A stretch of 63,442 bases of DNA, the filler included, from Rhabdomonas costata (Eukaryota), in NCBI GenBank assembly GCA_019059605.1. It is 36 parts of 36 records of this genome, joined end to end, with 100 filler letters (N's around TTAATTAATTAA, not from the genome) between each part and the next. Parts side by side here need not be neighbours in the genome. Positions count along the whole stretch, not along the records: positions 49,428 to 51,092 come from JAHMHO010011046.1; 35 more parts are not named here. One strand, written 5' to 3'. The notes under the pieces were generated by a model. It saw nothing but the letters and a program-made list of their open reading frames with translations, did not search any database and was not told the DNA's origin. Positions 1 to 63,442 of this stretch are shown here, in pieces (positions within the stretch are counted from its first letter, which is position 1; every line of letters begins with the position of its first letter). Position numbers and translations under genes: made by a program.

Positions 1-42
1 ACTCCAAACTTCGTATTCTCAAACCGCTCTTTCCTCGGAAGA

Positions 43-888
43 ATGGCTGAGAAGCGCCCTGCCCTATGGGGCTGGGCCCTTGCGATTGCTGCTCTGCTGC
101 TGGTGCTGCACCCTGGGCACCTGGTGACAGCTCAGGGGCCACCGGTTACCCCGCACCCCAAGATGTGGAAGCGGGCCATCGATTCCTTGGATCGGCTCTT
201 GAAGGGCCGTCCGCGTCAGCACGTGCAGGGTAGGCTTCCCCCGCCCGCCACACACACACACGGGTTGTGAGCGTGCGAAAGTTCCCCAGAAAAGGGGTGC
301 AAGCAGTTGTTAGGAAGAGCTGAAGACTGTGAGCAAAGACGATGGGGTACGATGGCACAGGAAGCACGGTTTCACCCAAGCACGTTCATCTTTACGCGTT
401 CACACACCCGCACTTTGGTGAGTGAAACCAATCTGAGCTATTTCCAGGGGCTGCATTCGTTACCTCCTCCCGCATCACTTCCGTCGGCACACACACACAT
501 TCCGCTCTATTCGGGCGTTGTCTGCGGCCATTCCGGGGGTTAGCCCTACGTCCGTTCTTGTGCCAGCGCTATCCTGTGAGATCCATTTTCACCCTTGAAA
601 TCTTTCTGGTCGCGGGGCTCTGGCTTCAAACCCCAACAACACCGTCAGCCAATGGTGTGAATGGTGTGAGCACTATCCCATGTTATTCTTCCTGTGCATC
701 GTCAGCAATACCACTTGCTCGTCACCGCATTGTGGTCCATTTGCGCTTTCGCATACATATTTTTCGTTTTTTTTTGGCATCAGATGAACAGCGCGATGCT
801 GCCCTTCCCACGAGAACGGTTTCGAGCGCTGCGGAGCCCTCTCCGGACAGCGCCTTGCCGCACCGCACAGTGAGGCCCTCCGGCACAG
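43..888 (+). CDS. Hypothetical secreted protein, first two exons (43-229, 784-888)
   Basis: MAEKRPALWGWALAIAALLLVLHPGHLVTA resembles a signal peptide. A GT-AG intron at 230-783 joins in phase (G|AT = Asp). Confidence 0.45.
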
Positions 889-1666
889 GTGTGTATAGAT
901 GCCCTCTTATGGTGCCTCGCTCCTGCTCTCCGAAAGCCCGCGATGGACTCTTTCCCCGAGCGGTGGCGTGCATTTCCTCACCTCCAGCTTCCTTTCCCGT
1001 TGGGCCCTCGCATACGTGGGGAACCTCATTCGCTGGCGTAGATTCTTCGTGGTGGGAGGTTCGGTGAAGTGCCGGTTAAGATTATGCGGTTCATAAATCC
1101 CGCGGCCGATGGGAGCGTGGGAGCATGGTTCTCAGCCGCAATCAATTGGGCCCCGAGTTACCGGAGGTGCATTCCTCTGGGTCCTCCCATCTGGATACCT
1201 CTTTTGGTTTCCGTAGCCTTTGCGTTGTGCCCACAGCTCTTGAGAACGCGGGAGCTTAGTTCGGCCATTAGCTCTCAAAAGGGGACGTACCGTCCTTCTC
1301 GTGCTCGCTCACCTCTGCAAAACAGTGGAGGGGGCGGTGCTGCCGGAATTGGGGGATTGAAACTCAGTCTTTTCGCCAAAGCTGTATGGCTGTTTCCAGC
1401 GGGATTCACAAAGACCTGAAAGTGGAAGGACTCAAATTCAGGTGGTTCTCCTGTGCTGAAAAGGACGTAGACGCATTTTGTTCTATGTGAGACCACCACA
1501 ACCGGTAGATGAGAGAGTCCGGACAAGATGCTTGTAAGTCAGGCACTCAAACTCCAAGCGGTGCACAACGGAGAAGATTTCGACGATGTCGCGAAGGCGA
1601 CGTGGTTCCGCCTAACCACGGCGGTGGTGGCCGCGGTGGCAAAGCAGCTCCGTACCACCACCACCC

Positions 1667-1766
1667 NNNNNNNNNNNNNNNNNNNNNNNNNNNNNNNNNN
1701 NNNNNNNNNNTTAATTAATTAANNNNNNNNNNNNNNNNNNNNNNNNNNNNNNNNNNNNNNNNNNNN
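1667..1766. other. Artificial contig spacer (first of 35; N44-TTAATTAATTAA-N44)
   Basis: An identical 100-nt block with a six-frame-stop 12-mer recurs about every 1765 nt up to 61680-61779. The inserts are all about 1660-1669 nt, i.e. length-sorted contigs. Confidence 0.99.
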
Positions 1767-4700
1767 TGTGTCGGGTGTGGTTGGTTGTGTGTTTGTGTGA
1801 GGGGGGGGTGGCGGGGTACCAGGGTTCGCCTTTTTTATAAACCAGTGCATATACGATATATGGAAGGTTGCGATGCGCGTGCCCCCCTGGGATTTGAATA
1901 GAAGCTTTTGCAGAACGTTTGCATGATAGGAGCAGATCATTCAAGGAGCGCAGCGGAGCGACTCCGGATCCTAAACGCTCCGCTACTTGTTATTTTTGGC
2001 TTTAAACGGGCATCTCTAGTACCGGGTACCTCCCCCACTTCACAATACCCGTGGACCCGGCGTTGGGAAGCCAAGCCAGTTCAACCCTACACAGGATACA
2101 CAGGAGCATGAGCCAAGTTTTGAGACTTAGCCTGAGCCTGGCACCTGGTCTTCCTCGGGTCGAGTCAGGAAGGTCAGGGTGTTGCTCTCGTAGCCCTTAA
2201 TCACCTGGACAGGTGAGAAATTGTGGGGCCAATGCGGTGTCCAGACAGGGTGCACACCCAGCCCACTGTTTGAAGGGAATCGTCACTCACTGTCGTCGAA
2301 TGCGATGAACCCTCAATTGTAGGAAAGACAACCTTTTTTCACTTTCAAAGCTAACTGAGGCTTGGAATGTGCATTCGGGGTATCAGTGCGCACGGTGAGC
2401 TTCGGTGGAAAATGTGGCCCAATTTCCGTGGCCCTTCGGAGATGAACAAAATCCCCAATGTTCGGAGCAGCGCTTTCGCACGAGGCACGCTAACGATCCA
2501 ACCAGCAACCCCGCCTGCCACCACCGCAGTGAGTGTGGAATTAAAAAAAAATGAAGAGACAGGGCACGCACGCACGGAGAGGTCCTCCTTTGAGCGGGCG
2601 AACCTCTAGGATTTTGGTTGGCTCCACCACTTGAACCTTCCGAGGAGGCTGGCTGTAGAGCTCATCCTGAAATGGAAAACGCGGGGTGGGCGTGAAAGGT
2701 AAACAAGAGAACAAGATCCAACCCAATCCAAAAAAAGAGGTTCCACTTCGGTGATGAAAAAACTTCGGTAGCACACACAAGGATGTCAACCGGTGAGAGA
2801 GGCATGCGGCTGCAGCAAAAGCACAGCGAAAAGGCACACCCCGCGGGCGAAGCGGATACAATTGTACAGGGAGAGCAGAGTTCTTCGGCGCACGTTGACG
2901 ACCAGCAAGGAGGTTCTGGAGCCCAAGTTGAGTTCCTCCTGAAAAGGCACATGCCCGCCCACAACGGAACCACAAAAGGAAGAGGTTGACCGCAAGCCCA
3001 GGAATTTCGAACCTCAACCCAGACATCCTGAAAGAGCAGAGCACTCAGCCAGCAGGTAACCAGCATTTTTTTTCCGAGAATCAAAGAATGATTGTCAAAG
3101 GCGCTGTGCGTGATATCTATTTGTTCGCCAATGAAGGTTTCCCCTTCATTGTGCCTTCAAGTTATTTTAATATAGAAGACAGGCCCTGGATTCCTTAGAC
3201 GGGGTCCAAACCAACACATGGTGGTGAAATGAGGTGGCAAGCCATCCATTATCCAAGTCATCCATCAGTCTACCACTCTTTAGGAATTTCTACTGGTGGC
3301 GGCTCCTTATTCTCTCGACTCTTTGAGGGCTCTGGGCCAGGGTTTCAGTTATCATCAGCACAAGCTTTATCACAGCAAGGAGGCAGCAGCAGCAGCAATC
3401 AATAAGGTGTTGATGATAACTGAAACCCCCCCNNNNNNNNNNNNNNNNNNNNNNNNNNNNNNNNNNNNNNNNNNNNTTAATTAATTAANNNNNNNNNNNN
3501 NNNNNNNNNNNNNNNNNNNNNNNNNNNNNNNNGTTGTGGGGTTCAACGGGACACACTCATAACTCGTTGGCCTCTTTACCTCCATTTTCCCAGGCTTCCT
3601 GCCGAGCATGGGAGTCATGCGCCCTTACAGGACGGAACGCGGGCCCTGGAGCTGGTGCGTGACAATGCTGAACATTGGGGCTTGGACCCCAGGAAGATTG
3701 GAATTATGGGGTCCCTGCTTTTTTTTAACCCTTTTTGCATTTGCTTTTCGCACTGGCAGGTGCATTAAACCTGAATTTCGGCACAACGTGTTCCTGATAT
3801 TCCTGGCTTTTCAGGCAAGTACTGCTTTTTGTTGCACACGCGACCTGAACCACATGTCACTGTTAAGTGAGTGCTTATGTTGAGGAGGTCGTCGATGTCC
3901 TCTTCTCCCTCTCAGCTTCTCTGCGGGAGGCCACCTTGCGGGCGCGGTAAGCCTTCACCACGCTCACCCCTTCGCACGGCGTGGGGACTGCCCCACTGGC
4001 AGCAGAGGGGGACCTGCTGCAAGACCAGATTTTGCTGTGCTGGTTGACTTTTTTTTCTGTGTTGTGTGGCATCTTCAATTTTTGGCGAGAAGGCAAAGTG
4101 CAGTTTTCAAGGCTTGCACGACGAGCGTGTCGACACCGCAGAAATCCCTCCCAATCCTGAGAAACGACCTCAAGGGCATGCCCGCACAGATGGGGTGCCA
4201 AAGCGCAATAGTTCAGCAAAAAGGGCACAGGATAGATACTCGCTGTAAATCGCGGACAATGCCACGAACCAACGTTTGCCAACCAGTTTGTCTTGCTTTC
4301 GATTGCTTCTCAGGTCTATCCTGTGGTGACAATGGAAACTTCCACACACCGGAAGTCCCGTTTGGCACTGCTGGGCGAAAACCCAACCCTGGAGCTGGTT
4401 CAGTTCTACAGCCTGGGTAATTACCCGCCCTCTCAAAAACACCAGTCCCGGCTTTACATTTTTCCCCTTCTCCTTTGTTTTCCTCTACTTGTGACGTTCT
4501 TTCAGAAAACCACGTGCAAGGATGGAGCGTGCAGCTGTTTCTGGTGCACTCTCGCAACGACCCTGTGGTTCACTCAAACAACTCCGTGGTGTTTGCAAAG
4601 GGTGTGCCCCCTTCCTCAAGCCGTTGGTTGGAAGGTAGGTGAGAAACAAAAGACCTGCTTTTGACAGGCCGAAATGGAAGTAATTTCGGGGAGTCGGCAG

Positions 4701-5643
4701 GGGGGTACTCAGGGGTCGCAAGCCTGCTTCGGCTTGGATATCATGACGAAGCTAAGGTTGGCATACAAAAGAGAATGATGACGTAACTAAGTGAAACGAA
4801 TAGAAAGTGAAGCCACCCCCCCCCCCTCGTGAAAGGAGGGACCCTGACTCTTTTTAATAGCTTAGTTTCCAACTCTTGTACCCACAGACTACCAGCGGGC
4901 CGGGGCGCCGTGCGAATTCCACATGATCGAGGGTTCCCGCCACGGCTACGGTCCAGGAACCCGACAGCCCATCTCCCTGCTCTCTGAGCAGGAGCGGACG
5001 TGGCCCCAGCGGCTCCGTCCTTGGCTGAAGCTGGTGCTGTCTGGTGCTCCTGGCTGAAGCGGCTGAAGCGCGCTTTTGGCTGAATGTGCCTCAAGCCCTC
5101 GCACAAATTCGCAGTTCGCAGGAGCTCTGACTTCGAGAGCGCAGCATGGTGAAGCGTCCACGACTGCCTAATGCGAGCATTTTTTTGGACCAAAACAANN
5201 NNNNNNNNNNNNNNNNNNNNNNNNNNNNNNNNNNNNNNNNNNTTAATTAATTAANNNNNNNNNNNNNNNNNNNNNNNNNNNNNNNNNNNNNNNNNNNNCT
5301 TATTTTCGCCTTTCGTAGTTCGAACATTTGAATTGTGCGAGAGGTGTGGGTATGCGAATGTGTTTGGTTGTGTCCTTCCCCCACGTGGACTTCCCCCATG
5401 CTTTTTGAGCGTTAGAGTATGCTCTCTACCTCCAAATTGAGGATCCTCCGTGCCGGGATGCGGGATCAGTGCGGGAAAAGCTGGGTAGGATAGAAATGTC
5501 TCGAGCACTTCGACCACGATGGTTTATCTTGTTGCGCTATGTTATTTGTGTGTGTATATTTGTCCACTCATATGCCAGAGAGCTGTGCAGCGAAGTGCCG
5601 CCGACGTCTTCTGCCAGTGGTGTGTGCGTGTGTGCGCGCTCAG

Positions 5644-6381
5644 GACGCGATGCGAGTGGTGCACGGAGATTCCTTTAAGCCGAGCTACGTCTCCTTAGAG
5701 GGCTACCTCTCAGCGGCCTTCACCCTGGCCGTGCTGCAGAGGATGCAGTCGGCCTATGTGGAGGACCCGGTCGAGTTCCTGCGTACCGTGTACCGCAGCT
5801 CGCTGTTTACCGTAGGGGAGCTGACCCTGGGCCCCTTCCTATCCCACTCTGACGGAACAGGCTGCAATCAGGGCCTGCGCCAGGTCCAACGAGGAGAGTT
5901 GAGCACATGCTTTAGATCATCTGTCTGTGTTGCCGACGCCTCAATATGGAGTCTCGCATTCCCGCTTATGTCCGTTCACATTTCCCTCTGATTTCCTGTT
6001 GCTGGAAGAATTGGCGACGAACTGCCACATCCTCACCCTTCTTCCTTCTGCTCTTCGTCGTTCTTCCTTTCTTCTTCTGCGTTTCAGGTTTGGCTCTCCC
6101 AAGTGATAACTGGGGGCTACGCCCCGCTTCCCTCGACGAGCACCTACACCTTTAGCAGCAGCGAGTGCTTTAGCGATCCCACTGCGCTGGCCAAGATCAT
6201 GCTGTTCGGGCAGTCCGTGGCGCTCAGCGGGCCGTGGGCCCGCTACGGGGCTGCCGTGCGAGACGGCATCCTGGCAGCCTTTGCGCAGAAGAACGCTCTG
6301 GGTGGAGTGTTCGGGTACCGCCTGGCGCTGCACACGATGGACGACGGGGGGAACCCCGCGAATTGCACCGCGAATACACAG
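5644..6381 (+). CDS. Receptor-type adenylate cyclase-like ectodomain (tandem periplasmic-binding/Venus-flytrap domains); exons 5644-5883, 6088-6381
   Basis: The spliced product has SLEGY...LGPF...CNQGLRQVW (end of one binding domain; CNQG as in trypanosomatid receptor cyclases). It then starts a new Leu/Ile/Val-binding-like domain, FGQSVALSGP...GILAAF..N..GGV.G..L.L..MDDG. The GT-AG intron is phase 0. Confidence 0.75.
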
Positions 6382-7064
6382 GTCATTTCTTCTTCCCTCG
6401 CTCATTCTTCTTCTTTTCGTATGACGTTTTTAAATAAATCAATTGGAGGTCACTTCATCACCACGAAGGGGAACCCCCCTCTCTCTATGTGTCCCTCGCC
6501 AAGCACGTGAGAGAACGAGACCTATTTCATCATCTCAAGTTTCGCGACCGCTCGAGACTGGTCAGTCTTCCAGCACCTATGTCCCCAACCACGCTACTGC
6601 TGGCTACCTTGTTTCACAGGGATAGTTTTGAATGGGGTGAGGCCAGACTTGCCGTAACCAGCGAGACCAGCGTGGTAGAAATGGAATCGACCCGATTTCG
6701 CAGTATTTGTACTTGTGTTTACACTTCGCACCCTGCTCTGTGTGTCTGTGTGTGTGAATGTGCGTGTGCGTGTTGGATGTCGGAAAACACCCGAGGTGCG
6801 GAAGCCGTGCAAAAACATTGTAAAACATTGTAAAACATTGTACATGTATAGTATTGTATCGTATTCCAAAGCCAAAGTATTCCATGCATAAAAGGGTGAA
6901 GGACAAAGAAGAAAAGTCAGCCCTTCTGAGAACAGTACACCAACCCCCAACCACACCCACCACANNNNNNNNNNNNNNNNNNNNNNNNNNNNNNNNNNNN
7001 NNNNNNNNTTAATTAATTAANNNNNNNNNNNNNNNNNNNNNNNNNNNNNNNNNNNNNNNNNNNN

Positions 7065-7301
7065 GCACCGGGAATGCCGAAGCAGGGCCCGGACTTTCTG
7101 AAGGTCGCCCTGCCGCACGGCCCTGAGGAAGCCCTTCCAGCTGCCCTGAACCCACTGCAGCTCCTCGCGGACCTTCTGGCGCGACCCCTCGTCTGCCGCA
7201 CTGAGCGGAGGACAGGGCGAGCCCACCCCTGCCGACGACACGGCTGGCTCCGGGCACCCCGCCTCGGGCACAACAATGTCCCCTTCGTCCATCTCATCCA
7301 T
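7065..7301 (-). CDS. Probable ankyrin-repeat protein, N-terminal fragment
   Basis: Starts MDEMDEG and reaches FLRAVRQGDLQKVRALL (ankyrin helix-turn-helix pattern) at the contig edge. Confidence 0.4.
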
Positions 7302-8691
7302 TTATCAACAGAAAACGCTGTGATGTCCGCTGTGATGCAAAAAAAAATAGTATGCAAAGCGGTGTCAGCACTGTCACAAAACTGCCATCGCCCCACCTTA
7401 ACAAATCAACATACCCGGGCACACTTCCCCCGGCAAAAGCGCATCCATATCATGGCACCGCCACCCCACTACCCACTCCTCGCCCCACGGTACCTCTGAG
7501 GATGGATCACTTCCCATTGCTTTTCCCCACATCCTTGTTGTTCTTGTCATGGGGTGAGGGCTGCATCACCGGAATGGAGGTGGCACAACCATGTTGACAG
7601 CGTCTGTTCGTTCTTTATTAGCCTTATCATCTCCACGGCAAGGCCTTTGTACATAAACCGTACTCATATTTGGGTCAGATAATGTGATGTGGAAACGTCT
7701 CAAGAATCTCTAGAACAAAGCAGAACAGAAAATAAACGATGAAAAGGGAAAGCAAAAGAGTCACGACCTCACTCAACTTTGGATGACCATGTTAACCCTA
7801 CGGCCACGACTTGGAAAGCACGGTGCAGGACAGCTCACGGGAACAACGGGCTTCTAGCATGGCAAAAGTATTCCATACCGCTGCAGTGGTGCGGAGCACT
7901 CTTTCCGCGCTTCCTCACTCAACCAAACACAGCGAACATGGTGTACAACAGGTGCCAACGCGCCCAGGCGCGCCCTCAAGAGGCCCTCCCGGGGGTTCCA
8001 GCCCGCACCAGGTGACCCTGGGCCTCCAGAAAAGTCAAGCCATAACGTGGAGTTTCATTTCGGACTCCCGCGCTCCTGACAAGCTTTCTCACAGGTCTCC
8101 GCCATTCCGCTGTGGGTGAACTTGTCAGCTCGGGCACACGCTCAGCACTGCAATCCTGCTCCGGGCATTTCGGCTCATCCCTAACCACCGACTCCCATTG
8201 TTTTCCATAATAACACTGATGAAGATGGTGGTCCTGCCAGGTGGCGCGTCCTTCTCAGAGGTCCCGAAGTGTCTTTCGCTTCTTTGTAGGTGCAACTGCT
8301 GCTGCAGAGGAAGGCACTTGGGGAGAAGCAGAGAGGCTTGTGGCTTCTTGTGGGAATTCTTCCATGGCACCCAACCTAAGAGAGAGAGAGAGAGAATGGG
8401 AAAGAAACAAGTCAGATACGCGGTCATTCACCCTGCCCGAAAATCGCGCACTGCGATATCGACTGCCACGGGGGGTCCGGGATAGATTGGCATTTTTCTG
8501 CAGTAGATCGCTGTCTCGCGCAAAAACATCACGACAAGCATATCGCATCGACATTGCATACCACACACACACACTTGGTGCACTTGGCAAGGATAAGTTT
8601 TTTCTGGGGAGGACTCGAGGTCCACTTCCCCCCTGGGCTCCCACCTTTCGATGGGGCATGGGGCATGGGCCGTCGGGCAAACCATTGCAAA

Positions 8692-8727
<36 letters not shown>

Positions 8728-8982
8728 CACAAANNNNNNNNNNNNNNNNNNNNNNNNNNNNNNNNNNNNNNNNNNNNTTAATTAATTAANNNNNNNNNNN
8801 NNNNNNNNNNNNNNNNNNNNNNNNNNNNNNNNNGTGTGTGTGTGGAAGGAAAAGGGTCAGTGTTGTTATTAAGGAGGGCGCAAAGCTCCCTCCTTCCCCC
8901 AGCGGTGCGATTGTGGGGTTCAAAAACCGTATAGTAAGCACTACGACAACCTGGGAGAAGGAGGGGGTGTCTGGGGGCTCAC

Positions 8983-10304
8983 CTGCCGCAGCAGCCCGGA
9001 TTCCACCAAGTCCTTCATGGAGAGGTCCCCCCGGGCCTGCTTGTAAACGAAGCTGTGGCTCAGCAGCCCGTACCTGTGGGTGACAATTCAGAGCAGGTGG
9101 TGAAGCATAACCGTCACCGGCCAAAACGTTTATCACTGGTAACCGAAACCTGACTGAAAATTTTTCAGATTTTGGCGTCTTTTCAGTGATTCCGCCTCAG
9201 CCGCGCTCTGCGCAGACCCCATCCCACCCCTTGACCCAGTTCCTGCGGGCTCCTGCGTTTAATACGAAGGATGTTGTATGCAAGGCCCTTGACTGGGACT
9301 TCTTGACTGGCACTTGTTAAACGCTAATTTTGTCCCCAGTGCAACCACAGTTCCGCATTTGCCGTTCGCCCGAACGGATTCGTGGATCATATTGGTTCTC
9401 CTGCAGTGTGCACAATGTTTTTCGTTTTTTGGGGTGAAAGTACACCTTCAACAGATCTCGGCACAAGGCACACACAACCATTCGCCTGGGTGCCAGCCTC
9501 TTGTCCCTGTCTCAGAAACACATACCGCAGCACGGTCTCCCGCAGCTCACGGTCGGCCTCAGTGTTGGCCGGGAAGAAGACCCCGGACATCATGCACAGG
9601 TCATCCAGTGCTGTCCTGCGCGTGTGTTTGGTTCTTTTCGGGGAAAAGAGAACTCAGAAGTCACCAGGAACGCTTGCCATCGCACATCGCAAGCGTGAGA
9701 CGTGGAAGAGAACCCACCGAGTAAGGTTGCCGAGACATAGAGGAAGCAAGGAAGTGCGATGCGTTCCGGCCCCCAACCTACCCTTCACAACCACTTTGGA
9801 GACCACCGCAAGTAAAAAGGGGGCAACCTCCGCCCCAACAAGGCAGCCCTCCGCATGGGTGATTTATGTTGTGTTGGGTTTGTAATGTTTTCAAAGGATA
9901 ACACGAGCACAATATGAGACCACCTTCCGCACCACAGAACGCAATCCTCAGGGAAAGTCATGCGGAGGAGCGGGGCCACAAGGGAAGGACTTGACTGCTC
10001 TCAAAAATTATACACATAGCATACGAAGCTTCCGTCTGCTTGACTGTGGTGAGGTGCATATACTCGCTGATAGCCAAAAGGCACTCATCTCCCGAGCCCT
10101 TAACACGGGGGACTTCATAAGTGTGTGGATGGATCGAGTGCTAGGGAAAGGGGGCAACCATAGGCCACCCAGGCAGTCGTTGCGGAGCGTCCACCACCGA
10201 CTGACAGAAAGACTGACGTACAGCCCCATCAGAAACGGCAGCAGCCCGTGCATGAAGTTCGTCAGCTCCTGCAGCGTACCGTCGGCACCCGGGCTGGGGT
10301 AGAC
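8983..10304 (-). CDS. Bestrophin-family channel; exons 10304-10159, 9615-9526, 9073-8983
   Basis: FLMGLYVSLSVSRWW matches the bestrophin FxLGFYVxxVxxRWW motif. In-phase GT-AG splicing gives GGLW-TALDDLCM and VLR-YGLLSH...DLVESGLL. Confidence 0.85.
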
Positions 10305-10773
10305 CTAAGAACCCCCGTCTCACCTCATCATCATACGAACAACCCGTACCAATCATCGCAAGAAGTTCCCCATGATTTCTTCTTTCTCTTCACTCGCAAT
10401 ATTGCATTCAAACCCACCAGCTTCCATTCCATTTTATATTGCATTCCATCCCACCACATCGCATTCTGCCTGGTTCCAACCCAACCCATCCCACAACACN
10501 NNNNNNNNNNNNNNNNNNNNNNNNNNNNNNNNNNNNNNNNNNNTTAATTAATTAANNNNNNNNNNNNNNNNNNNNNNNNNNNNNNNNNNNNNNNNNNNNT
10601 GTTGTTGGGCTATGTGGCTCTTCCCTCACCATCGCCATCGCACCACAGACCCAAGAGCGCAAAAGAGAAGCGTCCCCCCATGGGAGAGAGATGCTTCTTT
10701 CCACGTGCAGTCCTGAAGTCACCCCACCGCATCCTCCCTTTCCTCCTGTCAGCTTCCCCTCCTCCGCTGTGTT

Positions 10774-11266
10774 TTACGGCTTCACCACCAGCACAGGGCA
10801 GGGCGCGTTGTGCATGGCGTAGTGCGGGGTGGAGGAGACGTCGGCCTTGGCGGGCCCGGAGGTTCCGGTGGCCTCCGAGAGCTCCGCCATCAGCCCTTTG
10901 CTGCCCAGCACCAGGAGGTCGGCATCCAGGTCAAAGCATGCCTGCACCAGGGCCACCTTGCGGCTGGCCGTGCCAGCGATCTCCTTGATGGCAAAGCTGG
11001 CCTTGCTGCCGCTGTTCTTCAAGACCTCCTCGCTGAGCTGCGAAAAAGAGGTGCAAGAGGGAACATGGGCACCAAAAGTACCCCCACAAGGGAAACCCCC
11101 GGTTCCTCCGCAATCCCCTTGCCCTCCCTCGGGTCCACCTTGGCCGCGCGCTGCAGGACTTCCTTGGTCTTGGTGTCGCGGTACTTCGCGAAGTCCTCCT
11201 GGACCATCGCAGGTGCCTCCCGGGGTAGCGTAGGTGGGATGTAAATGCCGGTGATCTTGTCGACGT
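10774..11266 (-). CDS. Universal stress protein (USP) domain; exons 11266-11139, 11037-10774
   Basis: DADLLVLGSKG and HYAMHNAPCPVLVVKP* are canonical USP C-terminal motifs. Phase-0 GT-AG intron at 11138-11038. Confidence 0.88.
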
Positions 11267-12678
11267 CTGAGTCACGACCAACACACAGCCAGTACACCAT
11301 CACGCGCCAATGCACTTCACTGCACTGTATACCACAGGCAAACGATGAGAAGTGACAGAAAGCCCTGTCACGGTTTAGTCACAGTTTAATATGAGTTCCA
11401 GTGTCTCACCACTTTTCCCCACACCACTATTTCTGCTGGGTGCCGCCAAGCACTTGAAAAGTGAACAATTGAACAATTTGAACAAAAGAGGCAGAGAATG
11501 CTGTCCTCAATCAGACTGACCTCGCGATTAAGGCGGCCGAGGCTGGGCCTCAACGCAGCCCGCTGCGCAGCCCGCTGGAACATGGCTCGGTAGTGGTTGT
11601 GGTGGTGGGGGGGAGCGCACGCCTATTTCAGAGCTCACTCCGAAGACGCAAAGAACAAAAGGAATCGAAAGCAGGTCGCTGCAACGTGAAAGAAGCGAAC
11701 AACGCATGAACTCATTACCGCTTTACAAACCAGCCTCGGCACTGCACATGTCCCAGTGCACCCGTCGTTGTGGGTGATTGCCACAAAACAGGCCGAAACC
11801 TCAAAAGTCAAGCTAAACGCACACAAACCGATAACCGCGTGTGCCCTCCACAACCTTGTATTTGAGATCTCTGCCCTGCAAAAGCAACCATTCAAGCATT
11901 CGCCATCTGTCTCAATGGACATCTGGGCAGATTGGAAGCAGCGAAAAGCACGCATTTGGCAGGAAGAAACGTACCCATAACCCACATCCTCAGAAAATTC
12001 CGGTGGGATCAATAAATCAAAGCGCCGAAAAAACGCAGCTCGGAAAAAATAGCAAAAGAAAAAGCGATCAAGGGATTTTTGTCGCGTTGCATGAAATACT
12101 TAAATTTCTCTTTCCCTCACATCAGGAACGGTTCCAATTTGAGGAGGGAGGAAAGATTTTGGATGCCTCGACTCGGAAGAGATTTTCTTTTTCTTCTCTT
12201 TCAGTCTCGGGTCATGACTTCGGTGCTGTCGAATACGGGCCAGTGACGTATCCAGGTAAAGCATNNNNNNNNNNNNNNNNNNNNNNNNNNNNNNNNNNNN
12301 NNNNNNNNTTAATTAATTAANNNNNNNNNNNNNNNNNNNNNNNNNNNNNNNNNNNNNNNNNNNNTGTGGTGGGTGTGGTTGGGTGGGGTGGTCCCAGATG
12401 CTGGTTATGGTGGCATATGTGCTACGGGCCACCGCCAGAAGAAGTCCGAACAATTGTCCGGAAAAAACAAGCAAGACATACGGCAAACATTTTATGTGGG
12501 TGAAACGACCACCACACATTGGTAAACCCGAGTTTTTTGCGAACTGCTGATAATCATCTTTCTGCACCACATCGCCAGAACATGTCCTGCTGGAGGCAGT
12601 AATTCAGTAAAAGCCCCAAGCCACCACAATCACAAAGTGTCGGCATCTCCAAATGACATCGGTGGACCAGAACCACAC

Positions 12679-13877
12679 CCTTGCAGCGAGCTCGGTTTGT
12701 TTCTGCGTTGCGCCGCAGCAGGTCCACCACGGGACCCGTGTCGGTCAGCAGCACATCCGCGCCAAGGGCGGCACAGCACAGCCCCACCAACCCTGCGGAT
12801 AGCATCAGGGGAGAGATAGCAGCGGAACTTTTGAAAAGGAGTTGCGTGGGTGTCACGGATTTCTACAGTCGTTCGTTCGTTGACTTTGAAGGACAAACGA
12901 AACGTGAGATGGACTTTGTCATTCTTCGCGTGAAACTATGCTCTTCGCATGGCAAAGCGGTTGTTGGTATCAAAGACTTCTCTCTGAGAGCAATGCAAGC
13001 GGACGCATAAAAACACGGAGTGGGGCTCCGCGGTATCCATGATCTGACCATTTCGAAACTCGCACCACTCTCGCCAGCCTCAATCCAACGGGTGACAAGG
13101 GCCCAGAGCGTTGGGGTTGAGAGTGTTCTCGGCATTCTTTTACTAGAACCTGTGCCAGAGCCCACCTCAATCACACGCTTGCCTTGCAGCCCGTCGACGC
13201 CGTACCGGTAACACAAGAACTGCGCCAGCAATACCTGTCGAGAAGACAGGAAGGAAAGCAAAAAAAAATAGGCGGGGGGGGCATCCTCGCGTTCCACCCG
13301 AACACCCACAACTTTGTGCACTTGAGAGAATCACTTGGGGTTCTCCCCTTGCCCCTCCCCTCGACGGGCTTGGGCCTCACTCCCTTCGCCTCACGAGTCA
13401 TGCTACTCTCTCTTGTCACACAGGTTTGGAACCCCGCGACCTATCGTCGAGGCCGTGTTAGAGCTCTTGGATTGCATTTGGTGGATGCCCAACCGCCACT
13501 GGCGGAGATCCCATTCTCTTTGCCCAATTCTTTTGCAACCCAAAACTTCGCTTTTTTTCCTTACATGTTTCACATTATTTTGTAGGTTTTTTTGTACGTT
13601 TATTTTACAATTGTCAATTGTAAACGAAAGAAATTGCTGTTAGTCACGGGTCATTGCCAACGTCATGGAAATTTCCTCTGTACATATGCACACATACACA
13701 CAATCACACGCACAAACGGACCGCGGCATCCCAAACGTGCCCCCCAGTGCCGACTCCCTCCAGTTCGCTGCGGCAGTTCTGCGACATCCGCAGCTCAACC
13801 TCAGCCGGAGCCACCGCCAACCGCAGAGCGAACTCCGTGGATTGCGAGCCTTGTCCACGCCAGGACAGCCCCCGAAC
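12679..13877 (-). CDS. METTL21/EEF1AKMT-like lysine methyltransferase (Methyltransf_16); exons 13877-13722, 13234-13150, 12792-12679
   Basis: The spliced sequence TGGHVWDAA|VLLAQFL...GKRVIEVGSGTG|LVGLCCAALGADVLLTD carries the family motifs, and all joins are in phase. Confidence 0.9.
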
Positions 13878-15077
13878 CTGAACTCCAAGGCAACGCTCAA
13901 GCCTTCATCCCAACCCTACCAACACCACTCAGAGTACTCTGAGTACTACACCTGACCTGGACGAATGTTTCCTTCAAATGAAACTGAAACGCAAGCTATC
14001 ATTGCAGCCCTAGCCAGCGCACACCACAACNNNNNNNNNNNNNNNNNNNNNNNNNNNNNNNNNNNNNNNNNNNNTTAATTAATTAANNNNNNNNNNNNNN
14101 NNNNNNNNNNNNNNNNNNNNNNNNNNNNNNTTGTGGTGAGCAGGCTGTGCAGGAAGGGCAGGTAGGAGCTCGGGGTGGGTGAAAAGGCGCCGGTGCGGAA
14201 GTTGTCCTTCACAAGGTGTACCGAGGACTGCGCCCTGCGAGGAAGGGTCCGGGGTCAGGTCCAAGGGGTGGGTGCCCAAACACAGTGACCCGAAAAGTTC
14301 TTGCACCGACGGGGCTGGTAATGGGCAATACTGACGATGAACACGATGACTGACCAAACGACAGGATGAAAACAGAGCTTCCCAGATAAGCCATTCGTCT
14401 CCTCGCAGGGCGATGACGATGATCCATTGCCCACAGCAGTTATTCGCGGGATAAGCCAAAGCGCGCAGCGTCTTTTGTTGGGTGGTGAGTGGTGGGATGA
14501 AAAACAGAAGCTATTCGAAAGGCACGCAGGTGGAGACGAGAAATGATGAAGACATGGTGCGAAGAAAACAAAGCGAAACGAAGAGTTCAGAATAGGTCGT
14601 TCCCCACCCACCCACTCCACTCCACCGCAAAAAATGCGCGCAATCCGATGATAAAGTCTTGAAAAAAGCAAAGAGTCGCCTCCCCCCCCTTTCTGATTTA
14701 GAAATGCTTGTGCAGACGAACTACCGGGACGAGCATTCTCCGGTGTGACAGGCTTTCACTTGGACGACGCTTGAAGTTCGCCAAAATCAAAATCTCCACA
14801 ACCACTGACCGAAGCCGTCGAGAAGCAACGCGTGTAAAAAGCCCAGAGCCCAGAGCAAGCCCCCCTGGTATTATCTACCTTGAATGAGATGAAAATGGGT
14901 TCGTTGCCCGAGGCGGGAGGGCATGGGAACTGGATGCGGTTGGGCTGGAAAAAACACAGGTCAAGAGTCATCGGCAGGGTGGCCACAAGTGGGCACACAG
15001 GGGGTGGTGGTGGTGGTGGTGGGGAAACGCTGTAAAACCACCACATTGAGAGAGCCACCCGCGATAAGAAGGCTAAC

Positions 15078-15723
15078 CATATCCATGAATATCCATGATG
15101 CGGTACAACTGTGCGCTGCACCTGCTGAGATAGCCCTGGATATCGTCGGACAGCAGCGGCACAAACTCAGCCTGCGGGCGAAGGGAACGCTTCAGGTATC
15201 TCCCCGGCCCGTGCAAAGATGCTAATGAGGAAGCATTTATAAGAGACGCCCACGGGGAGAGCATGCTCGCATGAATGTTAAATCACACATTCAAGCACAG
15301 ACCCCGCGCTTCAACAAAATCAACGACGCAATCACGACAAATCAATAGAGGTATCATTGCAAAGATATGTGTGTGTGTTAACGGCGGTGTCGCCCTTCAA
15401 ACCACCTGCGTGTCAGCCAAATGACCCATTGCCGACCCCTCTTGGGCATATGGCGACTGAGACACACACACACACAGAGAAGTTCGTGGTCATGCCTGGA
15501 AGTTCAGGAATAGCTCTCGCACGGTGTCCAGGCTCTGGGTGTAGGTCAGGTACCACGCCAGAAAGGTCGCCGCGAAGATCACTACTACATAGAACACCGC
15601 CAGAAGCACCCGTAGGGAGAGCAGGAAACGGGCCACCCCACCGCGGCGAGTGGAGGGAAGGATGTTTCGCGCCATCGCCTCAATGGTGGGGCTGACTGTG
15701 ACAGACCGCCTTGAGCGGTTGCA
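15078..15723 (-). CDS. Membrane sensor protein N-terminus (TM helix plus extracellular helix; receptor cyclase/kinase-like); exons 15723-15496, 15171-15078
   Basis: LLSLRVLLAVFYVVVIFAATFLAWYLTY is a TM segment, followed by TVRELFLNFQ|AEFVPLLSDDIQGYL. The join requires a GC-AG intron. Similar to 28441-28700. Confidence 0.55.
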
Positions 15724-16144
15724 CTGTGGGTGGGCGAACACGCACACACACACACAAACGCAAACACAAAATACACACCCACTCCACACCCCAACCNNNN
15801 NNNNNNNNNNNNNNNNNNNNNNNNNNNNNNNNNNNNNNNNTTAATTAATTAANNNNNNNNNNNNNNNNNNNNNNNNNNNNNNNNNNNNNNNNNNNNTGTG
15901 TGGTGGTTGGCTATCACCCAGACTTGGCTCAAAATGATAGACCAGGTTGTCGGTCGGTTATGGCGGTGCACTTCTGTTACTTGTGCCTGCCACAGTTGCA
16001 ACTGCAACGAGCTGCGCGACAGCGGGGCAAAATATTTTCATCTTGTTACCGGCGCTCACTCATAGCTATGCCTGTGCATATGGGGACTTGCTGCAGGGGC
16101 TTGGTGCGTTTGAATGCGTCTGAATGCGTGCTGCTCGCCCACAG

Positions 16145-16982
16145 ATATCTTTGCGGTTCCCGGAAGCACGCTAAGCAAGAAAGGGGTGCCCATCCTCGGC
16201 CGCCTGGTGGAGCCCCGCGCGACCACCGTTACCCCTGGGCCGGGGTCGTACTACCCGGGGTGGCCTCAGTGGCACTCTGCTGCGCCCGCGATCAGACCTC
16301 CAAGCGCCCGCAAAGCATCGGTGTCCATGCCATCTCACTCTGTGCTTTTTTTCGCCCAGAAATAAATATCCCCTCATTGATGCATCATTGCGGAAAATAC
16401 GAGCAACAATGATAAGCCTGCTGCTTCATCAAATCGATGTTTCATTTGGGGATTTTTCACCAACCCGGAAGGCAGGACAAATCTTGGCACCACACACCAG
16501 TGGCACAGGGCGCCCAGCGTCTCACCGAGTGGTGGGGCGGGCAGGCGGCAGGCGGAGGCAGGGGGGCTGTAGCAGTACCAGCAAAGCATCTATGTGAAGA
16601 GCATGTGCCTGGAGTTGTCTTAAGGTTAGATTTGGAGTACCGCTTACTTTTGAATGTGATTGAGTGCTAAGTGCTGATGAAGCACAGAGAGTATACGTTC
16701 ATGCGCGTATTTGTTCAAATTTTCGGGTGTGAACTTCTCATTTTTGAGTAAACCGTGTCACATATCAATATAATATTTGATCACATTTGGGCTGCGGTGG
16801 TTAACGGACCACTTTGCACTATTGCGTATGAACGAAAGAAGCCATCCACTTTCGTTCTCCTCTGCCGGTGCCGCAGGCCAGTGCATCCTCCACGCCTCGG
16901 GGCGTGGAGATCAGCGCTGTGACCCCTGGGCCAGGGGCTTACGACCCCAAGCCTGTCTCCCGTGCCGCGGGCACGTCGTTTG
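16145..16982 (+). CDS. PGP-motif (SHIPPO/ODF3-like) axonemal repeat protein; exons 16145-16320, 16877-16982
   Basis: Two repeats, TPGPGSY and TPGPGAYDP...SFG, joined by a phase-0 GT-AG intron. Confidence 0.7.
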
Positions 16983-19578
16983 GTTTGAGCCCTACAAACT
17001 CTCGACACACTCGCACTCATATCAGCTGATGCCACACCTTAGTCCCTTCTCACTTACACTTTCAGTTTTTGAATAATAGTCCGTGCTGAAATATAAACTT
17101 CTCTGAACCCTTGCCCGAATAGTTTCTCAGCAGTTCGTTTGAAAAGTCGAAGAAAACTATTGGGCCTGGCTACTAAGTAACGGTTTCACGTGCAAAACCT
17201 AAATTTTTCATGAGAAATTCAAGACCGCTGTGCGTTGTGTATTCTCCGGAAACCTCAGGTGATTTAATTTAATTCCATGAATAATATGGAACTAACGCGA
17301 TCACCGCAAGACCAGAAGGAGAAATTTAGTCAGAATGCATGCAGTTCCAAGAGCGGTGCCAGCTGAAAAGGAAACGGAATATTTTCGGTTGCGCCTTGAA
17401 CTCAGACTACGCCATCCTGTGTCTTTTGCGTACCCATTGCAAAAACTACTCTTGTGCCCAGCGAAGGCCCAATTAGCCCTACACCATTAAGACGAAAACA
17501 ATCGCGCCTAAGGGCGGGAAAGATATTGATGAGATTCTTCTTTGTGCAGCTGCGCAAACAAANNNNNNNNNNNNNNNNNNNNNNNNNNNNNNNNNNNNNN
17601 NNNNNNTTAATTAATTAANNNNNNNNNNNNNNNNNNNNNNNNNNNNNNNNNNNNNNNNNNNNGGGGGTTCCCACCGTTCCCACAGAAAGCTCAGGGCCTC
17701 GTACAGCAGGATGCCACAGCTGGCAGAGCGCTGCCGCCGTCCCTGTCCCGCCTCTTCTCCCAATGCCGCGGCAGGTTCACCACAGAGATGACCCCCGCGC
17801 CGCAGCGCAGCGCCGTGCAGGCCCAGGCACTGCTGCACGCACCGCACGGCCTCCTTCCGAACCCCCGCGGAAGGATCCCTCCCTATGGGGGTCAGGGAGT
17901 GAGGGCGAGGAAAGCAAAGAATCCGTTTTAAGCCCTTCTGAGATTTAGTGCCCGTCTTCCTTTTATCCACGGACTCTCCCCCCCCCCCCCTTTTTTTTTG
18001 GGGGGGGGGGAAGCAAAAGGGAACGGTCAGCAGACGTTTTTTTCAAACGAATTGCGTCACAACAGTTCGGGTTGCACAGACACAATGGTCTAAAACAAAA
18101 GAGGAAATAGTGCCACTCCACTCCTTATCAATTACAGAATATATCCTGAGTGGGTCGAGGGACAAACCAAAAAGAAGAAGGGCTGGCCCAAGCTCCTCCA
18201 GAAAGAACGAGGGCCCCTCCTCGCCGAGCACCGCAGATTTCTCTGAAGCACAAAGAGAGAGATGGAGGCAGGCGGGGTGTAACGAAAGGTTCTCACAGTC
18301 TGTGTTTACTCCAATTCGATCAGGTCTTCCCTTTAATTTCAAGACCACCTTTAGCTGCGATACGTGACACCACAAAAAGAGCAACCAATGGGTATGAGTG
18401 AGTGTTATCTGCCATCCTTAGCTTTTCCACTATATATGATAGGACAGCCACAATCCATGTGAAGCAGTTTCGAGACATTTGGACGGGAACTTCAAGGGGG
18501 GAAAGTTCAAAGCTGAAATGACTCATCAGCAATGAAGGGATGGGACGAAAAAAATGGCGGCCCACCTAAGAGGTACTGAGCCCAAGGCAGCAAGATCGCT
18601 GGCAAGCTCTCAAGCGCGGGCGAGCTCTCCGCCGCGGCTGCCCGAAGTAGGTCGCGCACGGCCTTCACCCCACTTCGGGCCAGCCACGGCGGCGGCAGCC
18701 TCACCCTTTTGACAGAGCAGGAAATGCGAGAGATCCATAAGAAACTCACGGCACCGCAAAAGGGACATAAACCGCCTTGTACATGATGGTGTTGTCGTGG
18801 GCAAGTTCATATCTACTCGAGGAAGTCTCCTTGTGCTTGTTGTGTTGATTAAAACATCATGATGATGAGGCAGTGCAACCACCACAATCTTCAAATCCCC
18901 TGCCCGATTTTTTCGGCCCACCAAAGGAACCAGGAAGATCCTGAGGGAAATTCGGAAAAACAGAAACAAGTGGGTGCAGCCCACAGACACTAGGATCGCC
19001 TGTACACCTTTCAAGTAGTGAAGAAATGGAGACCAGTGATGCGATGTCGAGAGCCTCCCGTTTAGATCATCCCACCTTTCGGAGAGCCCCACCTCTCCAT
19101 CCCGTGCTCCGGCCCAGCATGCCAGCTGTGTACATGTGATGTGCAGTGGTTCTGCTTTACCAACACGCCTGAAAGAGAACCCTTCAAACTGACTTTCTTG
19201 GAGAATATGTGGGTAACGGGTAAAACCTCATGAAGTGGTGCTGCAACTGGCGCACAAAGAACCCCAGGAAGACCGGAGAGAAGCGCGCCGCGCCAACCCA
19301 CTTTCGGCTGTGCACCAAAACAANNNNNNNNNNNNNNNNNNNNNNNNNNNNNNNNNNNNNNNNNNNNTTAATTAATTAANNNNNNNNNNNNNNNNNNNNN
19401 NNNNNNNNNNNNNNNNNNNNNNNTGTGTTAGGTGAGTTGGTTGCAGCAGCAAAGCGGGAGATTGTATGAACGACTTTGGTTTACAGGTGCGTATGCCCCG
19501 GTGCCATTAAAAGCCCGTATTGCATTCCTGATGGGGATTGCATTCTTTACATCTGTACACATCCCCCACCGCTCGCAC

Positions 19579-19858
19579 CTGTTCGCTGGGCACCGGGGTT
19601 CTGCAGGGGTGCATTTCGGAGAAGTGGGGGCACAGCAGCTTGGTATTGCCCTCGGTGACGTGGGCGACGAGGTATTGCACCAAGCAGTCGTGGCAGAAGA
19701 GGTGTCCGCACCCCGACAGTACCACCGCGGCCTCCACTTGCTCCGTGCTCAGACAGATCTGGCAGTGGAACGTCGGCGGTGCGGCCACGGGCTCAGTTCC
19801 CACGGAGTCCAGGAAAGGCACCTTGAGCGCAACCCCTTCTTCACCGTCACCCACAGTC
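19579..19858 (-). CDS. RBR-type E3 ubiquitin ligase, RING1 exon
   Basis: FHCQICL...CGHLFCHDCLVQYLVAHVTEG..LLCP...C, flanked by CAG| and |GTGCGA. Confidence 0.8.
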
Positions 19859-21779
19859 CTGCCCAGGCCACGCAAGCACAAGAAAAAGGAAAATGTTCAG
19901 CCAGAGGGAGTTTTTTCTGAAGCAGAGCTTTTTGGTGAGTTCAGCGGTCTCTCGTCATCTACATCTCCATGTAGTGGCGGTAAGTTCCGGGTGCGATCCA
20001 TTCCCGGTAAGCTAAGGTGAGCTTCATTCAACCCCCCCCCCTTCCCCAAAAAAGACATGACGTATGCAGCGGTCCCCCGGGGTGAGAGCGAGGTTGTGTA
20101 TGGCAGCGAAAAGAAAACCCGGCTGCGTGACTTTCAAGGCTTGGTAGATAAAAAGTCATGATGAACCACAGCAGGAACAGCAGAAAGGCAGCTAGCTTGC
20201 AGCTGAAAGGATCGACTTAAGTTTCTGTTCAGTTTGTTGTTATCCTCTCGATTCCTCCTCCACGACCCACAAACTTCCGGGACCGGAATGAGGGAAAAAA
20301 AGAGGAATAACGAGCAACTCACCGGTCTTTCATCGAACATAACGGTGCGGTGCAGCGGGGACCTTCAGGGGTATTAGGTCCGCCACCAAGAACTTTCCGG
20401 ATTCATTACTTGTACATGTCCCCAGACAACAGCATTTTATAAAGGCTAAAAAGACTTCGAATGGAAGACTGTCACATACCATTTTCTAAGTTTCCGGGTG
20501 TAACCTTACCTTATAATGACTGGACCCAGGGTTCTGAACAGCTTAGAAAAAGCCATCAACAGCACTCAGCAGGTGTTCCTGATGAGCTGGTGGGTTCCTT
20601 TCCGATCCACAACGCGCTTCGGACAGTGTATTTCATGCTTCTTCAGGCAAAGCAAATCCAAGATGACTCACCTATGCCAGCAGTGACCACAAGGTAACCA
20701 TCAAAGAGCGGGTGCTACTGGCAGAAGAAATCCACGTAAAGGAATCAAAAATACAACGCAAAACCAAAAGCGGAAATGAAATTATCCACAGCACTTGAAA
20801 CGACCACAGCATCAACGCAGGCGGGAAGGAAAACAACAGGAAGAAGAAAGAGGCAGGAAAAGTTCCTCTGGACGTGTGTCAGCGTGAGCGTGATGAGAAT
20901 GTGGGAATGTATGGTGCGTGTGTACAATGATGTCTACAGGCAAACACTGATAAATACTGCGGCGCCAGGAACTGTGTGGTATCTCTCTTCTCTCACGCAG
21001 CGGCTCTACCATTCAATCACTTGTGTAGTGCTGGTTGTATAGTCTCCATTGTTCAGCAACGGGGACAAACGCAAGCATCCCAAAACACANNNNNNNNNNN
21101 NNNNNNNNNNNNNNNNNNNNNNNNNNNNNNNNNTTAATTAATTAANNNNNNNNNNNNNNNNNNNNNNNNNNNNNNNNNNNNNNNNNNNNTTGTTTTGGTA
21201 ATTTTTGAATCGCCTATTTCGGTTAATTAGCGCAATTGACGTTCGGTATGTGAGGTAACTATTTCCAGTGGTAACTGGAAAACGGTTTTGTTAGCAAGGG
21301 GCGGAGACGAGCCCACGACGTGGCCGGAAAGGCGGCCGAGGCAGGATCGTGGTCAGAGGTCCTTAGGGTTAGGGTGCTTTTGGTTCTCCAGTAAAAGTAT
21401 TACCACATCACAACCCCCCCCCCAAAAAAAAACAACAACAACCAAGAACACCAAAATAAAAATCCTTCACTTATGGCCCTGCCAGACCACAGCATGTTCA
21501 AAGCGGATGCGAATGTCATGCTGTATAACAGTAACCTTCTTCTTCGCCCTTAATGCGGGTATGCCAATGACATGCGTATATCTGTATCTGGACCAAGGGT
21601 CGCACATCCTAGCCCATCTTTGACTAGAAGCTCATCAGAACGTTCTGATGAACCTCCTTGTTCCCCAGTCATGAAAACAAGCCCCGGACTCCTGTGCTCA
21701 TCATCGCGGGCCACCTTACGCGCTGAAATCCTTATCAAAGAATATCAGTGTCACTGAGGCGCAAAGTTCTCCTGAGTCT

Positions 21780-22771
21780 TCAATCGTCGATCACGATTGC
21801 GTCGTGGGCCCTCTTCCGCGACGACACTCTCCAGGTTCCGTCCGGAAAAACCTCCACCATCCCTTCCCTCGAGGGACCGTTCTGAGTAAGCGGGGAGGAC
21901 AGCACCTCGGCCAGTAAGGGACTGTGCCGAAGCTCCGCCGTGGGGATCTGACGCTCACAGACAGGGCATAGCCACCCACCCAGGCCCAGCCGCTGGCTGG
22001 GGTGGTGAAGGAAGGCTACCAGGTCGAAGCATTGCACATGCTCGCAGCTGGCCCCACGCCCGGGAACCTGTCCGGACCACACACACAGAGAGAAAGAGAC
22101 GCAAATTCAGCTGTTGGCATACTGGGGCGCCACCGCTGCACCAGCAAAGAAAATTCTCTCTTTTGCCGCCCCGGCCCGCCCCCCCCCCTTGCGATTGTTG
22201 CAGGTCGGGGAGGCCGGCAAAAGGAATTCACGTAATATTGTCCCAGGCATTGACCATCAACCGCCAAAACACCACCCCCTTACGACGTGGGTCCTTCTGG
22301 TGCTGTTGGCAATGGGTACGCGATGGTGTGTTACTTGAAAATCATCATCATAGGGCACAATCGGGCCAAATCGTCATGATGCCCAACCCGCTACCCCTTC
22401 ACCTCAGCTCTGGAATGAACGGTGCAAAATGCAAAGCCCCACCTCTCAACGCAAACTTCGCAGCAGTGTAGCGTCTGGGGGGGGGGGGGCACGCACATTC
22501 GTGCACAAGGATGCACCTTAAGGCGCTGCCCAGTAATGGGGCACCTCAGGGAGCAGCTCAGCTGCGTGACCCGAGTGCCCATTGCATGGTAGCCCCGCAG
22601 GACCTCCCGCAGCTCCTCCTGCGGAGACCCTGGGCTGACACTTCGCACCCACTCCACCAGCCGCTCCCCACGGCGGTCGTTGGGAGTGGACCAGTCCCAC
22701 CGCACCAGAAGGTCCTGCACCAGCGCCCGCACGGCAGGGCCGCGCCGGTGGGCGTCCAGGCTGGTCCGTAG
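21780..22771 (-). CDS. MIZ/SP-RING (PIAS/SIZ-like) SUMO E3 ligase C-terminus; exons 22771-22517, 22067-21780
   Basis: SLRCPITGQRLK|VPGRGASCEHVQCFD...WLCPVC...VEVFPDGTW, ending in a SIM-like IVIDD*. Confidence 0.9.
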
Positions 22772-24078
22772 CTGAGCACAACATCAGAACAAGGAAATGC
22801 CGTGAGCACGGGTTCCACTTCCAGAGAACCTGCCCCGGACTCAAACAAAAAAAAANNNNNNNNNNNNNNNNNNNNNNNNNNNNNNNNNNNNNNNNNNNNT
22901 TAATTAATTAANNNNNNNNNNNNNNNNNNNNNNNNNNNNNNNNNNNNNNNNNNNNTGTGTTGGGGCATGCAGCTCCAGGACCTCCCGGAGGGGGTTCAAA
23001 ACCGAATCCAAGAGGTCTTTGCTGCTTTAGGAGTGAGTGGCCTGACCTCACCGTCACCCTCTGTTCCAGAACTCATTCCTGTCTTGAGAAGCTCACGACC
23101 CTTGGAAGGTGTGGTGTGTCGACATCTCCATGAACTTGAACGCTGGCTTGAGCGTGGTTCAGGGGAACCCAGAACTGTCTCAGCACGCCTTGAGGAGGAC
23201 CTTCCGTCGTCTTTTGCGAATGCTTGTGGTGGATGGCTGGGCTTGGTGTAGAATAGGCCCGCGGTGGTTGCCTTGAATACCTGTAAATATGGACGTACAG
23301 TCTTGATGATGGTGTGTTGTTGTATACTGTCGTGCTCGGGAGTTCTATGAATTGATGATATCCTCCCCTGTGGGCGTCTTACAAATCCAGCCTGGAAAGG
23401 GGAACGTACAGAGTGCGTTTAATTCTTTTCGTGCCATTCCAAAACAAAACCGAATGTATTCATCAGTGAAATCATCATACCCAAAAAAGCAAAATCGCGG
23501 AGCGGCCAGTTTGGTCGTCGGAGAGTTGATACGAAACCAAACGTGTTGCAGTGCTGCCGATGAATCAGTGATGCTTATTTTGTCGGACTAGACAGATGAT
23601 TTCTCCTTTGGATTTAAAATTGGAACGGACAAAAGTCATCTACACTACCATCATCTTGTTTGTCTTTGAACAGAGTGGATTAGAGTGCAGCGGTTCCCTT
23701 GTATTCACAATGACAATGTGTATTGGTTGACCTTAGCCAGGTCTCTCCCTGTCACCCCCCTCCCCTCACGCACCCCTCAGGCACACGTTGCTTGTCGCTC
23801 GGAAGATGGAACCCAGCACGATGCCGGTTGCTTCGGTGAGTAGGGGGGAGGGCTGTGAGGCGGACATATTCCCTCCCGTGGACAGCCCCTCTTGTCCTTG
23901 CACCGCGATAATATTCGTCCATGGAGTATGCACCATTGTTACGAACAATGATATGAGGCTGTGGGGATATGGGACTCGTATCCCTTTTTCACTCTCTCTT
24001 TTCAGGAGTGATACTGGTACATTCATTTTTATATGCCTTTTACTCACTGTACGTCATTCCTCAGCTCCAGTTCATCAG

Positions 24079-24621
24079 GCCTTCCCGGTCCAGTTCATGC
24101 CTTGCTCCACCGAGCACACACAGTGGTCCAGAACATCACGTTGTACCAGAAACTGGTGCTGCATGACAAAACCCCGAAGACGAGTAAGTCTTTCAGTGAT
24201 CTGAGGGCGATCTTTCGGACACTGCGTACGCTTGCACAGCAGTTCACGGCCCTGCATTCGAAAATGATGTCCATTGAGCTGGTGACCCCCACATTTGACC
24301 ACTCTTGCGGCATCCGATTACAATACTCCGCATGCACCTCTCTTCTTTCTCAAAGCCTAGAAGAGATAGAGAGGTGTCAGGGGCTTGCGGTCCGGGCCTC
24401 GACACCCTTCTTCCACCTTCCAAATAACAACGATCTTATCATTCGCGCCCACATCTCGAATTTGGAGCAAGCGCTGTCCTCAGCCCAGCTTTCGCTCAGC
24501 ACATTGGAGAAGAAGTCAACCGATTTGTTTTCTTTGTTCTCCTCTATGCCGTTCTTGTCTCCCAGTTCGCCAACTCGTCGCTACTCTGAGTTCCAACCGT
24601 CACTGTTCTCCCTGACACAAC
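24079..24621 (+). CDS. Hypothetical helical protein, long exon, truncated
   Basis: About 180 stop-free codons after a CAG acceptor, with amphipathic-helix composition. No family recognised. Confidence 0.4.
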
Positions 24622-25841
24622 NNNNNNNNNNNNNNNNNNNNNNNNNNNNNNNNNNNNNNNNNNNNTTAATTAATTAANNNNNNNNNNNNNNNNNNNNNNN
24701 NNNNNNNNNNNNNNNNNNNNNTTGTGGTGGTGTTTTTTCCGATTCCACGGATTTGGCAAGATGTGTCAGCGTTTGCTCCCTCCCCCTCGATCAAGTCAAG
24801 TATACAGCCCCTGGTATACGGGACGCTGGACACGTCCAAAACCAGCTAGGAGCACAACATCGCCTCGGATTTTGGAGCTGCTGCGCTACGTGTCCCAAGA
24901 AATCATGGAAATCCTCAAGGCTACCACATGCCATCGAATCCCCGGGGATACGTGCATTGCCACCTGTCCCCCTGCCGATCATCTTCTTGAAATCTCTATT
25001 TGAACTGGTGAGAACACTTCTGTTCCGGACTGTATACTTGACATGATGCTTTTTCTTGCTTTATAGCTGACTTGAATGGGAGCCGCACAATTGACCAGCG
25101 ATAGCACTGATTACTGACTTCTCCCGCACGCCCGCTTGTACGCCCATCCTCAGGACCCCCCGCTGCGGCAGTTCATCCAGAGCTGCGCCTTTAGCTTCTT
25201 TCAAACGGCCTCTTCGCGGAGCTTGCTGAGGGCAGGATCGTCCCCCACCACCTCCTTTCTGTCGGAGCCCACCGCCGTGACGTCCGCTGATGCCTCCTTG
25301 GCCATTGGCCAGGCTCTGCCGGTGGTCTCCATTCAGCAGCCCTCACTGAGTGGCGGTGAGTTGGCGCGGCTCCTGTGAGAGTGCTTCGTCATCACGCATT
25401 ATCACCGACGGCTTCCTCGTAACGCCTTGACGCTTCTTGCAGGCACAGCCACCGTTCCGGAACGATCTGTGGCTGACCTGTAGAAGAATTGTACGAGTAG
25501 TTTGGATGGATGTGTAACCCTCCTTGCTTCCGCTTTTGGTGGAAAGGATGAAATCCGTGAGGCCGCCTGTTACTGCATTTTCTAGTATGACTGCGCACAC
25601 GCACATGCGAAAGGTCCGAAAAACTGTGATGGTGAAGCCTTCGTTTGGTTGGGTGGGGAAGAAAGGCTTTGGCGTGTCTTCGATTGGGTTCATTTTCGAG
25701 GACCACTCCATCTCTCCCGTTGCCAGCACGCGATACCGACGGCCCTCCTATCTGGCGCTGTTAGGTACCTCCTGCTCAGCGTTTCTAATTCGCGTGTTGT
25801 GAAGCTCTTCCTTTTCTGTAAATGCTTTTACGGAAACTTTT

Positions 25842-26386
25842 ATGGAAACCCTATGCGACGACGTTCTCGTGCAGATATTCAGCTTCTACCATGGGCACCC
25901 CCTTTGCCTAGTCAGTCAGAGATGGAGCCTTCTCGCCCACCTGCGCCATGTCAACCTCGATCAGAAGGTTCCCGAGGAGGCAGCAAATGTGGTCCGCCTC
26001 ATTGCCTTGTCTGGCCTCGAAGGCGCCCTCACCACAGCCTTGTCTGTGAACCTGTCGTCCCTGCTCAGGCCTGACGTGGTGAGTCTTCGATTGGGGGAGT
26101 TCACCTCGATGGAGTTTGGACTGAAGCAGGTTTCCGAAGCCCTTGCGGAGTTGCCCAGGCTCAGCAACCTGCGCTGCCTTCACCTCACCTCGAGATTCTA
26201 CGACTGCCACGATGTCATCGGAAATGACCCCAGTGGCCTTCTTGCGGTCAAGGCGCGGGACTTAGGCAGGCTCAGGGAGCTTCCGTACCTCACCGAGCTT
26301 CACCTGCAGCTCAGGTTCCGTCCCTGTGCGCTGGAGTCTGACCACCTGCTCTGCTCTGCGGAGAACGCCGAGGCGACACCCCCCAC
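25842..26386 (+). CDS. F-box/LRR protein, N-terminal part
   Basis: METLCDDVLVQIFSFY...LCLVSQRW is an F-box motif, followed by LRR-like LSNLRCLHL and LPYLTELHL. Confidence 0.8.
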
Positions 26387-26494
26387 NNNNNNNNNNNNNN
26401 NNNNNNNNNNNNNNNNNNNNNNNNNNNNNNTTAATTAATTAANNNNNNNNNNNNNNNNNNNNNNNNNNNNNNNNNNNNNNNNNNNNGTGGGGGG

Positions 26495-27665
26495 GTGCCC
26501 ACCCACCCCGACGCGGGGCGGTGCTGGCAGATCTGCGAGAAGTACAAGGTGAACATCTTCTACACCGCGCCCACGGCGATCCGCGCGCTGATGAAGTTCG
26601 GGGACGACCCCGTGAAGAAGTACGATCTGAGCTCCCTGCGGGTGCTGGGCTCGGTGGGGGAGCCGATCAACGTGGAGGCCTGGAAGTGGTACCACGAGGT
26701 GGTGGGCCACAAGCGCTGCGCGATTGTGGACACCTGGTGGCAGACCGAGACAGGTCTCCTTTTGCTGGTCCAGGAGAAGGGCCTCCCCTCAAAATGCTTT
26801 GGCTCCACAAATGAAGGTACTGTTCTATCGAAATTCTGTTTTCAGGGGGGATCTTGATCACCCCGCTGCCTGGGTCCACGCCCACCAAGCCCAGCTCGGC
26901 CACGCTGCCGTTCTTCGGGGTGGAGCCCGAGATCGTGGATGAGAAGGGCGAGCCCATGAAGGGGGAGTGCAACGGAGGCCTTTGTATTAAGAAGCCGCAC
27001 CCCGGGATCTGCCGCACGGTGTTCGGCGACCACAAGCGGTACGAGGAGACGTACTTCCAGGTCGCTCTTCTTGCCCATTTCGAGCGGCGTGGACCTCTCT
27101 CGTTCTGCTTCCTCTTTTCCAGATGTATCCTCCTTTCCAACGTCGCCCCCCCCTCCCAGCCAGCTTTTGCTTCCGTTTTGTTTTCCAGATGTACCCTGGG
27201 TACTACTTCACTGGGGATGGGTGCCGGCGCGATGAGGACGGGTACTACTGGATCACTGGCCGTGTGGACGACGTCCTGAACGTCAGTGGGCACCGGCTGG
27301 GCACGGCGGAGATCGAGAACGCGATCAACACGCACCCCGACGTCATCGAGAGCGCCGTGGTGGGTTACCCCCACGACATCAAGGGGGTGGGGATCTACGC
27401 CTACATCACCCTGAAGGAGGGCAAGGAGCTCACCGAGGACACCAAGAAGAGCATCGCGGCGATCGTCCGGAAGATCATCGGCCCCATCGCCACCCCGGAC
27501 ATCATGCACTTCGCCCCGGGGCTGCCGAAGACCCGCTCCGGGAAGATCATGCGGCGCATCCTGCGCAAGATCGCCACCAACGAGACGGACCAGCTGGGCG
27601 ACATCACCACCCTGGCGGACCCCTCGGTGGTGGAGAAGCTGATCGCCAACAAGCCCAGGGTGTAA
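26495..27665 (+). CDS. acs: Acetyl-CoA synthetase (AMP-forming), C-terminal half; exons to 26753, 26846-27060, 27189-27665
   Basis: [57 protein letters not shown] and [11 protein letters not shown] motifs. GT-AG introns at 26754-26845 and 27061-27188. TAA stop. Confidence 0.97.
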
Positions 27666-28440
27666 TTGTTCTAAGCCATGGTAGAGGGGTTATTTTTGTC
27701 GGTTTTTTCGACACGTCTGAGAAGGCGCTGCTGTCCAGCGCTGTCATTTTCAAGCAACCTCAGTGTCATGCCCGTTTCCTGTGGGCTCTCAGGGCCACGC
27801 AATGTTCTGCGCGACTGCTTGGTTTTCTCCTTGGTTGGGGAAAGGTTACCTCAGTCTCTGAGGTTTGTATACTTTGTGGTGGCGCCTGGATGGCGTTCAC
27901 CTTGAACCGAATCGGTCTTCGAGTGACTGTTCTGGCTACTTTTCTGCAGTTGTGGAGGAAAGTTCAATCACCAAGACCAAGGAAGGGTCCACGAGTTTTC
28001 GGTGAATTCCCTCCAGTACTTCCGCCGATTTGGTGACGATTTCGTACCTTGGTTTTCAGGAAGTGTGTGTGGGATTAGCTGCGGAGACTGCCGCTTCCAG
28101 ACAACTTTTGCATTCAGAAACCCCCCTGTCTGTTGCTCGTCATCTCCAAAANNNNNNNNNNNNNNNNNNNNNNNNNNNNNNNNNNNNNNNNNNNNTTAAT
28201 TAATTAANNNNNNNNNNNNNNNNNNNNNNNNNNNNNNNNNNNNNNNNNNNNGGGGGGGGTTTGTTTCTGTCAACGTGGTGAACCGGCAGGAGATCCACGT
28301 GTTTGATATTATCTTTGCATCATCCTCGACATGTTTCCTGCTCGCTCCGTAAATATTGGCTCGCAGCCGGTCGTGTCAGCTGGCGCCGGAACGGTTTCTT
28401 ATCTTACATGCGCTGCCTGCCTGGGTAATGTTTTGGTGTG

Positions 28441-28700
28441 ATGCAGCATGACCGTCCCCTCTGGAGTGCGACGACTCTGTCCTCTTGGGAAGATGATTGT
28501 GGGCATCGGCTGCTTCGCATGTTGCTTTCCCTTCGGTTTCTGGGAGCCCTGTTTTGTTTTGTGGTGATCGCCGTCGCGGGCATTGTGGCTCTCTTGCCGG
28601 CGTATTTCACGGAAAAGGAGGTGGTGGGCTCTGTCAAGCAGAACGCGCAGCTTCAGCTTCTTGACAGCGTGCATGATCGACTTCAGTGGCTGTTTTGCAG
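28441..28700 (+). CDS. Membrane sensor protein N-terminus, paralogue of 15078-15723
   Basis: LLSLRFLGALFCFVVIAVAGIVALLPAYF TM plus VVGSVKQNAQLQLLDSVHDRLQWLF aligns without gaps to the protein at 15078-15723. Ends at AG|GT. Confidence 0.55.
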
Positions 28701-30104
28701 GTCTGTTTTTGATCTTGGCGCCTGGCGAGGTTTGTGAATAATGGCGTTGTGTTGTTTGCGCGATCGTCACCAGAGATGGCCATGATGGCCGTCTCCAGGT
28801 TGTCAGGCCCTGGGGACTACCCCTGGTCGCGGGCCCTCACCGTGATCCAAAGTCGGATGATAGAGTGAGTGGATAACCCTTGATTGGGATATTGATTGAG
28901 ACATTGGCCCACCCCGCACGCCGCTAGTTAGGTTGGCGGAGTATACCCCCCCACCCAGGGGTATGCGATGTTATGTCTCTTTGGGTTGAGCGGTTGTGAA
29001 CCGCCTTGAGTAGCGTATGCTTATGTCATGCGCCTGAACTGAACATGCCCAGGTTGTACATACTCTGCGTGGCTGCTGGGCACTAACCTTCGATGGCAGT
29101 AATTGACAGTGGCAAGGATTAGTACGGCTTCTTCCCTTCTTCAGCAAGTTACGAGCGGCCAAAGTCCCTATTGGACTCCACTGGACAGGACAGGTCACAG
29201 CTCTAGTGGGGGAACGGGATATTGGCCCCCCAGCCTCCGACTATATTGAGCTCCGTGCCCCGGTGTTGGGGTCACTTCAGAGCGCTGGCTAAGCTGATTT
29301 CAACCTAAGGACTAACCATTGGCTGCGCTATGGGCGGACGAATAGGAGAGGATTAGTTTAGGGACGAAGACCAGGGAATCGGCGGGCCGCGAAGACCGAA
29401 GAGGCTGGGTCGGGAACGTTTCCTGGGGTCTTTATCGACTTTTTTTTTATTATCGAAATGTTCTTTAGGAAAAGTTGTTATCCTTGGTAACGGTTACGAG
29501 TGGTAACCCCCTCCCCAACCCTATGAGCACCCTTGTTTCAAGATGGGGTGGTGGCTATACATGACGGGGACTCAATGCCATGTACTCGGAATTCCAACCC
29601 CCAAAATACAAAATCCCATTGCAAAGGTTGAATTTTACCGGGGCCCATTATTGGCATTCAAAGAAGGTGAAGTGAGCCATTCCCGTCGCTTGTGCAATTT
29701 TTAGTGTTTGCCTCTCCTCTCCCCCCGCCCGGTCCCCTCCTGCTTGCAAGATTTTTCCCTTCTGATTCCCGGATTGCTGGCTGGATGATATGATACGTCA
29801 GTTGCCTTTTTTGTACTTGGGCTCGTTTCTGATATATGAAAACGACAAGGATCCACGCCAGAACCTCGAGGGTTCACTTTTTTTTTGCGGGTGACCAGCA
29901 AGGGCCCCCAACCACCNNNNNNNNNNNNNNNNNNNNNNNNNNNNNNNNNNNNNNNNNNNNTTAATTAATTAANNNNNNNNNNNNNNNNNNNNNNNNNNNN
30001 NNNNNNNNNNNNNNNNTGAGCTCGTGGGTCCCGGGCACACACCTTAGCACCTAGCTCTCGTGGCCCGCAGATGGGACCCTGGGCCGCAAGGCCCTAAAGA
30101 CCGA

Positions 30105-30164
30105 GCCCTTGCGATTACCCCGGATGGGAAGCACATTGTCAGTGGCAGTGACGACCACACCATC
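30105..30164 (+). other. Isolated WD40-repeat coding fragment (exon with unclear junctions, or pseudogene relic)
   Basis: ALAITPDGKHIVSGSDDHTI is a textbook WD40 segment. It lacks the expected following R/K-V-W and clean AG/GT borders. Confidence 0.65.
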
Positions 30165-33100
30165 GAGCATGTCGTCGAGCATGGGTTCCGGAGATGAATG
30201 TTTTCTTCAGGTTTGTCTCGCTGCTGGGTTCGGGGCCCACTACCTTGAGTCGTTTGGCTCTGGGTTGCGTTTCTTCAGCTCGCTAGCTGTTATCATCGGG
30301 TACCATGCCAATGACGTTCGGCATGTGCTTCTCTCCGACGTCACCGACGCCTCTTCGGTTCTCCGCAGAGCGAAATTGTCCTCCTCCACTGCGGGAAACG
30401 ACGACCTGGACTAAGAATCTTTTTTCCTGCACTTTGCTCCCTCGTGGGTCCTATTGCATCATCTTCACATTCTCCCTCCTTTCCTCTACTCACAACTACA
30501 TATAGTTCTTTCAAAAACTTCTCCGAGAGCTGAGGAACACTTTCCACGGCACAGGGACACGATCAAAGTTCTAGGACAACACAAAAAAACGGGGCGGGTG
30601 GGAGGGATGAGAATGTATCGAAAAGAAAAAAACGCAGCTGCGAGAAAACAGCACCTTTCCCACCTCTTTGTATCCGTCATATGTGCTCGTTTCCCTCTAC
30701 ATGGGTACCCTCTTTTTGTGTTTACGCTGTTTGTTTCGTCCCGCTCATTCGAACGACAGGTTGTGGACTCTCGTGTTTTATCCGTTGCCAGAAAGGCGCT
30801 GGTGGTGTTTGAAAATCTCAGAAGTCGACTCTCGCGTATTGTGTATCACTGGTTTTGATGTGGTTGCTCAAGCACAGTTTTTTCTAGTGGCGCTGTTGTG
30901 GGAGTCCTTCCCGAGAGAAAAGAAAAAGAACTTCATTCTGGCACACCGTCTGCCTGGCTGCACGCCAGTGTGCCTGCAAGGATTTTCTTTTTGTTTTGTC
31001 TATCGTGCCCCCTCACTTGCTGTGTGTTTGGCGCTGGTTTGTTGCGGCATCCGATCTTCTTCCGTAGGCTGTGAAGAGAACAGCGGAGAAATGCTCTCTT
31101 CTCTCTGACTCTTTTTTTTTTGGTTGGGCATTCCCCACAGTCGGGCTTAATTACCCTCCACATACCCCTCCACATATGGTAGAGTCCCCGAGCCGCAGCT
31201 CTCCGCCGCGGGGCGCTCCCCACAACTATTGGGCATTCTACCGCTGCCACACGTCGAGGTTTAATGGAAGAACTGCGGGCCACTCGCTCTGCAGCGGCGC
31301 TCCATGCCTGCTCGCTGAACGGGGCAAGAAGGAGCGGTTGCAGCTATTAGGATATCCGGCCCTGTCACCACATCTCAAACCCATTGAAAACTTAAGACTC
31401 GAGTTAAGTCGGCATTAAGGATCACAGGTTGGTTGCAGAGATCAAACCCTCCGCCGAGTTAGAGAAGCTTTCACGCAGTGTCCCTCCAGTCTCAGCTGTG
31501 CTGGCAGCTCGAGCTCGAGGCAAACCATTCAGGCGACTGAAAAAAACGGTCGTGTTGTCGGGGGAAACGTTGAGTTGAGAGGCTGCGAAGGGCAAAAAAA
31601 AAATACTCAGTACGGGGCGAGAAACGACTCGCAGTGCAATAGCGTTTATCGCCTGGGGAACTGTCCACCCCAGGCCCAATCCNNNNNNNNNNNNNNNNNN
31701 NNNNNNNNNNNNNNNNNNNNNNNNNNTTAATTAATTAANNNNNNNNNNNNNNNNNNNNNNNNNNNNNNNNNNNNNNNNNNNNTTCCTGGGTGAGTGCCCT
31801 CCTTATTCAGCGGCTACTGAACTTGGCTACTGAACTTGCACGTTGTGCCGGGTTGAAGCGCTTCACCTGTCGGCACCACGGGACCGCGGCGTTTTCTGCA
31901 ACTGCTTTGTGCTCAACCTCAGCAACGAGTGACAGTTATAGTGGTGTCTGATGTAGCATCCTTTGGGACTTTTCGAACGTGTGCACTGTTTATCTGAAGG
32001 CGAAGGTGGTGACATCGGTTACCTGACCTCTTCTTGGTCACTGTTCTGTATCCACTGGTAACGGTTCTCTCCCCCCCTCCCGCAACGTAGATTGGCACGC
32101 TGAGATTAGACTCTCCTGATCACGTGTTGAGTGTGGGATGGCAGATGTGCATTTTAGCGATTCCTTTTATGAGAGAGAGGGGGGGGGGCGGACCGCCGAT
32201 CCCGACCTAAGCCTGCTTTCCGCTTTCCGCTTTCCGTTTTCCCTTTTTCCACAGGTAAGGTGGAAATGTGGGAGCCATTTTTTTGCTCTTTCTCGAGTAG
32301 CCTGAAGGGAAACGGCGACCGCACATTTCCCCACTGGTCCCATCCCTCCAAACCCGAGCACTCCTTTTTTTTTCTCGTTCTTTGTGCTCTTGTTTTCATG
32401 ACAGATTGACTCTTTCTTTTGCTTTTCTTTACTCCTTCCACTGAGCTGCTTGCGGTTTACTTCAGGCGTCTCTCTTGTTGGTAGTGTTCCCGTCCTCACT
32501 GGGATGAAGACTGGGTTAATGAACCCAGTCTTCTGCACCACACTGCGAGCAACTGCACATTTACGAACGACCCCCCCCTGTCCTCTTTTTTTTTTTTCCG
32601 GTTTTTGATAGTGTCCGAAAGAATGGGTTGAGGCGTCGACTGGGACAGTGTACTCCTCCTCACTTTTTCCATTTTGTGACTCGAGCAAACGTGGAAAACC
32701 CGCATTGATGCTTTTCGGAATGTTTCGCAGCCGTTGAGAGTTGTTGAATGACGGTCCGATGATGTTCACACCTACAGATAAAGTTGAAGCGGTTACCGAA
32801 TGAGTCAGTCAGACGCCGATATTTCTGATTAGAAAGGGGGCTCGTTGCATCCCCATGCTCAGTATGATAGACTTGAGTGATTCCGATTTCTCTCTTTCGC
32901 TCTCCCGCTCTCTCGATGCACTCTATCATCTTTCCACGATTTTTTCCACTCCATTCTCCTGGCCCATTCACTTCTCTATCGTGCACCCCCCCCCCCCTGC
33001 GGGGCGGGGGGTGTTTCTGCTCCCGCTTCCAAGCGAGGGTCCGGATTTACATGCTTCCCAGTGCCCCAGCAGATGAGCTCTACTCTTGCACTCGCCCTTC

Positions 33101-33825
33101 ACGTCTCCTCCTTTGCTGGGGGATGTTGCTTTCTATCCGCGGTGCCGTTGGTGGCTCTGGATTTCCAAGCGGGAGGAGGTCGTTTGGCAGCACTTGCCTA
33201 GTTGTAGTTGTGAGCTATCGGGCTTGGTCTGGCTCCCTCAACGCAAAAGGAAATTTTGGACTATGTTCCTCCTCCAATTCTTGAGAGTTTGCTGGGGGGG
33301 ATCCTCCTCCAAATCCTCGGCTAATATTCTATTTGTACCTCAGGGGAACGCAATCTTTCTTGGTTTTACTGCAGCAGTTAACGATTGTTTTGCTTCTACT
33401 CCCTCACATTCTATTTATTCTCATTATGCAACATTTTCCAACAAACANNNNNNNNNNNNNNNNNNNNNNNNNNNNNNNNNNNNNNNNNNNNTTAATTAAT
33501 TAANNNNNNNNNNNNNNNNNNNNNNNNNNNNNNNNNNNNNNNNNNNNTTTGTGGGGGTGGTTGTTACTGCAACGAAAGATGGCGTACCGGACGCAAAACC
33601 GGTGTAACTTGGTTTTGCTCAAAGACTTTACAGGGGGTTGAGGAATCCGTTGGCCTGCCTTATGTCTGAAACGGAATCAGTGCTATTTCCTTATCGGAAC
33701 ATCACCATGCCTTCTAGAGGAGCACACCGCTTGCTGAGGACCTGCGTGTTGGCGCGGTCAAAGTTTGGTTACAGCGGGCGCTCATGCTCAAACCTGCAAT
33801 TGCACATCTGATTACTCTTTGTGGC

Positions 33826-34936
33826 TCATAAAGTGGGCGATTGGTGGTGGGTGCTCTGTCGTCCAGGCCTTTTGGAACGACGGCGGAGGGCATACTGTTC
33901 TGCGGAGGATGCCTTTAGTGACTGGGCCTCGGAGAGCTGTCTCAGAGCAGTCCTGAGGCTCTGCCCTGACCGTGGGTGCGTCACTTCGTCCAGGTCGACC
34001 CCGTGCACCCTCCAGTACGGGACCTGAAGGACAACAGCGTCACCTAAGCTCTCTAAGGGGTGTTAAGCCTCAAAAGGAGCACACAAAGTCCCCGTTCCCT
34101 GGAGTGTGTGCCGATACAGGCGACTGATACTGAGTCGCAAACTCTCGAATTACGGAATAGAAAACAAAAACAGTCAAGAGCCCCAAAGGTAATCCCACTT
34201 GGCATTTCGGTAGTTCTGAAAAAGGTTGCAAACCACCAAGGGGTGACGAGTCCGATACCCTGCTGCGTAGCAGGTGCGGGGCAGGTGTACCTCTGACTTC
34301 AGCTTTGTCCCTTCCTTGATTTCTTCCGAGGACACGAATCTTCGGCAGCTCTTCAGGAACTCGATGACAATCTTGTACGCCTGCTCGTACCGCTGCTCGT
34401 CGGTGAGGGTGCGACCCGCAAATGCTGTGGCAGTTCACAGAAAAATGTGCTATGGAGATCGTAAGCATGGATGCATACATCTCAGCAGAAGAACATGTTC
34501 GGTTCATTATGGCAAGCTGTAATCCGCTGAATCTTAGCAAGCCTTTACTTGAAATTCCTGTAGCAGCGTTTTTCTGTGTATGGCGCACGAGAGAGATTTC
34601 CTATGCATGTTTCGCTGCAGTTCAATATCAGAAATGAGACAACTGAAAGTGAGAAGAATCGCTCGCCAAAAATGAACAATGAAAACCAGAACAATGAAAA
34701 AACGCAGGGGTAAGAAGGTGGACCACCCAGAACGACATGCCAGCTCGGTCATTTCGAAGAAGAGCCTCAACCTCAGCAGGTGTGGTGGCGACGGTGTCTG
34801 CAACTACAGGCGATGCTGGAGCAGGAGAGGTCGTACTGGAAGAAGCCGAGGAGGATTCCTGGGGATCGACTTTGGTAAGCTTGTATGCGGCAATCATATC
34901 TTCGAGAAACTTCCGCTTTTCTCCAACACCCCCCAT
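33826..34936 (-). CDS. Small protein with possible winged-helix domain; exons 34936-34741, 34424-34291, 34023-33826
   Basis: In-phase splicing (first intron GC-AG) gives YKIVIEFLKSCRRFVSSEEIKEG...VDL...LRTAL...QYALR. The product assignment is weak. Confidence 0.5.
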
Positions 34937-36844
34937 TTCGGAATAAACACCTCAGAAGACGTCCGGTGTTTCAGCGCTGTCCAAAAAAGCAGGGCCTCAC
35001 CTCATCGGCGTTAAGACAATGTCAAACGAAACAAAAAAAAACATCTGCGGACCAGCTGCGGAAAGGTGCACCTGACGAGAGGATTCTCAAGAGCACATAG
35101 AGCTTATTGTCAGAGACAATCCATGAGCTGAAATCCATCCATTTGATAAAAGGAAGTAAGGTGTATTAGGCAACCCCGCGCATAGCGATCGCTACTCATT
35201 CGCCCCCCCCCCNNNNNNNNNNNNNNNNNNNNNNNNNNNNNNNNNNNNNNNNNNNNTTAATTAATTAANNNNNNNNNNNNNNNNNNNNNNNNNNNNNNNN
35301 NNNNNNNNNNNNACAGGAGGGACACCATGCCGCAGCAGTTCGCATCTCGCTTACATCAACTTCCACCTGCTCTGCTTCTGTTGCGATCCGCAAACCTACT
35401 TGCACATTCCCTCCTCTTCTCACACATTGCACTTGTTCCGCGTTTCTGGAACCCGATTCTTGACGTACGTTTAGGGTTGTGCGAGTACCAGAAAAGTTTG
35501 GGTGTTTGGTCTTCTCCCGGGTGGGCCGAGAAACGAAAGTTGCCGAAGGAAACTGCAGTTTCTCCTGCATCACCGTGTTTTCTCAACTGCTAGTTCTCAA
35601 CTGCTACCTTTTTGGCCCATCAATTCTTCTCACTCACTCTCTCACTCTCTCCCTACCTGAACTTGCACCTTCCAACTGCCACGGCAACAATGCTGTACAC
35701 AATCCTAATGGGTTGTGCAAGTACCAGAAAAAGGTTGTGTGGTTTTTTAATGAATTTTTATTATAATGTGTTTTTCATTTCAGATTCCATCAGCCCCACC
35801 GTCCCTCACTTTTCCGATTGAACTGTGAGGTGTCTAACCTTGAGATTTGAGGCTTTCTGAGTTTTCCGAAACCCTTGGTTTACAGTGAACGAGATTTTCG
35901 ATTCTCATTTATCCTGAAGAGAACAAAAACTAAACGGAAAAAACAGACTCCAAATTGAAAATCAAGCAAAAAGGGCAGATGTTCTTATATATTATTGGCC
36001 GCTAAGCTAGGAAATGAGAGCTTTCGTAGTCTGTTTTTGGGAACTGGCTGGCAAACACGCGCACCCACGCACATAATACCACAAAAACTCAATCAAGTGT
36101 AGAGAGAATCTGCATCTCAAATGAAGGACAATCGTTTGGTTGGTAAAAAATTCAGATGACGGACTCTTGCAAACGTCCCGACGATTTAACTTGCTATACG
36201 CAATGGAACCAGTAGATATAAAAGAAAAAGGGAATGGAGATAAGTGAAAGGAGGGGTATTTGATGACCTGGAAAGTCAGAGGAATTAGAGGTTAGGTCAA
36301 AATCTGAGAGAGGAGAACGTGGTACGTGCGAAAAGGGAGAACGGAACGATAACAGCGCTTATATCCCACCCCACTACTTTTAACGATGTAACAGAGAGGA
36401 AGGAGCGAGAGATCCGACGGAAGGAAAAGCGTTGGCGTGGGCGGAACACTGTACGTCGAGATGTTCGTTCCTGTTAGGATGTCTTGGGCCCGAGATCCTG
36501 GGAAATAAATAGAAAGAAGCATGCACGATAAAGAAAGCTAACCAGCGTCAACCAGTACTGTATGGAGTACACACCCATGGTCAAAAGACAGTCTCTGGAG
36601 CCTCAAATTTCACGGCACTGCGGCACAGGCACAAGAGTTCGTGAAAAGTGCATCACAAAAAAATGACGAAGATCCGCGGTGTCACCGTTAGGAATTTCAG
36701 GAATCCAGGCAGTTTCTCGGTCACAACGGACACGTCTTTGGAAAAACGTCATTTTCGGCTGATAAACTGCCCTAAAGCCGCCTTTTCACGTGGCAGGACT
36801 GTTTACTCTCAGCCACGTTCCTCCAGGAAAAACTCGCGGTGATA

Positions 36845-36973
36845 GTTGTTGATCTCAATTCCAACCTGAAGCGTTTGGGCGAGCTGGATTGGCTGCACTT
36901 TGTGCCAGTGCGCTCATGTCTTGGTGCTTGCAAGATCGTCCACTTGCTTCAGGTTGGAATTGAGATCAACAAC
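36845..36973. repeat. Perfect 28-bp inverted repeat with 73-nt spacer at contig end
   Basis: gttgttgatctcaattccaacctgaagc (36845-36872) is the exact reverse complement of 36946-36973. Confidence 0.95.
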
Positions 36974-38208
36974 CCACNNNNNNNNNNNNNNNNNNNNNNN
37001 NNNNNNNNNNNNNNNNNNNNNTTAATTAATTAANNNNNNNNNNNNNNNNNNNNNNNNNNNNNNNNNNNNNNNNNNNNGGGTTTGGGTGGCAAAAAAAAAG
37101 GCGCAAATTACACCTCCGGTCTTCACTAGAAAACATAATCAGAAGACTAATATGGCAGCAGTTTCCTTTCTTTCGGGTTATCAATGTCCAGCAAAAGTCG
37201 TATGAAGCTCCTGGCCATGTCTCCAAGCATCAATACAAGAAAACCGTGAATGATCCGTCCTTAAAACGTGTTTTAAAAAAGAAACTGTCCGAGACTGCCT
37301 GTCTTGACTTGCCAAGTCGGACCTGCCAAGTTTTTGCCCCAAAGCAGTTTCCCGCAGTCACCTCAAAGCCTCCTGAATGCGGACCAACTAAATCTTCGCT
37401 CAGGTGTTATCAGTGAGCTTCCTCCCGGCTCCATGTTACGTGCACCGACCAGAAATACGCAGTAAGGTTAACGTTAGCATTGCAATTCACTATATTGTGG
37501 GAAGATGTCGAAACTGGTCTTTCCAGAGTTGTCTCTGCTGCTGGTTGTGCCATTGTCTTAGAAGTGTGTGGGCCTCAGGTCTGGCAGATGTCCCCCTGGG
37601 CGAAAGAGGTGCAGCCCCGGCACACGACCTCGCGGCCCCAGTACAGCACCCCTGACAAAGTCAGCCCTACCACCACAGAACCATGTGGGGCAACAGCGAA
37701 GCGCGGGCATGTCTCCGAAAGGGCGCCCACCAAAGTCCACGGGGTGGCCTTCGAGGCAACACTCTCATTGCACCCAACCACTGTGTGCGAAAACCACAAA
37801 AACTATCTTCGGGAGAGGGCAGGAAACAGTTTGAGATGATCACTCAACAGTCAGTTCTATCGTGGAATTGGAATTGGCGCCAGGTGTTAACGAATCTGTG
37901 TACAAGCGTTTGATGCCACTTTTCACATTCGCAAGAGACAAGAGTGGGGAAGTAGGAGAGACCCAAGATGACGGTACAGTGGACAGCAACTTTCATGTGA
38001 ACAGGTTGGTATACGTGGATCACGTTATGGTGAACGTTGGGCCGGATGCCTTGGCCAATTCGAGAGGGAATTATACAGATAGGCTCGTCAACGATAAAAG
38101 TGCCATGGACAGCTTTAACTTCTGATGATTCCGAATGTGCACGCGAAAGAAGAACCCTAATCCCCTATTTCTCCTCCATATTGCGATGTGGTTGACGTAT
38201 AAAAGCAA

Positions 38209-38551
38209 TCACGGTGCATCTAAAGGCAGGTGCAACAGCTTCTTCAGGCTGACATTGAAGAAAATGCGGTTCAACCCGACGGCGGCAAAAATGGGGCGGA
38301 GCAAACCTTCGCAAACATCACCCGTGTACACTGCCCCGCCAAGAAGCTGGCAAGCCAGCAGGCGCTCCGAAATCCTGACCATCCCAACAACGGGACGATC
38401 CCCGGGTGTCGGCAGTTCTGCGAGGACTTCGAACTGGGCACTTTTTTCCGGCTGCGGTGCCTTGTACCTTACCAAATGGACTGTGGCGTCCGAAGCCGCG
38501 GCGTAGGCCACCAGACCAACCTCGGGAAAGGCGACCAGAAGTCGGGCATCG
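38209..38551 (-). CDS. Hypothetical protein terminal exon (beta-rich)
   Basis: About 113 open codons after a TTACAG acceptor, ending in TGA. No family recognised. Confidence 0.4.
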
Positions 38552-40967
38552 CTGTAAGATAATACATACAGCAACCAAGAAAAGCAACCCCAGTATTTTA
38601 GGGCCACACAACAAATTGGAAAGGAAAATGAGAGGGGAAGGCAAAGCAGGCCTGGAGTCGTTTATGCACAAAAGCAACAAGTAATGCAGTTGGAGGACAG
38701 GCAACCCAGAACTTCCTATCCGCAGTCCATGAATACCACACCNNNNNNNNNNNNNNNNNNNNNNNNNNNNNNNNNNNNNNNNNNNNTTAATTAATTAANN
38801 NNNNNNNNNNNNNNNNNNNNNNNNNNNNNNNNNNNNNNNNNNTGGGTTTAGAATTAATGAAGAGCTTTCGGTGTTTCTTTTGGGTTACGGTTTACCGTTT
38901 TACCGTTTTAGGGTTCGATTGTGAGTTCAAGAAGTGCTTCTGTTGTGCGCGTGACATAACTGTGCCATGGTTTTGGCAGGAATATGGGGAGCGAGTGTTC
39001 GACATGCGGTGGCTGCGGTGGGTAAAGCCTGGGCAGCAGGCCTTTCCCGCCCTCGCTGAGGGTCCCATCGTGCACCGGTCCTTCCACTCGGGGACCAGCC
39101 GGTGGGCTGTTCTGCGCTCCCGAAAATGGCACTGACACGAATCCCCCTTTTCTGCCTTTCAGTGCTTCCTGAGTTTTGCCGTTCAGCAATTTTGTTTTCC
39201 AGTATCTGTGAATACTGTCCTTTTGGGGGCGAAGGGAGTGCTTTCACCTCCCTTTTCCGAATAGCACATGGCCTGAGACGCCCCCTGGGAGAAGACGCGA
39301 GAGGAACAGAGGTGGTGCCTCTTGGTCCCCCCTTTTTTTATTGTTTTCTGGCTTTTGCCAGGGAGTCTCCACTGGTCAAAGGCCGTTGCGCTGCTTTTTC
39401 CGTCGGTCTCGGAGATTTTACCTCAGTAATCACCCTACAGGCAAGCTGTCCTTGTGCGCGTGGTGTGCGTGTGCGGTTGTTGTGTAATAACGGTTTCGTG
39501 GAATTCATTGGCGCACTCATATTCAGTGACTGTGCGGCGTGTTAGTGAGTTCCACCATCAGCACAAGTTTTTGTCTCCTCCGCACGTCCTTTTGTGTTTA
39601 TGTGTGTGTTACAGCTTCTACACAATGCCATGGAACATGAAAAGACAACGCAGTATTCGCTGGAAGGTTTGTGTTGTGTTGGATTCTCAATGCTTTTGTG
39701 CACGTGGCATGGCGCCACAGCCGCCGTTCTCGGAAGTTGGGGAGAGATTGGATGAACGCTCCGCTTGCTCCTTTTTCTCGGCATGTTCCCAAAAAACATC
39801 AGCAAGAACATCTGACATCAGCAGTACCCCCGCAGAAAATTGCAAGGGGTACCGCCAAGCATTATCCCATGTTTTTTGCGGGTTTTCAATCGCACATTCA
39901 AGTACATGATGTCGGTTGAAGGTGTGTGCTTCTCGGTGTCGGTGCTCTTGAATCCCCCCCCCCTCTGATGAATAGGAGCCTGTCGTCCCCTGCTTCTGAA
40001 GATTACGTCTTCTTTTTTCTCCGTGCGCCTCCCTCTCCAGAATTCTCTGGAAGAATACCTTCCCAAGGACCAGCAAATGATCCCAAATAGGGTTAGGTAG
40101 CGATGCATCTGACCCTAAATTCCGATTCAAAAGTTTCAGAGGCGAGAAGGCGATACATATGTCATCTGCGTTTCTTGCGATATTTAAGCCGCTGCACTCC
40201 GCTGCCTACGTGCTTTCTACCTTTCTGCCAATAGCATCCTCTTCTTTGTCCTCTTCTTCTTTTGGTGCTTGCGTTGCTCCGCCTCGCAGGGTTTTGTGAT
40301 CGTCTTTTTTGTTTGCGTTTTGTGTCCTTTCCTTGCTGCGCGTGCGTGCGTGCGTGCCGCGCGCGCGCCATCTGCGATGACGGTCCTTCCCCGGGATGCC
40401 CTGCAGTAAACGACCACCGAATACCCGTAGCCTCACATAAGGCCATGCCTGCAAAGGTACTTTTTTCTGCCTTGGGTCCCTGCAACACCACCACCACCAC
40501 CACACAANNNNNNNNNNNNNNNNNNNNNNNNNNNNNNNNNNNNNNNNNNNNTTAATTAATTAANNNNNNNNNNNNNNNNNNNNNNNNNNNNNNNNNNNNN
40601 NNNNNNNTGTGGGTTTGATTTCACGTTTCTGATAATCAGGGTCCGGTCCAGTGAGTGGGGTGGGGGGGAGGCGTTCAGAGGTGTAATGTCGTTGAATGCT
40701 GAAGCACGCTGCGGTCGTGTGGGCTTCAGGCGGCCTCCAGCCATTTGCCTGCACCCCAGGCCTCGGTCGGCTTTCTTGGAGTGATATATCTATCATCAGT
40801 CATGCGGTGAAGGGAGAAACTAGCTGCGTGAGATCGCTTTGTTTTCTGGTTTGATTTTTTACTCATCGAAACACACGGCACGGGTGAGGGCTGCTATCCC
40901 AGTGTGGTCATGGGGGAATGTGGTGAGCTCCCCACCGCAGACGCGAACGCTGAGCCCCTGGAGGGCG

Positions 40968-40998
<31 letters not shown>

Positions 40999-41936
40999 CG
41001 TACGTGCGTCAATAGCTGTCCATCACTGCGCTGGAATGGTGGGATATGACAACGGACGCTGAGCGTGGCGAGTGGAAAAGAAGCTTAGCAGGGAGGCGCA
41101 CAGCAGTGGGGCTCGGGAGGGCTTGTGAAGGTATATGAATGTCTCTGGCTGGCTCGGGGCCCCAGCTGGACAGTGGGTCGGTCGCGGGAGAGGAGACGCC
41201 CCTTGAGAGTAGGCAGGCAGTCGATTCCAGGGCAAGGGAGTTGTCGGGGTTGAAATACAACATAAAACATAAAGCAGTAGATGGTCATCATCAAAGTTTC
41301 AACTTTTCTAAATCCTCTGAACAGCCAGGCGGCGAACCAAGTCATTGGGACGCTGCCGTTCTAAAAGTCAGGTGGGACTTGCCCATGACGTCAGTCACTG
41401 CAACGGGTTGGAAGGTGGCAAGGGGTTGTTCCTTTTCCTGTTTTCGGTGGGCGCTTGAAGGTGAACAGAAGGTCCTGCACTGCTGGCAGTGGATTCCCAA
41501 AGACCTTCTCCGGCGAGCGGTGCAGGCCTACGTGTGGGTACGTCAGCCCTTCCCCCAACAATCCCCAACAATGGTTTTCCCTTCACTTTGTGAGGGCAAA
41601 TGTGCATTCTGATGTGACCCAAGGATAGGTGCTTCTCCTTTCCTGAGTGGATTTTGGGGGGAGTTCGTCGTGAAACTCTTCGTTGGGAATACCACCTTAA
41701 AAGCCCGTTTTTGTAGGATCCTTCTTAAGTCGGTCATTCTTCGCTCCGTTCGCTCCGTTGCCTTCCCCTGCAACTGGCAGTGTATCCCCTTGGTGGGAAC
41801 GCTCTCTCTCGCACTCCTTCTCCGCTACTCTGGGATAGCCTCCTTTTTTTTAGAACTCAGAACTACTGAGGACTAAAAAAATATTTTCTCTGCCACCAAC
41901 GCTTTTTGTGGGTTCCTTATTTCCATCGCTCGGTAG

Positions 41937-42116
41937 GGCATCGCGCTGTACATCAATGAGGACCCTCGAGGGGCACTGCCGTGGTTCCGCGAGGCTCTCT
42001 CTGTGCTTCCCTCGGACCAGCCCTCTAAAGCCATGGTGGAGATGTGCGAGGCCGCCGCTGCGACAGAAGGCCGGGCAGCCACCCCATTCGATGGAATCAT
42101 CCGAGTCACGAAATAA
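41937..42116 (+). CDS. Terminal exon resembling the TPR-like C-terminal tail of bacterial-type class III nucleotidyl cyclases
   Basis: GIALY..ED.RGAL.WFREAL...PSDQPS.AM.EMC.........FDGIIRVTK* fits the G-L-x-x-Y...F..AL...P.D.PS......C...[WF]DG....K tail. TAG acceptor at 41934-41936. Not in the ORF track. Confidence 0.65.
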   Translation, partial: GIALYINEDPRGALPWFREALSVLPSDQPSKAMVEMCEAAAATEGRAATPFDGIIRVTK

Positions 42117-42661
42117 GTGGGTAAGTGCCATGAGTGGTGATGAGGTTGCTCGGAATTTAGCCCCGGTAATGGATGAACGGGCGGTAGTGGACGTGTTTTT
42201 CTTTTTTTTTAACTTCGAGTTTCATCCGCACTCACACACACTCACTCATTTACGGACTGGCGCCCACAAACANNNNNNNNNNNNNNNNNNNNNNNNNNNN
42301 NNNNNNNNNNNNNNNNTTAATTAATTAANNNNNNNNNNNNNNNNNNNNNNNNNNNNNNNNNNNNNNNNNNNNTGTGGGTGGGGCATGGCCGGGGTTTGAT
42401 CAACGGGAAAACATTGCAGTTACCGCTGGTGCTGACCACCAGTCGTCAAAGCTGATGGACACGAGGGTTGCGCAATTTTCTAATGTTGATGAGCATCCAG
42501 GAGATTTTTTTTTTAGGAGTCGCTCAAGGGTCATTCTGAATGCTCTTCAGCGGTTTGCGTTCTGCTGATGGATTGCGGTGGCAAACCACACCACCCTCGC
42601 CACCGCCTCCACCAGCCGTCGTGGTTGATTGCAGCACTCATGTCCTCACATGTTTTCGCAG

Positions 42662-44020
42662 CCCCATCAGCCCTGTAAAAGCCGAAGGCTCCGAGGAGTC
42701 TCCTCTGCTGGAATCCGTGGCCTCATCCGACAGCCCTACGCCAGTGGAGCCAGCTGTGGGCTCTCGTCCGGATTCAGACAGCCCCTCGCTGGATGGACCC
42801 TCCTTGCCTTCTTCCCCTCGTGCTGCCGCTTTGAGCGCGGACACAGAGAAGGTGGGGGCGTTCTCCGCCTTGGCGCCGTGGGTGCAGTTCCATGTCAACC
42901 GCACCACCTCCCGGGTGCTGTTTGTGATTATCATGGACCACGCGTACGGCGCCGGCGCTGGGTGCTACGCGAAGTACATGAGGATGCTGGGCGTCTCGGC
43001 GGCCTTGGTGCACACCCCCCTCCCCCCTTACCCACCCGCTGTGGGGTGCGCTGCAGCGCAGGGTGAGGCTTCGTGAGATTCTCTCCTCTTCTCGAGGTAT
43101 TTGCCACTTGCATGATAACAGAACGGTGTGATGCCTTGTGTGCTTTCAAATTATCAATCAAACGGGCACCGGCTGCACCGGGTACCGGGAGAGGGTTTTG
43201 TACGGCCACGGAGTGTCATGGAAAGGGAATTGGGCTGCACAGTTTCTCGAAGCCTGGGCGGCAGACATGCTGATAGAGAAAGTGCCATGAATTGGAATTC
43301 AGAAGTCACAGCCTGTTTCTACTCACCGAAAAAAGCTCTCTTGTGATGGACTTGTGTGTGGAATGGGGTCGGGGCAGGCTTTTTTCGGCAATGTGAGGCC
43401 CCAGCTCATCGCCTCTGTGCACGGCCTGCACCTTTGCCATGTCTTTGGGCAGTGCCCCAATTCTTCGACGTCGAGCTCGCCCTTCTCTGGCTCTTCGGGA
43501 AGCCTCTGGAGAGGTGTGAGTCGGCTGCCTGTTTCCGCATCATTTTGCTTTCTCATTTGCACCGCTGGCTCGCTGTCAGTGCTTTCTTCAGGTACAGGTC
43601 AGACGCCGACTCGCAACTTGAGATGCTTCAAGGTCATTATATTATCTGGTCGAATCCAGCCACGAACGCACGTGAGAAGCGAATGACTCTCTCTCACACC
43701 TTAGCGTTTTGGGGGTGGTGCCCACTTGAAATGTGATTAGAAACAATTAGGCGATTAGTAAAGGGTGGGAGTTTTGTCGGGATGGGTTAATCGGGTGCTG
43801 TCCCGGCATCGTGCCGTGTTCTTTGTTGATGGGGTTTGGAATCTCAGGAGGGCGGCAGCCGCAGCGGGTGGGGTTTCACCCACGGCTCTCACTGCTTAAG
43901 GCCGTGATGGAGCTGCCCTTCCCGGTGTCGTTTATTGTCAGTGACGCGGACATTGTTTGGGTGCGCGTGCCATCCTCGCTGATCCGCGCTGTTCGGACCG
44001 CTGATTTCGTCGTCTCCAAG
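42662..44020 (+). CDS. Nucleotide-diphospho-sugar transferase (GT77-like); exons about 42662-43007 and 43848-44020, middle unresolved
   Basis: A Ser/Pro stem is followed by VLFVIIMDHAY. The later exon reads RLSLLKAVMEL...FIVSDADIVWVRVP...ADFVVS with a DxD motif. Confidence 0.65.
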
Positions 44021-44344
44021 GTTTGCACACCCCCACANNNNNNNNNNNNNNNNNNNNNNNNNNNNNNNNNNNNNNNNNNNNTTAATTAATTAANNNNNNN
44101 NNNNNNNNNNNNNNNNNNNNNNNNNNNNNNNNNNNNNGGGAGGTGTGCCTGTGTGCTAAGTGCTGCGTGGGGTCTAATCGCAAAGACTCGATGGGCGAAG
44201 AAAGAGAAGATGAGCACAGTGTTTTGTCCAGCCAGGAGTCGGGCAGTAGGGCCAAAAAGCTGGCATGATTGTCTCCATGTGCATCCATGTGCGCGGTTAA
44301 ATCGCGCTTTTGTGTTGTAAACGGGTGTGTTTCTCTTTCTTCAG

Positions 44345-45551
44345 AATTCAGGGAGCGGTTGGAGAGCAGAGCTCTGACGAGGAAAGCCGCCAGCGGCAGG
44401 CCCAGCTCTCCGCCGAGATCGCAGCCAGCATGAAGAAGATTAACACCTCCACGCTGGGCTCCAAGGCGGCGAAGGAGCTGAAGGTGATGCAGGGGCTGGT
44501 GGTGCGGCTGACCGCCGAGGCCACCACGATGGCCCGCACGGTGCTGTCCTCACCCCCGGAGCAGCTCAACTTCGCGTGGAAGGTGCGGATGGTGTCCGTG
44601 GGTCGTTGTTGTAGCTGTGGAGACGTGCAGAGGTCGTGGATGGGGGCCTGCGAGGACCGACCAAACTCAACTGGACCCAAAAGCCAAGTGTTTCGCATAG
44701 ATCGGAAGGTTCCAAGATCCTAGCCCAAAGCGAGGCGGAAAGATAAAAGGCAAACAGTTCAGAAAAGTACTGAGAGCAGGTTTAGCATGCCTGTGAAGTT
44801 TCCTGAACTTTCTACCAAAAACCAGCAGGATAAGTACCTCCTAACGGCCGCATGTATTGTGCAGACCCCTTGTGGACGTGTCCGCTTTCGGGCTGGTGGG
44901 GTTAGGTTTTTTTGTGACTTGGTGGGTTTAGGCCGTTTCTACTGAATCGTGAATGGGGCTGCGCTTCTCACAGGGCAGGCAAAGGGTGATCGCATGCTTG
45001 GGTTTTACGCTCCCGCAACCCCTCTCCCTCCTTCCCAGTTGCATCATAACAGTATCTGTGGGCGCGGCGCTTTCTGTGTTGGTTGCTCTTTCGTCTCATT
45101 CAAGGGATAACACTTGTATTGAGGAGGGGGGGTTAAACATTTATCGTCGTTGAACGAGGATGGATTGGGACAACATTAGTTAGCAGGGCGGAAGCCAGCC
45201 CGGGGCGCGCCGGTGCGGGCGGATGAGGCGTGCGTTAAACGGCGTTTATCGCCCCCCCTCTCCCCAACACAACAGCCCCCTCAAGCGAGACCAGATGTAC
45301 AAAGGATGGGGTTTGGTGTTGGGACGTCATTGCAAAGCGTCACGTGCGGTTTCTGTCTTCAGTCCACACATCCGTCTGTGTAACCTCCACTTGCCCCCCC
45401 CCCCTGCAAGTGCCGTCTCTATCCTTCACAGGATGTTTTCCTGATCCGCATCTCCACGGTGGATCACCAACACAAGAGGTTGTTCGAGATCCTGGGCCGT
45501 CTCTCTCACGTCGCCTTGACAAACATGTCGGAGTCGCGCCGAACGGATATT
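44345..45551 (+). CDS. Hemerythrin-domain protein with N-terminal helical extension; exons about 44345-44582, 45432-45551
   Basis: A phase-0 GT-AG join gives FAWK|DVFLIRISTVDHQHKRLFEIL, the hemerythrin N-terminal W-x-D...[IV]DxQHKxLF motif with the first iron-ligand His. Confidence 0.8.
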
Positions 45552-46621
45552 GTGTGCCTGTCCCCCCCCCCTCTTTCTCATAGCATGTCGCTGAAGGTAA
45601 CGGGAAAGTATCCTTCTCACGAATCTTCGGGTTTCCAAAGCCTCCTCCAAAATGGGATGTATGCTCTCCTCCGCTCAAGGATGAGTTGTCTGATTTAATG
45701 CTGGTGATATGTTCATATTTGTCGAATCCAGGTTTTCAAAATAGACTTACTCCAAAACAAACAGTTGCACCCCGAAATCGAGAACTCAGTCCGTACGTTT
45801 TTNNNNNNNNNNNNNNNNNNNNNNNNNNNNNNNNNNNNNNNNNNNNTTAATTAATTAANNNNNNNNNNNNNNNNNNNNNNNNNNNNNNNNNNNNNNNNNN
45901 NNTTGTGTGTGTGGCATTGAGTAGAACTTTTGGTTGCGGCTGTCCTGGACTGCTGCTGTGCATTGTTGTGTGGCTTCTGCTGGCTTGTCAGCCTGTGATG
46001 TTTGGCCTCTGCTTTTCGGTTGTTCTTGTTCTTGTTCTTGTTCGGGCTTCGTTCACTGCATTACCTGCCGCCCTTTCTTCCTTTTTGCAGTTGTTCTTCT
46101 GATTGCACCGTGCTAGAGATCGCGTTTCTGCTATTGTGCGATTTTAACTGAATTTCTGAATAGCGGACGAGGAACGAGGAGTTCAAAGTTGGATGAACTG
46201 TATAGTTAGGTATATGAATATTGGGTGCGAACAGGATTTGCTGTCGGCAGATTTTCGGCGAGGTGCGCACCCCACATGGATGATAACAAGCATGGTGGAG
46301 AAGTAATACCTTTAATCGTCAAGTTTGAAGGGGACGAAAATGCAGGAAATGCAGTGGGACTACTGTAGTGTTGCCGGCATCTGGGTTTAATATCATTACT
46401 TAAAGTCCCGTCTGACGGTTAAGTCGAGCTGCACTATCTCGCGCGAACTATGGTTGTCAGAAGTAGGCAGACTTGAGCGCCTTTGGGTAGAGTTTGGAAT
46501 GGAGTGTGTTTAAATCTTTTCATTCGACCCCGACCAAGTTTGATGCCATTATACCACTCCGTTTCCCGGGCCTTTTTCTTTTTGCCTTTTTTGTGCCCTA
46601 GGTATCTTTGTTTTGGGACAA

Positions 46622-47562
46622 ATGTTTCAGATTCCACAGTCAGTAGTCGTCGTAGTGACATTTCTGGTTATGCTTGGTTTGCATTTGTATTTTGAGTGGA
46701 GGGCGGATGACCGAAATGAGCCCTCTTCCGAGGCTTTGCTGCGGCCCGAGGTGAGCTTCACCTCTTCAAATCGCACTCCAGGAAACGCCATGACTCGCCG
46801 CTCCAATGAGGAGTGGAAAAGGTTCAGGACCAACCTTGTGGGTCTGGCGTGGAATGACCCCTGCATTCGGGCCATTGGCACATGGAGGTTGACCTACGCC
46901 GTGCTGCACGAAGAAATTCTGAGCGGGGTGCGCCCCAAGCGCTTCGCCGTGGTAGTTTTCCCGGAGCGCGGCACGGCGGACCAGCTGGCCGGAGCCCTGA
47001 CGTTGTTCTACTAAGCCTTGTTCACGGCGGGCGCTGCAGTTTGTTTCGTACGGGGCGGTGCCTCACTTTAGCATGGGCTTTGACTCCCCTTTCATTAACT
47101 GGACCCCATATCCAGAGGAAGTGTACGAGCACTTGAAGTACACCTACAAGGGTGTTCCTGAGTACAAGGGACCCCGAGATCCTGGCTTTCAGAAGAACCG
47201 TAAGCTGTATACGTTCTGGTATCTGGTAAATCAGAATGTCTCTCCGGACGCCTTTGCGCGCGACAGCTTTTGCTCGATCGGTACCCTGAACGATTCCGCA
47301 CCGTATGCCTTTTTGACCTCCAACCGAGGAAGGTCCTTCGTTTTGATTGACAACCCCAGCCACCGTTCCCCTTTGCAGCGCCTTGGGGTTCGGGGCCAAG
47401 ACTTGGCTCGATGTGCCCTCCATTTTCTTTTCACTCCTAATGCTGGAACGATCAGCAAAATGCAACCGTTTCTCTATGCAATGGGTGACCGCACTGTCCT
47501 GCGAATCGGCATGCACATCCGCGTCGGGGATGCGGTCTTCAGCTCAAAGGACGACTTCCATG
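46622..47562 (+). pseudogene. Intronless fucosyltransferase-like (GT-B, HIRxGD) type II membrane protein with an internal stop and frameshift
   Basis: N-terminal TM, then GTADQLAG..TLFY*ALFT(g)RALQF and IGMHIRVGD. TAA at 47012-47014 and a frame change at about 47027. Confidence 0.65.
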
Positions 47563-48031
47563 NNNNNNNNNNNNNNNNNNNNNNNNNNNNNNNNNNNNNN
47601 NNNNNNTTAATTAATTAANNNNNNNNNNNNNNNNNNNNNNNNNNNNNNNNNNNNNNNNNNNNTTGGTTGGTGTTCTTGGGTGGTGTTCTTGAGTTGATGT
47701 CGGGATTCGTGGCGCTGGTTTCGTGGTTGGAGGGGCTTGGTGGGGGGTGACGTTACGGCTAGGATTTGCTAATTGGGGTTGGAGTGGTGTGTTGGGGTTT
47801 GGTTTCGAGTTGGTGGTGCTGGGTCTGGACATATTTGTGAGTGAGTGGGTGGTGGAGCGAGCGAAGAGACAGTCAACACAAAGGCCAAGGGTGTATGTGT
47901 CACTTTTCTGTAAAAGCCATTCGATGCTCAGGGCGAACATGCTGATGCTGCCGCCGCTACCCACCCACTGCATCCAACCCGCAGCAAGAGGTGATGGAGG
48001 GTGAGAGTGAGGTGAGAGAGAGGTGAGAGCG

Positions 48032-48081
48032 TAATCAAGGCCTCCTGCTGCCAACCTAATCAAGGGCTCCTGCTGCCAACC
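48032..48081. repeat. 25-bp tandem duplication (1 mismatch)
   Basis: taatcaaggcctcctgctgccaacc / taatcaagggctcctgctgccaacc. Confidence 0.9.
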
Positions 48082-48189
48082 ATGCCGCTGCTGGTGAGAT
48101 GCCACGTGGTGACAGAGTGTGAGGGCTACCCACCCTTGCATGACCCACGCTGCCCTCCACCTCTGATGCTGAGCCTGTGGTAGGGAGTG

Positions 48190-48545
48190 TGTCAAAAGGG
48201 AGGCCAGAACTCAAAACTCACCACTGCGTTGGTGATCCCAGCCTGCGCTGGACTCACTCACTCATGTCCCGATGCAACCTCCGGTGGTTGAAGGAAGATG
48301 CCAAGAGTGACCCTGAGGCAATCATCCGAAGTGGAGCCCTCGGGAGAGCGACCTCACCACCTCCTACACACAACCTCTTACTCCAAGATGCCATGAGGCC
48401 AGGTAGTGCTGTGAGTGGGTAATGTGGTGCGATGCACGTGTCCCAATCTGAGTGTAGGCCTTGGGGGTTAGGTGGCGATGCATGTCTCATCCCAAAGTCA
48501 ACGTCCAACGCATCCGTGGAAATTAGTTTCCTGAGGGTTGGTTTG
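48190..48545 (-). mobile_element. Possible degenerate retroelement RNase H (DIRS/Ngaro/VIPER-type)
   Basis: LISTDALDVDFG is two transitions away from TDASxxGFG. It is followed by SDW, a frameshifted HIT and later GITNAV (cf. G..N..AD). Confidence 0.3.
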
Positions 48546-49429
48546 ACAACGACAACTCCACTCAAAACTCCATGAGATCAACCCCTGAGCTCGGGCTGCG
48601 GTGAAAAGGACGCCAGCCCCCGCAACAGGAACAGTATGTTTTTGGTGGGCGAAATCGGTCGAGAGTCATACCGTATGAGTGGAAATAAATGGAACAGCAC
48701 GAATTATAGGTCAATGGGTCAGCGTCGAAGTTGACCCTCATTTCCAATTTTTCTTTGTAGAGAAGCCTTTACGGCGTGCCGGGGCCCGCATTTCGCATTT
48801 CGCAGGGGGGCTTGGGGTAGTGAGAGTGTTTTTTGTACGTCGTCAATAAACCCTCCACTGCCAGGGGAAAGAAGCGGCGCAAGAGAAACAACAAGCGGCA
48901 CGAGTGGGTACCTGCTTGAGGTGAAAGAGCGGGACACAAATTGAATGCTGAAAAGGGGAAAAGTCGTGATGAAAACCGCCGGGGCGAGAACACATTTTTG
49001 CATTGTTGAAGTAGAAAGTTCGCAGTAAATTTTTCTGTGTGGATGCCGGAGAGGAAACCTTCCTTATCGTTGTACGATTCTGTGCCATTTTCTGTTTCTC
49101 AGCTGCTTTTCTGTGCAAGTGTTTGCATGTCCTTGACTTTATTTTGTTCTTCCATTTTTGATTCCACAAAATGAACAGTTCAAACGGTATGCTTGCTGGC
49201 CAGATGCTTTTCACGTCATGGCACAAGCATCCACACGAACCCCCACACACAGATCGCACACAGATCGCCGGCTAAATCTAATTCTTGCGTCGCCTCCCAA
49301 CCCGGGGTATGTTGCTGGGCGGGCTCCNNNNNNNNNNNNNNNNNNNNNNNNNNNNNNNNNNNNNNNNNNNNTTAATTAATTAANNNNNNNNNNNNNNNNN
49401 NNNNNNNNNNNNNNNNNNNNNNNNNNNTG

Positions 49430-50350
49430 CGTTCTGGGGATTGTTTCCTTTCCTTTGCACAACGACTTGGGGATACCCGTCTTATATCCCTTTGCATGCA
49501 AAGGTCCGCCTCCAGCATTGTGGAGAAAGCTCTCCACGTTCACAGGGCCGATGATCGGATGAAACGAAACCAGTGGACTCGTCTCGACCTTCTTCGTGCC
49601 GCGGCGGAGTCCACTTGCACGTGCGATCGTTCGGGTGACTGGAAATGCATGGCCGTGGAGCTTCTTCGATTGCAGCAAATCTCGCCAGAGCAGTTCGCTC
49701 AGGCGGTAGTTCGTGCACTTGAAGCAGGCGCATCCAAGAGCGTAAACATTTTCTTGTATGGCACGACTTCATCGGCTAAGTCTTGGATTCTGGATCCCCT
49801 GCGGGTTATTTACGCCTGCCACCTCACACCACCTCGCAAATCTGGATTTCCTCTGCAAGATCTTCCTGAAAAGGAAGTAATTTTGTGGCAGGATTTCCGG
49901 CTTGATGAAGAGGTGCTTCATTGGAGCGGTCTTCTTCTGCTATTTGAAGGGACGCAGGTGACCATCAGGCGACCAAGAAACATCTTTCCAGGGGATCTGG
50001 ACTTCGTTGTTGGCCAGCCTATTTTCATCACATCCGCATCCAGGCTCTTCCACCGTGATGTGGAGGAGCAAAAGATGATGGACGGGAGATTTAGGTTCTT
50101 CCATTTTGGGAAATCGATCCCAGCACAACGTGCACGGAAGATCCCGTGTGGCCCCTGCTTCGCTTCGCTGTGGCTATCCCTCGCCCCTCTTCATGCTCGA
50201 GCTCCACAACTCCAGCCATACGCCCACGACTCCCACTCAAGCTCAACGGACGCATCGAATTCGTCATCTGTTCATCTCTTCTGCGTGGACTGTGGGCTTC
50301 TCCGCTCCTCCTCGCCGTTTTGCTCCGCATATGGCAAGAAACATGTGTAA
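49430..50350 (+). mobile_element. Intronless parvovirus-NS1/Rep-like superfamily 3 helicase ORF with C-terminal CCCH finger, 5'-truncated
   Basis: NIFLYGTTSSAKS (Walker A, 49760-49783), FPLQD...VILWQDF (Walker B), LLFEG..V.I..P (B'), PIFITS (motif C) and MMDGRF (Arg finger) occur in SF3 order and spacing. The frame is open to the contig edge. Confidence 0.8.
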
Positions 50351-51577
50351 TTCACGCATTATCCAGTTTACTCCACTCTTCCTCCCTGTCTCAGCTATGT
50401 GCGGACCCTTTGTGTACATTAGTTATGCTCTTGGTTCATAAAATCTGTGAGCGTCTGTGTGTGTGTTTGTGAAAGCGCTTGTTGTGCGAAAGATGTAATG
50501 GAGTTGTTATATCGATGGTCGATTGTAACGGTGTTCTTGTGAATCACAAATGTACAGATTTACCTATTACAACCACCTGATATGGGTGCCTGCCGCTACA
50601 TCTCGGAACTCTGACTGATTTGTGCTTCACTTTGTCTGACAATTTCTGTTATTTGGGGATTTACGGGAAAGAAAGCGAGCTAATAAGAGCTGTTCTACAA
50701 AGGGAAATGCTTGCATTGGAGGTACCCCTTGGTGTGGTGACATTACGAAAAGATTCTAAGCTGTATGTTAGGGCACATATCCTGATTGCGTGTAATATAT
50801 GACTTTTCGTATCTATATTGCATTTAATAATATTATAAATGAGCCAAAATCTGCACATTCTGCAGTAGGACGCGCTGTTGTCATATTTCGAATCCAACGT
50901 TGACTGCAGGGGGCCAGGGGGGGGGGTCGAGTTTGTAGTTGAAATTAACTCAAAGTGACCCAAAACAATAAAAATATGCAAGCCTATGGCCCCAAAACGG
51001 GCAAAATGGCCAAAAACAGGCAAAAAAAAAGAGCCCAGTGTATGGCACAGGCGTCATTGTCGGTGGAAGTGGGGTATTTTCAAAACACCACANNNNNNNN
51101 NNNNNNNNNNNNNNNNNNNNNNNNNNNNNNNNNNNNTTAATTAATTAANNNNNNNNNNNNNNNNNNNNNNNNNNNNNNNNNNNNNNNNNNNNGTGGGTGG
51201 TGTTGGGGGGACATAAAAAGATCAGAGACAGGTGATGGTAAGTTAAGTGCGAAACAGGGGTGGCAGGGCGGCGGGCGACGTTGAGAGCATAGAGGAAAGC
51301 ACGGCATGACTAAGGGAATGGGGTAGCGCGGATAGCGCGGTTAACGCGAAGTGCAAAAACGGTAAGGAATGGCGCAGCAATTCAAGCTGAGTGCCGGAAA
51401 GGCAGTGAGTTACTGAAGAAAAAGGAAGGGAGACTGGATCAGCCTCTGACGCTGTATTATCCTCAAGGACAATTTTCAGGGCGGCAGTATTCCGCGCTGT
51501 GGTAAACCAGAAGCAGGTAGGAAGCAGAGGACAGAGGATGCAACACCAGTAGTAGACGGTCGCCGCCTCAGAACGCC

Positions 51578-52692
51578 GGCTGCCTCGGCTGAGGCCAGCT
51601 TCAGGCATGCCCCCGCATCCGGGTGTTGGTACTGCCCCGAGAAGATCTGCACGCAGTCCGAAGCAAACCGAAGCATCCGCAGCGCGTGGCCCTCGTGGTC
51701 CATCTGAGGATACCGCAGCCCGGGAGGGAGACCCCCAATACCGCCGTTTGCCAGCAGACCTCCACTGCGGCAGCCCACACTTCCGCTCCGGCAGCTCGCC
51801 TTGCGCTCCCCTCGGTCGGTGCGGGTCAGCCCTGGGGGGCCGCAGATCGCGAAGTAGGCGTCCCCCACCGTGCTGACCTTGAACACCCCGTAGTATGCCG
51901 CCACCGTGTCCATCACCCCAAAAACGTACCCCAGCCACTCCAGCATCTGGGGAGCAGTGAGGCGGTTGGTTATTGCGCTGAAGTGGCAGATATCCGAGAA
52001 GAACACCGAGGCCTGCCGGGGGACAGGTAGCAGAATCCAAGGATGGGGGGAAAGAAGGGAGCAAGAGAAAAATATCAGCTGTTCTGAATTATGGCAACTT
52101 TGAAAAGTTTGGAAGTGGGAAGTGGGACTGCCGTAGGGGTCTGTACTTGTTCTTTCTTAAATCAGTCAAGGAGCAGCGGGGAGGACTGCAAAAGAGACAC
52201 ATTACCCTTCTTTACAAAAAAAAAGTAAAACATAATGTAAAACATTTCTCTCAACCAGCGCCGACGATTAAAACCGGACATCCAAAATTCAGCACGTCCT
52301 CGCATCGTGCACCGGTGCGCGCTGAGCGGCAGATTGCTCCAGCCGCGGCGGGGGTGAGCGTCGCCCACACAAAAAAACACTGTCTGAATCAATCCAAAAA
52401 GTCCCGCACCGTTTACAGCATTAAAGGTTTAGCTCCCCAACCAACCAAATACAACGCAATTTCGCACGAGGCCCACCTCGGGAGCCTGCACCACAATGGG
52501 ACACTCCCCGGCCAGCAGCTTCTCCGTCGCAAACCGCGGGTAGAAGGCGTCCACGAGCTCCTCGAAGCTCTCCTTCTGCTGCTGCACTGCCCGCCGCCCG
52601 CGCTTCCACGTCTCCTCTATCGTGTTCAACATCCGCCGCGCCGACACTCCAAGCAGAGCCACCCCAACGATCGCGGCGCCAACAGCAGTGCC
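51578..52692 (-). CDS. Membrane-anchored class III adenylate/guanylate cyclase; exons 52692-52477, 52012-51800, 51703-about 51578
   Basis: TM plus coiled coil, LVDAFYPRFATEKL, ASVFFSDICHFS, VFKVSTVGDAYFAICG and HALRMLRFA. Both metal-binding Asp residues are present. Confidence 0.9.
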
Positions 52693-53116
52693 CTGAAAGA
52701 GGTGTGTCGAGAAATAACTATGGATAAATCGAATTACTGCAGAAAGAGGAGAGAATCGAACGTACCCCCCACACACATTCCAAGACACACACACACACAC
52801 ACACACTACCCCACGAAAAATAAGAAGGAACGAAAACAAACCCCAAACACACCCACANNNNNNNNNNNNNNNNNNNNNNNNNNNNNNNNNNNNNNNNNNN
52901 NTTAATTAATTAANNNNNNNNNNNNNNNNNNNNNNNNNNNNNNNNNNNNNNNNNNNNGGGTGTGGGGTGAATACGTGCGCGTACAGAAGAGCGCGAAAGC
53001 CAGAACTAAAACAACTTGCATTTTCCGTTTCGCTCAACTGCTGAGAAGGGCAACCATTCATATAATTAAAGGTGAATCATGTTGGGACGCAAGGGAGAGT
53101 GCGGGTGGCAGCACAC

Positions 53117-53399
53117 TCAGAGCGAGCAGCAGGGTCCTGTAGTTGAACGAGGTGTCACCTTTGATGTCAGCGGCAAGCTCGTGACCACACAGGGCTTCGT
53201 AAGCCCGCGCCACCATATTGAGATGCCCACGGGGGCGGCTGCCAATGATCTCGATCAGCTCCGTATCACAGGTACCACGGCCCTTCATCGCGTGGTAAAG
53301 GCGGTCCGCGTCCGACTGGACGCCAGAGCCCATCGCGGGACCCATCGCAGGGGGGACTCCAAAAGGCATTGCATGCGGAGGGTAACCTGGGAAAGCCAT
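53117..53399 (-). CDS. Annexin, first exon
   Basis: A Gly/Pro/Tyr-rich N-terminus, then DADRLYHAMKGRGTCDTELIEIIGSR...AY...G.EL..DIKGDTS.NY..LL.AL (annexin repeat 1). Confidence 0.92.
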
Positions 53400-54153
53400 T
53401 GTAAGCCACAAAGGTGCCTGCCAAGGGTGCCTAAAAATCTGCCAATAGAAGTAATGCGTTGCGCACTCATACTCGCCTGTTTCCGATCTAAACCCCCTCC
53501 CACGGCTGGCAATCGAAAATAGGGAGCGGCACAGAAGTAAAGCTTCGAAAAGGTAAGGGGGACTTGTCAACAAAAACAGCACTGCCAGAGTTGGCCTGGT
53601 TTTTCGACAAACGTAAAAAAAAAGCATGTGGTGAAAAACTTAACAGAAACATATAACTAATAAAATGCGCAAAAATTAAAATACGTAGCAATTGGTCTTC
53701 GCTGGTTCGGTGGCAAGGAAAGGATCATGAATCCTGTTTGCCTTTCCTCGTGAGTTTAATTTACCACAATGCAAGCTGAGCAGAGTTTGGGTACGGGGAA
53801 TGTGAGATGCCACAACTGCAAGACGAAAAACGGATCACTAGGCAAGCACCCAGTACAGGTCCGAGTTCACAAACCACCTTTCCCATTCCCAGCGCATGCA
53901 AATAACCGCATTTTGTAGTTGTGGCTGCGGAGGCAACCCCACTCAAACAGACATAAGCGCACTTCAAAAGGAAATAGGATCAGTATTTACAAAGGCCGGG
54001 AAAACAACGGCCCAACCATACATCATGATCAGCACCGTCCCTGCATGGGGCAGGTGACGAAAGGTAGAAGCTCATGAGACCTGGAAACACTGTGAAAAAA
54101 CATATCCGCTCACCCATTTCCAACTATAGCCTCCTCCCGCCTGCCGGTTCAGC

Positions 54154-54622
54154 TCATTGCTGTCCACTGCTGCGGGGGCGCTTTCGGGCGACATCGGCGC
54201 GGCAGCACGGACAGTGCGTGTTGCGCAGCAGCCACCGCACGATGCACTCGCTGTGGAAGCCATGGCCGCAGCCCAGCTGCCTGCACAACTCTCCCTCCGA
54301 GAAGCGCTCCAGGCAGATGCTGCACTCCGACCCTGCCCCACCTACAAATGCGAAAACCTCTTCGATCAAACGCAGATTATTTCTACAGGTAGACAGCTGG
54401 GTTCATATGCATTCTCATTGCACATTGCCCATTCAACCATTTCCCTCCAGATAAGGCACCAGTCGACCAGTCGGCAGACTGACAATGTACAGTAGGAAGT
54501 GTATGAAGAGAGCAAAAAATATAGAATGACACAGAAAGAAAAAAGGGCTCACCCATTGCTGCGACGAACGCGAATTCAGGGATCTTCGCAATCTGCTGCT
54601 TGGAGAGTCCGACAAAACCCAC
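54154..54622 (-). CDS. RING-H2 E3 ligase C-terminus; exons 54622-54553, 54341-54154
   Basis: GLSKQQIAKIP...CSICLERF...LGCGHGFHSECIVRWL...CPCCR, with an in-phase GT-AG intron. Confidence 0.9.
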
Positions 54623-54770
54623 NNNNNNNNNNNNNNNNNNNNNNNNNNNNNNNNNNNNNNNNNNNNTTAATTAATTAANNNNNNNNNNNNNNNNNNNNNN
54701 NNNNNNNNNNNNNNNNNNNNNNGGTGGATTGGTGCTCCTGCCAGGAAGACGAGATGCATTCTAAATAAGC

Positions 54771-54802
54771 TGTTGAAATGTTGAAATGTTGAAATGTTGA
54801 AA
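54771..54802. repeat. (TGTTGAAA)x4 minisatellite
   Basis: Read directly from the sequence. Confidence 0.9.
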
Positions 54803-57800
54803 TAAGAGCAATACACCAAAATCGAAATCCTTGTTAGCCTACCAACAAGACAGAAACTGAATGTAAGGCCATTGGTAAAAACTCTGCACAAGGAGTAGCC
54901 TGCTACACAAAGAGGGAGCAGTTCGTACCCGTAACTTCTGGTCTGTTTCCGCACCGAATCCCTCCTCCACAGAGCAAATGCAAAATAGCCAGGAGGATGT
55001 TTCCACGAGTGATGCACATGATCGACGGTGGGTAGAGGGTGAGCAAAATACAAGTAAGAGAGTAAGGGAGAAATTGCCCCAGCCACCGTCTAGTCTCACG
55101 TACAAATTTTCATGTCTATCTTTTTTTTTGCCGCAACTCAATTACTCCGTCCTCTTGACCAGCTGGAACTGTGCTGCAGAGTTTTTTGCCGCAGAGTCGA
55201 TCCCTCGGCCCTTTCGGTAACGGGATCTCTGATGCGCGGGTGTAGACGTGTGGGTGAAATCTCCCGGAGAGAGCACGGCCCTTCAACCCCAACGCAAGCG
55301 CACATCTCGCGTACGCAGTAAACCACGCGGGGAGCAAGGCTGGAAGCAATGAGCAGCGGTGGAAGGCGTGAGGCAGTGACAGCGGATGGCAATGCAAACC
55401 TGACCAGCATCACAATTTCCCAAGCAGGGCGGCTCAGCCATTATGCGGTGCTGTCAAAACTGCCACAGAAAGGTGGGTGACGGGACAGGAAAAAGTAGCG
55501 AGCATTTTCATACTGCCAGGCAAATCGCACCCCTATGTGGTGCCTACCAATATGAAAACATCTGGTGCACGTCTCCGCGCCAGTTGACGCATGGAGATCA
55601 AACCAAAGCCCAACGCTCACCAGCAAAGCCAGACTGTGCGTTGAAAACACTGATGATTCCAGGCAACGATATGCAACCTTCCGGAAATTTGTATTTGCGA
55701 AACAACAACAAACGCAACACATCATACGACTGCAAAGGCCGTAGAGGCCCAAGCTGCTGCCATCAAGTCGTCTGTAATAATTCCAGACAATAAAATATCT
55801 CAGCAGTCGCATTGGGAAGTTGGTACTTTCTCACCTTCCCCAATCTGTGGTGACGTTGAAAGTGGATGAAGCTCTTCCATGAGCCTCAACCCTTCTCAAT
55901 GCTGGCAGTTGTTTTGATCGGCAAAAACACAGCAACGTTATTATTATATATCTGGAATTCAGCCATCAGCTTCTCTTTGGCCCCAAAGCAGGATGATGGA
56001 AAACTCAGGGATCATGAGCAGGTGCACGTCCCTTTCCTTTTGTGCATCTGTATGTCTGTGTGAGGAGTTTTGTGAGAGAAACGTAAGCACAAACACAAAG
56101 AGAGAAAGAGAAGCTGGAGAGAATTCACGCAAGTCGGCGTCCATAGGACGCCAATTCCATCTGGTGGATATACACTCTCACCCACCCCATCATTTCCGTC
56201 GCCCCCGCAAAAAGCCCAAGCACACACACACAAAGGATCTCACGGCAGTGATCCCATCTCAGCAGCCATGAGACAACCAACCCAGAGCACCACCCAAAGC
56301 CAACAAATGCAGGCTTCGGCTCTCTCTCTCACTTTGTAGAAATGAAATCACGAAAGGTGGGCAAAACTCGAACAGAAGTCAAGAGAGNNNNNNNNNNNNN
56401 NNNNNNNNNNNNNNNNNNNNNNNNNNNNNNNTTAATTAATTAANNNNNNNNNNNNNNNNNNNNNNNNNNNNNNNNNNNNNNNNNNNNTTTTGATTTCCAC
56501 AAAAGCCACAACAGTCCAGACGTGGAGTCTGAGGGTCCTCCCGAAAGGGACACACCTTCCACCACAGATAGTCCTGGAGCGTCGTGATCACTGGGGAGAC
56601 CTGCTTGTCCAGATGCCCGCGTGTCTGTGGAAACCAAACCACCTCCCACTTTGCAACCAACATAGTAAAATCTCAGAACTCTTGCAATGCCGAGAGGAAA
56701 TCGAGGTTCATCGCGTCCCGAGTGAGACGCTAACATAACTTAATGGTAAGTAACTTAAAAAGCTGATGTGCGATTGAACACAACAGCTTGTCCAGGCCCT
56801 GGGAAGGCCGAGGCGAAAACAAAACTTGACAACCCAATTCCAGGCACCAACCCAAACCATCAGTTCACCCACAAGCCGAATAACATTGGATGCGTGTGTG
56901 TTTCTTTTCTGTCTTTACATCACACAAACAAACATAAACGCGAACAAACGGATACAACTGTCCCCAAGTCAAAGAAGAAAGCCTTGGATGGGTCGATCAC
57001 CGTCGATAACTACTCGATTAATTATACTTTCTTTCTCAGAATTTTCCCGAAATGGGCCTCGAATGTCGATTTTTGCAGTTTGGTTGCTCGATTACAGATG
57101 ACCGAGGAGCGAAAACTTGGAAAAATGACCGAAAACTTCCACCAACAGAATATCACTCGCTCGATTACCGATTACCGCGACACGATTACCACCCAAGCGC
57201 AATTTTTTCACTGGTCGATCACCGAATACGTGGATCGATACGCGGATCGTGAGTCGACTGAATATCCTTGCAACTCACTAATAATTGAAGGGGAAACGCA
57301 CCCACCTGCGCGAGAGGGGGGCTGCATAAGCTGAGGAAAGTGGGTTGGGGGGTCAAGGACGCATCCCTAACCTAATTTCAGGCTGAGATCAGCGAGTGAG
57401 TGAGTGAGGGAGGGAGTGGTCCACACCAAGAGCACGAACACGGCGGCCTGAAAGGGATCCTTGGCCTGGTGCCGGGCGCTCTCCCACCCCGCCTTCACAT
57501 CAGCGGAGGCTTGGTAAGCTTGCCTGAGACACAACGAAGGTTTTTGGTGTCAAAGAAATTTTCGGAGTCGCAGCTCGCTTTGTTGTCTCACACAACCCCG
57601 CAAGCGAAGCGATAACTAACAGCTAAACGGGAGGTTGTCAGTGACATGCAATTTCTGCACTTACAACAAAATGTCAACTCTACGGGTGTCTGCTGAAACT
57701 CCCGCTGGAAGGTGCTGGATGGCGCTGGGTGTCGGTAGATGGCTTCGGCCGCTGGACACAGTGTTGCACCGACCTCAAGGTTCAATTCAATTCAATTTCA

Positions 57801-58877
57801 ACTGTTCAAAGTTCCAGGCGACCAGTTCAAAGTTCAACCTCACGACCGTCGCAAGGTAGCAAGGTTCATCCCGGTGTATGCGTCCCCCATGCCTGGAAAG
57901 TCAACCGGGAGTCATCCTCGAAGAGGCTGTGGCGTCGGCTCTCAGTGCGGTGGCTCAGGGGTGACGCAGTCCCTGCTGCGCGGTTTCGATGGGTCGTGGC
58001 TTTGTCAAGGTGAGCATCCCCACTTGAGAGACATGGAGCCTCCGGGGTTTACGTGGCAGCGGCCCAAGCGACAGCTGATTCCGGTTCTGTTTGTTCGTTG
58101 GGTGGTCTGTTTTTGGGTGCCGTGTTCTTTCGGCGTCCCGCACCCCCCACACNNNNNNNNNNNNNNNNNNNNNNNNNNNNNNNNNNNNNNNNNNNNTTAA
58201 TTAATTAANNNNNNNNNNNNNNNNNNNNNNNNNNNNNNNNNNNNNNNNNNNNGGTGGTTGGTTTCCAAAGAAAAAAAAGAACAAAGGGATAAAGCATACA
58301 CTGCTATGGGTCACTCGGGGCGCCAAGAAGGCCTCCGTGAAGCCCACGCGGTCCCCGACGGCGACGTTGACGGGCTGCAAGCCAATACGCGGTAGTCAAT
58401 ACACGGGCGAAGCGAGGCCACCCACAAGACGCAAAACAGGAGCCATGCTACAAGGACGCTTGCGGCACATTGGTGAATGCTATAAATGGAACTCGCACAA
58501 CGGTTCGGAGCTTAGATGGGTATGGGTGATGCAAAGGGTGGCTGTAATCTCACACAAAACGCACAACCGTACGCTTTCTTATTGCCAAAGCTAAGTGCAG
58601 TGTATTAACACTGCTAAAACAACGATAACTTCGGGGTGTAGGCAACACAACAGCACGAAAATAATAAACCAAGCACTTCCCCTGCCTTGCAATAAATGGT
58701 TTGTGGCCAGTTTCTGGAAAGGCACTTCTCTTTGGATAATGCGTTCTTCGGCGACATCCCCAGGTGTACGACTGCTGCTGTGAACCGTACTTCTTCCAAA
58801 GAAGGGAAGAAGGGGCTCATCCACGAAGTCACCAGAGGAAGCTTGGGATTGGGGTGGGGCCAAGGCGGGGCTCCAAC

Positions 58878-59057
58878 CGTCACGGTGGAGAGCAGGTTGT
58901 GCCTTCTCAGGTTCATCACAAGGTAGCGGAAGTTTCGGGGTACCGGCTCCACGCTCAGGACTCTCACCCCCGGGAACTTCCGGGCCACCAGCACGGCAAA
59001 CGTTCCCAGGTGAGCACCGACGTCCACGACAACATCGCCCTGTTGTGCGATCATCCC
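58878..59057 (-). CDS. FkbM-family SAM methyltransferase exon
   Basis: DVVVDVGAHLGTFAV...RVLSVEPVPRNFRYLVMNL. Confidence 0.85.
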
Positions 59058-60549
59058 CTCTTCACAAAACACTGAGAGTGGGCGCGCCAGAGAGTTTGAA
59101 CTGCAGCAGCAATTTCTTTGTAAAAAAGGGCAACTTTTAGTTGCGTACAAAAGGATTGAGGGATTACTACTTTATAGAGCAGAAAACAACGGGGCATAAA
59201 AAGGAAACAGAAAAAGTTGACAGCCAGCAGTAAACAACAAAATCCTCAAAATCATCATTCATCATCACTAATTATCGCACATCAAGTGTTCTGGTGTGAG
59301 GAGGAGAGTAAGAGGAAGCAACTGTGTTTTTTTGTGAAAGATGGGCGTGGCGTTACACGCCCCTCCCAATGCAACAGGTCCGCGCTCGAAAGTAAAGGGC
59401 TTAAAGTAATTGTTAGTTGCGCAATATAAAAGCTCATTACCATTTTAAAAAGGAGAAGAAACAAAACAAGGAAAGTGGACTTCCAGCAGTGATCAACTAT
59501 CGTCCCCCGTCACAAAGCAAAATGCCCAGACACACACAGAGAACGCACTGCGGGGCAGTTACACCGGCCTAAGATTCCAGCGAAGCAACCCAAAGGCGTC
59601 TGCTCGACGGTGTTGTTGCGGAAGTTGCGGCTCAAGCCTTCCGTCTGGAAGGGCTCCGTCAGGGGCAGTGGAGGGCCAGACATCAGGAAGTCCGGGTACG
59701 GCAGAGTCGAGGACAGCTTGCGGTGTGAAAACTGTAGCGGTCGTGAAAGAGGATCCAAGTCAGACCACCCGTCCGCAAACACAAACTGAAGCTCAGATGA
59801 GGTCCATAGGCTCACTCATCCTCCGAAAGGCGCTCTATCAGACCTATCCGGAGAAAAGGCAAATGCCCAAATCCGCTGTCGTGTCAATCAAAAGGAGAAC
59901 ACTCTACCCACACACNNNNNNNNNNNNNNNNNNNNNNNNNNNNNNNNNNNNNNNNNNNNTTAATTAATTAANNNNNNNNNNNNNNNNNNNNNNNNNNNNN
60001 NNNNNNNNNNNNNNNGGGGTTGGGGGTGGAAGCACCTTACATTGTGACGTCGTTGCGTGTGTGGGCAGCGCCACGGTTTTAGCTAGCGTGATCAGAGAGG
60101 AGGCGAAGACGCCTTCAAACCACAACTGGAGTCCTGAAAGGTCTCCCGCAGCTGCTGTTAAAAAACTCGCAGGGCTTCCTAACTCTTCAAATAGCCGTAC
60201 AAGTGCTGCTGCGAGTTCAAAATGCATATTTCCGACCCAAATCGAACGCCCTCTGGTGGGATGTATTCCCATTGTTATCTCCAATGTCCGAGAAGCTCCA
60301 TCGTTTTGTTCGTTTGATTGTTCTCCTGTTGCAGGTTTTCTTCTGCTTTTTGGCGTTTTCGTTTGCCTTTTCTCTGCCATTCATTGCTCGCCGTGCGTGT
60401 GCCCGAGCGTGTACGCAGCTTCATTTTTCATACGATTTTCAGTTTCATAGGTTTTCGGTGGTCAGAGTTCGCGGTAGAGCGGGGAGGGCTGGTTAGGCGC
60501 CTTGCTCCCCCCCAACTTTTTTCCTGCACGCTGCCCTTTGCTGGGGCAA

Positions 60550-61391
60550 ATGTCGCACTCGCCGGCGGGCATCTGCTCGCACATCGCGGACCTCACGGGG
60601 AACACCCCAATGGTTTACCTCAACAAGATCTTCACCGGTTCGCTCTTTTTTTTTTGCGTTTGCTCGGGCATCTTAGGTTTATTATCTTTCTGCTTTCGGA
60701 CGCTCAAGTGTATGGTTTGCTGTTTGCTGTGTCGCTGAGATCTGATGGAAATGTTGGTGATGCAATATTGGGGAGTTTTGTGAGTTGATGTTCTGGAGAA
60801 AGGGAATGCCGCCTATCACAGCTTTGCGAATCTACTTACTGCCTTGACCACCCTTTGGGCGGGAGGGGGCGACCCTACCCATATCGTTATGCCCCAACGT
60901 CATGTGATGTCAGCAACACAATTGCGTTTTATCACCCCAAGACACCTAAATCTTCACATTAAATCACTGAGGAAGTGGGGGGGAGAGGGAGGCTGCCCTT
61001 TTAAACCCTTTCAACTTCTCTGTTTAAATACCCCGTTGCATACGGGCACCCCCACCCGGACTTCGCAGGTGACCAGGTGTCAGAGCGCTAACCATGGCAT
61101 TTGGATGTCTGCCTCGCTTCTCGGCTGGACTGTGATTTCTGCACAGGAAAGGCGAAGATTGCAGGGAAGCTGGAGAGCGCCAACCCGTGCCTCTCTGTGA
61201 AGGACCGAATAGGTGTGTATATCAGTGTGTATGCGAGTGCCGTCTCTTTCTCAAAGCCGCGTTCATGACAGCGGAAAGCGCCACACCCAAATGAAACGAT
61301 ATCCTTTCTCTGCTCTCGTCTCTCCGCCGCTTCCGCGCGTTCGCATACCTGCGCGCAGGTAAAGCGATGATCGATGATGCGGAACAGAAGG
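60550..61391 (+). CDS. cysK: Cysteine synthase (O-acetylserine thiol-lyase), N-terminus; exons 60550-60637, 61147-61212, 61359-61391
   Basis: IADLTGNTPMVYL, KLESANPCLSVKDRIG (PLP lysine) and AMIDDAEQKG. Three phase-1 GT donors. Confidence 0.9.
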
Positions 61392-62637
61392 GTATGTGCC
61401 CCCCTCCCCCTAGCCTATTTTTTCACCAGTTTTTTGCCCAATAACCGGAAGCTGTATCCCAAAACGTTGTCTTCTGGTATAATTCCCGAGCGTGGGTTTG
61501 CCTTTCAGGGGCGCTTGCTGACCCAAGGTCAACAGTTGTTAGGTTTTTTCTTCACACGTCACAACTGTTCGAATGATGTTTGTGGGCACCTTCGCGGCCC
61601 TTCAGGTCGCTGCTCCCTATTTATCGAATTCACAGGAGACATGTGCCCAAAAGAGCAGTTGAGAGAAAGCCCAAAAAACNNNNNNNNNNNNNNNNNNNNN
61701 NNNNNNNNNNNNNNNNNNNNNNNTTAATTAATTAANNNNNNNNNNNNNNNNNNNNNNNNNNNNNNNNNNNNNNNNNNNNTTTGTGTTTTTAATCCCCATT
61801 CCAGAGCGTTACTTATACACTTACTTTTGCACTGATACACTTGTAGCTTCAAGTTCACAGCTCTGTGTTTGTTTTTCACATGTGATGTGTTGTGGAAATT
61901 CCATTTTGGTGTATATATTGGTGTATTTTATATTGATATTATTTTGGTGTATATTGTCCTACCTTCTCTGGTATTAACGTTTGAGTTCCTCACATCTGAT
62001 GCGTTATAGAAAATTCTTATGTTGTATATCGTCCTGCCTTCTTTGGTATTGTGTTAACGCTTCCCTCATGGCACGGAAAAACTCCTTATTATTATCCGGC
62101 AGGGCCCGTACAGCAACCGCAAGCTTTGGCCTCAGAAGCACACGGGAAGGGCCCGCACGGGGTCTGCGAACTCTCCGATACGGACCACTCTAGTGAAAGC
62201 CCACCCGGAACGTCCCCTGGACAAGACCTATTCCATTGGGCAGCCTGTGAAGGTTCTGGGAGTGCGGATGGCGCTGACTGTGGCGCGAGTGCAGAAGAGG
62301 CTCTTCGTATGCACTGTGTCACGACCCCTCCCCCCCTTTGCCAAGAGGAGTGCTTTTCGTGTATAAACACATCCTTCCGCGTTTCCTAAACAAAGGTCTT
62401 CCGACGTAGGGCACTTCATCTCAGAAAGTTGTTGGGGAGAGGGGGGGAGCGAAGCGTTGTGGTTGAGCAGTGATTGGGGTTGATCGACGTCGAGATGGTC
62501 ACGCGTTGCCGTGGTTTGGATTCCCGCAACACCCGCTTGTGTGAATGCTTAGAGAATTGCGCAACTCTGGCGGGGTGCTGCTGCATTCGCCATCCTTCAG
62601 CATAATCCCATAAGCTCTCTGCAAATTACCAAAACAG

Positions 62638-63210
62638 GTTGTCGACAAGATTGACCCTCGCGTCGTGTACCAGGTCCTTCAGAAGCTTCAGTCCCGGGTG
62701 CTTCTGGTCGACGGTAAGCCGGCCAAGGAGGGCGACCGCGTGAACCCCCACAACCCCTCTATCGGCGTCCCTCAACTGGTGAAAATCAGCAGGTCTCTCC
62801 CATGTTCATATGCCTGCGCGCCTCCGCTCCTGTATCTTCTCATTCCACTCATTGCCGGTGGCTTTTATTGGCTGATTGCTGATTGAAGCTTTTGTGTCTC
62901 AGAGTTGATTCGGAGCAGGTTGGCATGGTGGGAACCTTCAGAGACGTTGCCCGAGAAATCGTTGAATGCGCACAGTCTCGCCCGCTCTGGTTTCATTACT
63001 CGCCGTTCAACAATCATTGAATACTCCCCCCCAGAAAATTTGCACGGTTTGGGAAATCTTTTCGCAGGGAGGTGCCGGATCAGGTGCGTGTGCTGGCTCC
63101 CTACGAGCTGAACGTGAAGGACCTGCTGCGCAGGGGTAACGTGTTCATCTCGATGAGCGCCCTGGAGGAGCTTCATAAGGGCCTGCTGGTCTTCAAGTGG
63201 AAGCAGGAAT
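62638..63210 (+). CDS. Organellar (probably mitochondrial) ribosomal protein uL4, C-terminal exons 62638-62792, 63068-about 63210
   Basis: VLLVDG...SREVPDQVRVLAPYELNVKDLLRRGNVFISMSALEEL matches the bacterial-type L4 C-terminal pattern. Confidence 0.7.
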
Positions 63211-63442
63211 GTGATGTCAGCCCTTCCTTAGGAGCTGTGTTGTCAGGGAGTGAGTTGGGGAGGGGGGTACTTCCTCGGTCTGCACTATCGGATTAAACCA
63301 ACCCTTCAGCGCAAAGTGAGTGGATGACCGCAGTAATTCGGCGTCAACGCCGCATTACTTAACAACGTGGAAGGTACTCTTCTAATAGCAGTCTCCGTTC
63401 GCGGGAGACCTACGATGGCTCGGCCTTTTCAGAAAACAAAAA

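Follow-up and report, generated by a model that had tools for sequence, protein, structure and literature searches.

A Rep-type SF3 helicase gene fragment in the Rhabdomonas costata assembly, probably from an undescribed family of integrative replicons or mobile elements

The DNA analysed here, referred to as the window, is a stretch of 63,442 nucleotides from the Rhabdomonas costata assembly and consists of 36 contigs of about 1,660-1,669 bp placed end to end, with N44-TTAATTAATTAA-N44 spacers between them. One of these contigs carries part of a Rep-like gene, and the following features were mapped on it.

49428..51092, no strand assigned: host contig of the Rep-like ORF, 1,665 bp, with an N44-TTAATTAATTAA-N44 spacer on either side
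49430..50350, plus strand: Rep-like gene, 3' part, 306 codons plus TAA, about residues 335-642 of full-length relatives
49430..49726, plus strand: N-terminal section of the helicase module (aa 1-99), made up of seven helices
49616..49642, plus strand: CxC..G.W signature with C63, C65, G69 and W71
49760..49783, plus strand: Walker A (P-loop) GTTSSAKS, in which Ala replaces the usual Gly before Lys
49874..49894, plus strand: Walker B EVILWQD, with Asp155
49931..49981, plus strand: motif B'-like block LLLLFEGTQVTIRRPRN, aligning to AKAILGG..RVDQK of NS1
50018..50035, plus strand: motif C strand PIFITS, not followed by the Asn of classical SF3 helicases
50075..50092, plus strand: MMDGRF block containing Arg220
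50147..50158, plus strand: CxxC pair C240 and C243, where the last helix begins
50279..50344, plus strand: C-terminal CxxC...C...H tail, zinc-ribbon-like, 3' of a Ser/Pro-rich linker
50351..51092, no strand assigned: downstream stretch, 742 bp after the stop

The open frame occupies 49430-50347 (306 codons), ends at a stop codon at 50348-50350, and is still open where it reaches the 5' edge of its contig (49428), as the first-pass annotation had described for a long uninterrupted ORF. It was the second longest of the 123 stop-to-stop frames of at least 120 aa in the window. The Met at 49496 is not the true start, because it sits inside the block LCMQRSA, which is conserved in full-length relatives; in practice, a gene model beginning at this Met represents a truncated Rep gene and not a complete host gene. 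We conclude that a Rep-type replication-initiator gene has been cut by the contig end and that 49430-50350 holds its 3' portion, intact. The window contains a single Rep copy: tblastn with four family proteins gave E values of 0 to 1e-99 at the ORF and 0.07 at best elsewhere in the window. The 1,665-bp contig was not similar to any of the other contigs in the window, and a search for repeats within it returned none. In the 742 bp after the stop (50351-51092), neither a gene nor an inverted repeat or a transposase could be recognised; their sole feature was a weak (CAAAACGGG)x3.6 array at 50993-51025. An Rfam scan of the whole window gave 0 matches, as did a search for the dinoflagellate spliced-leader motif (15 nt, at most 2 mismatches), a result that has no bearing on a dinoflagellate host.

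The codon usage of the ORF had earlier been set against that of the GC3-rich ACS. The results showed GC3 0.55 and T3 0.28 in the Rep-like ORF, compared with 0.81-0.84 and 0.10-0.13 in the AMP-binding (ACS) fragments of the window. However, an annexin fragment of the window had similar values (GC3 0.58, T3 0.30), indicating that the Rep-like ORF is not a compositional outlier and that the contrast is weak.

All helicase motifs quoted in the first-pass annotation were present in the window protein, and each was conserved in the family alignment. In Walker A, which aligns to GPPSTGKT of B19V NS1, G111 was kept in 124/124 rows, K117 in 125/125 and S/T118 in 124/125, while at position 116, before the Lys, 97 of 125 rows had G and 28 had A. 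Residue 155 of Walker B was Asp in 114/125 rows and Glu in another 10/125, and its alignment partners were VVWDE of NS1 and VIWWEE of AAV Rep. Conservation was similarly recorded in the motif B'-like block (G174 in 123/126 rows, P182 in 113/125) and in motif C (P197 in 122/126, F199 in 115/126, T/S201 in 125/126). Classical SF3 motif C ends in an Asn, known as sensor 1. This residue was absent from the window protein (PIFITSAS) and from the whole family alignment, in which position 203 after motif C was variable (K 25, G 18 and R 18 of 125 rows). Since Walker A has an Ala and the motif C Asn is missing, ATPase activity is not guaranteed. Arg220 was invariant (126/126 rows), and its location behind the last core strand makes it a candidate arginine finger.

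Two further motifs, CxC..G.W and MM.R[FW]..CxxCFA, had been singled out before, and row conservation established both as genuine family signatures: C63 was found in 119/122 rows, C65 in 110/117, G69 in 94/122, W71 in 112/123, C240 in 125/126 and C243 in 126/126. C63 and C65 may act with C240 and C243 as joint zinc ligands. The cysteines of the C-terminal tail were invariant among six close relatives; the tail was modelled with a pLDDT of 84-88, against 50-60 for the preceding Ser/Pro-rich linker, and one relative (P0030) matched Zn_Ribbon_1 at 26.8 bits against a cut-off of 25. Every nearly invariant family residue was kept by the window protein.

We then modelled the window protein with AlphaFold from an alignment of 126 rows (pLDDT 92.9, pTM 0.80). 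The model was helical at residues 3-99 (pLDDT 95-98), and aa 1-99 aligned with the part of AAV Rep40 and E1 that forms the oligomerisation or collar region; the matches 9rm5_a and 2v9p_A begin at residue 1 of the model. Foldseek returned 90 PDB matches at E ≤ 0.001, the best being papillomavirus E1 (2gxa_E, 4.6e-9), with AAV2 Rep68/Rep40 and B19V NS1 also leading. VIA-align gave Z 18.5 for AAV2 Rep40 (232 residues aligned), 18.0 for BPV E1 (243 aligned), 17.1 for HPV E1, 15.5 for B19V NS1, 12.9 for SV40 LT and 11.0 for vaccinia D5. Cellular AAA+ proteins scored 8.6 or less, and CRESS Rep ATPases 8.2-8.6 over 118-121 residues only. The alternative of a cellular AAA+ protein or a D5 helicase, raised in advance, was therefore outscored by AAV2 Rep40, papillomavirus E1 and B19V NS1, the margin over cellular AAA+ proteins being wide.

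At the sequence level, the window protein gave weak but consistent matches to Parvo_NS1, PPV_E1_C and AAV Rep40. No Pfam model reached its gathering threshold, Parvo_NS1 (PF01057) scoring 12.7 bits against a gathering score of 20, and a PHROGs scan of the protein gave 0 families. The profile check that had been suggested (Parvo_NS1, PPV_E1_C) thus matched weakly for both, and these matches together with a model nearest to AAV2 Rep40, papillomavirus E1 and B19V NS1 bear out the proposed SF3 identity. As modelled, the window protein is an SF3 replicative helicase by fold, with predicted activity. Encoded in the window are the helical collar, the zinc-ribbon tail and, between them, the SF3 AAA+ helicase core.

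To place this protein in a family, we searched 1.84 billion entries exhaustively, and obtained 804 cluster representatives (clusters at 50% identity) at E ≤ 1e-3, 397 at E ≤ 1e-10 and 22 at E ≤ 1e-30. The window protein therefore belongs to a large family without a curated name. It was 52-63% identical to relatives P0002-P0006 and 55-64% identical to the Rep ORFs of five metagenome loci, L001-L005; L003:987-2912 encodes a full-length relative. The 19 proteins retrieved with profile A1 came from contigs no longer than 8.6 kb, and 13 were full-length (602-652 aa). Pfam matches among 90 family proteins, a scan expressed in E-values only, were REP_ORF2-G2P (27), PPV_E1_C (21, the commonest helicase match), Parvo_NS1 (13, counting relatives at E ≤ 0.01), Gemini_AL1 (5), DnaJ (5) and RNA_helicase (3); SAM (5) and DEK_C (2) were, like DnaJ, accessory domains of some members, and Rep_N was absent from the 25 commonest Pfam families. 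For PPV_E1_C (PF00519), the best of 30 long relatives with bit scores reached 25.4 against 26.5 bits. Longer fused forms (903-2,575 aa) were not found at E ≤ 1e-5, which is weak evidence of their absence.

Searches of other collections gave no confirmed relative. In IMG/VR (2.9 million contigs), profiles A1, A4 and A5 gave 576, 75 and 108 pattern matches, none of them confirmed; 48 pattern matches of profile A1 in prokaryote species genomes were likewise unconfirmed, and tblastn with P0010 found no match in PLSDB plasmids or INPHARED phages. The few ESM Atlas taxon labels for relatives were Cnidaria and Mollusca, in agreement with the invertebrate-associated relatives suggested in the first-pass annotation, and in some related ESM Atlas clusters 50-56% of the labelled members were viruses of Cossaviricota. 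When the window copy was compared with the five loci, pN was 0.24-0.29 and pS 0.74-0.86; dN/dS was 0.11-0.14 in the 3 of 15 pairs with a computable dS, synonymous sites being saturated. The Rep gene copies are under purifying selection.

The full-length relatives (602-652 aa) share the order J-domain, HUH nuclease, SF3 helicase and C-terminal zinc ribbon. Motif I Thr was present in 82/86 rows, each HxH histidine of motif II in 86/90, and Tyr215 and Tyr221 of motif III in 89/90 each; a Lys stood three residues past Tyr221 in 35/90. We modelled the N-terminal part of a relative (pLDDT 85.2) and compared its nuclease with known structures. The results showed Z 11.2 for wheat dwarf virus Rep, 11.1 for TYLCV Rep, 10.4 for Vientovirus Rep, 9.2 for nanovirus M-Rep, 9.1 for pMV158 RepB, 8.1-8.5 for the SV40 LT OBD, 6.3-6.5 for the E1 DBD and 6.0-6.2 for the AAV origin-binding domain. 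The first nine rows of a wide VIA-align search with this model were all Rep nucleases; the fold assignment came from VIA-align, Foldseek being weak (best E 9.5e-3). These results support, in full-length relatives and by both motifs I-III and fold, the idea that the missing 5' part encodes an HUH endonuclease, while the window itself does not extend to it.

Residues 2-83 of the same N-terminal model matched the auxilin J-domain at Z 6.9, and the close relative P0010 has an HPD motif. The J-domain is found only in part of the family: HPD columns were filled in 12-16 of 90 rows and DnaJ was matched in 5/90. The window's own copy probably shares the 5' half of its relatives (HUH and J-domain) and also their transposase partner.

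This partner was observed in the metagenome loci. In all five loci retrieved, a homologue of a DDE_3 transposase lies downstream of the Rep gene in the same orientation, with a gap of about 0.26 to 2.6 kb between the two genes; the five loci form one group of related metagenome records, so the linkage holds for one subclade only. The transposase at L005:1502-2584 scored 43.6 bits for DDE_3 against a cut-off of 28.6, and those of L001-L004 were homologous to it by tblastn (2e-19 to 2e-90). The L001-L005 transposase is a DDE_3 protein with an HTH N-terminus and the signature DNDP...PPRSPD.NPIEN. L001 and L005 were the closest Rep pair (76.5%), and their transposases were also the closest (49.6%) among four comparisons with the L005 transposase. 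Two of the five transposase copies (L002 and L004) were interrupted by roughly 190-210 nt, one copy carried an in-frame stop, and no frame-restoring splice sites were found that would make these interruptions introns.

No DDE transposase was found in the 742 bp after the stop in the window contig. None of the 20 ORFs flanking Rep in the window contig (742 bp downstream) and L001-L005 belonged to a capsid-like family. Inverted repeats of at least 16 nt spanning Rep and transposase were absent from L001-L005, whose contigs may stop short of the ends, and the self-hits of these loci showed no start-to-end overlap of a circular contig. One of the five loci, L003, begins with a palindrome with 137-nt arms (dG -169.6 kcal/mol, z -33); no terminal palindrome or hairpin was found in the window contig.

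We compared these genes with known replication proteins. Parvovirus NS1 and AAV Rep have the same order of HUH nuclease then SF3 helicase, with Walker A, Walker B and B' aligning, and AAV2 Rep40 (of the Rep40-Rep68 set) is the best structural match to the window protein, the helical collar before the AAA+ core included. The family differs from them in lacking the motif C Asn and in having a J-domain and a zinc-ribbon tail, the relatives' nuclease is much nearer to geminivirus/CRESS Reps (Z 10-11) than to the AAV OBD, and at the relatives' loci a DDE transposase, not a VP or capsid gene, adjoins Rep. The L003 terminal palindrome recalls parvoviral terminal hairpins. Papillomavirus E1 was the top Foldseek match, but HUH motifs that have been lost from the E1 DNA-binding domain (PMC6668415) are conserved in the relatives. 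Polyomavirus large T antigen has a similar three-part order of J-domain, HUH-fold DNA-binding domain and SF3 helicase; Polyoma_lg_T_C gave no match. The LT OBD is catalytically dead, whereas the OBD-equivalent of the relatives keeps the catalytic HxH and Tyr, and an LT-type protein was rejected on this ground. CRESS/geminivirus Reps were closest to the relatives' nuclease, with motif I Thr, motif II HxH and motif III YxxK, but their helicase matched in the ATPase core only and they have about half the length of the relatives' proteins; neither a capsid gene nor signs of a small circular genome turned up.

Among elements of eukaryotes, Helitrons and Replitrons are likewise resident in the genome and built on a Rep HUH nuclease. 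In Helitrons Rep is fused to an SF1B helicase, and the Replitron Rep has no fused helicase (PMC10288648). We rejected a Helitron, the helicase here being SF3 by fold rather than Pif1-like SF1B, and a Replitron, the relatives having a fused SF3 helicase. The SF3 fold and its fusion in the relatives agree with the earlier expectation that an HUH plus SF3 element would be distinct from both. In L001-L005, Rep is followed by a gene of the Tc1/mariner type (IS630-Tc1-mariner, DDE_3), but no terminal inverted repeats were seen around Rep and transposase. Tc1/mariner elements are not known to carry a Rep gene. In the main texts of the open full-text literature, we found neither a J-domain-HUH-SF3 Rep in eukaryotic genomes nor a Rep linked to a DDE transposase, and the available parts of PMC10288648, PMC6668415, 10.64898/2026.06.19.733378 and PMC11071296 describe neither such a Rep nor such a linkage.

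Taken together, 49430-50350 is probably a Rep gene fragment of an undescribed integrative replicon or mobile-element family, and the most likely source of the gene is a selfish replicon or mobile element that resides in eukaryotic genomes rather than a capsid-bearing virus. The first-pass annotation had proposed a rolling-circle element or an endogenous ssDNA virus; the virus is the less likely half, because relatives carry a DDE transposase instead of a capsid gene. In such an element, the HUH domain would nick a specific single-stranded origin via its tyrosine (YxxK) and remain linked to the 5' end. The window-encoded part would form a ring through its helical collar and unwind DNA 3'->5' with ATP, via Lys117, Asp155 and Arg220. 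Like that of polyomavirus large T antigen, the J-domain could recruit Hsp70 of the host, and the Tc1/mariner-type DDE transposase would supply integration and excision. Weighing against this reading, the window has the helicase half only; HUH, J-domain and transposase were seen in relatives at the 55-64% identity given above.

A domesticated cellular gene family is an unlikely alternative. According to it, an ancient captured Rep gene took on a host role (replication restart, repair or defence) and expanded as paralogues. The strong purifying selection with saturated synonymous sites, the intact frame with all key residues, a GC3 within the range of other window genes and the lack of a capsid gene would fit such a history, as would the eukaryote-type accessory domains of some members (SAM 5/90, DnaJ 5/90, DEK_C 2/90). 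HUH chemistry, however, is tied to replicon initiation, and its catalytic residues are kept in 86-89 of 90 rows. Domestication also accords poorly with the very high diversity (804 clusters at 50% identity), with the 19 A1-profile proteins (13 full-length) lying entirely on contigs of 8.6 kb or less, and with the transposase gene adjoining Rep in 5/5 loci.

We also consider it improbable that the contig is a co-assembled, non-integrated piece of a small DNA virus, be it a free or episomal one or one that infects a symbiont or contaminant. The contig measures merely 1,665 bp with no host sequence attached, the nearest matches of the helicase are parvoviral and papillomaviral, Cossaviricota labels occur in some related ESM Atlas clusters (50-56% of labelled members), and L003 starts with its 137-nt-arm palindrome, reminiscent of parvoviral hairpins. 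Nevertheless, three profiles found no confirmed relative among the 2.9 million contigs of IMG/VR, the five loci have no capsid-like ORF, and DDE transposases such as the one encoded by their second gene are typical of chromosomal elements. It is very improbable that the ORF is the remnant of a dead endogenous virus, decaying and without current function: the copy is truncated in the assembly, has the Walker A Gly-to-Ala change and misses the motif C Asn, but the truncation falls exactly at the contig end, both deviations are family traits (Ala in 28/125 rows, Asn absent throughout), the 306 codons contain no stop or frameshift, and pN is far lower than pS.

HUH-SF3 Rep proteins are a hallmark of small DNA viruses and plasmids, and the known HUH elements of eukaryotic chromosomes have, to our knowledge, another helicase (Helitrons) or none (Replitrons). 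The preferred reading of an integrative replicon or mobile element can be extended, with considerable doubt, to a possible undescribed class of eukaryotic integrative replicons that combine a DDE transposase with a Rep bearing an active HUH nuclease, and that would be a living intermediate on the proposed path from CRESS-DNA viruses to parvoviruses and on to polyoma- and papillomaviruses. In this family, three traits of separate virus groups are joined, the CRESS/geminivirus nuclease, the parvovirus/papillomavirus helicase and the polyomavirus J-domain, and their joint occurrence therefore makes the family bear directly on the kinship of these viruses' replication proteins. The linkage of Rep to a DDE transposase, if general, would represent a new mobile-element design, with replication by Rep and integration by the transposase. 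Within the proposed class, Rep would join a nuclease like that of geminiviruses and CRESS viruses to an SF3 helicase of parvovirus/papillomavirus type, and some family members would add a J-domain resembling that of polyomaviruses.

We identified the product of the window ORF (49430-50350, + strand) as an SF3 helicase by fold and most motifs, and the predicted structure was decisive for this identity. Profile matches were consistent yet sub-threshold: Parvo_NS1 gave E 0.063 and 12.7 bits (cut-off 20), B19V NS1 E 0.46, AAV Rep40, searched with a profile of six sequences, E 0.6-0.8, and PPV_E1_C scored 25.1 bits in the relative P0004 (cut-off 26.5). Of the Pfam profiles proposed by the first-pass annotation, Parvo_NS1 was matched by the window protein and PPV_E1_C by P0004, both under their cut-offs, and no curated Pfam family takes in the window protein at its threshold. 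In the ESM Atlas feature search, it fell among Parvo_NS1/PPV_E1_C clusters (scores 0.93-0.96 for the first eight matches). Its AlphaFold2 model, based on a 126-row family alignment, had a mean pLDDT of 92.9 and a pTM of 0.80, and Foldseek returned 90 PDB chains at E<=0.001, headed by papillomavirus E1, AAV2 Rep68/Rep40 and B19V NS1. A second, independent all-against-representatives structure alignment gave the Z scores listed here.

Structures aligned with the model of the window protein
AAV2 Rep40: Z 18.5, 232 residues
BPV E1: Z 18.0, 243 residues
HPV E1: Z 17.1, 192 residues
B19V NS1: Z 15.5, 212 residues
SaPI5 primase-helicase: Z 13.4, 194 residues
SV40 LT: Z 12.9, 238 residues
Vaccinia D5: Z 11.0, 194 residues
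CRESS Rep ATPases: Z 8.2-8.6, 118-121 residues
Cellular AAA+ proteins: Z 8.6 or less, aligned length varies

On this predicted model, the original call of an NS1/Rep-like SF3 helicase is upheld by AAV2 Rep40 (Z 18.5), E1 (Z 18.0) and B19V NS1 (Z 15.5). Cellular AAA+ proteins (8.6 or less) and the D5 primase-helicase (11.0) were rejected as top match against the 18.5 of AAV2 Rep40. With a helicase that is SF3 by fold, the window ORF is neither a Helitron nor a Replitron, as the first-pass annotation had anticipated.

Motifs of the window protein were counted in the family alignment (up to 125-126 rows). Walker A reads GTTSSAKS, with Lys in 125/125 rows; the Gly preceding this Lys is replaced by Ala in the window protein and 28/125 rows. 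Walker B (VILWQD) has Asp or Glu in 124/125 rows, the B'-like block EG..V.I..P[RK]N has Gly in 123/126, the motif C strand PIFITS has Thr or Ser in 125/126, and Arg220 is invariant (126/126). In classical SF3 helicases, motif C ends in Asn. This Asn was absent throughout the family alignment, leaving one defining SF3 feature lacking at the sequence level. The additional motifs proved to be true family signatures, with C63 in 119/122 rows, C65 in 110/117, W71 in 112/123, C240 in 125/126 and C243 in 126/126, and we suspect that the four cysteines form a zinc site. The C-terminal CxxC...C...H tail is conserved in close relatives and corresponds to a zinc ribbon, which reached the Pfam cut-off in one relative.

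A word-indexed search returned five relatives with 52-63% identity to the window protein, and an exhaustive HMMER search returned 804 cluster representatives at E<=1e-3, 397 at <=1e-10 and 22 at <=1e-30. Close full-length relatives have 602-652 aa and carry, in order, a J-domain (with an HPD motif in P0010), a motif I/HxH/Tyr domain, an acidic linker and the part present in the window. In the relatives, the motif I Thr was found in 82/86 rows, each His of HxH in 86/90, each of two tyrosines in 89/90, and a Lys three residues past the second Tyr in 35/90. At E<=0.01, Pfam matches among 90 family proteins were REP_ORF2-G2P (27), PPV_E1_C (21), Parvo_NS1 (13), SHOCT (9), SAM (5), DnaJ (5) and Gemini_AL1 (5). 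C-terminal tails vary (SAM, SHOCT, single or double zinc ribbons) and some members have an N-terminal DEK_C or DnaJ domain; such variation was seen in P0012, P0015, P0094, P0097, P0108, P0033, P0093, P0142, P0145, P0030 and P0046. Because tails and N-terminal domains differ among members, accessory domains seem to have been exchanged repeatedly.

The N-terminal part was modelled on residues 1-278 of a full-length metagenomic relative, the L003 protein (pLDDT 85.2). Foldseek E-values were weak; in the wide VIA-align search, the first nine matches were Rep nucleases, and a second search gave the Z scores listed here.

Structures aligned with the N-terminal model
Wheat dwarf virus Rep: Z 11.2
TYLCV Rep: Z 11.1
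Vientovirus Rep: Z 10.4
Nanovirus M-Rep: Z 9.2
pMV158 RepB: Z 9.1
SV40/JCV LT origin-binding domains: Z 8.1-8.5
Circovirus Reps: Z 7.6-8.3
E1 DNA-binding domain: Z 6.3-6.5
AAV origin-binding domain: Z 6.0-6.2

Residues 2-83 of the model resembled auxilin J-domains (Z 6.4-6.9). The suggestion of an HUH nuclease encoded in the lost 5' part finds support, in full-length relatives only, in motif I, HxH and Tyr together with the Rep-nuclease fold. The family unites a nuclease of the geminivirus/CRESS Rep type, a helicase of the parvovirus/papillomavirus type and, in part of its members, a J-domain, which is an unusual combination. Polyomavirus large T antigen likewise has a J-domain; its own HUH-fold domain is described as inactive in PMC6668415. 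A parvovirus EVE is disfavoured, since the relatives' nuclease resembles the geminivirus/CRESS type more than that of AAV and no capsid gene was found beside Rep in the ORF's contig or in L001-L005.

One metagenome scan gave 215 pattern matches, from which five loci (L001-L005, contigs of 2.7-6.5 kb) were confirmed. Their Rep ORFs are uninterrupted, and in 5/5 loci Rep is followed downstream, ~0.26-2.6 kb away and in the same orientation, by a DDE_3 (Tc1/mariner/IS630-type) transposase homologue as the next gene.

DDE_3 transposases, all on the Rep strand
L001: 1880-2773, open up to the contig end
L002: 3100-4174, interrupted at 3718-3922
L003: 5551-6282, cut by the contig end
L004: 3375-4464, interrupted at 3975-4197, in-frame stop near 3540
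L005: 1502-2584, intact, 361 aa, 43.6 bits (cut-off 28.6)

The interruptions in L002 and L004 match in position (~190-210 nt) and could be an intron or decay; no splice sites restoring the frame were found in either. L001 and L005 are the closest pair in both genes (Rep 76.5%; transposase 49.6%, among the four L005 comparisons), and from these sequences Rep and transposase seem to have diverged in step, so that the pair looks co-inherited. No capsid-like ORF, inverted repeats enclosing both genes or start-end overlap hinting at circles was found in L001-L005. The start of L003 (region 1-600) holds a palindrome ~700 bp upstream of Rep, with 137-nt arms (97% complementary), a 22-nt loop, repeated CATGAAGGCC units and a DNA fold of -169.6 kcal/mol (z -33.4); 150 bp further on, at 431-511, one arm recurs in a diverged third copy. 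As a single example, the palindrome may represent an origin or a hairpin terminus, or in part a fold-back created by assembly. Right where the L004 contig begins (9-47), ~540 bp upstream of Rep, a tandem array of GTATTCAGTG x3.8 looks iteron-like and, again as a single example, may mark an origin or element end.

When the window ORF was compared with the five loci, pN (0.24-0.29) was far under a saturated pS (0.74-0.86), and dN/dS was 0.11-0.14 in the 3/15 pairs with computable dS, which points to old Rep copies kept functional. The pattern is compatible with lineages of active elements or viruses, and also with paralogous host genes. We consider that the window ORF probably encodes the helicase half of a Rep protein, and that its gene belongs to a selfish replicon living in the genomes of eukaryotes. 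The HUH domain would nick DNA at an origin, the window-encoded module would form a ring helicase that unwinds it, the J-domain might recruit Hsp70 and, in the L001-L005 subclade, the DDE transposase could handle integration. The few taxa named by ESM Atlas labels were eukaryotic (Cnidaria and Mollusca), alongside some viral ones. Searches of limited sensitivity found no relatives in IMG/VR (three profiles), PLSDB plasmids, INPHARED phages or GTDB species genomes. Two alternatives are unlikely: a domesticated family of host genes, and a virus, free or episomal, that was co-assembled. A dead fossil is most improbable, as the low pN and dN/dS misfit a decaying copy. Neither the J-domain/HUH/SF3 Rep architecture nor the Rep-DDE pairing was found described in the main texts of the freely accessible papers searched.

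Within the 63,442-base window, the 35 copies of TTAATTAATTAA are flanked by N runs, 72 in all and each exactly 44 long, and these N44-TTAATTAATTAA-N44 spacers separate 36 unrelated contigs of ~1,660-1,669 bp. The window is therefore a string of small unplaced contigs rather than one chromosome stretch, and its adjacent 'genes' are not genomic neighbours. As first described, the ORF runs uninterrupted up to the contig edge: read on the + strand from 49430, it has 306 codons before the stop at 50348-50350, and since it starts two bases past a spacer, the contig end, not a stop, truncates it. The 'annotated' Met (49496) sits in an LCMQRSA block, which longer relatives conserve at an internal position. 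Among the window's 123 stop-to-stop frames of at least 120 aa, only one is longer, and no other copy of the ORF occurs in the window. Other contigs carry pieces of ordinary eukaryote-type genes.

Window ORF contig and gene fragments of other contigs
49428-51092: contig holding the window ORF
26489-27662, +: AMP-binding enzyme (ACS fragments), two frames with AMP-binding and AMP-binding_C (E 1e-19 and 1.5e-22)
51479-52156, -: adenylate/guanylate cyclase fragment
53061-53639, -: annexin fragment
19510-19896, -: RING finger fragment
10777-11271, -: Usp-domain protein fragment

The window ORF (GC3 0.55, T3 0.28) does differ in codon usage from the ACS fragments used as the host reference (GC3 very high at 0.81-0.84, T3 0.10-0.13), but it resembles the annexin fragment (GC3 0.58, T3 0.30), and GC3 is 0.58-0.74 across the cyclase, annexin, RING finger and Usp fragments; the composition argument is weaker than the first-pass annotation stated. 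A dinoflagellate spliced-leader motif is absent from the window. Nothing recognisable was found in the 742 bp after the stop, the rest of the ORF's contig. Close to the 3' end of this contig, at 50993-51025, there is (CAAAACGGG)x3.6, a weak tandem array rich in A.
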